Positions 1 to 64,000 of a stretch of 64,000 nucleotides of DNA are shown in pieces. The stretch comes from Hydrolagus affinis. Lineage: Eukaryota. Location of the stretch: contig JAAILG010000117.1 of NCBI GenBank assembly GCA_012026655.1, positions 1 through 64,000 on the forward strand, read 5' to 3'. Made by a program: the position numbers and the translations under genes. The stretch's first letter is position 1. Each line of letters starts with the position of its first letter. Below the pieces are notes generated by a model. It made no database searches. It was not told the DNA's origin and saw only the letters and a program-made list of their open reading frames with translations.

Positions 1-1020
1 CAGTGCCTTAATGTCCTTCCTGAAGTAAGGTGCCCAGAACTGGACGCAGTACTCCAGCTGAGGCCTAACCAGTGTTTTGTATAGATTAACCATAACCTCC
101 CTTCTCTTATACTCTATGCCCCTACTAATAAAGCTCAGTACACCAAATGCCTTTTTTACTGCCTTATCTACTTACCCTGCTACCTTTAATGATTCGCTTA
201 CTTGAACACCCAGATCTCTCTGTACGTTCACCCCCCTTAAGATTGAGCTACCAAGTCTATATTGCCTCCTATCAATTTTCCTACCTAAGTGTATCACCTC
301 ACACTTATCCACATTGAAATCCATTTACCACATGTCAGCCCATGCCACCATTCTATGTATGTCTGCTTGCAGTTGGTTACGTCCTCCTCACTATTTACTA
401 CCCTACCTAACTTTGTATCATCTGCAAACTTGGAAATAGTGCTCTCTATGCCCAAGTCCAGATCATTAATATATATTAGAAAGAGCAGTGGTCCCAATAC
501 CGATCCCTGGGGACACCACTGCACACCTCCTTCCATTTCGAGAAACACCCATTAACCACCACCCTCTGCTTTCTGTCACTCAGCCAGTTCGTAATCCAAA
601 CTGGCGCTGTCCCCTTAATACCGTGGGCCTCTAATTTTTTTTATTAATCTCTTATTCGGTACTGTGTCAAAAGCCTTTTTGAAATCCATCTAAATAACGT
701 TCACCGGATTTCCCTCATCAACCCTCGCAGTCACCTCTTCAAAAAATTCTATTAGATTTATTAGGCAAGATTTGCCTTTAACAAATCCATGTTCGCAGTC
801 TCTAATTACCTCGTGTTCCTCTAAATAGAGATTTATTCTATCCCGGATTATGGTCTCCAGTAATTTTCCTATTACCAAAGTAAGGCTGACTGGCCTGTAA
901 TTTCCAGGTTTGTCTTTCTGCCCCTTTTTCTAGAGGGGGGTAACATTAGACACTCTCCAGTCTCTTGGCAACACTCCTGTGTCCAATGAAGATTCAAATA
1001 TAATGGCCAGAGCCTCCGCT
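1..1020 (-). mobile_element. CR1-clade LINE ORF2 (reverse transcriptase) fragment, frameshifted
   Basis: Minus-strand ORFs with [29 protein letters not shown] and KLLETIIRDRI..HGFVKGKSCL.NL.EFFEEVT; runs off the window start. Confidence 0.92.
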
Positions 1021-3569
1021 ATTTGAACCTGCAGGGAATATTTTCTATTCAATGGCAATTACTCAGAGGGAGATCAAACACGGGTTTTCAATTTCTATTT
1101 ACATATACCACCTCAGGTTTGATAAGCACAAATGTGGCAGAAAAAAAATATTTTCACACAAAACACACTATCCAGTTCAAAATAAGTAGCCGTCATGAAA
1201 CTTTTAGCCCGACAGCAGCTGTGGTTGACATCCTGAATGTTAATTTGCAAAATTCTGACTCCACAGTTAACAGCTATGTAATTTGTAGATGCAGTCCAAT
1301 CTTATGATTGAATGTCACAAACGTGGAACAATTCTGCAAACAGTTATCTTAAAATATAACCAGCAAACAGCCTGCTTAAAGCTGGCATCAAGAAAATTGC
1401 TTTATTCCGTCTTTTGCTCCTCAAGGCCAGTAATAGCTGCAGAATTGGTTCCTTGTCCCCACACTTTGAGTCAATATGATTACCCACACTGATACCCCAT
1501 GCTGCAATTTTTGAACCCACAGATGTTTTAAATACCAGTCCTGATCTTAATCATTGTTGCATAATTGTTTTTCGAAGATTCTATTTATTTTGATTTTTGC
1601 AACGCTCAGAAGCTGATCTTTTTTGCCCCAAGTTTTAAGTTCTGTCAATTGGATGTATGCAGTCGTGTGGTCTGAGTGACAGGCTTGCTCAAGAAAAAAG
1701 ATTCATGTTCTAACCTGAAGATTACCAATGACAAGGTGACCTAAGCAGCTGAAAGGAATTAATACTGTCCATCCATCAGTAGCTTTCATGAAACATCTAG
1801 AGTTGCTTTTGGTCTTCAGATGCATGAATCTAAATGCATTAGGATTTAAATAACGAGTATTTCTAATGAGGATTTCTTAATAGGGAATCTGAATTTGCTT
1901 AATTAATAGGTCTTCCCAAAGGAAGAACACAGGGATCGACTTGTAGAGTTGAGTTCCTGCAAATTTCTTCAGAAATGTTACACAGACCATACAGCATGGA
2001 CACATAGCAATCTGTCCAACTGGTCCATGACAGTGTTTACACCATGTGTGAACCTTTACTCCTCCTAATCCGACCTGCGTACACCTCTCTATTCCCTTCT
2101 CCCACATTTATGTCCCATTCTCTTATGTTGTGTGACACATTCTATTGTTGGTTCAGAGATTTTGTTGAATGACTGCAGTGTGGCTCATCATTCAAGTCAG
2201 CAACTGATAATATTAGCGAACAAGAAATTTAACTTTTTTTTACATAGCATGCATGTGTCCTCTCAGAGCTGATTTATTTATTTATCTAGCAGTAGATATC
2301 CAGCCAAAAAATCATTATGTCTTCACAGAAATGGCTCTCTGACTTTTGTTAAAGTTTCTACTTTGTCATCCAAAAAACGTTTTACTTTAGCAATCTGACA
2401 GGATAACTCAAACTAAATTTCTCAATGTGTATTATGGAAATATTAGCAAAACCCACAGGCACTTCTGTAAAATGTCTAGACTGGTGCTTCATAGGAAAGA
2501 GTAGCTAAGTGTCACAAACTACTCTACTTCTATGCATTAATATGCCAATGGCAACCAGCATTTGTTACTTAATGGATCAGAGTGATATTTCAGTGGGTGA
2601 CAGCTCAAGATTAATATGAGGCATACACTCCACAACTACAGTATGCTCTGATATTCATTGGAAATCATTACCTCTGGAAGGGATTTAAGGGAAGGGTTCA
2701 AGCACTCACATCTGCTGCCCAGCATAAAGGGTGCTATATAAATGCAAACATGTTGTTGTTGTTGAAATTAAAATCTGTAAAATAACAGATCTTTTCCTTC
2801 CCAGTTTGAACTTCTTGTAGTGCAGTAAATTACCCAAAGCCCTGTGTTTTTTTTACTCTCACTCACTCTCTCTCTCTTCTAACTGTTTTTTGATCAGATG
2901 AAATGCTCTCCTGAGATTTCCTGCATCTACACTTTCAAATAGACTCAGTACGACATTGGGTCAGAGTGAAAATGAAAATCACAGAGCGATTATTATTTTC
3001 TGGTTTTATGCGCTGGAATAGATGGGAGGATATTCTTCAGGTTTCTCAAGTACAGCCTGAAACAAATTAAACACAATATGCTGCCTTCAAAGGGGAATTA
3101 TGTGACTGTTCAACTGCTGAACTTGCAAATAGGCTGAGATAATTTGCCTCTGAGAAACAAAAGCTGTGAATAGCTTCTGGGTTCCCAAATGCATCTTACA
3201 GAAAGACAGCTTTTTGCCATCATTTGTTTGTGAAGACTGTGGGACTTGCTTGGTGACAGTGGGAGCAGAAGAAAAAGGAAAGGCACAACTGAAAGGGTGT
3301 CTTAAATATCATCAAATAATTAGATTGAGTTGGACAGCTCTTTTCGGAGTTGGCGCAGACACGATGGGCCGAATGGCTGTATGGTTCTATGATTCTATCT
3401 GTAAAATAACTGTTATTCAGTACTTTTTAAATGTTTACCGCTGAATATAGTTGGACAAATGGACATTGTTTTGTCTATAGTCTGTCTTGGTAAAACGTGA
3501 CAGGTATTTTAATAGACAGCTTCCTTGAAAATGAACTGATTTGACATATGAAGGGTTTTGTTTTTCACT

Positions 3570-3702
3570 CAATTACCGCAACTTTCACCCACAAATATAC
3601 AGTCACTTCACTTTACAGTATATTCTGTGAAGCACTTTGAGAGCCAATAAAATGTGAAAAGCGCTCTATCAAATGTAACAATTATTATTATTATTATTAT
3701 TC
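3570..3702 (+). mobile_element. tRNA-derived SINE, 3' fragment
   Basis: cccacaaatatacagtc..ttcactttacagtatattctgtgaagcactttg..tatcaaatg followed by an (ATT)n tail. Confidence 0.8.
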
Positions 3703-6516
3703 GTGCTGATTAACTGAATCCAGAAAGGATTATGGATACTGAAATAGCACTACCATATATTCCATTTCTCACTGTACAGTAAAATACTGTAGTGCATTTC
3801 TGAGGCTGTGTTAATCCCCATTTCTCCTTCCTTTTCTTACGTTTACATCTGAAAAGCTTTTTTTTTTAAAATGATCTTGGTTTTGTGGAATACTAAAATG
3901 TTTTCCGGTGTCCAGGAGATTTAACATAAGCAAACGTGCTCAGGTAAATTGATTTTGAATACATTTCTGCTTGGTAATAAAATTCACTACTGAAACTTTC
4001 TGCTACCTAATTGACTTCAAACTCTGGTAAAACATTTCTGCTCCTTTCTCTTTATTTTTTGCAAACTTGGGCCTGGAAATGTATGATCACATACACTGCA
4101 GAATGTACTACCCGGCCTTGTGTCATTGAAAACACAAGATGAGCAAGTTTCTAAGAATCATGTCTCAGTATAGAATTATAGACATTTCAGCATGGAAGAA
4201 AGCCATAGTTTTCCTGCTGTGCAAGCTCCTTACTGGCGTTAACTACTCTAATCCTATTTCCCTGCTCTTTTTTTCCTTTTCATATTGTTGTTCGTCCAAT
4301 GTTTCACAGTGTTTTTTAATTGACTTGGCTTCAAGACCGCTTGTAAGAACACATCCTTCTAGATCCCCACAGTGCTTTCAGGAAGAAATTCAGCTCTCAT
4401 AATAACATTAAGAGAAGGTCTGTTTTAATAGATTGCTTGAAACCCTTGATTAGGTTAGTGAGCCAGTGCGATTTGCACCCATGGATTTACACTGTGCTGG
4501 TGAGAACTATGTTGCTACCTCTGGCCTTTCGGAATTGCAAGATTTTTAAAAAACCATCATGGAAGGCAAAACTGAGTAACCTTTACTATGGGTTACCAGG
4601 AATGGTAGTAGAGGATATTCAACTTGTTTTAAGAAATGTGTTGATAATACAAAGGGAAGACATATACAGAAAGGATGAGATCAAATGGCCAAAAGGATTT
4701 TTTCATGCAAACTTCTCTTGTATTCTTCACAAATCAAGTCCCCAATTCTGTAATATGAGATCAAAAGAAATATTGGCAGATTTCTCCAACATATATCATG
4801 TGTAAACAACTATTATTTGGCCTACATTTATTAGATTGAACAACAGTTTCATCCTCTGACTGACAATTTTGACAGCATTTGAGCTTTCCTAAAAGCCTTG
4901 TTGTGCAAAACTCAGATCACTCACCTCTTAACCCACAGTACAGCATGATTAGCATTTTCTAATGTCAGGTTCAGTTGCCGCTTTTTCATTCTGAATGTTA
5001 CGTGTACACTTTGTGCTTCCTTGGACAGTGCAGCATTCACAGGTATCATGTAAAGTAGAAGAAATCTTTGGATTTTGACCCGATTCTGTTTTCAGGCATT
5101 GAAGAAATAAATATTGAGTGAGATATTCCTCAGACTGTCAGAGCTCATTTCGTCATTGATGTTATCATTAATGGCCATCTGTGAGACCTGGCCACAAGAG
5201 CTGATTTCAAGTCTCCAATTTTGATGCAAAATGCTTCAGTCTGCTCTCCAGGTTCACTGCATTCCATGACTTTATCGCATTATTTTCTCCACTAAGATTG
5301 AAAAAGAATAAAATCGCAAGGTCACATCAAGGGATGAGATTAGCTCAATGATGCATACTTTTAGTCAAAGTACACAGGAACATAAGGAATAGGAGTAGGC
5401 TATTCATCCCATTAAGCCTGTTCCGCCATTCTACAAGATCATGGGTGATCGTGCCTCAAATCGAAACACATTGTTAATCATTTTTATATGCTTCACATAG
5501 TCGCGGTTTACCATAACCATTCGTACAAGACCAAGGAATTGTTGTGTTGATTTCTCATTCCAATGAAATTAGAGATTTCAAATTTAATAGCTTGGAGACT
5601 ATATTGGGTGGAAATTGAGATTATTTTTCTATTACAAATTGACGTTAGTAAATCACTTCATCGGCCATTGTGTTTCAAAACTAATTTTAAATTGATGGAC
5701 ATCAAATAGTCATAACAAAGAATTATTTGCAATTCAGAAAATGCTCACCTCGCCCTCCCTCATATCATCTCCCTCACTTGTTTTGTTCAAAAGAAGTCAC
5801 AAATCATTAAGGCTATCTGTGCATGTCACCACAAAATAGGTGACCCATTTTAGATTCTAAATCACAAGGTAGTGAGAGAAGACAGCTAAAGCTTCTCTGA
5901 AATGCATTCTATGCCACAATCAATATGTACTACTGTACTGTGGTACTCAGTGCAGATATCTGACAAGACTGTATATTTGTGGAAATTATGGGGTTGTCAG
6001 TGCTACGTTCACGACTTTTAATCTTTACGTGAGTTTGTACCTCCACATCTTCTCACCTGCCAATTCAGCTATCAGCAGGAGCCCAAAGGAAATCAAGTAA
6101 ATTCTCTACAATATTCATCCATCACTATAACTCTGCTTTTCACTCTGACTGACTTAGCTCCACAGATAATATTTCCTGGAGGCCCAGCAGTATATAAATC
6201 ATTGTATCCCTTGTAGTATATTCTTTCAAACTTTTGTCCTGCTTGAGGCTCTTAATTGTAAACGTTAGCCTCTCTTTCTCCTCTCACAGTCTAACTCAAG
6301 TACATTGGCTTTCAGCAGTATGAAGACTTGTTCTCTCCCCACCCCCAGCTTAATTTTTAATGTTTTCGTAAAGAAAACTTGCATTTCATATAGCTTTGTA
6401 TCATGTTATTGAAACATTTCAAAGCTCTTCACAGAATTTATTGTGGAGTGCAGTGACCTTTCATTTGTAGCTAGACTGAAGTGGTTTGTGGGCTTCTCCT
6501 CATAACTTATATAGTA

Positions 6517-6625
6517 TAATAATAATCCTTGCATTTGACACAGCACTTTTCACATCTTCTAGACGTCTCAAAGCCCTTCACAGCGTAAACTGCAAAGTGA
6601 ATTGATGGCATATTTGTGGGAGAAA
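6517..6625 (-). mobile_element. tRNA-derived SINE, 3' fragment
   Basis: aataataatccttgcatttg... is the reverse complement of the family tail. Confidence 0.7.
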
Positions 6626-7962
6626 CCTAGTCCCAGAATCATCCTTTACGCTCCACTCCAATGCTTGAATGTGTTTTCTGAGTTCGCACATCCAAACCTA
6701 TACACATTAGGATCAAAAACCCAGCAATTTCTTACAGAATCCTTCAACAACAGTAGGGATGTCTTGAAGTAGCCACAAGTATGTCAAGCCAATCATACTC
6801 AACTCTGTTTTCCTTTGTTGAAACCATTTAAATTGTCATTGATCCAATTTATGTATCATTAAAGTCATTGACATAGATTATTATTGTCTCTGTCTTGTCA
6901 AATGAGAATGGAGAGAATCAATTGTTCTTGATAAGTGCATTTTAATTGATACTGACAAATTGTAAATAGGGGATTTACAAGAGAGGTTTGGATGAAAAAA
7001 GCCCTTTCACCCATTTGATTTCATCTTTCCAAAGCTTCCACATATCCATCTTCCCAATACAGCATTTAGCAGTTTATAAAATGACTCCAGCATCCTAGCC
7101 TAAACGATACTTCTGGTAAATCATTCCAGCTGTTCATTACTCTATGGGTAAAGAAATATTTCCTGATGATTCTTGCAATTTCCCCTTACAACTCCCAACC
7201 CAATGATCTCTTCCTCTGCTGTCATGGTTTATCAAAACGTATTGTCCTGAGCTTTCTCAATCCATTCAAAGTTTTATACACATCTTTGAAGTCCCCTCTG
7301 AGACACAACAGAAGATGTAGGCAACACTTAGCACAAGGGTTGATGACACAGCAGTCCCCATGTGCCAGCTGATCTCAGCAGTTCTTCTAAGTAGGCGAGA
7401 TAACTGCAAAAGGTTTCTTTTGGAAAGAAAAACAAATTTGCTTCACAACATGAAACTCATTTTGCTGCAATAGTAAACTTGGGTTCCATCCTGCTAAATG
7501 AGAGTTTTAACAATCTCCACTTAGCCTGCGGTGCTCTTTCTGCGACTTAAATGTTCCATGGGGACAAGCATTGTTCTTAAAGAATTCTCAAGTCGGAGAA
7601 GTTTACAGTGTGGAAGGAGGTTTTTCAGCCCATTGTACCCGCACCAGCTTTTGAAGAGCTCATTTTTGATACACCACCCCTGCCCTTTCCCCATATCCTT
7701 ATTGGTTTTGTTTTATTTTTCATATATTTGCCTAATTTCCTTTTAAAAGCTGTACTGGATTGAACTTCAACTATATATATTCATCCCTCCTAAACCTAAT
7801 ACCACTGACTCCTGCTCAATCCCCAGACCCCTTCATATTCCTCAACCAGCATTTTGTGCCAGAAGTATTCACTATCGATCAGTTTCAAGGTTACAATCTG
7901 AATATCTTTCAATACTGTCCCATTACATTGTACACCATTGCTTTCTCATAATCCTGTATTCG

Positions 7963-8397
7963 TGGAGTTCCTGTAGCTCAGTGGTTAGAGCACTCGCCTC
8001 ACAAGTTTGAGACCTGTATTTGAATCCAGGCAAATCAGGGTGAAACCACGGGCAAGTTTCCTTACTCCGCACGCCTAATAATAATCCGTCCAAAAAAATA
8101 AATAAAAATTGGTCATTTTCAATCCACAACAGTGGGACACTGCTGTGCGCAATTGGCTGCCACATTTCGCCCACTAATATAAAATAAATAATAAATAATC
8201 CTTGCATTTGATACAGCTCTTTCCACATCTTATCAACGTCCCAAAGTGCTTCACAGAATATACTGTAAGGTGAATTGACTGTATATATTTGTGGGCGAAT
8301 ATACAGTCAATTCACTCTACAGTATATTCTCTGAAGCACTTTGAGAGGTTGATAAGATGTGAAAAGCGCTATATCAAATGTAAGGATTATTATTATA
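7963..8397 (+). mobile_element. Full tRNA-derived SINE with an internal inverted copy of its own 3' end
   Basis: A-box-like tagctcagtggttagagc and B-box-like ttgaatcc, body, inverted tail at 8185-8298, then normal tail. Confidence 0.85.
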
Positions 8398-9502
8398 TTA
8401 GTATTGATATTGATAATGGGCTATTGCAGGTCTTATTGTCCCTCCATCTTCCTCCTTTATTTTTATGATGATCGTTATAAATGTATCCTTCCACATTGCT
8501 ACCTCACTGGCATATGGATGTACTGGTAGTTGGCCCTTATTTAACTTGCTTCATTACACAGTTGTAGAATAGTTACATTCCCCTGACTGTTCAACGCCTT
8601 GGGATATCCTCCCTACGTTAAAGGCGCTCTACAAATGTAATTTTGTTGTTGCTGTTGAACATTGGCAAAAAGTTGACCATCCCTGAGATTTAACTTATCA
8701 AAAAAAACTCCCAATTTTTGAATACCTCTAGTGGGTTTCCTCTTGCTTTTCTGATTTATACAGGGAATTTGAGGATGCTTTGTAAAAAACATTACTGAGA
8801 TGTCCTGGTAGGAAAGCAAAATTATAATTGTTTGTCTCAGAACTCAATCAGGACAGTAGTTAATGTGAGATATCAAGCAGCGAGAGAATGTTGATGGCCT
8901 GAAACATGAATACATTAGAAAGGCAGGCACACCATTTAGACTAATTGTGCCCAATTGTTTCAATAAGCAAAATTATTGTCTATCTAACTGCTTTTAGTCC
9001 TATGTTGTTCACCCTTGACTGATTGATGTTCAGGGACCGTTATATCACGAGCCTCTCTTTCATGCCAGCAGCTCAGGAATATACTTGGATTCAGTCATTC
9101 TCTATCTGTGCTTATTCCATTAACCCTCAATTCCTTTCCTTAAACAGATATTCATCCAGTTCTTTTTTTAAGGATAATGTACTAATTGGTTTACTGAAAG
9201 TCTGTTTTCTATGGCCACCACTCTACAGGAAAAATAATCCTCTGATCTCAAGTCATGCTGCAGGCTTGTTAGTGTTATACTCTGGTTCTGAGGACGTGTG
9301 CTCACAATCGGGGAAGGTATTTGAAGTCTGACCATGTTTCTGAAAGTACCACAGTTCTCCTTTTTTGATGAATAAATTCATCTGTACATTTCTAATATGC
9401 AAGCTGTCTGTTTTATTTCTCAATAAAATGATACATGAGAGAGGTAACGGACTTCATCCTTGGTGCTTGAGTGTTTCCATATTTGTCATATTTGTAGTAT
9501 TA

Positions 9503-9806
9503 ATAATGATCCTGTCATTTGATATAGTGCTTTTCACAATGGGAGGATATTTCCAAGCGCTTCACAGGATGTGTTGTAAAGTGCGGTGATTGTATTTTGT
9601 AGACAAACACGACAGATAATTTTGAGCACTCCAATGTCTGATAAACCATGAAGACATGAAGTGAATGACCAATTATATTTATTTTTTGAGGATTTGTTGG
9701 CCAGGGCACAGTGAGAAACTCACACTTTTCTTTTTGAGTAGAGCCATGGTATCTTTAACGTCCCCCTGAACATTCAGATAGGGTCTTACTTTAATGTCTC
9801 ATCCTC
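9503..9806 (-). mobile_element. Deu-domain SINE, decayed
   Basis: Reverse complement resembles Deu-domain motifs (gatgagac.ttaaa..., aaagat.ccatggc, cctggccaac) plus the shared 3' tail. Confidence 0.55.
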
Positions 9807-11189
9807 CAGTCTGGCACCCATTCGTATTTTCCATTTATATGAATGTGTACTAACATTAAGTTGGTACACAACTGTGTTCACCTTATTTGTGCACAGATTT
9901 CATTTTTGATAGCCGCTGTAAGGTTAGTTACATTGATAACTGATTCCATAGAGGGTGTGATGACCTTCTCGGACTGGGCCTTCTAATCACCTGCAGTTCA
10001 AGTCATGATCACATCCTTCCCTGATAAACTTCACCTCGTGCTCGGTTCCCTCCAAATTTCCCTATTCTCCACTCTAACACAACTGGATCAAGCAGCGTAA
10101 TATGAGAGATTTTAAACCTGTGGTGACATGATTGTTATTCCAACTTTAATTAATGTTATTTAATTTATTGAAACAATTGGTGCTAAAACCGCATTTGTTT
10201 CCAGGAATCAATATAGGTGTCTTTAGGGACTGATGCTGGTTGGTAGTGCTTTGCTGAAGTCTTGCCTTTTTAGTTGCATAGGGCTGCTGCACTCACCATC
10301 TTAAGCTGTAGTGCCGCGCTTGCACAGCCATCAGCAGTTTAATTTGCATCCTATTGATGCAAACGGAATTCTTCAGCTTCGAATTACAATGCATTTACAT
10401 GCATTGAGCCCACAGCTGTAATTTACAGCAGAAGGCTTTAATACGAAAGCGTTGGGAAGGTACAGAGTTGCTTGGCACTAACCTTTTTTGAAATAAGGGT
10501 ATTTGTCTAATCTGAAATTGCAGGCAGGCGGACAAACGTTCTTAAATGCCAAGGCTGCAGATTTGGACAGTAGCAGAGCAAAAAATAAAACAGTCTGTCC
10601 TTTTGTTTGTTCAAGCCTTGCATCAAATTTGATAGGAAGATTCGCAGTGGTACTGATTCCGACAGGATTATGAAAAAAAAATGGAAAAGCTCCCAATATC
10701 AATGCGAACCAATTTCAGGCGTATTTTTCCAGCACATTGAAGGTCGCACTGTTAATTTGCCTTCACTACAAAATTAATGGAACTTCAGCTTTTATCCTTG
10801 ATAAAGGAGAAGCCAGTCACCATATCACTGGCTTCTCAAGTAAGCTTACTGCAGATCAATCTGGGCTGAGAAATTTAATGGGACTATCGCAGCATGTCTT
10901 CATCATCAGAAGTTCAATTCATTTGCTGCCAAGGAAAATTCAAACTACTTCCCGGAGGTAAGCTTTGTTCCAAGGCTGATCATTTAAGTGATTGTGGGCC
11001 GCTGTTTGCAAAGCTTTGTTAATCTATTCAGTGGAAACGTGGTGGAAGAGTACATCTGTTGAGATTTTGTTTTGCAGTGAAGCAGTTTAGCCAGAGAGTG
11101 ATCAGTATATCTTGGGAATTCTGAATCTTAATCCCCGAATCTTCATCAAGTTCTTATGCTGTTAATATCCAGATTCCTGTAGCCAATTA

Positions 11190-11405
11190 CAGTAAAAGCC
11201 CGTTGATCTGAGACCCTCAGGACCTGGCCAATGCTGGTTAAACCGCCTACCGGATATTTGGCCAAAAATGCAAAAAAAAATTAATATTTTTTTCAAAACA
11301 TTTTTCCAGATAAATTACGGTTAATCGAATGTGGACCTTTTTTTTGCGATGCTGGTTATACGGAAGTTATGGTTGAACGGGTGCCGGATAAACAAGCTTT
11401 TACTG
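11190..11405. mobile_element. Tc1/mariner (Tigger/pogo-like) MITE
   Basis: ta|CAGTAAAAGCCCGTTGATC ... GATAAACAAGCTTTTACTG terminal inverted repeats; same termini as 60093-60453. Confidence 0.8.
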
Positions 11406-11710
11406 CCTTGCAAGCAAGAGGACCCGAGTTCAATTCCCAATCAGGGCAAAACCGTAGGGATGTTTTCGTACTCCACACCCCTCTGTTTACCTAGTGGTAC
11501 GTAGGAACCCAGTTGTTAGTCAATTGGTGGATTGCCCTCCATGGGTATTAATCCTTTAAAAAAAATTGGGTCACTCAAGGAACATTGCTGTGTGCAGTTG
11601 GCTGCCTCAAAATATACAGTCAATTCACCATTGAGTATATTCTTTGACCCATTTTGAGAGTCTCAACAATGTGATGAGTCACCATATCAAATGCAAGGAT
11701 TATTATTAAT
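11406..11710 (+). mobile_element. tRNA-derived SINE, long subtype with extra central block
   Basis: B-box gttcaattccc, central ctctgtttacctagtgg..aggaaccc block, family tail. Confidence 0.75.
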
Positions 11711-13119
11711 ATCTAAATCAAGCTGTTTAGTTCTTATGAATGTTGCCTTTGTCTCACTGATCCTGGATTCTTTCAGAGTTGTACACTGGTTTCTTCTCCT
11801 GAAACTTTTATGGAAATACGTGCATGTTTTCAATGCGCAATGTTCTAAAGTAAACTTTGAGAAATCAATGGGATCTAAAACATTTTATCTTTTTGCTCTA
11901 ACCTCTGGTTTGTGATGCAGAAATTCGTCCATATTCATCAAAGGGTTTCTCTTCATTGTTCTGACAGCAAGCTTTTAAAATATTAGCCAGTATACTCTTT
12001 CAGTATAAAAAAAATCAACAATTATTGCTTTGCTTGACATGGGGTGAACTTTGGGGCTCTCTTGATTCCGATCAAATGTATTTAGTGTCAGATGGTTTCA
12101 GTATATTATGTGTTCAGCTACCTCTTCTGCAGAATTGTATTTTTTTATTGCTTGCTACCTTTGCCTCTCAGGGTGTCACAGCTAGTAAATGAAATCCTGA
12201 CCCCAGTAAATAATAATCTACAAATTGTGTAACTGATGTTTGAAGAGAAAGTTGCCACGTATTTGACAACCAACCATGTCTATTAGGGTAGAAGGAGCTT
12301 GGCCTTTACTAGTGAGGACTAACTAGTGAGGACGAAGTAGTTCTTCAGTTAAAAAAAAATGTAGTTTACTTAAATGAGTTGAATGAATCCACTGTTCGCC
12401 AATGTCTTTTAATTCCTGAATAATTCAGACCATATATTCCAGTAGAACATACCCTCGATTAGCTTGAAATGCACACTGCTGCATTTCCCGTCGAGTCACA
12501 TCCACCACCCTAAACTTGCAGATATTACTCATCCTACATATTAGATCTTCCATAAAAGATAATTTCCCTAATTACATATTTAAGAGCCATCACCACACTG
12601 TTAGGGAAAGATGGCGTTATAGTGATTTAAGATCCTTTTGAAATCAGAGTGGTGCACCTGGATCCCATTAGAAGAGGTGATTAGATCACCCAAAAAGCCA
12701 TAACTGGAAAATTATATGTGAATAACGCTAATTAATAATATCAGAAAGTAATTTAAAAGTTCTACAGTTTGAGCCCTGATGGCTTCAAGATTAAGACGGC
12801 TTTCTTTGCCTTCAGATGCTTGTTTTCGGAATCCAGTTCAGAAATGAGTGATGAGGCCTGCTCTCGATGATGAGAGTGAAGCTCCCACTAGAAACGGTTA
12901 CCTGCATTTGCAGTCTGTTCCCCAACCCACACAAATGAATGCTTGGCATACGCTTCGCTCAATCTGTCTTCCGAGCCCCGGAAGCCCAAATCTTAGGATG
13001 GTTGGGGCTGCTTTTCCAGAGGGAGAAAGGACAAGCTTAACCTGGCCAACATTGCACCCCCTTCAAACATTCTGTGCAGCTTGGATGGTTGATGTGTTTT
13101 TCAAAGATATATATCATGT

Positions 13120-13424
13120 TAGTGCTGGAGGGAAGTGCTCTAATGCCAGAGGTGTCTACCTCTCAATGAGATATGAAACCGAGGTCCTGACTACCTGATG
13201 GAGGATAAGGATCCCATGGCTCAAGTCAAAAAGAGAGTGAAGTTTTCCCCGGCCAACAGTCCTGTAGACAAAATCAATCATTCGCTTCATCGCAGTTTGT
13301 GGGACATTGCTCTGTGCAAAATTGGCTGATGGTTTGTCTGCAAATTACACTCACAACAATTTACAGTAAACCCTGTGACATTCACTGAATATAAAGGGCG
13401 TACATTAAATGCAAGGATTATTAC
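13120..13424 (+). mobile_element. Deu-domain SINE, decayed
   Basis: tgagatatgaaaccgaggtcctgact..ggatcccatggc..ccccggccaac resembles the Deu domain of AmnSINE1/SacSINE1 (from memory); followed by the family tail. Confidence 0.65.
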
Positions 13425-13839
13425 TGAGGCTTGTGCTCAATTTTTAAAGACAAAACCCCAGTTAATATGGTGAAGAGTGAAATAACTATGGAGGGAAGAA
13501 ATTAGAAATTTTGAGTTGGGAGTTCTACTTAATAAACTTTGTCGTTCAATCAAAGTATCCTTTTTTCTCTATTGATGTGGTCTAGCAAACAATGCAAGCT
13601 TATGGAAGTGTGTTTCTGGCACTGTCAGATGCTGGTGAATGTGATACTTTCCAGATCAAATATAAAAGAAAAAAATCTGATTGATGTTAGAGGATACAGA
13701 TACTTTGCTCTCAAAATCTAGCTCTAGGTAGGAGCTTAGAACATTTGTTTTATGTTTTCATACAATTTACCTCACTAGCATCAATACTCTTTTTAACTGT
13801 ATCTCCCTATAGCATGTTTAGGCTTTAATACATTGTTAT

Positions 13840-14138
13840 AATAATAATAATCCTTGCTTTAGATATAGAGCTGTTCACATCTTCTAGCTGTCTCAAAGCA
13901 CTTCACGGAATATCCTGTAAACTGAATTGACTATACATTTTTGTGGGTGATACGCAGCAGCCAATGGCACACAGCAATACCCCACAAACAGTCGTACATT
14001 CAAATCACCAATTTATTATTGTTTTTTTCTTGAGGGATTATTATCACGCTTGTGAAGTATGGAAACTTGCCCAAGGTTTCGCCCTGATTGGAATGAAACT
14101 CAGGTCTCTCGCTTGTAAGGCGAGTGCTCTGACCACAG
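13840..14138 (-). mobile_element. tRNA-derived SINE, near full length
   Basis: Reverse complement of the family from tail to head. Confidence 0.85.
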
Positions 14139-14783
14139 ATGTGATCTCAAATGAAATTTACCTAAAAAGGGCAGCTGTGTTCATTTGAACAAAGTAAATC
14201 CATGGGCCGAAATGCCTAATCTGTAATTTAGAGCAGAGCAGCACATTGTCATAACAACACATACGTGGCAAAAGCTTCTGTCTAATCCAATGATTTAATG
14301 CCAGCATTTGGTTTCAATGGTAGGAGATGCTAATCTGTGCACCTCAGCTGACTGCTTCTTCCCACAAGGGGAATACCTTGTCAAAGGGGTGGAAATGTGA
14401 ATTGCTAAAACGTGTCGCCTATATTAATTGAGCAGCTCAAATGCCAGGCATGAAATAGGCATCTGAACCATTTAGCTCTTGCACCTCCCTTGCGTGCCCT
14501 TCCAAAAAACAGACATCAACATTCAACTGAGTATTTTACCCCCCCAAAATGCTGCCTTTCCTGAGGTTGACTGATTTACAATGCTGTTACTTACAGGCTT
14601 ACTGGTTTCTAACGAAGAGTGCAGAGATTAGAACAGCCTAACATTTGAACTGATAAATCCAATTTACTTTTAAGAGTTCATCCTTCGTATTACCTGACGT
14701 AAATTAGATGCACTGAAGGCTATGTATTGAACAAACGGCTTGCGGAATATGCTTTCATCTTTAAATTGCTTTTGTGTTGATAG

Positions 14784-14913
14784 ACAGCCCCGCCAATCTG
14801 AGATGTAGAGCCTTCTTCGGCTACAGTGGAGTGAACCCTATAATTTACTGGATGAAAGGTGAAAAGTACATAGAGGAACTGGAGGATGGTCCAATCAAAG
14901 AGAGCGATATCAG
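14784..14913 (+). CDS. IL1RAPL2: IL1RAPL2 internal coding exon (N-half of Ig3; equivalent to human exon 7)
   Basis: tag|AC..AG|gtaaaa; 130 nt, phase 1 to 2; translates (D)[42 protein letters not shown](R), with the IL1RAPL CxAFFGx[10 protein letters not shown] motif. Missed by the ORF track. Confidence 0.93.
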
Positions 14914-15869
14914 GTAAAAATAATTATATCATTTCCCCCAAACTTGTTATTTTAAATTTCATATAACCTGTGGTGTGCTTTAAAACCTCCCTTTAAGCTT
15001 TGGGGGATGTAACTTGACAACAAAATCGAACTTTCCTTAGTAGTAATTTTACCTCATAAACATGTCTTGTAAATTGACCTAAGACGATTAAATGGGAATA
15101 ACAATCCATAGCCTGCAGTGTTTTTCATTTAGGTTTTGAATTATGGCCTTTTGTTTAAATTGCACAGTGGAGTTTAGCACAATAGCTCTGGCACTAAGTG
15201 GAATATTTCTCGATTATAAATCTTGTGTCACAAATTCTCTAATCGATGTTAAATGTTTCTTTTTTTCAGCCAGGTTATGCATTTTTGGGGTTAGGTCGAA
15301 CCTCTTTGCTTGTTTACCATGGATAAAAACACAAATATATTTTTGTTTGAGTTGGTTTGTTTTTGGGACTTGGTCGACATTGCTTGAGTTGCTTAATTTA
15401 ACCTCTTTTATGGAAATGATGAGCAAAAGTATAATTAAATTTGTTTGATGGCGAAGTGGGTTAATGCAATGTTAACTTGCCTCTCGGGCCAGAATTTAAA
15501 TGCAGCAAAGAGAGCAAACTGTAGTAAACTCATTGATAACTGCAACAAAACTCACGTGAAAGGTATTATGATAAACTCAAACGCACAAGTTTAACCAAGC
15601 GGTCCAATTCTGTTCTGCACTAAATAAGGGCCACTGCAGTGGGTTAGAAGACTGTTCTGGGGTTCAAAACCAACCTAGATTGCTGGGATGAAAGGGTAGT
15701 GATGGACTTTCTCTTTGAACCACTGCAGGTAACGATGTTTCTACAATGTTGCTAGCTTGCGATTTCCAGGAATGGCAATGCATTATTATACATGAAAAAT
15801 TATTTCCACTGACTTCAGTTTAAGATTAAGATCGTGACCAAAGTAGCAAAAGCAAGAGATGAGGAGTTT

Positions 15870-16040
15870 TTTTTTTGTACGCAGGATCCATGTCAGCTTT
15901 CAAGAGGGAACTGGATAGATATCTAAAAGGAAGGAGCAGTAATTTGAAGGGGATAAGAGAAAATCAGGACAATTGGACTGGAAGGTTGCACTATCAAAGA
16001 GCCAGCACAGATACAATCGGCCAAGCGGCCTTCTGTTGTG
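15870..16040 (+). mobile_element. CR1 LINE 3' end fragment
   Basis: Encodes AFKRELDRYL (CR1 ORF2 C-terminus) followed by a CR1-like 3' UTR. Confidence 0.6.
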
Positions 16041-17289
16041 TGGAAAGGTTAGCTGGTTCTAAGTCAAAACGGTGTGTGACTTGGAGCTGGCAATGTTCCC
16101 ATGACAAGGTTGCTCTTGTTCTGTTGGAAAGCTCTCACGAGAAAATACTTGATGTAGTTTGTTGCTGTTCAGCTTCTAAATAAACGGCGTGAAATTGGAC
16201 CCAATTTAGCGTTGACTGCAGTCAATCAGTGAGGTAACAAGGGAACAGATGTGAAAAGGACTATTCGCAGTAGTATTGTTCACATTTATTTTTCTCTCTT
16301 CCTCGGAATGCTGTTGGGGTCTATTATTGGAGCTATTATAACTTTTCTTTATGTCTAACCAGTGTTATAATGTGGAAGTTCTTGATGCTGAGTCTAAGTG
16401 CTAATAGTGAGAAAATATTCAATTTTCAAGGACTGATATCCTACGCCTTAACAACCACGAAAGCACGTTCATGCCTTGATGCGCGTATGCATTTCACTAA
16501 GAATCATGCAAATATAACGACGGAGATTTTAACATATCTAATCAGATGAGTAGATGTGAAAGTGTAAAAAAAGATTACATGTGATTTGGGGAGAAATATG
16601 TAATCCAAACTGTTCAGCATCTAAATCAGGCTGAGAATGTAGGGGCATGACTAGGTTAGGGTCAAACCCTCTTCAATATGTTTTCCCATATCACTGATCT
16701 ATTTGATCTTTGATAATTATGATGAAATGGTAACATAATAAATATGTACCATAAGCATTGATGTATGTATGTTTATCAGTTTATCAGTTATAAGACACAC
16801 CCCCTACCTTATATTTTCTGTTGTGGTCAGTTAGCGTGTGGTCAGTTGCTGTACTAATGCTAAGAGATCTTAAAACCAGGCATCAAACATAGTTAAATAC
16901 CATATTTATAAGGATTACACATCATTGTGTTCATTCGCAACCAGTTCGATGTACAAGCACACAAACAGTGATTTGACTGCAATGCACCATTTTCAGATCA
17001 GAATAATATCCATTAAAATTTAATGTTTATTAAAAAAACATGTCATGCTGAGTGAAGGGAATAAATACCACTCATCTCTCACTCATAGGAAAGTCTGATG
17101 TTATTCATTTGTGAGTTTCCAAATCTTTCTATCTTGCTGGGAAAGGTGTCAGTCATGTTTTGCAAAGTGCACCGTACAGCTATGGCTAATGACTGTACAT
17201 AACCGCTGGTTTAACACGCGAGTAGATTTGCATTTCGATTGCAATCTTTGGAACACACAGCACGAATCTCACTTTACAGGAGCCGTAAT

Positions 17290-17430
17290 AAGAGCAAACA
17301 ATGCTGGAAAGGGACAGCGAGTAAATTAGCCTCTGAAGAAGAAGCCAGGGTAAAGTTTCGAGTGTGACCCTTTATCAGAACACGAGCTGTCATCAATCTG
17401 CTTATGCAGCATTCTTGCTTTCTGATTTAA
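17290..17430 (-). mobile_element. Decayed Penelope-type palindromic element with hammerhead-like core
   Basis: Minus strand CTGATAA-A-GGGT-cac-ACTC-GAAAC-TTT at 17352-17378; left arm aatgctggaaa... similar to the 56.8 kb element. Confidence 0.5.
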
Positions 17431-17989
17431 TGACATCCTTGTGTCGCCACTGTTGCCACTCAGATTGCTGATCATCTTGGAAGGGCAGACATCAAAGATA
17501 GGAGCAATGAGTCACCTCAGCCTTTGTTGTCAGTGATCATCAGGAATGTTATCATGAGTGAAGTCTGCCCCCTAAAAAAACACATCCGGGACTGTGGGGG
17601 GAAACGGGGTTGTTTGACGACTATTTGCTGTGCGAACCTAACTCCACAGCCCCAAAAATGCCATTTGCTGCACTGATTGCAAATTCTCCGTATCGATTTG
17701 GGAGATTGACAAATGGCAATCGCAAGGAGGGGACGTTATAGAGAGAGATGAACCCTTCGAGAAAGCCTGCGCTTTTTTTTTGTTTCAGGCCTTTGCAATC
17801 CCTGAATCTTGCAATTCGCAACCTATTAAGTCATAAGTAGTACAATCAATTCCACTTTGTTCGACTCCCAACACACACACACACATATACCACCACCAGC
17901 ACACCATACAAACACACAAGCTCTACATAAATATCCGACTCTGACGGAAAAGTATGGAAAAGTGACCTCTGTCACATGAGTTACCAATA

Positions 17990-18110
17990 AAAATAAGAAT
18001 AATATTCCTTGCATTTGATGTAATACCTTATCACAACGTCTACACGTCCCAAAGCGCTTCACAGAATCTACCGTAAAATGAATTGACTGTATATTTGTGG
18101 GTGAAATCAT
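17990..18110 (-). mobile_element. tRNA-derived SINE, 3' fragment
   Basis: Reverse complement of the family tail. Confidence 0.75.
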
Positions 18111-18954
18111 TGCCTTCAATCCCTCCTGTGGCATGTGCTCAATCCTCAGATATGCTAAGTGCACACTGCATGCGGAAATCAATGCCCAGTAAAAGCTTAG
18201 CTGGATCCAAACTCTACAATCATAACACTGCATCCCTTACCCAAGACACCCAAGCTCTGACAAGGCGACAGATTTTCTTTGATCCTTTTTTTTATTTGAC
18301 TCAAGTGAAACCTATAATTGTATGAAGGGTGAATAGTTAGGTAATTACAAACTATAATCCCTTTTATGACATTATCAGGTTGTAATTTGAATGAATAATT
18401 ATGTATATTCTTTTCCACCCCTCTGACTATCGTAGCATTTTATTTCTCTGTGTGTTTGTTCCAAATCTTTATGTTTCTGAAAGGCATCCTCTTGTGAAAT
18501 ACCAAACATTTAGTTTTTTTTATCACTGTAGTATTCAGTAACATTCAGGCATTATATCACCATGATTTGAAAACGTGCATGAGTGATCAATCTTGTGACA
18601 GCTGTCACATACTCAACGCTATCAAAGGCAAACTTCTCATTGTGTTTTTTACAATAATATTTCCTGTTATCAAATAAAAATTTCCTGTTTCACATCAACA
18701 TATCAATCCCCATTGTCTGTGATGTTGATAATTGCTTGGTTTCTTTTAAATCATGTTAAATGAATATTTTGGTTGTTTAAGTCATAAAAGATAGTGATTT
18801 CTGAGTGTATCCAGATGTGTGTGACCCTGACACACCTGAAACTCTATTTAGAAGTAGCTCTGGAAGTAGATCACACTGGAGCAGAATTTTCACGGGTCAG
18901 TGTGACCACAGGTCCTGTCATTCATAGGCATTCCTTATTCAAATTCACAGGAAA

Positions 18955-19145
18955 TTATTAATAATAAGAAGAAATTGGTCACTGCAATCCACAACTGTTA
19001 GTGGGACACTGCTGTGTGTAATTGAAGTTTTACTATATCAAAATATAGTTGATCCACTTTACAGCATTTTTGGTGAAGCGCTTTGATATGTCTCGAAGAC
19101 ATGATAAGGCACTATAGTAAAAATGGAGGGATTGTCATTATTATC
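18955..19145 (+). mobile_element. tRNA-derived SINE, 3' half, decayed
   Basis: aattggtcactgcaatccacaactgt..gtgggacactgctgtg.. and tail. Confidence 0.7.
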
Positions 19146-21501
19146 TGGATAACATATACGGCATTCACAGGCTTACTTTATCAACAGGCAAATCGCTGCG
19201 ATTTCCAACATTCTAAAACTACAAGCGGCACAGCTTTTGGATGCTGTGTCAAGGCTCAGGTCGCACTATTTGTTTCCTTAATTCTGTCAAAAATGTGTAC
19301 AGTTACACAGCTTCTCCAGCAAAGCACAAGTGCCGCCCGAGGTCAGGTTTGACCTTCCGTCACACATCCGCAACTTGTCAAGGCTCAACAAGCAGTTGTT
19401 CGTTAGGGAAATCTGTCCAAAAAGTCAACTGCTGATTGAACTGTAACCTCGCAGTGACGCAATTGAACCTGACTAGCAGATTGCACTTCAATTCTACTGC
19501 AGAATCAGAAGCTCGTCACATTAGGCAGCATTCAGACTGCCTCAATTGGCCTCTGGTGTCTGTAGGCGAGACAGCAGTGTGAATATTTGGAGGCCAGGTG
19601 CAGTGTCTTCATTAAAGGGACGATATGAAGCACAGAGCTGTAACAATGCCCGTTTTAATTAACTGTTACGAAGCATGTTAAAAATTATCAGCATTCTCAC
19701 CGGGGTTTGAAGTTATTGGACAAGCATATGTAATTTAGTGGATCACCAGCTAATTTCCACTGCTAGTGACTGAGGATTCATTTCAAGCACACCAAACTGC
19801 AGATGAAGTGGAGCGAGTTTAATCTCAAGGTCAATGGAGATTGATGCACCACCCCACCATATGTAAACCTCTTGGTACTTATTGTGGATAGATCTAAAAG
19901 TTACCTGAGCTTGAGCAATGGTTTTTCCACTCTGCCATATTAGTTTTGTGGTGATAACACACAGTATTTCTAATGAGAATCGCCAGTACAAGTACAGTGC
20001 CACAGTCCCATTACTGACCTTTGACAGATGTGTGAATATTTTCTGAATGCAATGCCTATCCAACACTCTGATGCCTCTGTGTGCAATGGGAGTTTTCAAG
20101 TTCAGTCTTGAAGCAGTACTCCATATTCATGATGCCGTACTGATAAAAATATGTTGTGCGACACCCCCACCCTCCAAAAACAAAGTGGAATGGAACTGAT
20201 TTATATGCTGTTAATTCTGATTCCATAGAATTTATTTATTAGAACAGTAAGTGATGAAAAGGTCAACGCAAGCATTGCATGTTGCCTGACATTTCATTGG
20301 ATGCTGCCAGCGTTATTTGTTGATCTTAAAAGCTCGGACCTTTCTGCATTTTCATGAACATAAAATATAATCAAAAGCAAACCTTCTGATTCAGGTGACA
20401 GTAAGGAACGCTCAGGCCTCACCCCACTTTAAAGCCAATCATAAAACCATTACCATTGAAATTTCAACCCCCTTTCTCTCCCCACCGCTTCCACCCACCC
20501 CATCTGCCATGTCAAATGCTTCAACGCGAGCTCCCGATGTGAAAGGCGCTATATATAGAGAGAAATGTAAACTGTTGCTGTAATACAGGCATGGTCAATC
20601 CCACAGTCTATATTATAGGTGAAAGATTTGTTATAAAGATGGTATGACTCTTACTCTTTCATATTGCACAGAGTAATGAAAGGTCACAGGGTCTGCAGTA
20701 GAGGTAATGTGGTTATTCAATCCTAAATGGGAACAAGTTTATGTTTAATCAAGGCAGTCAGTGATGCATACCAGACACTATATATGTAATAAACAGCAGC
20801 TGTTAAACAACAGAGTTCAATTTTACTTCTTTTTTTTCATTTTTAAACAGTAATATGTTGTACTAAAAGATAGAAAATGTTAGCCCCAGTTCACCTTTAT
20901 AACCTATGTTATGTTCTGCAACAGAAATTTCCCCAACAAAGATCAAACTTATATTTTTATAGCAGCTAGCTTATCAAATTCTCGGCATCTCACAATTGCT
21001 TTCATGTTTTGTACTGTAATTGTTTATGCAGGCAACTTGCATTAGGAATATCCCAAAAGCAGCCATGATATGAATGGCCAATGAATCTGCCAGATTGTTA
21101 GCCAAAAAACTGCAAGGAAACTGCCAAGGGAATAGTTGCCAGAATGGATTGGAGGGTAAAGTAAGGTGATTGTATATTGAAAGGAAAAAAAAGACATTGC
21201 AGTACAAAAGCTGGTGCCATGGGTTTTTTGCAGTGAATAATAAATACACCTGCCAAATCCATTGTTTTCAAACACTAGTAATGTTCCTTGTCGCAGTTCT
21301 GTGAGCAGCTGCAATACAACTAATCTCTGATTCACCAGTGCACGAGTCCTTTCTCCTCAGGTAGATTACTGCTGTGTCCCCCACCTAAAATAGCAGCAGT
21401 TTGTCAACATGTAACAAGGGAGCGATTGAAGCAGAAATGCATCTCGAGGTTGCTTTCCCCCAGCAATATTTCAGCAGCAGGATATGTTTCTTGTTCTCCA
21501 G

Positions 21502-21647
21502 AGTCCTGAAAGAACACCTCGAGGAGAAAGAAGTGGAATTATCATTATTATTTGATTCTGTCAAAGAAGCTGATTTGGGGAATTATACCTGCATTGTGGA
21601 AAATCGAATTGGACAATTACAAGGCAGCCTTCTTCTGCAAAAGAAAG
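21502..21647 (+). CDS. IL1RAPL2: IL1RAPL2 internal coding exon (C-half of Ig3; human exon 8 equivalent)
   Basis: ttctccag|A..G|gtaaac; 146 nt; VLKEHLEEKEVELSLLFDSVKEADLGNYTCIVENRIGQLQGSLLLQKK with the Ig DxGxYTC motif; phase compatible with both neighbours. Confidence 0.95.
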
Positions 21648-23648
21648 GTAAACTATTTTGATGTAACATAATCTCACTTTTAAAATAAATGGTTCTTTGA
21701 AAAACATAACCAGTTAAAGGAATATGGAGCAGCTCATTAGCATATGTCAATGCAGAGCCATAAACGAGGGCTCGGTCCTTTCACTTATTCCTAGGGAAAA
21801 ATGCAAAGACCTTCCGAGCTGTATCAAGCCATGCATTTGTGTGACTGTACAGTGCCCTCTGCTGCCTTATGCTGTGCTTTAGATCGTTACATTGCCCCCA
21901 GGTAAAATTGTCCATTTTAATTATACTCCAAAGGTGATACCTTATTTTTAAGTAAGCAGCAGTGTTTTGCACAGGATTCCAGTAATGAAGAAATTGATCG
22001 AATGGTCCACACACATTCTCACGTCTCCATGGCACATGTTTGAAACGGAGGCAGTGCCATGACACAATCTACTGTGACAGTCCTGAGATTTTTTTGATGA
22101 ATTCTGCAGAGCTGAACATTTTTTTGAGAGCACTATTTCCAATGATAGCTCAGATTTTGCAGCATCTTTCAATTTTATAGTTGCAACTCTTCCGAAAAGT
22201 ATTTGACATATGATCACAAAAGACAGCCGTGCTAGCTGCAGCTTTAAACACTGAATAATTTTTTTTAAGTCCTTCCTGCAAGCTGGGTTTTGAAAAAAAA
22301 TCAGCCAATTGCACTTTGCAGAATCAGTTGTTTTGCACAATACATTCAGCCTCAGAGCCTGAACTGGAAAAATGACTCTGATGCCATTAAAATAAAGTGA
22401 TTGTGATCAAAGCAGAGTTTTTTTTTATCATCGTCACACAGAAATGGTTGTATTTCGCAAAGAGGTTTGACGGTATATTTCTCCAGAGTATTAACAAAAA
22501 AGGCCAAATCCATCATTTATTTTTCAATAGTTTGGCCTCTCTAATCGCCCTCTAATGCATGAAGGTAACCACTGAGAACATAAACATGACAAACTGAAAG
22601 CTTGTAACTCTAATGGACTGAGGATTTATGAGTGGTATGGATCATTAGCAGATGGATTTGTCAACCAGCACCAGCCAACACAAACAGCCTGGTACATATT
22701 TGTTTCATCCTGCATTCTAAAACATTGAGGCTACAAACTAAATTGGGTGTTCAACTCTAACGTGCTGCTGCCTTATGAATCATAGTACGACATAAAAAGC
22801 CAAAAGGTGATATTGTCATGTGCACGGTAGCCCATGTGGAAGCTGGACTCAGTATTCTGAATGACACGTTCATTGCATATCTCTCCATAATTGTGGTAAA
22901 ACAGCACAATCAAATTGCAACCATGGATTGAATCATGGATTTACTACATCACTACAGGCATCACATGTAAGTAGATATTCAACAAAGCATCAAGTGATTA
23001 GGCAGGAAGAGACTCTATTCTACATATGCACCATGGAGGAGGCTTTCTATTGTTTCTGATCTTGGTTGCCACTGGTCTAATCATCAATGGCAGCAAAAAA
23101 TACACAAATGTCCATGAAATATACAACTGAGAACTATGGAATTGTCAGTAAATATGCCTAAACTACTGTGTTGCTTGGAGTTGCCCTTGTTTATAAGGAG
23201 AATTAAGTGATTAGTTCGTTGGAGGCCAACAATCGCACTTTCATTAGCTAACATCATCGCAGTGCTTATTCAAGATTTCTACCACTCTCCCAGCTCTTCC
23301 AACAAGATCTTTTTAGTATTGTTGTTGTTGTATAGCAGTCACCAGAAAAAAGCCGGATTCATCTTTAACGTTACTTCCAAGTGGGAAAAATTCTGGACCA
23401 AACTGAAAATTTGGGGATAGGGAAATTCCCATATCATTCACATCCCTATGCTCCAACCCCATCATTGTTATCGAAGTACAACTACTTCGGCAAGTTTCGC
23501 TTAATTACATTTGTTCTCAATCAACTGTCGTCAACTTTCGACTGGTCGCGGAACCCGAGAACAAGAAACGCATTCAGTTCCCATTCCTCGTGCTCATTCC
23601 TAAGAATTGTAGGCTAATCCCACTAAGAACAAGATTCCCAGGAATGCG

Positions 23649-23672
23649 CACACACACACACACACACACACA
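23649..23672. repeat. (CA)n microsatellite
   Basis: About 12 CA units. Confidence 0.9.
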
Positions 23673-24683
23673 GGGAACAGTAAGCGAACAACCAGCACAG
23701 ACTGTGACTTTGTGATGAGGCTTTTCAGTTTACAGCTGGGTTGATAACCAAATATCTTGACATACTCTTTTCTCAGTAAGATGCATTAGTCCATTTTGTT
23801 CCACTTCTAACTCCTGGCGGCTAATCAAACAGCGGCATTTAGTTAATGGTCATGTTGACATGGCAATCTAGAGTGCGCTACCTGAAAGGAGACACATTAA
23901 AGTAAGGATCCGGATAAGAGAACAATGACAACTACCACTGTTCCAGTTCCATTTCATGATGTTCCTTTAGCTCTGTCAAGGTCATTAACAACAGCGGTTA
24001 CCTTAAGTTTGTTGTGGTTTATAGCCCCTCCCCCTAAAAAGGATGAATAATTTTAGGATTGCAGAGTTAGGCAAGTTGTTGTGACCTTGCAAGTCACACG
24101 TAAAAAAGTTAACACTCAATTTCTACCTCCAATTTTTAAATTATAAATGACCTATTGTGGAACCACATGTAGATTATCCCCATTGCGAGTTTCCAGATTA
24201 ATTGCTTTTTGAAAGATCATTGAAGGCTTGCAGCAGGTAAAATTAGGTTATTTGTCTTAAATATTACTCACTAAAGCATTTCAAGCTTGGCGTTTTATTT
24301 CCAATAGAATAAATTTGACTTTTAGTTGAGACTAGTTGCATGTACTAATGGGGTTTGAGGAATTTGGTGCTAAGGAAAATTCTACAGTGGAATGCCGAAC
24401 ATTGAGGTTGTAATGGTAGGTTTTCACAAACTTTATGGTCTCAACATTATTTTTTCATAATCGGCATGTACGTGATACAGACATGCAATCTAAATTTTGT
24501 CATCAATTGGAAGGATGTAAATTCTCAGTAACATCTGGTAAGATTTGCATCACTTCTGTAGTAGGTGTTGAGTCTGCGTTCAATGTATCGCTTTTTTTGC
24601 TGAATAACTTCTGTAAGAATGCTGAAAGAATGTTTGTGTGTTCGGTGCAGTTTCACAGTTTCTATCGTCGTCCTTTATTCCAG

Positions 24684-24827
24684 ATCTGATGTACAGAGTG
24701 GAACTCGCAGGTGGCTTGGGAGCCATCATTCTCCTGCTCACCTTTCTTGTAACGATATACAAGTGCTATAATATTGAAATGATGCTCTTTTACCGGAGTC
24801 ATTTTGGAAATGATGAAGCAGAAGACG
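24684..24827 (+). CDS. IL1RAPL2: IL1RAPL2 transmembrane exon (human exon 9 equivalent)
   Basis: ttccag|AT..G|gtacgt; 144 nt; [48 protein letters not shown]. Confidence 0.95.
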
Positions 24828-26790
24828 GTACGTGTTTCAGTGATGAAAACTTTCTTGTCCTTTTGTTGAAAGCTACATTTGTTTTCGGTAGCAAAGCTCT
24901 GTGCTTTGCAGTTCTGATTTTTTTTCTCCCCACCCCCTGCAAGTTCAGATTCTCACAGGGCACTAATTTAACCATTTTTCATCAAAGGATCCAAATGATA
25001 CAAAGTGCTGTGTTACAAGATGAGAAGTCCTATTGTGAGCTTTCTTTATAGTGTAAATTAGTTTAATTGAGAACATGTACATCCTTGTGCTATTGCCTTT
25101 TTTTTCCACAACAACAGCTACGGGGCAGCATTTATAGGTGTTATATTGTAGATTCCTGCATTACATCTCGACCAGAAAAAATCACTTGTATAAGATAAAA
25201 ATGGAAATGTCCTTGTGACGCTATTCTACATTTTTCACAGCTCCCCACATTCTTTGAAGGCATTTGATTTTTTGTTAAACAATTCCACTGGTCCCTTGCC
25301 CAGCTAAGCATTAATCAGCCTTACCATTGAATGTCGACAAGCTCTTTGACTGGGGGGCATGTCACAGTCAAACCAAGCCAGGGATCCTTACCCAAAATCC
25401 ACATATGTTCACCTCCAGCAGAGGCCAATTGTACTACATATAGTCTTGCCACTACTAAGTCAGCACAGTAGTTTTGTAGGTTAGCTTGTCAATAGATGTG
25501 AGAATATTTGTGTCCAATTGTTTCATAACTCAGCCTGAAAATACTTTTGAATGTTCTTGTCCATAATTTTTGAAAATATTAAAGTAATGCGTTTATAAAA
25601 TGATCGCTTACCGAAACCACATTGCCAATGACGTCTTCAGTGATTCATTCATTGATTAATTATATTCGAACGACAGGTACAGCTGACATCGGTATTAGAA
25701 ATGTGGCCCTACTTATTTCAGGTGCCCTGAAAACAAGCTCGCCTCAAATGTGACTGAACTCTTCACATACTGGAAATGTGTCTGCACTAATATTCTGGGG
25801 AAATAGGAACCATTTGTAATCTGGCCTGGGGATAGTTCAGATGTTCACAGCACTCTGCCGAAAATTCTTCATCTCAGGGCAGCTTCAACCAAGCAATTGT
25901 TCCAGTAAAAACAGACGCAGTATAATTTGACTAAATCCTAACTCATCATATAACTATTCTATTCTGTCCTCCGTGGTATTATAAGACACAATTTTTAAAG
26001 ATTTCAAGAGAGGAATTCCACTTGGGTCTAGAATTACGTAGCATTTAAGAGTGTCCAGAATTGGGCAAATTCAAGAATTCATCCTGAGTTTATAAACCAA
26101 TATTCTTTTTTAAGTTCTTTTAAGAACTATGTTGTATCAACATTCTGACTGAATTCAACAACTTTTAACCTGCTGGATGCTCTAAAATTTACGCAAAGAG
26201 AGTAGATCTAGACCCAGGTGGTATTCTTATTTCACCATTGGTAATAGTAGAGATGTCCTACTGATGTGAAAGATGCTCTACAAATGTAATTTGATGTTGT
26301 TGTAGCCTGTAGTACGAAGAAGAAGGATTGTGCACACAGTAATCCACATACATCAAGTTCATTACTTCATCTTATCAACAGAGAGTTTGGGACTGAGTAG
26401 GTGGGTCACTCAGTTGGAATCTTGCAAGTAAAATTTCCACGGCCATGGAAATACAGGTTAACTGCTGGTCAACCAACATGATGGGTTGGTGGTGGGGAGC
26501 AATAAAAGTCATAAAAATAACATTAATAATAGAGCATAAGGCAATTACATGTTCCTTTATTTTTACACAGCAAGGAGAGATTGGTTTCATTGCCTTAAAA
26601 TACACACAGGACGAGTAATGAAAATCAGCCCCGAGACTCTTGTTATTTTCCTAGTTGAAGCAACAGCAAATATTGTTGGAGATTCAGTTGAGGATGAAGC
26701 AGGTTTTGGTTCTGTTTGTAATAGCAGAGTTCATACCTCACAAAGAGTGTTTCTTGGAGTGTAATTCTTATCAACTAAACCCTGCTACCC

Positions 26791-26896
26791 TGGAGCTCCT
26801 CTAGCTCAGTGGTTAGAGCATGCACTCACCTTACAAGCATGAGATCTGTGTTTGAATCCAGGCAGATCAGGGTGAAACCTCGGTTCAAGTTTCCAC
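26791..26896 (+). mobile_element. tRNA-derived SINE head only
   Basis: ggagctcctctagctcagtggttagagc..ttgaatccaggcagatcagggtgaaacc, truncated by an opposite-strand copy. Confidence 0.8.
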
Positions 26897-27243
26897 ATAA
26901 TAATAATAATAATAATAATCCTTGCATTTGATATAGCGCTTTCCACATCTTATCAACGTCCCAAAGCGCTTCACAGAATATACTGTAAAGTGAATTGACT
27001 GTATATATTTGTGGGCAAATTGCGGCAGCCAATTGCGCACAGCAGTGTCCCACAAACAGTTGTGGATTGAAATGGCCAATTTTATTATCGTGTTTATTTT
27101 TGGAGGGATTATTATTAGGCGTGTGGAGTAAGGAAACTTGCCCAAGGTTTCGCCCTGACCTGCCTGGATTCGAACACAGGTCTCCCCAGGTTGGTCTCCC
27201 CAGCTCGCAAGACAAGTGGTCTAACCACTGAGCCACAGGAGCT
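26897..27243 (-). mobile_element. Full-length, young-looking tRNA-derived SINE
   Basis: Intact B-box gttcgaatcc, retained CpGs, long (ATT)n tail. Confidence 0.9.
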
Positions 27244-28545
27244 TGTAAATTATGTTCCTTTAGATTTACTTACTCAATTTATATAAGCATGCATACGCAC
27301 ACACACACACGTACACATATGGATATTATACCTGCAGCGCTTCACAAATGTTACATTTTTTTTCCCTGATGGACAGATAAAAACAAAGGAAGCTGGTCTT
27401 ATACATTCCTTTTAGTCACTATTTGTCTCGAAGACACAACGTTTTTAAAACGTTTTCAGCAATCTGTGAATTAAGCAACTACACTACAGACATGAGTATT
27501 TTCCCTCTGCCTATTCATTGTGAAAAAAATAAGTTTGTGACAATTTTGAGGTACAGCAGCTTTAATCTCCATTAAAGTGTGTTGAAGAGTGTTCGCATCT
27601 CCTCCGAGATTCTTTTTATCTGCGTTGCAACAGCAACAACAAAGTGAAGTATGATGTTGTCTCCAAGGTTCAGCTCTAAATGATTAAATCTCCCAGTTAG
27701 ATAGTGTGGTACCAATGACAAACTGACCCCATATGACTAAAGTACTGGTCCCCATGTGATTACTTCCAGCAGCTTTCCAGTAACTTGATCCTTGAGGAAG
27801 AGTAAAAAGCTGAAATGCACTACTTCAGGATATCTAAAAGAAATCTATACTTAATGGAGCTTGAACGTAGTTAACCTGCTGCAATTAACTGGCCCAATTT
27901 GGATAAGATAAACTTCTGGCAGGGATTTGTTTTCCTTGTTGCCATTATTAGACCATTTTTAATTAAAGTCAGTCTTTGTGGGTCTAATTTGTTGTATGTC
28001 TTAACAGAATTTCTTAATAAGGAATCCAAGTTGTGCAAATGGGGTTTTTGGCCACATTATTTGCCATCTTCAGGAAATTCTGATACAACCTGCCTCGAAG
28101 CGGAGTTCCCACAGGTTGATTGAAATTCTACTGGGATACCTCATTGAGGAATACAGCACATTAGGCCTATTTAATTTGAACTTTCTCGGTTAGTTAATTT
28201 CTGTGATGGTTACAGCTCTGTTTCTGCAAAGAGCTAAGGTGTGTATTTTTTGTGAGTCTATTTTCACTTGACTATTGTATGGTATGGCTGAGGCCATCAC
28301 TATTCTCTCACATATAATGAGGAGCAGGAAATTCAGAGACTTTCTGTGCAATGCAATAACTTGATGACAGAGATGTAACCAGATTTCTCCCCCACACAGA
28401 TCAATCATAAAACATTTTGTATAGCAGAAATCCTTTGTCTAGCAGAAATCCCATTGCTATAAAATATTTAGGAGGAGAATTACTTAGAATAACAATCGAA
28501 GGGAATGTAATTTGCAAGATTCAACAAGAATTTCTTTCTTACCAG

Positions 28546-28716
28546 ATAATAAAGAATATGACGCATATCTGTCCTACACCAAAGTGGACCCAGATCCACT
28601 CACCCAGGAAAATGAGGGAGAAGAGAGATTTGCCTTGGAAATACTCCCAGACATTTTGGAGAAGCACTACGGCTACAAACTATTTATACCTGAGAGGGAT
28701 TTAATGCCAAGTGGAA
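28546..28716 (+). CDS. IL1RAPL2: IL1RAPL2 TIR domain N-part (human exon 10 equivalent)
   Basis: taccag|AT..A|gtaagt; 171 nt; [17 protein letters not shown]...[32 protein letters not shown] (TIR box 1 and BB loop). Confidence 0.96.
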
Positions 28717-29753
28717 GTAAGTAAATATTATTTACTGACTTAAAATTGGCAGTAGAATGGAATTCTGCCTGTTTGATGTGTCCTACACAAAGTCTCTAGC
28801 CTGGTATTTGACATAATCTACGGTGAGAAGACTCTCTTGTTTAAAGATCTTCAGTTCTTTTGAGAAATGTAGATAAAGAATCCAACCCACTGGCTAACAG
28901 GACATGAACATTTCCTGGCAAGTGGAATTGAATTGTGGATTGGTTATGATCTCCGATTGTGATGAGACAGATTCATTGGGCTGTATGGCCTACTCCTGTT
29001 CCTATCCTACTAAATCACTCATTTGCAATATAAAATTCAAGAAAGGGCAGCAAGGTTCTCCTTTGCTAAATTCTCATCCCTGATTATTTAATCGTTTTAT
29101 TTATCTGCACTGGATCATATTTCTCGTGTCTCTTGATCTGAGTCTGAGAAATCCGTTTATCCTGCAATGTTAATTAATTAAAAATAAATTATGTTTAAAA
29201 CTCCCCAGGAGGGACCAACACTTATCAAAAGAAGTTTTACGATTTCTCAGACAGAGAGATTCTGGTAAATGAAAGGCGGTATCTCCTGTTGCTGTGCACC
29301 CAGGGGAAATCCAAGAATTATATGATTTTCCAATCAAGGGTTTTAACAGAGGAATTGGTTCTATACAGTTTCTGAACACATGTAAATACTGCAGTTTCCT
29401 CGGAACAGCTCTGTGATTCTGCTGAAGTTCTTCAGGAGGCTTAGCAACCCATCACAGTTAGCACCATTGCATTTCTTTACAAGCAGAACATACATCTTGT
29501 GAGAGCAGAAGAAAGTGTGCAACGAGCAAGTGTAATTTTTACCTCTCAAGTCCACTCTCTGCTTAACCACATGGAACCTATCTTATCATGGACTTAACCG
29601 ACTTAACCGAATGCACTTTATCTCCTAGGGGGAATGTATTGTTTCACTATATCCTAATTCGCAAACTCTGGAATATCCAACCATCCATCCTTGATGGATG
29701 AATATTAGGATCTACAAAACCACCAGACAACCTTGGCCTGCATCTCCAGATCA

Positions 29754-30053
29754 TGGAGTGCTGTAGCTCAGTGGTTAGAGCTAAGCGAGAGACGTGGGTT
29801 CAATTCTACGCAGGGAGAAACCTAAGGCAATTTTCCTTGCTCCAAACGCCTGATAATAATCCCTTGGAAAACAAAACAACATTAAATGGGTCATTTCAAC
29901 CCACGACTGTTTGTGGGACGCTGCTGTGCAAAATTGGCTGCCACATTTCGCCCACAAATATACAATTCACTTTACAGTTTATTCTGTGAAGCTCTTTGAA
30001 ATGTCTAGAGGATGTGAAAAGCGCTGTATCAAATGCAAGGATTATTATTATTA
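29754..30053 (+). mobile_element. Full-length tRNA-derived SINE
   Basis: tagctcagtggttagagc, ggttcaattc, body, (ATT)n tail. Confidence 0.9.
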
Positions 30054-30667
30054 TCAAATTCCCAATCCAAGCCCCAGCTGGTGCCATGTTTGGTCATTTG
30101 AGACATCACCTAGCTCTCTATTCTCCGATAATGTCTGCAAGCAAATACCATAGTTATCCAGGTTCGCTTTGAACCAGTTAGTGGACAGAATGCAAATTGC
30201 TTTCATTGGGATTCTGTTCCACACACCCAATTCTCTGAAAGTGGGGCATGTAATATCTAGTCTTGATTGTGGCTTTTTATCTTTAAACATATTTCTTCTC
30301 GTTCGGCTCTCCCAGTCTAAGTCAAATTGCACAAATTCTCAAACACATCTACATCAGTCATTGCCGTTCAAATGTCATACCCATAGGGGACTGGCTGAGG
30401 ATGAAGGACTCGTGTTGATCTTAGGTATTTTGCATGCATGTGTAAAATCCTTTGTTTTGCATCAAAGGCCAACAACATTTGACTGAATAACTGCTTTTGC
30501 GGTTGATGAAGAAAAAGGGAACTTTGGTCGTGAGCTATGGCTCCCGGTGTATGTGTGCAGTTAATGCCACCCAACACCTTGGGCCAAAAGGCACATTGTT
30601 CGTAATAAGAAAACCTGTAAATTCTAGGAATAAAAAGAGACCCTTCAGAACTGGAATAACTGATATT

Positions 30668-30910
30668 TGGAGTCTTGTAGTTCAGTGCAATCGCTCACAA
30701 GCAAGAGACCTGGGTTCAATTCCATGCAGGGTGAAACCGTGAACAAGTTTCCTTGCTCCACACGCCTGATAATAATCGCTAAAATAAAATAATAATATAT
30801 TGTCCACCCTTATACAGTCAATTTACTTTACAGTATATTCTGTGAAGTGCTTTGAGACATTTAGGAGGCATGAAAAACACTATATCAAGTGCAAGGATTA
30901 GTATTATTAT
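30668..30910 (+). mobile_element. tRNA-derived SINE with internal deletion
   Basis: Head and tail present, central gtgggacactgctgtg block missing. Confidence 0.8.
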
Positions 30911-31322
30911 TTACCTAATTGTTGGATAAGGAATTGCAGACAATGTGACCTGCGAAATTCAGATCACTTACGTTTCAGCATTAGTCTCCCCCTCATTTAT
31001 TGCAATAATATGACTTTATGCTGTAACTGACATGTCTTACCACTTGTTTCAGTTCTTATCAATCGTCTCTAGTGTGTTGAATCATTTGAAACCAGACATT
31101 CTCATCTCATATCGTATCACTTCTAGCTAACAATGCCGTGTATTTCAAGTTATTTTATTGGTCAGCCACCTGACACACCTGTGTCTAACCTTGCTTAACA
31201 ATATCCAAACCAGATTGTGAGTTAAACACGTGGATGGCAGCTGCACGTGGAAATGGAATCTGCATTCTCACCTTGGAGGAACACACTCTGCTTACCCAAT
31301 TGTGGAATTGAAATGGTATTAT

Positions 31323-31570
31323 CATAAGAACATAAGAATCAGAGAATTGGGTGTGTGGAACAGAATCCCAATGAAAGAATTTGCTACGCGAAAGAACACC
31401 AAGGTCCATCTCGTTCACCTTCCACCAGTTGTTTGACATGCCGTGTCCCAAACTATACCATGAGATATTATTTTCTCGTAGAAATCTATCTAATTTTTTC
31501 TTGAAACAAATGGCTGCTTCCATGGTCTCCCTAGGGAACCTGTTCCATATGTTTACTACTCTCTCACTGT
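31323..31570 (-). mobile_element. CR1 LINE 3' end fragment
   Basis: Minus-strand FKKKLDRFL and a (ttcttatg)n terminal repeat. Confidence 0.65.
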
Positions 31571-32139
31571 AGTGTTTTGATTTAGAGGGTGCCTTTCCAT
31601 TCCCTGAATTGTGTTGGCTGGTATTTGAGATTTCTAACTTAATTTATTCCAGATTTATTGCATTTCCCCAATTAATTTTGCAACAGTGGTTTGTTTTTTG
31701 ATCTAGCTAACCCAGTTATTGATCAATTTTCGTTAAGTACAAGTAGCCAATTTCTTTCATTTTCTAGCAATTCCTAGGAGTTTTGAAACTCGCTGATGAA
31801 TTCTGTTTCTCCAGCAGTAGCTCTCTTGCAAATATTCCCTTTGGGGAACAATTTTACATTACTCATGACTGCAGATATTAGATCGGGTAAATATACCACC
31901 TGCTCTGAAGGTCCAGTGATTTCATTTGTTTTGGCATCACAGAACAATGGGCTGCACTTTTGTGATCCTATATATCCACTTAGCCAGTTCCTGATCTCAG
32001 ATGGGGACGCACACAGCACAGAGCTAAGCTGTTTATTACACCTCTTCCATTGCAGATAAATTGGAGGGTGTGTTGTCTTGTACCTGATCTTTTTCACGAG
32101 ATATTCACAGCACTCATAGCAGATGTAATCACTCACAAA

Positions 32140-32325
32140 ATAAACAATAATACATTGGTCACTTCAATCCACGACTGTTTGTCTGCCATGAGCAATTGGC
32201 TGCCGCGTTTTGCCCACAAACATACAGTCAATTCACTTCACAATTTACTTGGTGAAGTGCTTTGAGACATCCAGAGGATGTGAAAAGAGCTATATCAAAT
32301 GCAGAGATGATTTATTATCATTATG
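32140..32325 (+). mobile_element. tRNA-derived SINE, 3' half
   Basis: Family body and tail. Confidence 0.75.
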
Positions 32326-32519
32326 TAAAATTTAGTGCATTGGCTTTTTATTTTTATTGTGGAGTCCTGTAGCTCAGTGAATAGAGCCCTCGCCTTACAT
32401 GTGTGAGGCTGCAAGGGTTATTATTATTATTTTGACTTTTTAGATTTAAATAAATAACATTTTTTCATCAATATTCTTCCATAGTTTGAGTGCAGTCTCT
32501 CCACACATCAGTATTCAAT

Positions 32520-32780
32520 ACTAATAATATCAATCCTTGAATTTGATTTCACGCTTTATCTCATCTTCAAGATGTCTCAAAGCGTTTTGCAGAATATACT
32601 GTAAAGTGAATGCATATGACTGTAACCAATTGCGCACTGCAGTGTCCCACAAACACATTGTCCCACAAAAAGTGTGCTTTTTTTAAGAAATTATTATCCC
32701 GGGAAAAGCGATTCGCCAATCGACTCGCAACCGGGTTCCTACATATTGCTGGGCAAACAAAGATGTGTGGAGTAAGGAAA
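32520..32780 (-). mobile_element. tRNA-derived SINE, long subtype
   Basis: Family tail plus the extra central block at 32701-32764. Confidence 0.75.
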
Positions 32781-33879
32781 TAATGTCTTGGTGATACTTA
32801 AGTGAGGAAATACTTTTGTTCAAGACTGAAATAAGAAAAGCTGCATTCATAATATTAATGTTTCTGTATACCATAGGGAATAGCATAATCATTTGATATT
32901 GATATTCCTGAGATCAGCTGTCACATCTGCAGCTTGTGATGGTTTATAATCTAATTGAAGAACAGATTTCTGACTCCGATATTATTCGGCAACTTGTAAG
33001 AATGTTTCATCGAAAGCCTAAACTTCTCTTGAAAAATAATCTTGAGTGAAAGCAAAGCAAAAAGCTTGGGGAAAAATCTGATTCTATTAAAGTGGCCGCT
33101 ATATCTACCATAATAAAATAATTCAATTTAGAGTAGATGGACCATTTCATTAACAAAATTTCAAAAACTCTTCCAGAGTATTTAGTGTAATGTGGCATCA
33201 AGCTGACTTCAAAGGAAGTGTTGAAACTTGTGCTCAATCAAAATCAAAGCAGAATTTGACTTGAGATGAGCTATTTAGTCTAAAGATTCCCAGGTCTATT
33301 ACTTTTGTCTCTGAGGTAGCTTGTTTTCATTTGTTCAGCGCGCATTTTGTTTCCCCTAGACTTTTACAGATGTTGCAACATTAATTTAATTAGATGCCTT
33401 AATTCACTGAAAACTTCTTATTCATAACCTTGTAATGTGCTTCACTGCAAGCAGCTGTTAATTATTGAGAGCAATTAACTGCAGTTTTGTAAGACAATAA
33501 GCGATTATTAAGGAACAACTATGAAACATGAAACTGGTATTCATCATACTTTGTCCACAGAGGCCATCAAATTATTGTGCTTTTTTTTATAATTAGTGCT
33601 TCATTTGAGCACATTTCACATTTACTAAATTTATAATGTCATTAAAGTAAAGGGCCAGTGTTTCTTATAATGAGCCCTTGAACGGGTACCACAGATTGAA
33701 AGTACTTTTCACTGGCTCCACATCCTCCAGAGGATTGAGGTTAAGATCCTCGTCCTCACTTTCAAAGCCCTCCACGGTCTTGCTCCCCCATACCTCGCCG
33801 ACTCATGAATATCTTACCACCTTTCCCGTTCCCTCCACTCGATGGGCACTGGCCTACTCCACGTCCCCAGCCCTGCCTT

Positions 33880-33979
33880 NNNNNNNNNNNNNNNNNNNNN
33901 NNNNNNNNNNNNNNNNNNNNNNNNNNNNNNNNNNNNNNNNNNNNNNNNNNNNNNNNNNNNNNNNNNNNNNNNNNNNNNN
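33880..33979. other. Assembly gap (100 N) next to a poly-C run, in the last IL1RAPL2 intron
   Basis: Exactly 100 N followed by about 23 C. Confidence 0.99.
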
Positions 33980-35495
33980 CCCCCCCCCCCCCCCCCCCCC
34001 CCACCACCACCCTCAGCTCAGGTGCAAAGCTTTGCCCACAGAGCGCCTTGGGATGTCATCCGTCCATTAATACAATTTGTTGTTGTTAACCGATTTCTGA
34101 GATTATGCAAGGAAGCGAGTGCTCATTCAATGCGTAAGAAAATTTCCATCCGTAGGTGGCATACATATGTGGAACTTTGGTTTGGATACTCAGAAACACA
34201 GTAATGGTTTTCTGCATGAGTCAGGCATTTGGGCATGAAAAAATAAATAAATAAGTAGCAACATTTAGTTTGGGGGCTGAGGAAGAACTAAAGAAAATAG
34301 ATACAATATAAGGGTGTAAGCCAATTATGGGAGCGGAGTACCAACAAGAATTATTCAAGGGAACAACATGCATTTTTATAATGCCTATAACGTCAAAACA
34401 TCTCCTCAAGTGCTTCACAGCAATTACTGTCATGTGTAGTGACTCTTTTTGAAGACAAACACAACAAACCATTTTAAACCATGATAAACAGCCTTACCCT
34501 CCCTGCCCTCCGCCTCTCCTGATTCCAATCCCCAGCTCAGGTCTGCATCTTGAGACGTCCTCCTCTCGTGAAAGGTGCTATGCAAATGTAATGCGTTTTT
34601 GTTGTTGACCTACAGGATTGTTGGCCAGGACACACACTGGGTGAAACTCCCCTTTCTTTTAAAATTTCTGTTGTGGGAAAATTTTAAATTCCACTGTGTT
34701 AACACTTCAAGATTATTATTGGCTGTACTGCTGCTATTTTTATTTTATTTTCTTCTCATCCAGCTCCCCTTCCATGTCTAATTTGAAACACTATTTTAAG
34801 CTGAATTATCGCTGCTTGTCACTTGTCTGGAGTTTATGATTCCACCATGGAGAAATTCCAAAACACAGAGAGAATCAGACAGCGCAAAGCCATGTTTCCT
34901 TGGCAACGAGTTATCTAGGTCCCTTTACTCCGGCACTGTTTTTAGCATTGGTTCACTAGATTCACGTTGGTGTATCTGGGGTTAGTGGCACGGCTGTGAT
35001 CGGTGCTAAAATCAGAATTTTGGTGAAAGACGTACAGAGGAATGGGCAACAGTAAGAGCTAACATCTGAGCGGGAAAGGGGAGGGAACATCCAAGCTTGT
35101 ATTGCGTGTAAGGGAATGATGACCAGAAACACTGTGTTGAAGGTGCATAAACAGTGCATTTAAAAGAAGAAAAACATCTGAGTTGCTTTCATTAACATTT
35201 GCAACTGATTTTTATGTGAATTGGATTGGTACTTTTGCCCGTGTCAGCCTGTCTTAGTTGGACGCACTCTCTCTTCTGAGTCCAAAGGTTGTAGGTTCAG
35301 GTGGCACTGTCTGATTTTTTTGTATATTGTGCTATGGATATCTTATAAAATTACATGTTATATGTATGTGTGTAATATCTACATGGAATTTTGCTGATTT
35401 AATTTTCTAATATCAAGATCAAATCTACAGAATGTACGTTTTAGGTTCTGCTATTCTTATCAAACAACCTGTTTATTCTCTTTCTGAACCTACAG

Positions 35496-36193
35496 CTTAC
35501 ATTGAAGATTTGGCGAGATGTGTTGATCAAAGTCGAAGACTGATCATTGTTCTGACACCAGACTATGTCATAAGGCGAGGATGGAGCATTTTTCAGCTCG
35601 AGAACAGGCTCCACCACATGCTTGTTACCGGAGAAATAAAAGTTATTTTGATTGAATGTACTGGTTTGCAAGGGATAATGAACTACCATGAAGTTGAAGC
35701 CTTAAAGGACACTATAAAGCTTTTATCTGTGATCAAATGGTACGGGCCTAAGTGTAATAAACTGAATTCCAAGTTTTGGAAACAGGTACAATACGAAATG
35801 CCCATCAAGAAAAAGGAGCCAATTACTCGTGGCCAGGTCTTGGATTCTGGTGAACAGGGTATTTTTGGTGAGTTGCAGACTGTTTCTATGACAGCAAACT
35901 CTGCTACATTAGCATCTTCCCAGGCAGAATTACCATCAAATTTTCACAAAACAGATCATATGCAAATGAGACATTACTGTCGAACGTATGGGTACGACAT
36001 TCCCAGTGCTTCAGTACCCATTACCTCTGTAAGTAATCAGCACACATACTGTAATATTCCAATGACACTCATCAACGGACAGGCACCACAGATCATTATC
36101 AGGAGAGATCCTTCTCTCCGGGACACTCATATGAACAATGAACGGTGCCCATTGTCTTCACGAGAATTCAGTATAACAAGCGATATCTGGTAG
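35496..36193 (+). CDS. IL1RAPL2: IL1RAPL2 terminal coding exon (TIR C-part and cytoplasmic tail)
   Basis: ctacag|CT TAC; 698 nt to TAG; [23 protein letters not shown]...[17 protein letters not shown]...[18 protein letters not shown], the TSDIW end, the exon lengths 130/146/144/171/698 (matching human IL1RAPL2 as I recall them) and the downstream GCK-IV kinase favour IL1RAPL2 over IL1RAPL1. Confidence 0.95.
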
Positions 36194-39100
36194 CTCAACA
36201 CAGAAATATCGGATTTCCTCTCTCCCTCCACCCAAAGCTGCATAAAGATTCACAAAAGGAATCTAAAATCAATATTGATCTGGGCGCAGGCTATAAACAG
36301 CTTTGCTCTCCTCTGCAATATTGCCCAAATAATGGCATATTTTAGGCACTTCATGATCTATTTGAGTTCAGACATTACGAAGAGACTTTTTCGGTCTATT
36401 TTGCAGAATAACCCTTTACTACCTAAAAGTTGCCAAAAAAGTAAGGAATACTCGATCGTGACACATCTTGATCCGAAAGGGTTAACGCGTCTTTCAGGTC
36501 AGAAGGCAAGGAGCCAGTAAACCTTTGAGATGATGCCGACTTGATACGATTGGCATGCGTTATTAGAAGTGAGGAACTCACAGTTTCACTTCCCTTTTAT
36601 ACTTTGCTAAGTACAGTGTGTAAATTTCATAGAATGTTTCGTATAACGTAGTTTCTAACAGGGCAGTTCCCCTGTAATGTTGGCATGTGTGAGAACTTTT
36701 ATCAGCCATGCATTCTTGACTCCCATTTTTTTTAAAAATTAAGAGGTTCGGTAGAATCGGAACTTGAACGTTCAATAAATATTATGCAAACGGTGACGAA
36801 TGGGAAGAGTAATATTGAAATATTGCATAAAGGATACAACTGTGTCTGGTACTCAGCCTTTTGTCAGACAATTGCAAAACTGCCCAGTGAGTTCCATCGC
36901 CAGTTTGTTTCATTTTTCCCTTTGTTGTGCTATTGACCCGGCACTCAATGGTTCAAACAGTTCCCTTTGTTATTACCAGCTAAGAGCAATAAGTGCTGGT
37001 ATTCTGCCACCTTGAGTAGTTTGCCATATTAACACAGATGTCCCTTGGAAGTACAATTGAGAAACAATGAGCGTGAACTGTTTATTCACCCACACAAATC
37101 TCCCAGTCTGTTACAAAATGCCACATGCTTTTGTTTTGAGCTGCGTGAAAAACTGCAATCTCCTTTAAAAAGGGTCCTGACAAACATACTCAGTAAATTG
37201 TAAAATTCAAAGCACATGCAGAAAAATTAAGTGATTGGAAAATACAGGGGTTCAAACCAGTGACAGATCTGTACCATTCATTCTGTTCGGCAATGTTGAT
37301 AAGTCAGGTCTTGTATCCCAGATTCACCAAGTTCAGGTGGTGCCAGATGGCTGCATTATAGTCGGTCTGTTCCTTCTGTCATTTTAAATGTGTCTCAGGC
37401 CTTTGACAAAATGTTACAGGCGGAGTTTTGCATGCTGATCACAGACTGTTGAGGCTCAGACATCTTCACAAATTCAGTGCTTCAGAAACGCTCAGGTTAT
37501 CGAAAGAAATTGCAGATATAGTTGGTGTGCATCCCATGACTTCAAATCTAGCTTCTTTTAAATCTCGGAGGTATGAACTTTTGCTAACAGCATGTATGTT
37601 TAATCCCTATTCCCTTCAACATAAGAGCACACACTGTCATCAGTTGTCATCTTATATTATGTGCACTCATGAGATTACCCATAAAGCAATGTGTAACATG
37701 AGCTAAAACAAAAGGTCAAATTCTGAATTGGTTTTGCAATTAATATCAATGGGACCAAAGTGTCCATAAACCCCATTGGATAGAAGTTTAACCAAGATCT
37801 AGATTTACTCTATAGACTTATTCTTCAATACGGGTTTCATTTGGAAGCTATTTTGTCTGTAAGAACTACGGAAAAAAGATTACATACATTCATTCAACAC
37901 GTCGACAAATTCTGTGAACTTTAAAATCCTGCAGAAATAATGATGAATCTGCACCTGGCTGGAATTTCTCTCCCCGCAAGGTTTCTAAACTGTGGTAGGA
38001 AAGAATGCTTCTGGAAAACAGGAGGCAGAAAAGATTGTAGGAGTGTGGAAAATGTTATTGTCATGGATTGCTAATTTGAAGTGTTGAAGACGCAGCGAAT
38101 TTATGCATTGTGCATTGTGCCTGTCAGAACCCAAGTTTAAATTCCAGCTTTCGTTGGTGTTCAAACTGCAGGCTCCCCTGAATTGCAAGCTGCCAAGTTA
38201 TGCTGGTTCATTTGGCACTGTAACCGAGGTGTGTAGCCAGCATTAGCGAGGGTTATATGGTGATTGTTTTTTGGCATGTATACTGTTGGCTGCCGACGGA
38301 GTGGTAGGTGGTGTTCAAAGACTTCTACAGATATCACTCATTCTCTCAGCTGGCAAGTAAGGGAGTAAATGTGGCTTTTTTTAAAAAAAGAAAAGCAAGA
38401 AATTTGGAACAGACAAACCTGTAAACAAACTATTTCAATGTCTTGCATATCTTTTAAAAATGTACTGCATAATTAATTATAACCCTGTCTGGACACTTAT
38501 AACAAATTGTACTATAATACGTGTACATTGACTTTACAGAATGGTCAAAAAGCAATGGTTTACTACCAGTTGTTTATTGGGATTTCTTTACCTGCCTATT
38601 GAAAAATACAATATTTACAACGTTCTTTGGGATGATTCTCCAATTGTCAATAATATGGATCTGATTTTAGTAAGAATCTTGTATTCACTTCTTCATAAAT
38701 CTAGGAACCTAGGTAGACTGGGTTTTTACATCAGAAATACCCATTTATACGTTCACATTGCCAAAGTCAATCATTTAGCTTCCCTTTAAAAATAAAACAC
38801 AAATCATTGGTCATGGAAAATTCCTGGATCCGAAAAACATGTTCTCTTATTTTGATTGGTGCAAAACCAAACTGCGATAGTTGATAAGAAGGCATTTAGC
38901 AAACACTAATATATTGAATTCAAACTCCGGAAAAATGATTTCTGATCTAGATTTATCTCACACTTGTATGGATCAGCCCTCAAACCCAATGGTACTGCAT
39001 TGTTCTCCATCAATACAGCACTCTTCATTTCTAAGTCCTCAGTCCCAGGCTTTAATGTTGGGGTAATTTGAAGTCGCACTTGTGCTTCTCTGTAATTTAT

Positions 39101-42100
39101 GTATGATAAAACATCTACCGTGATTATTTAACAGGACTTCTTTCTCTATTAAACTGAACAGTGAACACGCATTCCAAAGAAACCATATCTCACATTGACT
39201 TTCTTCGTGTAGATCAGTTGGTATCATTTTCATAAAAATGCAACAAATCGTATAAGTTTATTACACCGGTAGTTGTTTCAGTATCTATATCCTGATATTG
39301 GAATGAAACACATGATTTTGCTTGAGAAACAAAAACTAATTGTTTTCCAATTGAATCGTTCCAATGCATCCTTTCAAGGCAGTTAGTTGCTCGCCTGACA
39401 ATAAAAATGTGGTCTTTGAAACAACTGCAAATTACATTCAGCTCAAAGTCCAAAATGAGAAATGCCAGAGGAAGCTTGAAGTAAATCAATTGAGAATGCA
39501 ACTCAAATTACAGATGTATGAAAAATGTCTTCCCCTCAGTTACGATTTTGTAGTGCACACATCATAGCACACTATTTCTCTCACAGGGGTTTGATATGCT
39601 AATTGGATACCACTGGGTAAACACAAATTATCTTAAGCACATCTTTCCCTTGTACTGAAAAAGATTGAAGATTATAATAGATCTCATACTGCACTGCCCC
39701 ATCCAGTAAATAGGTGTCTAAGCGAAATATGCCTGAGTACTGAGGGGAGTATAATTTTTGTTGGTCAGCTGGACATGCAGAAAACTCATCATCATGCTTA
39801 AGAGTATCTAAACCAAATAGAGTTTGATGCATCCCACCAATACATGGAAATTCCAGAGATAGATTGTTGGAATGGAATGCACATTCTCTCCTTGAAGGGT
39901 CTCGGCTTGCTTACCTGATTCCAGAAAGTATTATGCTCAGGGTGGCAAGAACCAAGACTTGGGGACCCCAGATTGTGTTTTGGGATACTGCCTGAAATCT
40001 AAACAGCTACACCCATATAGCTTGCCATCGAGACCACTGCCTGGCAAACTTTGCCTCCACTTAACTCCCTCCACCTCGCCCTCAAGCAAGATAGTTACTA
40101 GTTGGTTATTTGTCAGCTGACAAGCGTGGGTTTGAGCCCTCAATAGGTGGATGGTAGATACCAGGAACTCCCTGCGAGCTTCCTGGTGGACGATGCATCT
40201 CAGCATGAAATGCATGAGAGAATTACCACCATCTTCCTGTCCGCATCTTGGACTCCAAAACAGAATAACCTATATGTAGAGCCAATCATGACGGGAGGAG
40301 GTCCCATGGTGCTGGGGCATATGTCCCTTCCCATCGAGTGATGGTTCCACCTGTTTGAGGTGCGGATCTTAAGCAGCAGCTGCTTGATTCTCTGTAAGAC
40401 AATCATGGTCGATTTCACAAGGTGCTAGCTGTACAAATGCGTATTCAGAAACTCGGACTTCAGGTAACACTTGCCAGCAGCAGTTGCCCCCATCCTCAGA
40501 GTTTCCTCATCAGCTATCTGTCCAGTAATGGGATTACAAATTAGTTCTCCAGTAACATGACCTAGGAGTTGGAAAAGAAGGTAAGAGTATTGCCAAGAAT
40601 ATAAAGTGTGCATCAATGTGTTTGTGGAGCAGGAAGTTGTGGCTTCAGATACATTTCAAGCCTGGAAATGGAGATAGACCAAAGTGTGACCAATGGATTA
40701 TAAACCCTGGATAGAACAGTAGATTAAATGCCTGAAGGTTAAATTTCTCTGTTCAGTACTGTGTACCAGGTGCAGACTGCATTCACCTTATTCCCCTATC
40801 AGTACTATACGTTAATCAATGATTGAGCTCAAGGGAATCTCATGGTTAGGTGCTCAGTGTGCCAAAGCAGAGTGGTTGACTGATACCATCTCCATACTAC
40901 TACTTTTATTGTTATAACCTGTGGTGGTTTCGTTTGGCCACATAATGCAGTCTAACTCAGGGGTTCTTATGGAAACCCAGATATACAGAAAGAATTATAG
41001 GTGTCCTAAACTGTGCGACCATCTGTGTAATCACAGATTTTTTTTCAGCAGTTGTTAATTACACAATTAAGAGCATCTATAATTCCCATTGCACAGATGC
41101 ATTTGCACATGGTTTACCCAACTTGCAAAGTAGACCCCAACCTGTTGTTTAAATAATGTTTCCTTTAAAACCAACTGTTGCATTAAAAACAATTCTAAAC
41201 TTACCAACATGTAACTGTTTACTAAAAAAAAATTTGATCGAGGTAGAATGAACCCAGTGCCACTGATTATTGGAACTGGAGTGTCTATCAGAAGGATTTT
41301 GGTTTAACTCCCATTCATTTTGTGGAGCTAAACCTCTACCTTGCTAATCAGCAATCTGATGGAAGTCCAGTAAGTTTAGCGCCACACTTGAACATGTTGT
41401 TGCTCTATGCCTTCAGGTATCAACGGGGCAGGATTTGAATAATGTGACGTGTAACGGATTGCAATTTTCACTACGACCCCCCCCCCCCTCCTCCCCCACC
41501 ACCAGCAGCAAATCCCACACCCCAGTCATTCCATTATTTCTCAAGGATGTGGAATGAATGACTGTTATTTTTGGTTGCATATGACTCTTGCCTGATTTCA
41601 CATATTACTGTTTGGTTCCAACACTGGAACAGTGGAGTAAAAAGTGCCAAAAAAAATTTATGGTATTCCCTAATCCAATCATTGTGTTAGTTAAATCAGT
41701 AATTAATTAATCAACATAATGAGTATGTTATGCATTTCTGCAATTATTATCCCCATTTTCTGTATTTAGGCTCTTGTTTATTCCAAACCAACAATTGGTG
41801 GGAGATAAGGTATATCTTCAAGACAGGGTTGAATGCCATATCACCAGCTTAACTTCTACATCACTACATAATGTAAATAGAGATGGCATCTATAAACTGA
41901 TGTATTATTTCTATATTCCTGCCCTTTCACGTAGCACATCACTTGAAATATTAACGTTCTAAACTTTTTGGGGTACAGAGTAACCGAATGACGTAACAAA
42001 TCAGTTCATTACTAATGTCCCCTTCGATGGTGGGTGTACCAACTTCAACATGCTTCTTTGGCAATACCATATAGTGTCATGCCAGTTCACTTGCACATCA

Positions 42101-42850
42101 ATACAGTACATTGAAGAGTGAGGCACATCGATTTGTAAGAATCTTGTATTAGCACAGAATGTCCAGTATATTATGTTTAGCACAGCACAATGCTCCGGCT
42201 GAGAATAGATTTTGCAGTTCTTGTAAATTACCAATGCTAGATGTTGGAGAATTTTACTACGTGTATAGAAATATTTTTGTATTTAAAGGAGGTGTTTCCG
42301 TCTTCTTTGATGTACAAGTATTTCAGGAAGAGAATTGAGGAATAACTTGCTCCATTTTTTTATAAGTGTTATTTCACTATACTGTATTCCCACTGGCAAC
42401 ATTGTTGATATATTCTTAATGCAAATTACAATGTAATACAAAAGAATAATAAAAAAACTGCATGAAATAAAAAAAAGTGAGTTTTTAATCTTAACAAAAG
42501 GAAATTCAGATTTGATTGAAAATGCATCAAGTGATGGCCTGGTAAAATGTAATAACTAATGTGCTTATTTGACTTCCAGTATAATACAGTATTCCCCTCA
42601 GACTCCTCTTGTTAGTTGAATGCCATCAGTTGCTGGCCAGATCACTGTGCAGAACAACTTGCATTAGTGGATGTTACATTTCTTTTTTCTTTCTGATCTC
42701 TGTTGAAATTTCTATTTTACTTTTTCCGAATCCATCTTTGCTACCGAGATCCTTGTACTGTATTTATAATGAAAACAAAAGTGATATTTGTCAATGCTGA
42801 GCAATTATTTATCAAACACACAATAAAATGCAAAGAAAAATGAGGTACGG
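36194..42850 (+). other. Putative IL1RAPL2 3' UTR with several candidate poly(A) signals
   Basis: AATAAA at 36774, 38791, 42448, 42466 and 42822; TGTA-rich and U-rich blocks at about 38440-38540 and 42240-42790; no copies of the dominant SINE seen. The true end is not determinable from sequence alone. Confidence 0.4.
39940..40420 (-). mobile_element. Highly decayed RTE-clade LINE 3' fragment
   Basis: Minus-strand TILLEGEVEGVKWRQSLP..GLD resembles the RTE ORF C-terminal ILEGxVEGxRxRGRPxxxWxD motif (from memory). Confidence 0.4.
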
Positions 42851-43194
42851 TCTTTAATAAGATATGTTTGATTGCTTTCTGTAATCGGTGTAGATGCAAT
42901 TTTTTTTAAACTGTTCAGAAATTTTAGTGCTATTTCCTTTCTGATCTGTATCCTGATCTTGAGGTATGAGGATCTGAATGTGACTTTTACCACAGCCATC
43001 ATTAGTGCAGTTGCATCAGCTGAAGAGGGTATGGTTTACCCAATGGGGTAGGTAATTCTGATGCTTTCCTATCCCAAATAAAACACTCCATTCCTACTAA
43101 TAATTCTATCCAGCAGCTTGAATATTAAAGAGGTGTATATCATTTTAAATGGTTGCTGAAAAGCAGCCTAGAACAAGACTTTCAGGTAGACCGG

Positions 43195-43430
43195 GACAGC
43201 AAGCCAACAGGATATGGGTTTAAGGTTGCAAATAGCAATGTCAGGGGTGACATCATGAAATATTTCTTTACTCAGAAGATAATTAGTGGCTGGAAGAGTG
43301 CAGCGGGAAGTAAAGTTGAGGCCAGGATATTGGACTCATTTAAAAAGACAGCTTGAGAAGACTAGGTCGGATATTCTGGAAGGATGAGATCAAATGGACC
43401 AAAGGGCCAACTTCATTGAATGTATCTTGT
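43195..43430 (+). mobile_element. CR1 LINE 3' end fragment
   Basis: KYFFTQKIISGW..VEARILDSFKK resembles CR1 FFTQRVVxxWNxLP..FKxxLD. Confidence 0.6.
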
Positions 43431-45699
43431 GAATAGCTATGTTTCTAAATAAATAGTATTCAAAGCTGCCAATCTTGTGCACATCTTCCAAACTGGGTAA
43501 CTAGCGCTTGGTTCTACCATTTCTATTTTTAACGTGTTAGACAGATTCTAACTGAGAAGGCCATTACCAAATGTATATGTGGTCTCATTCAAATGCAAAT
43601 GAGTCATCACTGCTTTCAATGCAATAAGATGATTTACCACTACATTTTTACCCATCAGTGTGTAATCCAAAATGTGGCTTAAGTGAAAGATAACATAGTT
43701 AGAATCAACTCTGAACACAATAAAAAGGATTAATGAGCTGTATCTGTGCCTGATGATAGAAAGGTATTACACCAAATTCTCAGGATCAATAGGACTTATG
43801 GACCACAGGCTGACAAGCAGGATTTTATTTTACACAGAAAATTCTTAGGATATGATATAGCAAATCTTTAGGCTGCTAGACAAATTGGGGATAACTTTTA
43901 AAACCCATGATACTGTATACAAAAATACCATTAAAAAAAAACCTCAAAATATTTGTAAACATTCAATAATATGAATGTTTAATGACTATGAATAACATGA
44001 ATTCAATAATCATTGAATGATTGAATGACAAACTTTCCATAATATGCTGATCAAGTTCTGTTCCAAGACGTTACATATTGTTTTAAAACCTAAATCAAGT
44101 TGTATAAAACCCAAATTAGGTTAGAAAATAATTGCATTGCAATATTTCAAATCAAATTGTGACTATCCCTGAAATCCTGTACACAAGCTTTGTGAATATT
44201 GCATACAAAAATATGTGAGGGTATAAATAATTTAGGTTGTGTATATATCCTGTGTATTGTTGATGCATAATATATTACATGCCTGTCCTGTCAACTAGTA
44301 GTCATGGTAAATTTTAACTCTTTGAAGACTGTACTGGCTTGTCCGCACCAACAATGAACAGCATTAATACAATTTACTACAAGGAAATATATATTAAAAT
44401 CAAGGTGGGTGTCACAAACCCTGTCTCCTGGGTATGGATGAGTCTCACCTGACTGCCTTGCTCCACTCAGACATCTGTGCTGATGATATTAACACTACAG
44501 GATTGAATGCTTTCTCACAGAGTGGTTGCAGTTCCAGTCTGATTCCGAGACTGTTGTAATTAAGGAGACTGATTTGGTCGGTGTTTTTCCACCGGATTTT
44601 TAATTAGCAGAGTCCATAGATAATCTCAGAGATGGTAGATTTCACAATGCGAAGTGTCTTTCCTATAGAAGCTCGAACAGAAAAGAATAACCTTTGCAGG
44701 CGGTAGCAATGATACCTTCACTCTTTAACTATCACAGTGCGTGGTGTGGGGTGGGTGGGGTAGGGGGAGAAGAGCACTGTATCCATTATCCATGTCCCAA
44801 TTGAATACAAGGGATACAAGTTTTAAGGGTAGCTTTCTTGATCATGATATTTATTTCTGTTGCAATCTCCTTCACCCCAATTTCTATCACCAAGGTGACT
44901 GATTCCATGTTACTCCCATCAGGCTACCATTGCAAGTGTACTTTGACTCTTGGGCTAGATTACTTACTGTAACTGCAGTAACAAGTCAAACTTTTTTTTA
45001 AGTTAAAGAACAATTGACCTACATCAATCTCGGAAACTAAATCCACATTCGGCTTTCGCCAGCTGATGATTGTGCACTGAAGTTTGGGATCTTCTGAGCG
45101 GCAATCGTAACATTAATCCAGTGTTTAGATTTAAATGCATCCTAGATGGCTGGCATGCAAGTTGCGATTCACCCATTTCGAACCAGAGAGAAAGTTCCTT
45201 CTTCTTACCACATCTTGCGCTCTAGTGTGAAACTGACATTAATCAAGCTGTCGCCTCCCTTCAAAATATTTAAACTGTAGCTACTTTTTTCACAGTATCA
45301 CGCTCCCGGCTGCAGAGTTATTACATGCCCGATGCGATCTCCAAAGGGAAAGTTGAGCAGCACAACCACTTAATCAAACCTTTCTGCTTTTCATGATTAT
45401 TGACAGCTTAACCTCGGTAGATGGTGCATGTGTGTCGTGTGCGGAGGAGAGGGAGGGGGGGAGGAGGGGAAATAACAGTTAGGAAGAGATGCCACATTTA
45501 TAAAGATTAAATACTGTGACTCTCTTGATAATTATTATGTGGTATCAAACTGTATGTGCCAAAATTATGGGGCCTTCGTGAAATAGGATACATTAGTTAA
45601 CAATACTGTACTTGATACATACATAGAGTCAAGTCTGCATACAGTTCAATGCTATTTGATATTTGATGACAACAACAAAATTACATTTGCACAGAAAAA

Positions 45700-45892
45700 A
45701 AAGCAATAAATTGGTCATTTACATCTACGACTGTTTGTGGGTCACTGCTATGTGCAGTTGGCTGCTTCCAGCGTTTCGCCCACATATATACAGTCAATTC
45801 ACTTTACAGTATATTCTGTGAAGTGCTTTGAGACGTCTGGAAGACATGAAAAGCGCTATATCAAATGCAAGGATTATTATTATTATTATTAA
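45700..45892 (+). mobile_element. tRNA-derived SINE, 3' half
   Basis: Family body and (ATT)n tail. Confidence 0.85.
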
Positions 45893-48800
45893 TTACCTCA
45901 TTGCTGGACAAGGAATTGCAGACAATGTAAGCATGTTACTATTGTTGCCTGGGTAAAAAAGCTATTCAACAAAACCACTTGTTGGAGAAACCTGAGACAT
46001 CATTTATGTTTCATCATACAAGTGATACAATTATGTATTTCAGATCATTCATTTCTTTTGTGTGGTACTTTTGAATTCCATTTTTGTGAAGACTATATAC
46101 CATTTAAAGCCTCCACTTTTGTCATCTGAAATATGCTGTCTCATAATGGATTCAATGGAAGAATAGTGTCAGAATAACATGTTATGGATCATTGCATTTT
46201 TCTCCCCTCAATGGTGACCAGATATCAACAAAGAACAAGAAAGCTAAAGCACAAATATATTAAGAGGAAATTAAATCCTGCAATTTTACAGTGTATTTAA
46301 AGGAAGGCTACACTGCTGCTCATAACTGTGCCTCTCACTAAAAAAGGGATGCATTTGATCCAAACTCCACTGCTTTTTACAGCTCATTAATATAACTCAT
46401 ACAGCAATAAGGGTGGTATTTTGATGATACTCCTTTCTAATGTTAAATATTGTGCTGGTGCTGTCTCTAATAATGTCCCTATTATTAGTAAGGGTCATCA
46501 TGTCAAGGACTGCTTAGATTGTGGAGGATGTTCTAAATCAAGTCACTGGACAGACTGTAGTTTAATGCTTAATTTTATCGTGTTAAATTATTCACTGGTG
46601 GCCACAATTGATTGCTGGGCTTAACATCTCAGTTCTGCTAAAGTATTAAATATATTTCCAGTGCTATTGCAAAACAGTTTGAGGTTGTTTGATTTTAATC
46701 CCTGCTGGTTACAATTAGATGAATAGTCAACAGATTCAATAATTATTTTTTGAAATGTTTTAAACCACAGTTTACAACAAACGAACCACAAAGCAACGTA
46801 GACTGAATCTATAATTGGTCATGTTAAAACTAATTACCTCCAATTGTTACTTATCACGAGTCAGTGGTATGCATCTTGAATGAGTGTAATACTGTACTAT
46901 ATATTACTTGCTTTCAGATTACATCTTTTTAAAAATAGAACCCCAAAAATTGTGCGAATAAAATAATTGCCAACTTTTAGCAAAATAGGCAGGTCTTGAC
47001 TTGATTGACTGGAAATATATCTTCAAACCTTCAAACCTTAGATGTGATAGGAAAAGCTATGAATGTCCCTTTATTAAACATAAGATATACATCCCTGGGT
47101 CATCAGTTCTCTTGCAAAGTTCAATGGCCTAAAGCGATGAATTCCTGCATCAATACCACATTAAACCATTTATTGAAAACTGTCAGGCAGATCAAAGTTC
47201 CATCATTATAAATTTAAGAACGGAAAGTAAATAGTTTCAAAGGAAAACAATGGCATGTTTCAATCTATTCTAGAATACAGTGAATTCAAATCAGGAAAGT
47301 TCGGTCACATTCATATAAAATTCCAATAACTGACCCCATAAGCAGTTTGTGAAACCCACTTGAAAGGTGTCATATAAATGTAAATTGTTGTTGTTTTTGC
47401 TATTTATTCAAATATCAGAATAGTGTACACACTTTAGCACAAAACAAATCTTAGACTAAATCTGTTCTTTCACCCTGGTCCCCTGGGCAATAAACAATTC
47501 CAATAATTCGCATGCAACCACAGAACACTAACTACTGTACTTAGCTTATCTTGTAGTTTCTATCAAAAGCTTAATCTTGTATTTCTATCCTGTTTTCCTC
47601 ATCATTGGATTTTTAAAAAATATCTTTACATTTGAAAACGCACATTGTGTCAATAATTATTGACTCATCAATTTCATAATTTCCACTAAAACTCAAGACA
47701 AATTATGAAAGTCTTCAATACCAAAAATGTACCACATGTCAAGTGATATTCTAATCAGTCTAAGGCTACTTAATATTTCCTATATGCAAGCAGACATACC
47801 AACTATCCCTAGGCCTATGTCAATACACACTAGTAAAAGTATTAGTTAAATTGCCCTTTAACTTTCTCAGTTCCTCGAGAGAAGCTTTATTTCAGCTCAG
47901 CTAGTCCCTTGATGGCTTTGGCCGAGGATGAGAATATAGTTGATCTTGTATGAGGTCAATTCAATTTTAGGCTTCAATTCAAATTTAGCTCCCAATTCAT
48001 GTTGAGTAAATGTATATAGATTTACTGTCTAAATGTTCCAAGGAGCAGTATAAATGTGGATTCAAATGCCACCTTGCCTTAGCATCTGCTCTCATTCTAT
48101 TTTGAAAACTGATTCACGTTGGATTCTTCTTTGTGAAGTGAAATGTGTCTTTGAAGCCCTGGTATCTGAGGACATGAGATTAGATGTGTCACCTGGAAGA
48201 ACTTGATATGGCATCAGACACCATAACACATGATACTCATCTGATTAGGTCCTGCTTTGTGCAGAAAACGAGATCCCCAAATAAGAAAAAACAATTGAAC
48301 TGCAATGCTTTATTCAGATAAAAGCCATTTCACTCATCCTTCGTAAACCAAACCTCTGATAACCAAACCATAGTATGGATTTCTATAAAGAGAAGCTTGT
48401 CAAGTGAGTATGCCCTTTATGCTTACAGATCTCTCAAGTTTAGATGAAACGTGACATGGAAGTGTATTATATTTGGGTGGCAGTAAGGCTGCTTTACGTG
48501 GGTTGTGAATGAAATGAAGAAAATTGAAGCTCAATGCAGTCATCAAATGAGGTTTGTCTAAGAGTACCAATATGTGCCAAAGTACGGCTCCATTGCCATT
48601 AATAAAATGGAAACGTTTGAAGAGCATGAAAAGCGATGATGTCTGTTGCAGACAATCCCGTATTTGAGTGTTTACCTGAACATAGCAAACTCAGTGTGCA
48701 AAGTCATGATCTAATTCTTTTTAATTTCTATCATTAGTCAGGAATAGCAGAAGGAGCTGTTATGAAAGAGCTATTAAAGAAAGAAAATTATTAAAAAATA

Positions 48801-49506
48801 CGGTAATGATTAACATTTGGGGAATTGAATGACTTCTCTGCCTGTTTCTGTCACATTATACCTTTCTCCTTTGAAGGTGGGAGATAGTTTGTTCTTTGAT
48901 ACTTCGACTACGGTACGCTTTACGTCGGCGTTTGTCACTTGAAAGACTGGATCTCAGCTAACATGCATCAAGTCACATGGTGAGGTAATTAAAGAACAGA
49001 AACTGACTTGATTACGTTTGCAATGCAGCTATGGCAGAAACGTCAGTTATAAATGAACATCTCTTTGAAACATCTTCTCACAGATTTCTGCACAGTTGGG
49101 TGGCGGAGCACACTGACGTATTAACACTGTGAACTGAAGTGATAGGATTCAACTTCTTGGCTCTTGTTCCCACCACCTGGGTGAGTTTTCTGCTCCTAGC
49201 CGGGCATTTGCCAACCGGGGAGGTAACAAGCGCACTTAAGGCGTCTCCCACTAAGACAATGTCAAGTTGAAGCAGGCCATTCTCGTTGCATCCAAACAGC
49301 TGCTTACCAAGTGGTATTGACAAGAAACATAGATCCAAATGAACTGCCCTCCTGTCCAGATGGTGAGTGCTAGGAAGGGACTTGAAAAGGAAAAAATAAA
49401 TCTTTCCCAGTGTGTGGATAAGTGCAGTCATCCGCGTCCTGTCAAGCTGTGAGGATCACTATCAGATATATTCACCCACAGAATCTTTTGCCTGGTTTAA
49501 AAAATT

Positions 49507-50687
49507 CTAATTAACTGAAAAGTCTATATTGGTTAGCTGATCTCAGCCAGGGCAGAACATAAAAGGGACTGTGAGATCTCCGTGCCCTGGATGAAGAAGA
49601 TAAATAAGGTCATCGATTAACTTGGTTGTATTTGTGATTTATGATGTGAACATATCAATAAATACTGTCTGGGCCTTTAACGAGCTGCTACTTAGCCGAT
49701 CAAGCTTTTCTGAAAGTTTCTCTCACCTTCAAAAAAAGGAGGGTGGTTACATGTCAGGAGGACAAAGCTTGAAGAGATAAGTTAGATCCAATGAACGAAA
49801 GGTACAAAATAAAACAAAGGAGCATGAGGATGGTAAAATAAAATTGTATTTAGAGTATTTATTTATGGAGTTTGGTGTTGATAGTAAAATAACAAAGTTG
49901 CTCCCCACAGCTAAGCAGTTAATGAACTCAGAGACAGCCAGGTCCAGGGAGACTGAGATGTTGCTGTCCCTGCTAGCAATCTAAAGGTTAAAATGGGGTA
50001 GAAAACATGAAATAAACTTACACACGCTGGCTTTGCTTTTCCCTGTCAAAATTCCTCCCTTCTGTCCTGAAGGCACATGCTCACCAATGCTGAGACCCAG
50101 CTGCCCTCCAGAGGCTCCACCAAGTTGTTGTTTTTCACGTGTGAATCCAGGCAGTGAGTGCTGGCCAACTACTCAATTCAACAAGGTCATCATAGCCAAG
50201 TATGATCTTGTCTTCACCAGCAACTGCACATACACAGTTTACAACTGGGGAGGTGAAGAGAAATAATAATAATCCTTACATTTGATGTAGCACTTTTCAA
50301 CTCGACATCTCAAAGCGCTTCACAGAATATACTGTATTGACTGTGGGTGAAACGCAGCTGCGAATTGCACACAGCAATATCCCACAAACAGTCGTGGATT
50401 GAAATGACCAATCTATTATTGTTTTTTTCGAGGGATTATTATCAGGCGTGTGGAGTAAGGAAACTTGTCCAGGGTTTTCCCCTGCTGGGAATCGAACCCG
50501 GGTCTCTCGATTGCAATGTGAGTGTTCTAACCACTGAGGCAAAGTGGGTATGAGTGTGCGGGGAGTGGGTACTGGATATTGATGCCTTATTTATCTTCTT
50601 AATCCAGGGCACTGAGACCTCACGGTCCCTTTCATGTTCTGCCCTGGCTGAGATTCGCTAACCAATATAGACTTTTCAGTTAATTAG
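49507..50687. repeat. 103-bp inverted repeat pair (49507-49609 and 50585-50687)
   Basis: Manual alignment gives 96/103 identity in reverse complement, no gaps. Confidence 0.9.
50263..50541 (-). mobile_element. Near full-length tRNA-derived SINE
   Basis: B-box ggttcgattccc on the minus strand, body and tail. Confidence 0.88.
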
Positions 50688-51664
50688 TATATATTATCCA
50701 AAACTCTTTTTTGCTTATGTTAATTGCTTTTTTTAAACATAAACCTGGGATGTCCTCCCGACATGAAAGGCACTATATAAATGCAATTTGTTGCTGTTTA
50801 CCATAGAAAACGCCTCATCCACAGGACTCTGTCGGGTTGGGTGCGTTGCTCGAGCAGCTGATAAGTTGAACAGGTCCCACTTGTATGACTTCTCTTTGGT
50901 TGACAATTCACCTTTCTGCTTACATTCACTGACAAGATGAGCTTGTGCCAAGAATAATGGCAACTGAAACATGAAATGAATATTCCATAAATTTTACTCC
51001 AATGACAAGAAAAAGAAATATGCAAACTGTGAGTGCCCTTGTCAAGAAAAATCAGACAAGCTATAAACGCACATTTCATAGTCTTTCTCAATACTTTTGC
51101 ATTTTTTGTTGACCAAAATAATAGTGATTAGATGATGAGTGGGCAGGTGTTGCTTAAGACATTTACAAGGGTAACTTTTGGTTCACATCACAAAGTGGAT
51201 GTGAAGCTGATAAAAAATTCCTACAGCTATTCAGTAGGACCTCAATCTGGTTCAATCCTTAACTGGAATGAAAGCGAACAGCTGCAGTTATTTTACCAGG
51301 CAGCTTCCATTCCAAGCTTGAATGCCTTTGTCCTGTGTCTTCCTCGGTGGAGTGAATCAGGATCTATTGCAGGTATCACCGCGCAAACCTTTTGCCACTG
51401 AAGCATCTTGGAATCTGTACCCAATCAACTTGAAAGGATATATAGGCTATATAAAGGTTTATATGAGACAGCAATGTTAGGTTGAATGATTGTAAGAATT
51501 GTGTGAATCTGGATGGCCATCGCTATATTCTACCGGGCACTAAAGACCCTTGTGGAGCAAGGTTTAGTACAGGGAAGAAAAATGTGTTAAACCTGAAGGA
51601 GAGAATGGCAGAACACTGGTGATAGAAAAATTGTTCCCGCAGTACATACTGCAGAAGAAGCAGA

Positions 51665-51890
51665 CAAAGATTTAGAGTTGCAAAGGGCAATTTAAAGACA
51701 GACACCAGGAAGCTTTTCTATGCCCTGAGGGTAATTTATGACTGGAACAAGTTGTGAGGAAAGGTAGTTGAAGCCAAGACAATGGACTAATTTAATGGGA
51801 TATGAGCGGAGGACAGCATGGCTGGATAATCTGGAAGTATGAGATCAGATTGTCCGTAGGGCTTTCTTCATCCAAGCTCATATTGTGATC
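51665..51890 (+). mobile_element. CR1 LINE 3' end fragment
   Basis: Same decayed 3' end family as 43195-43430. Confidence 0.5.
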
Positions 51891-52469
51891 CTGTGAGGCA
51901 TTTTATCAGTCAGCGAAAAGTTGTTGCCCCTCTTTTGTCTCACAAAAACGTGGAATCAGAATGTCACCATAATCTACACTTAACATGGTCGCGAAGTGCA
52001 TTGTGGCTTTAGGTTCTGACAGAAAGCTGAGCTACAAGCACATTTGTTGCTGTGTAACTGGTAGTTTGTCTGTGTACAACCACCTGATGTGCACGAAAAT
52101 TGGAAACTGCTGTCACCACATGCTACATTGCGGCGGTTCAATCATTACTCCCTCAATTTCTGGGTCTAATGAATCAAACTCGGTTGTATAAGCAAACACC
52201 AGATGTCCAATAAATACTTATATTTGTATCCAGTTTTATTAAAAGTAAAACTGAAACCAGATAACTTCAGCTTCTCGTTTATGGCCTAGTGCCTCACTCA
52301 AAATGTTTCCAACTTCTCAGTAACCTCTTTGGCTTCCTGGTTCTGTTTATTTTTCAAAAGGTTTTTCAACCAGTAACATCCTGGATCAACTTCATTCCTC
52401 CTGATCATCTCCGGCAACCTCACCTCTTGCACCACCTTCTGATGCGAGCAACAATACCAAAGATAAAGA

Positions 52470-52630
52470 AAACTTTTTTGGGGACGTGTGACCACGGCTC
52501 CGCTGTGCGCAATTGACTGCCGTGTTTCACCCACAGAATACACGGTCAACTCACGTTACAGTGATATTCTGCGAAGCACTTTGAGACGTCTCAAAAGGTG
52601 TGATAAGGTGCTATATCAAATGCAAGGAAA
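52470..52630 (+). mobile_element. tRNA-derived SINE, 3' fragment
   Basis: gctgtgcgcaattg..tatcaaatgcaagg. Confidence 0.75.
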
Positions 52631-53139
52631 ATTTAATGCTGCAGGCTGAAGGGCTGGATAATGTGGAGGTGTCACTACAGAATAGCATCTGTCTGCCATT
52701 TGCTACAATGAGCGTTCATTGTGAATTGGACTAGTGAGGCCTAGGCTAGTGATTCACACAAAGTGAATGAAAATAATGTCCAGATAAGGCAGGTGGTAAA
52801 GACCGCTGTCTTTTCCAAGACAGGAATTTTAGCTCAGTGTCGACTTTCTATAAGGGAATAGGCCTTATGCACACAGAGTAAGGGAGGAGGTGAAGTGGTG
52901 ATGTACTAGATTAACCTTCTGTTAAAAAAGATAATTCTTTAAGGTGATCACTGGGCTCTCGTTAACTGAATGTTGACCTGTATGTGTACTGGTCAGCAAG
53001 GCGTGAAGAAAAGTTTCCCACTTTTCCTTTCTTTTTAAAAAAAAAGGAATCAGAGTCTCTAGGTGCAATTCTAAAGTGTATCCTTCTAGCTACGGATCAA
53101 CTGACTGATAAATTTTCAGATCAACTAGTCCAGGAAAAT

Positions 53140-53234
53140 ATAATAATAATAATTCTTGCATTTGTTGTGGCGCTTTTCACGTCCTCTGGACGTCTCAAAG
53201 CACTTCACAGAATATACTGTAAAGTAAATTGACT
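53140..53234 (-). mobile_element. tRNA-derived SINE, 3' fragment
   Basis: Reverse complement of the family tail. Confidence 0.75.
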
Positions 53235-53485
53235 GGCTCATGCCAGCACCTTCACACCTCAGGCACTGGCAGCATCAACCTCCATGGTTGCACACTCAAT
53301 GCAGTCAGGAACCTAGGTGTCTTGTTCAATGCTCAACTGTCTTTCCTCCCCCACATCCAAGCCATGGTACACTCTGTCTTCCCTGCGCAACATTGCCCGA
53401 CTCCACGACTAGTTCACACCTCAGGCTGCTGAAACTCTCCTTCACCATGTCCACGCTCAATTACGCCAACGCTCTGCTTGTCGGC
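53235..53485 (+). mobile_element. L2-clade LINE ORF2 fragment
   Basis: AVRNLGVLFNAQLSFLPHIQ and LNYANALLVG resemble L2 RNLGVxxDxxLSFxxHI and LDYCNxLLxG motifs. Confidence 0.7.
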
Positions 53486-54609
53486 CAATATTAAGGCATC
53501 AATATGGACTATTAATGACTTAATATTGTGCAAAATGCATGTATGCATCAAAAACGCTTCATATTTTCTTTAAATGGTCGAGTTTGCAAACATTTAACAA
53601 TTACAGCACGTTATAGTATAATTTACAATACAATATACATTTACGATGGCACCGTTTGTGCTGGAAGGACGCCTGCAAGGATTATTATTATTATTGTTAT
53701 CCATTACGATCATTGTCCTCAATCATTTGTGATTGTTTCTTTTTATTCATTTCTTAATATTCCCCCCATGTCGCCTTTTATTACTTTCCCTTTTCTTTTC
53801 AATGACAGGGGTGGAGGAGGGCGGGCGAGTCCTCCCGACGTGAAAGGCGCTCTATAATTGTAATTTTGTTATTGTTATTGCTGTTCTTGCGCAAATATTT
53901 GTTGCCAACTTTCTTTTGAAGATCTTACTTTTGGCTCTTGTACTGCTGTACTGTATTTTACTTTCCTTGTTCATTACTGTCGCTCCTGCTAACCTTTCAG
54001 TCTGAAAATTAAAGGTTTTCTGTATCTGTTTCACACTCACTTCAATGCACTGTAGGTGTATCTTCCCTGATTCAAAATGCTCTTCTTAATTCAGTTCTGC
54101 TTGTTATATTCTCCTTATTTTTCCTCTTAGAAGGTTTTAACACATTGGCCCTCCTGCCTAGCCTTCTTTCACTTCCCCTTTATTGTTCAGCCTCAGTGCA
54201 AGACTTGTCTATCAGCCTCTCTGCTCTCCCATGCCATGTGTTCTATCTGCGTCTCCCAATACCTTCTCGTGGGTACCATTTGGCTTGATCTTTTGCTCCA
54301 GTAAAGCACATGAATACTTTCTGATTATATAGTGACTGAGTCTAATAAGGAAGCTACGTAACGTGATCTCTCACAGCGTCTGTGTCCACCAGGTCAATCT
54401 TTTAAAGCAAACGACTCCCAACTTTGCTCATGTGAATAATTGCACACTGAAAATGAAGGATAAAACATTTGAATCACTGGCAAGTGGAAACCGGAAGAAA
54501 AGATAACAGCATGAATATGCACGAGCATCACTGACGTCTAATGAGTTTGTTTCATTGCGCCTGTTGCGTTACTATATAAATCCAAATTGCTGTTGTTGTC
54601 ACTTGCATT

Positions 54610-54795
54610 AAAAAGTTCATAATTTGGTCACTCAATCCACGACTGTTTGTGGGGACACTGCTGTGCGCAATTGGCTGCCGCGTTTCGACCACAAAATATC
54701 CAGTCAATTCCCTTTACAGTACATTCCGTGAAGCTCTTCGAGACGCCTGGAAGTCGTGAACAACGTTAATACCAAACGCAAAGGATTATTATTAA
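54610..54795 (+). mobile_element. tRNA-derived SINE, 3' half, CpG-rich
   Basis: Family body and tail about 640 bp upstream of the kinase ATG. Confidence 0.8.
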
Positions 54796-54989
54796 TAGCA
54801 GGTATCACTTGCTGAGCTGATGTAAATTTAATGTGAAACTTTGGTTCTCTTTTTCTCACGACCAGCCAAAATCGTTGCCATCAAACTCTGGTGCAAGCTG
54901 GTTCTTAAGTCAGTTCCCCTCTTCTCTCTGGGAAATGTCACAGAGTTTGCTGATTTGCTGTAAGATTTATTCTGCCCCAAAGTGAGTGT

Positions 54990-55434
54990 GAGTGAGTAAC
55001 TGTGTGTGTGTGTGTCTCTCTCTCTCTCTCTCATTTCCTCTGACTGTGTTTTCCGGGTTCTGCTTCTTGCCTGTGGATGGGGCGCTTCCTGTGTTTGTGA
55101 GCAGCTGGGAGCTCAGCCAGTTTAACAAGAGCAGACAAGCAACAAGTCAAGTCACTCACTCACTTACTCACTCTCACTTCCCCCCTCCCTCCCTCTCTCT
55201 CTCTCTGCTCTGACAGCACCGCTATGATTCCAAACCCCTGACTGGTGTTCAAGGCAAAACACACACACATACACATACACACACAAAGATTTCCAGTGGC
55301 TTTGCTTTGAAACAACATCTCTTCTCACCCCCCACCCCACCACCTCCTTTATATTTTTATATCATAGGGGGTGTGAGAAAAAAAAGTGGACTCACACACA
55401 CACACACAGAGAGACAGACAGACACACGCTAAAA
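54990..55434 (+). promoter_or_regulatory. Probable proximal promoter / 5' UTR of the kinase gene
   Basis: Directly upstream of the ATG; (TG)/(TC)/(CA) tracts, CT-rich stretch, CTTCCTG ETS-like and CAGCTG E-box motifs at about 55085-55107. TSS not determinable. Confidence 0.45.
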
Positions 55435-55491
55435 ATGGCAAAGGACTTTCCTGCTAAAAGTCTGGACAAGATTGATCTCTCTTGTTTGCGG
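55435..55491 (+). CDS. NRK: GCK-IV STE20 kinase (MAP4K4/TNIK/MINK1/NRK family), first coding exon; NRK by synteny
   Basis: aaaATGG Kozak context; 57 nt MAKDFPAKSLDKIDLSCLR|gtgagt, compare MAP4K4 MANDSPAKSLVDIDLSSLR. Family call is strong; the symbol rests on tandem position after IL1RAPL2. Missed by the ORF track. Confidence 0.8.
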
Positions 55492-56265
55492 GTGAGTGGC
55501 TTGTTTTTTAAACCCAGACTGGTTTACACAGTACAGTGTATACTGTAGGACAGTTATTTTGGGGGTCGTCTGAAACTCGATGCTGACTTCGGTTTGAAGT
55601 CTCGAATTCGTCCAAAGTTTCTGCTCTGCTCTGTGTGTGTGTGTGTGTGCGTCTCTCTGTCTGTCTGTTTGTGTGTGTGAGTGTGTTTTCTTCTTACAGT
55701 GCAAACTTTAGCAGCTGCAGTCGCCGATCAGTTGTGAATGGATCAGATTTTTGAGCTAGCGGATGGTTAGAGAGAGTCAAGTTTTATCTACAGTAAAGTA
55801 CAGCACAGCGGTGCCTATCAATAGCCCACATTTGCAGAGAGCAGACCAGAAGTCTTCAAAAGGCTCACTGACTCTTGTCTAACACTCTGAAACTCCTTCT
55901 TCAAGCAAGATTCGTTCTTAAGACAGTCGAGGGTCTTATTCCTCAGCATTATTCTGAAGTGGTCGCCAGACAACTCATTAAACCACAAATTCAGCAAAAT
56001 AAAATTACAATTCCAGCGAAAACTATCATAAGGGAGAAGTAAGTCAATGTTTAAGACATGCAGATGTAATGAAGTCAACCGGTGCCAATGTTTGCAGCTA
56101 AAGTTTCACTTCAGCCACATGGCACTAGGAAGTGTATTAACATTGAATTTAAAGGGACTTGTTTGCTTTTGATGTACGTTGGGAGGGAGGGGTTTGTTTC
56201 CTATAAGGGTGATGGGTTGTTGGGTGAGGGGGGGGGGGGTGTCTTTGCTATAGAAATGAAAATGA

Positions 56266-56478
<213 letters not shown>

Positions 56479-56734
56479 TAAAATCAATATTTCTAAGTTG
56501 TCACCCATTTCTTTTAAAACTTGCGGTATTTCATAACTGTGTTCCTTAATAATGAACCCATATACATATATGTATGCGCGTTTGTATATGTCTGTGTGGG
56601 TGGGCGGGGGGGGGTATTTTCCAGTAACTAGAAATTCATCTCAGATATTGCGAAAATTCTATTCACATATGATATATTTCTGCAGCAAAGTTTGGTTGGA
56701 TTGATGGAAATTCCTCCAGGATTCCTTAAGCAGC

Positions 56735-57040
56735 ACAAATTTCACCCCAACAATGCTTTCATTGAACAGAAAAACAGAAATCACTGGGAACACTCAGCAG
56801 GTCAGGCAGCATCTATGGAGAAAGGAAAGTGAGTCAACGTTTCGGGTCCACAACCCTTTGTCAGAACCGGTGAAATGGACCCAAAATGTTGACTCACTTT
56901 CCTTTCTCCATAGATGCTGCCTGACCTGCTGAGCGTTCCCAATGATTTCTGTTTTTCTGTTCAATGAAAGCATTGTTGGAGTGAAATTTGTTCTGTTTTC
57001 GTTTCAGATTTCCAGCATCTGCAGTATTTTGCATTTTTGT
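56735..57040. mobile_element. Penelope-type palindromic element with 116-bp arms and a decayed hammerhead core
   Basis: Arms 56735-56850 and 56876-56991, 111/116 complementary; minus strand CTGACAA-A-GGGT-tgtgg-ACCC-GAAAC-GTT; followed by cagatttccagcatctgcag. Confidence 0.8.
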
Positions 57041-57774
57041 TGATGTTTCCATGAGTCGTGTATGATACATATATATAGTATAATGTTTATCTTTATATAT
57101 AATGTTAGACTTTTAATAACTGTAAAAGTTGAAATTGCACTAAAGGACTGTATAATTGGTCTATCATTTTTGGAACCTGAGGATTATAGATCTTCTCCTA
57201 TGCCTGTCGGTGATCTCTGTTATATAGTACATAGAACAAGTCTGGACATATTCAGGTCACTTCCTAGTAGGGAAAGGCCTATGGTACAGAACTGCGCCTA
57301 ATTGGTAATCTCACTTAGTGACACTTCAAACATTGTCTGATAAGGAAATTCTTAGAAGGTACAGTGAGGACGCTCTTCGGAGTTTGTTTCAATCAAAGAT
57401 TCAAGTGGGTCTTTCTGTTCTGTGTGATTCACAAAGCAAATTTGTCGATGCTCACTAACTGCTATCTTACCACCAGTGATAAGAATGGTGAATTTGTCCC
57501 AGTGTGCTTCAGAATGTCTGTAAGATAATTTTAATTGCATTATGAATGTGGAATTAAATGCTACATGTAAAATTGTGGTTAACTTCACTGTGGTTATTTA
57601 TTAGTGCACGGTGAGAAGTTCAAAAAAACAGAACAAACTACTGAGCAGTGTAGCAGGTGGCCCACTTCAACTAATTCTCTAAGTTGAGGAGCCAGAATAT
57701 AGGGTGCTTTACTCTGGACATGAGCTAGTAGTGCTCCGGTGTTAGCATCCATCATCTTGATGAGCACAGGGGTT

Positions 57775-57965
57775 AATAATAATAAGAATCCTTGCATTTG
57801 ATATAGCGCTTTTCACATCTTATCGACGTCCCAAAGCGCTTCACAGAATAAATTGTAAAGTGAATTCACTGTATTTGTGGGCGAATTGCGGCAGCCAATT
57901 GTGCACAGCAGTGTCCCACAAACAGTTGTGGATTGAAATGATCAATTTTATTATTATGTTTTTTT
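57775..57965 (-). mobile_element. tRNA-derived SINE, 3' half
   Basis: Very similar to the 3' half of 26897-27243. Confidence 0.88.
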
Positions 57966-57984
57966 TCAAAGAGTTGAGAGCTCT

Positions 57985-58137
57985 TGAGATGCTGGCCTGC
58001 ATGAAGGGTGCTATGTAAAAGAAAGTTGTTGTTGTTGTTGTTCACCCAATGACTGAACAATGACTGTCCAGCGCCTTGGGACATCCTGCTGACATGAAAG
58101 GCGCTATACTAGTGTAATTTTGCTGTTGTTGTTGTTC
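57985..58137 (+). mobile_element. Two tandem L2-like 3' tails ending in (TTG)n
   Basis: gcgccttgggacatcct..tgaaaggcgctat..(gtt)n; similar short tails at about 2730, 8590, 20530, 26260, 34560, 47360, 50750 and 53830. Confidence 0.55.
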
Positions 58138-58664
58138 ACCACAGAGTCCCAAAATATGCTGAGGTTACAGCAAGGATATTTCTTTCTAGTTTCATCCACA
58201 CAAATATAGACAAATGGTCAAACAGAAACTTTGAAAGTGTCATTTTTGCTTACATTATTTTCAATTCTAAAATAGGTCACGTATTAAAAAATCATAAATT
58301 CGCCGAATTGTGTTGCTTCTTAATCCATGGACTGTCTGGATAGTGGGCTTAATAAATATTTAATAATGGTGCAGTGCGGATGGTGTGAGGCTGCGTGTTC
58401 AATATTTTTATACCATATGATTGTATTAACAGATATTTGTGCTGCGATACAAAGCCACAGCAAGAGCTTGATAACTATTTGGTAATTTATTAAACCTGAG
58501 AGCTGAATGCTGTCATCAGGAGAGAAGCAGAGAGCATGAGTTCAATTGAAAGTGAGACCATACTTATTAATTTCAGTAAATCCCAAATTCTCCAGTTTAA
58601 ATTAATAGGCCTTCAGATTTCTTGTTCTTCACTCAAGCAATGTTTCATTTTATTTCTTTTTAAT

Positions 58665-58806
58665 TGGAATTATTTTCACCCTTAAAATATACAGTGAATT
58701 AACTTTGTATTCTTTCAAGCACTTTTGAGATGCCTTGAAGATGTGATAAGGCACTACATCAAATGCAAGGATTATTAATATTATCATTAGTACTATTACT
58801 ATTATT
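58665..58806 (+). mobile_element. tRNA-derived SINE, 3' fragment
   Basis: Family tail atcaaatgcaaggattatta. Confidence 0.7.
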
Positions 58807-60092
58807 GACCATTCTATTCATCCATAGCACAATTTAGGCTTTCAATCTATTGCAAATAAATGGCCAGGAAGGAGAAAAACAACTAGACTTTCTGCTGCTC
58901 AACACCGTATAGAAACAATGCTGGAAAGTGTGCATGTGTGGATGTGAGATAAGAACAGGATTAAGCTATGGTTTACCCCTGCGCCCCCAGACAAACAGTC
59001 TGTTGACACTTACTGCCAAGGCTCACACATGAGGAATGACAGTGGTGAAGTCCTGGAGGGGATGTGGTGGCTGTGGAGCTGTACCTCAACATGACTCACT
59101 TCTGGCAGGAGGAGAGGGGTAAGGGGAAAAAAAAATGACTAAAATCTTGTGAATTGTCTCACAAAAATTTAAATTTATTATATCAGCTCAATATCCCCAT
59201 TGCCAAAGGCAATCGCTACCTTAGAGAATTTCAGCAGATTTTTTGGTGCATGACCTAATGCTATTAAAATCATCTCGATTCTCCCTGAGGATCTGACTAT
59301 ATTCTTTAGGTCATGTTGAGCAGTCTTCATATTACGGATAGCAGGCAAATTGATGTTTAAATCCCTGTTTCTTTTTAACCAAAAAACCTCTTTAAATACA
59401 GTACCTGGATTATGCAAGCCTTGCGCAGAACTCTGGCACAAATTGATGGGGGCGGAAGAGGGCGGTGTTGATAATTTTAGCCACAGTTTCAACGTTTTAT
59501 ACAACGTAGCCAGTCTGATTCCAATCAAACATTCTACATGTTTAAAGCCATCAGACTTGACATTGGGTGATGTGATGATTGGCACACATACTGGTGTCCT
59601 CACAGATTCATTCTACTTCAAGGTTGCGCTGATCCCCTTTGAAAAAGGCCCGCTCTCCCTATTTCAGCCAGCTTGGCAACGTTTGCGGTGATCGTAAGGC
59701 AGGAAACGAGAGGTTAACTGTTGGTCACGGGAGTGGTTGCTGAAACAGAAGGGTGTGAAGCCTGATTGTAGCCAGATGTTTGAGAGGCAGATCGTGAGAT
59801 GGCTAGATGAGTTTTACAACTTCGAATTCGATTTTGTGGACAATGTTGTTGACCTTGCAGTACACTTAATGTGAATAGAGTTTATTAACCAAATCAGCGA
59901 ACCTAATGCTGGATACACAAGTTCGTGGATGTGTACCCAGTTATACTTCAGATTGCCAAAGTTGTGCCAGTGATTTGAATGAACAGAGTAGAGTTGTACT
60001 CAATATCGCATATCATTGAACGGATATTTTTCTAAAACTTGTGATGCGGTGGGATACATTGTGGGGAAGATTCCATGCCTCACTTGTAGTTA

Positions 60093-60453
60093 CAGTAAAA
60101 GCCTGTTTATCCGGCACCCTCCGTGAGGTCGACTAATTGACTGTGCCGGATAATCGGACGGCAAGTTGCCGAACACCCAACACAAAAAATTAACTTATTT
60201 TAAAACATACCATATTAATAATGCACTAAATAGTAACAGAATATTGTATGGGTACTTACCAATACCAGCACACTCGATAAAAAGATCGATAAAAAAGCAT
60301 TTTTTACCGATCGGTTAAAAAATACAAGTTCGTAAGTTTAATAAGTGCGCATGCGCAAAGTGAGCATACTCACAATTGCTGGAATGGGGAATTGCCTCGG
60401 GAGGGGGTCAAGCAATCCGGTGGATCGGGTCACAGATAAACGGGCTTTTACTG
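60093..60453. mobile_element. Tc1/mariner (Tigger/pogo-like) MITE with TA target duplication
   Basis: ta|CAGTAAAAGCCTGTTTATC ... GATAAACGGGCTTTTACTG|ta. Confidence 0.9.
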
Positions 60454-61134
60454 TATATTGAAGCAGAAGTTGTGCAGAATCTCAGCACAGCATCTTGTCG
60501 TCGCTTCTCCTCATGCCGGGAAATCACATTGGGTTGATGTAATATCTGCAGTGTAATGGGCCCTTTAAACATGATTAATTAGTCAATATTAACCCTTGCA
60601 TCTGATGTTGTGCCTTTAACATTCAAAACGTCTCCACTTCCCCGCCCCCCTCCCCCCAAGTCTCGCATGGAATGGCTGTGATTTTGTGGCACACATACAG
60701 CCAATTTTGCATGGAAAAAAGTCCCACAAGCATCCATATATCTGCAGGCTTGTTGGCCAGGATACCAGGAGAAACTCCCTTCTCAGTATTCAAACAGCAT
60801 ATTATATAACAAAACATTCTTCCTTTCAGTAATCAAGGAACTTAATCATTTTAAAACAAAAGCACTATTTATTTGAGGATAGCAGATGGCAGGATACTGT
60901 TAACTTGCCCACGGAGTCAAGGGCAGTTGCGGCCACGGTTTCAATGGTCTTTCCAAATTCACTGGCCACTTGCGGGCAAAACTATCGGTCCCATCAGTCA
61001 AGGCCAGTAGTGCCATCTTTTGCCATCTCTGCCCTCCAGAGATGCTGTTCCGTGGAGCTCTCTCCTTGGCTATTGTTCCATTCTCTAAGCGAGAGATCAT
61101 TGATGTGACAATGCCCTTTCATTTAAAAATATAT

Positions 61135-61435
61135 TCCTTGGAAACATTGGCCAAGTTCCACACTCCTCTATTTAACTCGCAGTTAGGAGGCACCTGGTTG
61201 TTAGTCGATTGATGGATCACTTTTCCAGGGATAATAATTCTTTCCCCAGAAAAATAAATAAATAAATTAGTCACTCAATCCACAGCTCTGTGTGGGACAC
61301 TCCATGCTTGCTACGTTTCGCCCACAAAATATACAATCAATTCATTTTACAGTATATTGTGTGAAGCTCTTTGAAACATCTTGAAGACGTGGTAAGGCAG
61401 TATATCAAATGCAAGGATTATGATTATTATTATTG
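61135..61435 (+). mobile_element. tRNA-derived SINE, long subtype, head missing
   Basis: Extra central block at 61164-61230, then body and tail. Confidence 0.75.
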
Positions 61436-64000
61436 CTCCATATAATGAGATGCCAGCATAGGTTTCGGAGCAAGTTAGTTTCTAGTTATTATTATTAGTT
61501 GTATTCACATCAGGGATTTGCTGATTGCATCTCTACCCATGTAACCATCAGCTTTAGGGTGTGTACTTCTGAGCAGACCTGACACTGGTTACAAGAAGAG
61601 ATATCTTTCGATTCTACGTTCTCAAATTAACCTTGGGTGGGGCCGACTGAGCAAGCCACAAAATGACAGAATAGAAGCTCACAATTGCAGCAATTGAAAC
61701 TGTTAGCATTGCTCAGCATTACTTGGCCCTTAGGTGAACCTTTCATTTGTTTAGCATTCATTGCACAAATGCTTACTCCGAGGTGTATACAACAAAGGGA
61801 TTAGTGGAGAGACGTTGGCAAATAATCTTGTATCAACGTTTTTAAGACCGACAGAAGACCAATTTCAGAGTTAAGATTGAATTCAACAATTTGCCAAATT
61901 CTGGATGCTCTGAAATGCTTCGTGAATAGTGAAAATCTATGCCAGGGTGGCATATCTCCCCATAGACATTTAACCCAAAGACTATTTGCTCAGCTCACTA
62001 GCTCGGTTATTCTGATCTATATGCAGAGTCCACTTAGAACGGTTCCGCTTCCCCCTTTTTTTCACAAAGCCTGTATCTCTTGTATATTATTGATTCTGGC
62101 ACCAGTCAGGCCTTTGTTATGTGTTTTAACGCAGAAAGCGTTTCCATTCACTTGACTCTGTGGCAGTCTTTTTCCCACAATTTAATGCTAATAGAGTATT
62201 CATTACATTGGTATTCAATTTATGCATAACATCTTTCAATTACTCTTAACTTGTGGGATTGTTTTTAAGATTGCCTCATTCCAATCTAATTCACCACAAC
62301 TCTACCAGCCCTTCATAGCACTAAAGTCTGAACCATGACGGTTTCCGTAATTTACTTTGTTTTACAATGAGGGCCAAATTAACTCCCTAAAGCAAATGTT
62401 AACGCTCAATGAACCAAGACTTAATGCCACTCCCTGTTGCCCAACTTTTAACCCCTCCCCTTTTCACCCTTTTTGTTTGCTTTGAGGAAAACTGGACATA
62501 GCAGTAATACTTGTTAGCCTGGCATAGTTGTCTCAAAGTCAGAAGGTTGTTGCTTCAAGCCCCATTATCAGAACTGTGAACTACCTTGGAGATGTCCTCT
62601 GTGAAATGCGGAAGTCGCTAAATTGAAAGCAAGAATGAACTATTACTAATTTTGTACGGTATTAGCATTGTTTGTGCTTTTATGCTGATTGGGAGCAAGT
62701 GCGCCCCAACAATCCATAAATAGCATTTGTTTCTACCTTTGCTGTTACATAATGTAACGACATAATTTGGTCAACTGGGGCATTTGGGCATTTCAAGAAT
62801 GAAACCATTTTCAATCAATCCCTTTTTTTTGTTCCACGGAATAATCTATGTACGTGATCCCATCTTTATCTATTGTGTTTCCGGTATCCAGCCATTGCTT
62901 TAATTGGAATTGAAAATGGGTTTCAAATTACTTGGAATATTTTCCAGTTCCCCAGTTAGATTTACCACAATGGCAACTTCGCACGGACTCCGTATATTTC
63001 AAAGATGTGGATCATGTTCGTCGGCAGCTTTTCATTGCCATTACTGGCAAACGCTTCCTGTACAGTTTAGTTTCTATAGAATAGTGTAGCATCATGTTCC
63101 ATTGCCTTTAGTACTTTGCAGCTACTTTGTTGTCATAGTGTCTTAAGACACTCCCGTCTGCCCATTTGGTCTCAGATTTCCAGAATACTCACAGTATTGT
63201 TTGTTCAACGTAGCCATTCAGCTGTTTCTTAAATGTATCCAGAGTTCCGGCCTCAACTATCCTTCCTGTAACCTTTTCCAGCTGTTAATTATCCTTTGTG
63301 CAAAGAAGTACTTCCTGGTATCTGTCTTATAAATTGCTCTTCACAGCCCTGAGCTTATGTTCTCCTGTTCTGCTGCCTTGGCACATCTGAAAGTTTTTTG
63401 AAAGTTTCTCAGTCCCACCATTTAACATCTGCTACACAACGCTATGTTAGCTGAGAGTGTGTTTGTGTGGTCTGTGCTTGTAAAATATATGATTTCAGAA
63501 AACAGTCAGAGTCGGCGGCGAATAAGCAGATGAGACCATCTATTCTAAGCGATTTTATCTCCAGCAAAACTGCCTCGGGTGCAGTGTTACTTTAAAAACT
63601 AAAGGGAAACAGAGATGATTTTCCACCCCTGTCAAACGCTCTAACACAGATTAGATCTGAGAATGTAAAAGCTCTGTATGGAAAATAATACCAACACTGA
63701 TGGCTGGATAAAAATGTATTGTGCACCTGTAACTAATTTCTTAAAAGTGTCTGCCTGCTTCTGTCCCACTGGGAAATGGTTCCTGTGGGCTCCTTGATTT
63801 ACACTTCATAGGGGGAGCTATTGAGACTGCCTTAACAAAACGCTTCACACCGAGGCGAAGCAATGCAGTCTTCCACTTCTGCATAATAGAAGGCAGGCTC
63901 CTGCATATTTGTTGCTCTCTGGATTCAATTTATTCCAAGGAAGGGGTCTTGAGTGCTACAAGGTGGGAAATGTGTTGAATCAATGATGCTCTTATGTTAA

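Follow-up and report, generated by a model that had tools for sequence, protein, structure and literature searches.

The window, the whole 64,000-nt stretch of Hydrolagus affinis DNA analysed here, carries two coding exons of a host kinase gene on the plus strand. Coding exon 1 (55435–55491; MAKDFPAKSLDKIDLSCLR, then GT) is followed by the 22-aa coding exon 2 (56314–56379), after which a 23-kb intron 2 separates the latter from exon 3 near contig position ~79,630. A Pfam search with the 22-aa exon 2 gave no match. A downstream kinase exon has its best match in MAP4K4 (E 3e-21), then in MINK1 and TNIK and, judged by sequence similarity, the host gene is a MAP4K4-family kinase. A compound CA/GA/GACA microsatellite (55381–55430) and its near mirror image (55639–55695; 38 nt, 84% complementary) flank coding exon 1 and its splice donor, while inverted copies of an abundant short repeat (54632–54695 and 57874–57936) lie 3.2 kb apart with exons 1 and 2 between them. 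A further inverted pair is found at 57776–57812/58748–58784. Additionally, the window holds a second palindrome at 8188–8396 (~210 nt, 86% self-complementary), built from another abundant repeat.

The hairpin studied here starts 355 nt after the end of exon 2 (56379), in intron 2 counting coding exons, where the preliminary description had placed it. Its arms (56735–56850 and 56876–56991) pair at 111 of 116 positions around a loop of 25 nt, and all five mismatches (56746/56980, 56784/56942, 56792/56934, 56839/56887 and 56843/56883) are transitions. Comparison of the arms thus reproduced the arm length, pairing, mismatch type and loop reported in that description, and its minus-strand reading across the loop (CUGACAA...GAAAC-GUU) matches the sequence. 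The fold that it proposed as a check gave −221.9 kcal/mol for the minus strand of the hairpin (z −26.6), far more stable than shuffled sequences, none of which equalled it (0 of 200).

The left arm contains an inverted, tail-less copy of the pseudo-LTR (pLTR) end of a Penelope-like element, or PLE (56765–56867, minus strand; its left edge is uncertain, from 56765 to 56770). Filler unrelated to the family occupies the centre (56869–56875, plus strand) and is followed by a direct copy of the pLTR end (56876–56956, plus strand), which carries G12A and is without the 5' half of the hammerhead described below. After an insert of 44 nt, the element resumes with the end of the arm and a one-sided PLE 'tail' of ~34 nt (57001–57038, plus strand), as such tails are outlined in PMC8557442 and PMC11167929.

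To define the parent element, we searched its own genome and obtained 3,470 candidate copies, of which 40 were scored; these all span query positions 71–257 and occur on both strands. An exact motif from the middle of the arm occurs 3,374 times in the genome. The aligned copies share a common plan of flank, inverted tail-less arm, variable centre, direct arm, ~34-nt tail and flank. Among 30 copies chosen by the arm/tail motif alone, blind to symmetry, 14 have an inverted arm upstream. The palindromic shape is therefore the usual form of the parent repeat and not special in this genome. Indeed, ~80 bp in each arm correspond to the head-to-head, inverted-copy form in which this abundant PLE ordinarily occurs, so that ~80 of the 116 bp require no special event.

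Longer copies, continuous with the arm, extend upstream into a broken reading frame that encodes a C-terminal GIY-YIG endonuclease, the motif of which includes two cysteines. These frames bear out the Penelope-type origin first proposed for the hairpin. In one copy (L074) the endonuclease matched Pfam PF01541 at 24.1 bits (cut-off 22.6); this was the single fragment of five to score, Pfam having missed the other four PLE fragments. Another copy (L077) has broken frames with a YIDD motif upstream, in which Pfam gave no match for reverse transcriptase. The family also has a CX4CxxC linker, read as CQCRRCTTC in L078 and decayed in L062 and L063. A CX2-5CxxC motif between reverse transcriptase and endonuclease is given in PMC8557442 as defining PLEs of the Neptune/Nematis type. 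By its sequence motifs the family is an endonuclease-bearing PLE, of the Neptune/Nematis type going by the linker.

The hairpin has the 5' truncation, adjoining inverted copy and tail of 30–40 nt on one side only that are reported as common in PLEs (PMC8557442, PMC3846280). Target duplication is described as not obligatory for these elements (PMC3846280). Additionally, in PAc, a Poseidon element of Anolis, the tail lies between two start sites of reverse transcription (PMC11167929), and the mechanism that generates PLE inverted copies is called undefined in PMC8557442. Aligned to its family, the hairpin proves to be what is left of a 5'-truncated copy of an abundant PLE with an endonuclease, a non-coding stub in the usual form of inverted copy plus tail.

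Several other properties of the family were recorded from its junctions. Across L003–L059, target duplications are mostly 10–15 nt and start directly after the T run of the tail, and left arms mostly end at the 5' edge of the hammerhead. In L086 and L087 a non-majority CpG base at the arm end (GCC for GCG) is common to both arms, as either a subfamily marker or arm-to-arm conversion would leave it. Most inserts in the middle of the arm (L096–L107) duplicate a short stretch of the element in tandem.

On the minus strand, the left arm and loop contain a minimal type-I hammerhead motif (56832–56868; features as in PMC4209133), with C3 at 56864, an A in place of G8 at 56859 and an extra A at 56857. 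Stem II is formed by 56856–56852/56848–56844, with one C>U wobble, and GAAAC-GUU lies at 56843–56836. The family consensus, taken as the majority columns of 125 arm copies, has CUGANGA, an additional base following A9, G10.1-C11.1, GAAA, a palindromic 15.2–16.2 and a stem I of 4–5 bp, features that PMC4209133 lists for minimal type-I hammerheads in metazoan PLEs. The hairpin's motif departs from this at the conserved G8 of the C3-G8 pair; thus a minimal hammerhead with G8A, as in the preliminary description, is what the locus holds. At position 8, 63 of 121 copies have G and 45 have A, and among 50 pattern-matched cores 18 have A8 and five are fully intact. Read from these copies, G8A in the hairpin is ordinary CpG decay. 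All core boxes are kept in L048:1552–1584, L062:1839–1871, L065:1847–1879, L067:1845–1877 and L079:1808–1840.

We predict that the hairpin's hammerhead is inactive, because of G8A, because it is present as a single copy and because it is buried in a long stem. G8C is reported to abolish cleavage in PAc (PMC11167929) and a single minimal motif gave no cleavage in PMC4209133. BLAST of 56600–57100 found no other family copy in the window, and a second copy in tandem would be required for a dimeric stem III. Covariance models of Rfam gave no hammerhead match here, nor on an intact family copy used as a positive control; the models are therefore blind to this minimal type and their result is uninformative. 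The motif is antisense to the kinase gene, and the sense arm holds the 3' half of the hammerhead only. Since the motif is on the opposite strand, the pre-mRNA would not contain it.

What sets this copy apart is the 44 nt between arm and tail (56957–57000), missing from all 27 aligned copies. The first 35 nt (56957–56991, plus strand) are an inverted copy of 56735–56769, identical at 34 of 35 positions, and the sequence then re-enters the element at 56991–57000 (plus strand), duplicating 9 nt found at 56947–56955. The outer left arm (56735–56764, plus strand) is single-copy sequence that recurs elsewhere just once, inverted at 56962–56991: a genome-wide search with this 30-mer at up to 3 mismatches gave two matches, both in the hairpin. 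We presume that 56735–56764 is host flank; since no empty site was seen, this reading rests on single-copy status. An outer ~30 bp specific to the locus, and its complement breaking into the right arm immediately ahead of the point where the element continues, had both been proposed beforehand; the single-locus 30-mer and the copy alignment agree with these two proposals. Pairing also continues at 5 of 7 positions just outside the arms. There, an 8-nt patch at the outer junction (56728–56735, plus strand) pairs at 6 of 8 positions with 56991–56998 (P ~0.02 for the 5 of 7 beyond the arm end, calculated post hoc), and likely represents micro-homeology that would have guided a switch.

To determine how unusual this arrangement is, we compared it with the rest of the family. 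Complementarity beyond the arm end extends for 39 nt here, whereas in none of the 31 other palindromic copies compared does it exceed 7 nt. A fixed-anchor scan, which covers the ~1,190 copies whose anchors are unmutated, found normal arm/tail spacing in 1,181 and an insert of 5–66 nt in seven. Among these seven boundary inserts, an inverted copy of flank is found in this hairpin alone, and neither the six other boundary inserts nor 13 mid-arm inserts include a second example. An apparent inverted match in L083 was rejected as a second case, being another abundant repeat. We also rejected the arm/tail boundary as a hot spot for inserts (7/1,181 versus 13/3,374 mid-arm; Fisher p 0.44). One other boundary insert, L082:1501–1569 (minus strand numbering), has 8 nt identical to its own target duplication, in direct orientation, and re-enters the element at the same TTCTGTTT motif; it is a possible second case of local capture.

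Palindromes are prone to assembly errors and to fold-back during library preparation, and no long read of this hairpin was seen. An artefact of either kind is nevertheless exceedingly improbable. The arms differ at five positions, one of them in the outer part. Additionally, in a related genome, organism A, contigs from two studies span 56950–57400, insert included. The divergence between organism A and the window is ~1.7% (16 of 936 nt; X1), and because organism A carries the insert, the insert is real and older than that split; this largely refutes an artefact. The left and right contigs of organism A stop at mirror-image points, 30 nt beyond the 56746/56980 mismatch, and the hairpin's centre is not crossed with certainty in any independent record. 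For organism B, the end of the left contig (56797) was dropped as a sign that the insert is absent: it fits both states, since organism B has a change of its own at 56753 and the arm mismatches are then separated by just 30 identical bases.

We then asked how far the arms have diverged from each other and from the consensus. Arm identity (77/81) is the highest of 32 copies, the next being 77/82, with a mean of 87% over 35 rows, four of which are second orientations left out of later counts; most comparators (26 of 31) had been picked as best matches to the window. Outside CpG sites the left arm has no change from the consensus and the right arm has two, none shared. One CpG change is common to both arms; 32 of 124 copies are altered at that site. 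The hairpin has non-CpG changes at 2 of 150 positions versus 5.8% in other copies (Poisson P 0.008), and its unpaired tail is likewise unchanged (0/30 versus 66/927 elsewhere). Among the copies compared, this one is closest to the consensus, and both arms appear to be simply close to the source element. The preliminary description had attributed the stem to a fold-back switch that lengthened and homogenised it. The switch itself stands, as inferred from geometry, while its role in building or homogenising the stem does not: no non-CpG change is shared and the tail is equally conserved. With no non-CpG change in the left arm to share, the homogenisation test has low power. There was no sign of fixed A-to-G hyper-editing, with one T>C among the five right-arm changes.

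The geometry of the insert, an inverted copy of nearby sequence followed by return to the original strand, is that of a template switch and makes it very probable that fold-back synthesis was the cause. A newly made DNA strand would have folded back on itself, copied through the left arm, continued for 35 nt into host flank and returned to the element at the 6/8 micro-homeology, most likely during integration itself. A reversed course, in which the right arm first acquired a 35-nt foreign piece and outward copying of it then replaced the left flank together with the target duplication, is improbable. It would account for the missing target duplication, and a 9-nt direct repeat does bracket the insert. 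However, the genome offers no other source for the piece, the left junction pairs with that repeat at 6/8 positions only, and two rare events would be required.

Sequence alone cannot separate fold-back during integration from a later switch in replication, which leaves the same geometry. The target duplication of this copy is not detectable (score 5.0, null mean 5.1), whereas the score exceeds the 95th percentile of the null in 18 of 31 other copies. In addition, the central filler, taken as 56869–56876, is the reverse complement of flank 56739–56746, within the captured patch; this is an 8-nt match noticed post hoc, and 95 of 13,943 41-nt windows match as well. No filler derived from own flank rose above background in 11 other copies. 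An undetectable target duplication together with filler from the same flank patch leans towards one fold-back episode at integration. Against this timing, the other 13 of the 31 copies are also without a significant target duplication, the boundary is not an insert hot spot and, in L1, inverted-duplication outcomes are reported to keep the target duplication (bioRxiv 10.1101/2024.12.14.628481). Granted fold-back synthesis, we consider integration the more probable time.

The main competitor, less probable though well short of unlikely, is normal integration followed by a template switch within the palindrome already present, during replication or repair of a cruciform break, that copied 35 nt of flank. 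This is the course of the preliminary description, with homogenisation no longer required. It predicts the identical geometry, the 9-nt re-entry duplication and the 6/8 micro-homeology; template-switch mutations are described as creating and extending hairpins (PMC10710096); inserts are not enriched at the arm/tail boundary; and a weak 8/10 target-duplication candidate (ATGCTTTCAT/ATGTTTCCAT) is present at about the expected place. A switch alone does not explain an undetectable target duplication in a near-consensus copy, though, and filler from the same patch would require one multi-step repair episode. Moreover, with no non-CpG change in the left arm, nothing suggests that time passed between insertion and switch, and the arms differ to a similar degree in their outer (1/35) and inner (2/75, non-CpG) parts. 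On balance, we favour a PLE stub with flank copied by one fold-back episode, most likely at integration.

Intron RNA is predicted to form a duplex of ~116 bp; in the sense transcript, four of its mismatches would be of the A-C type and the fifth a G-U. Within long duplexes, ADAR favours A-C mismatches. Many other copies in the genome are predicted to form similar duplexes of ~80 bp, with no function implied. A search for records holding the sequence listed none from RNA. The location in an intron, in sense, the top arm identity (77/81) and the few non-CpG changes would suit a selected RNA element of the kinase gene, such as an editing substrate, small-RNA precursor or splicing modulator. This is very unlikely: the unpaired tail is as unchanged as the arms, there is no compensatory change, CpG decay is at its usual level, Rfam miRNA matches are below gathering scores, and the hairpin was chosen for near-perfect pairing in the first place. 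By these sequence measures, nothing points to a function, and the hairpin appears to be a neutral scar left by insertion, in a family of thousands of copies. For the kinase gene, the insert adds ~35 bp to a type of duplex already expected in many introns.

The value of the locus lies in its rare junction, as flank copied into the second arm is the expected trace of snap-back synthesis. The hairpin may, tentatively, be a fossil of head-to-head formation in PLEs, in which the first cDNA would snap back, prime copying of the second arm, overshoot into host sequence and only then join the tail-primed strand; we regard this specific reading as rather doubtful. If true, the self-priming model for the inverted repeats of PLEs would gain evidence from sequence, although one case in ~1,190 cannot settle how PLEs form inverted copies. 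None of the papers listed by a literature search concerned host flank copied within an inverted PLE insertion, although such junctions may appear in supplements.

The closest parallels are Pen2/Pen2a of Adineta (PMC3846280; scheme in PMC8557442), which similarly combine a 5'-truncated direct copy, an adjacent inverted copy and a one-sided tail of 30–40 nt, and in which most copies have a target duplication and some have none (PMC3846280). Self-priming was proposed there for the inverted junction (PMC3846280). The hairpin differs in that just ~100 nt of the pLTR end is left and in its inverted flank between arm and tail, a feature that we did not find among those described for Pen2/Pen2a (PMC3846280, PMC8557442). 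In PAc (PMC11167929), two start sites would give inverted arms that start at the inner edge of the tail, as they do in the hairpin's family; unlike Penelope/Poseidon, this family has the CX4CxxC linker. The motif resembles the minimal type-I hammerheads of PMC4209133 in its core boxes, the extra nucleotide between 9 and 10.1, G10.1-C11.1, the palindromic 15.2–16.2 and a short stem I. In contrast to those hammerheads as reported, it carries G8A, is a single copy, is antisense to a host gene and is sequestered in a long stem.

With respect to the insert itself, template-switch mutations (PMC10710096) share the one-step inverted copy of nearby sequence and the return to the original template, acting here, in contrast to the cases described, on a palindrome born of a retroelement. 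Inverted duplications of flank at L1 integration sites (bioRxiv 10.1101/2024.12.14.628481) resemble the proposed fold-back in that a self-annealed 3' end primes copying of local DNA as the retrotransposon integrates. L1 is another class of element, however; as described in that preprint, its duplication is found next to the insert, with the target duplication retained, whereas here the copied flank is inside the element and no target duplication is detectable. Set against these systems, the insert is a real, one-off variant of a known insertion form, probably arising by a known kind of slip.
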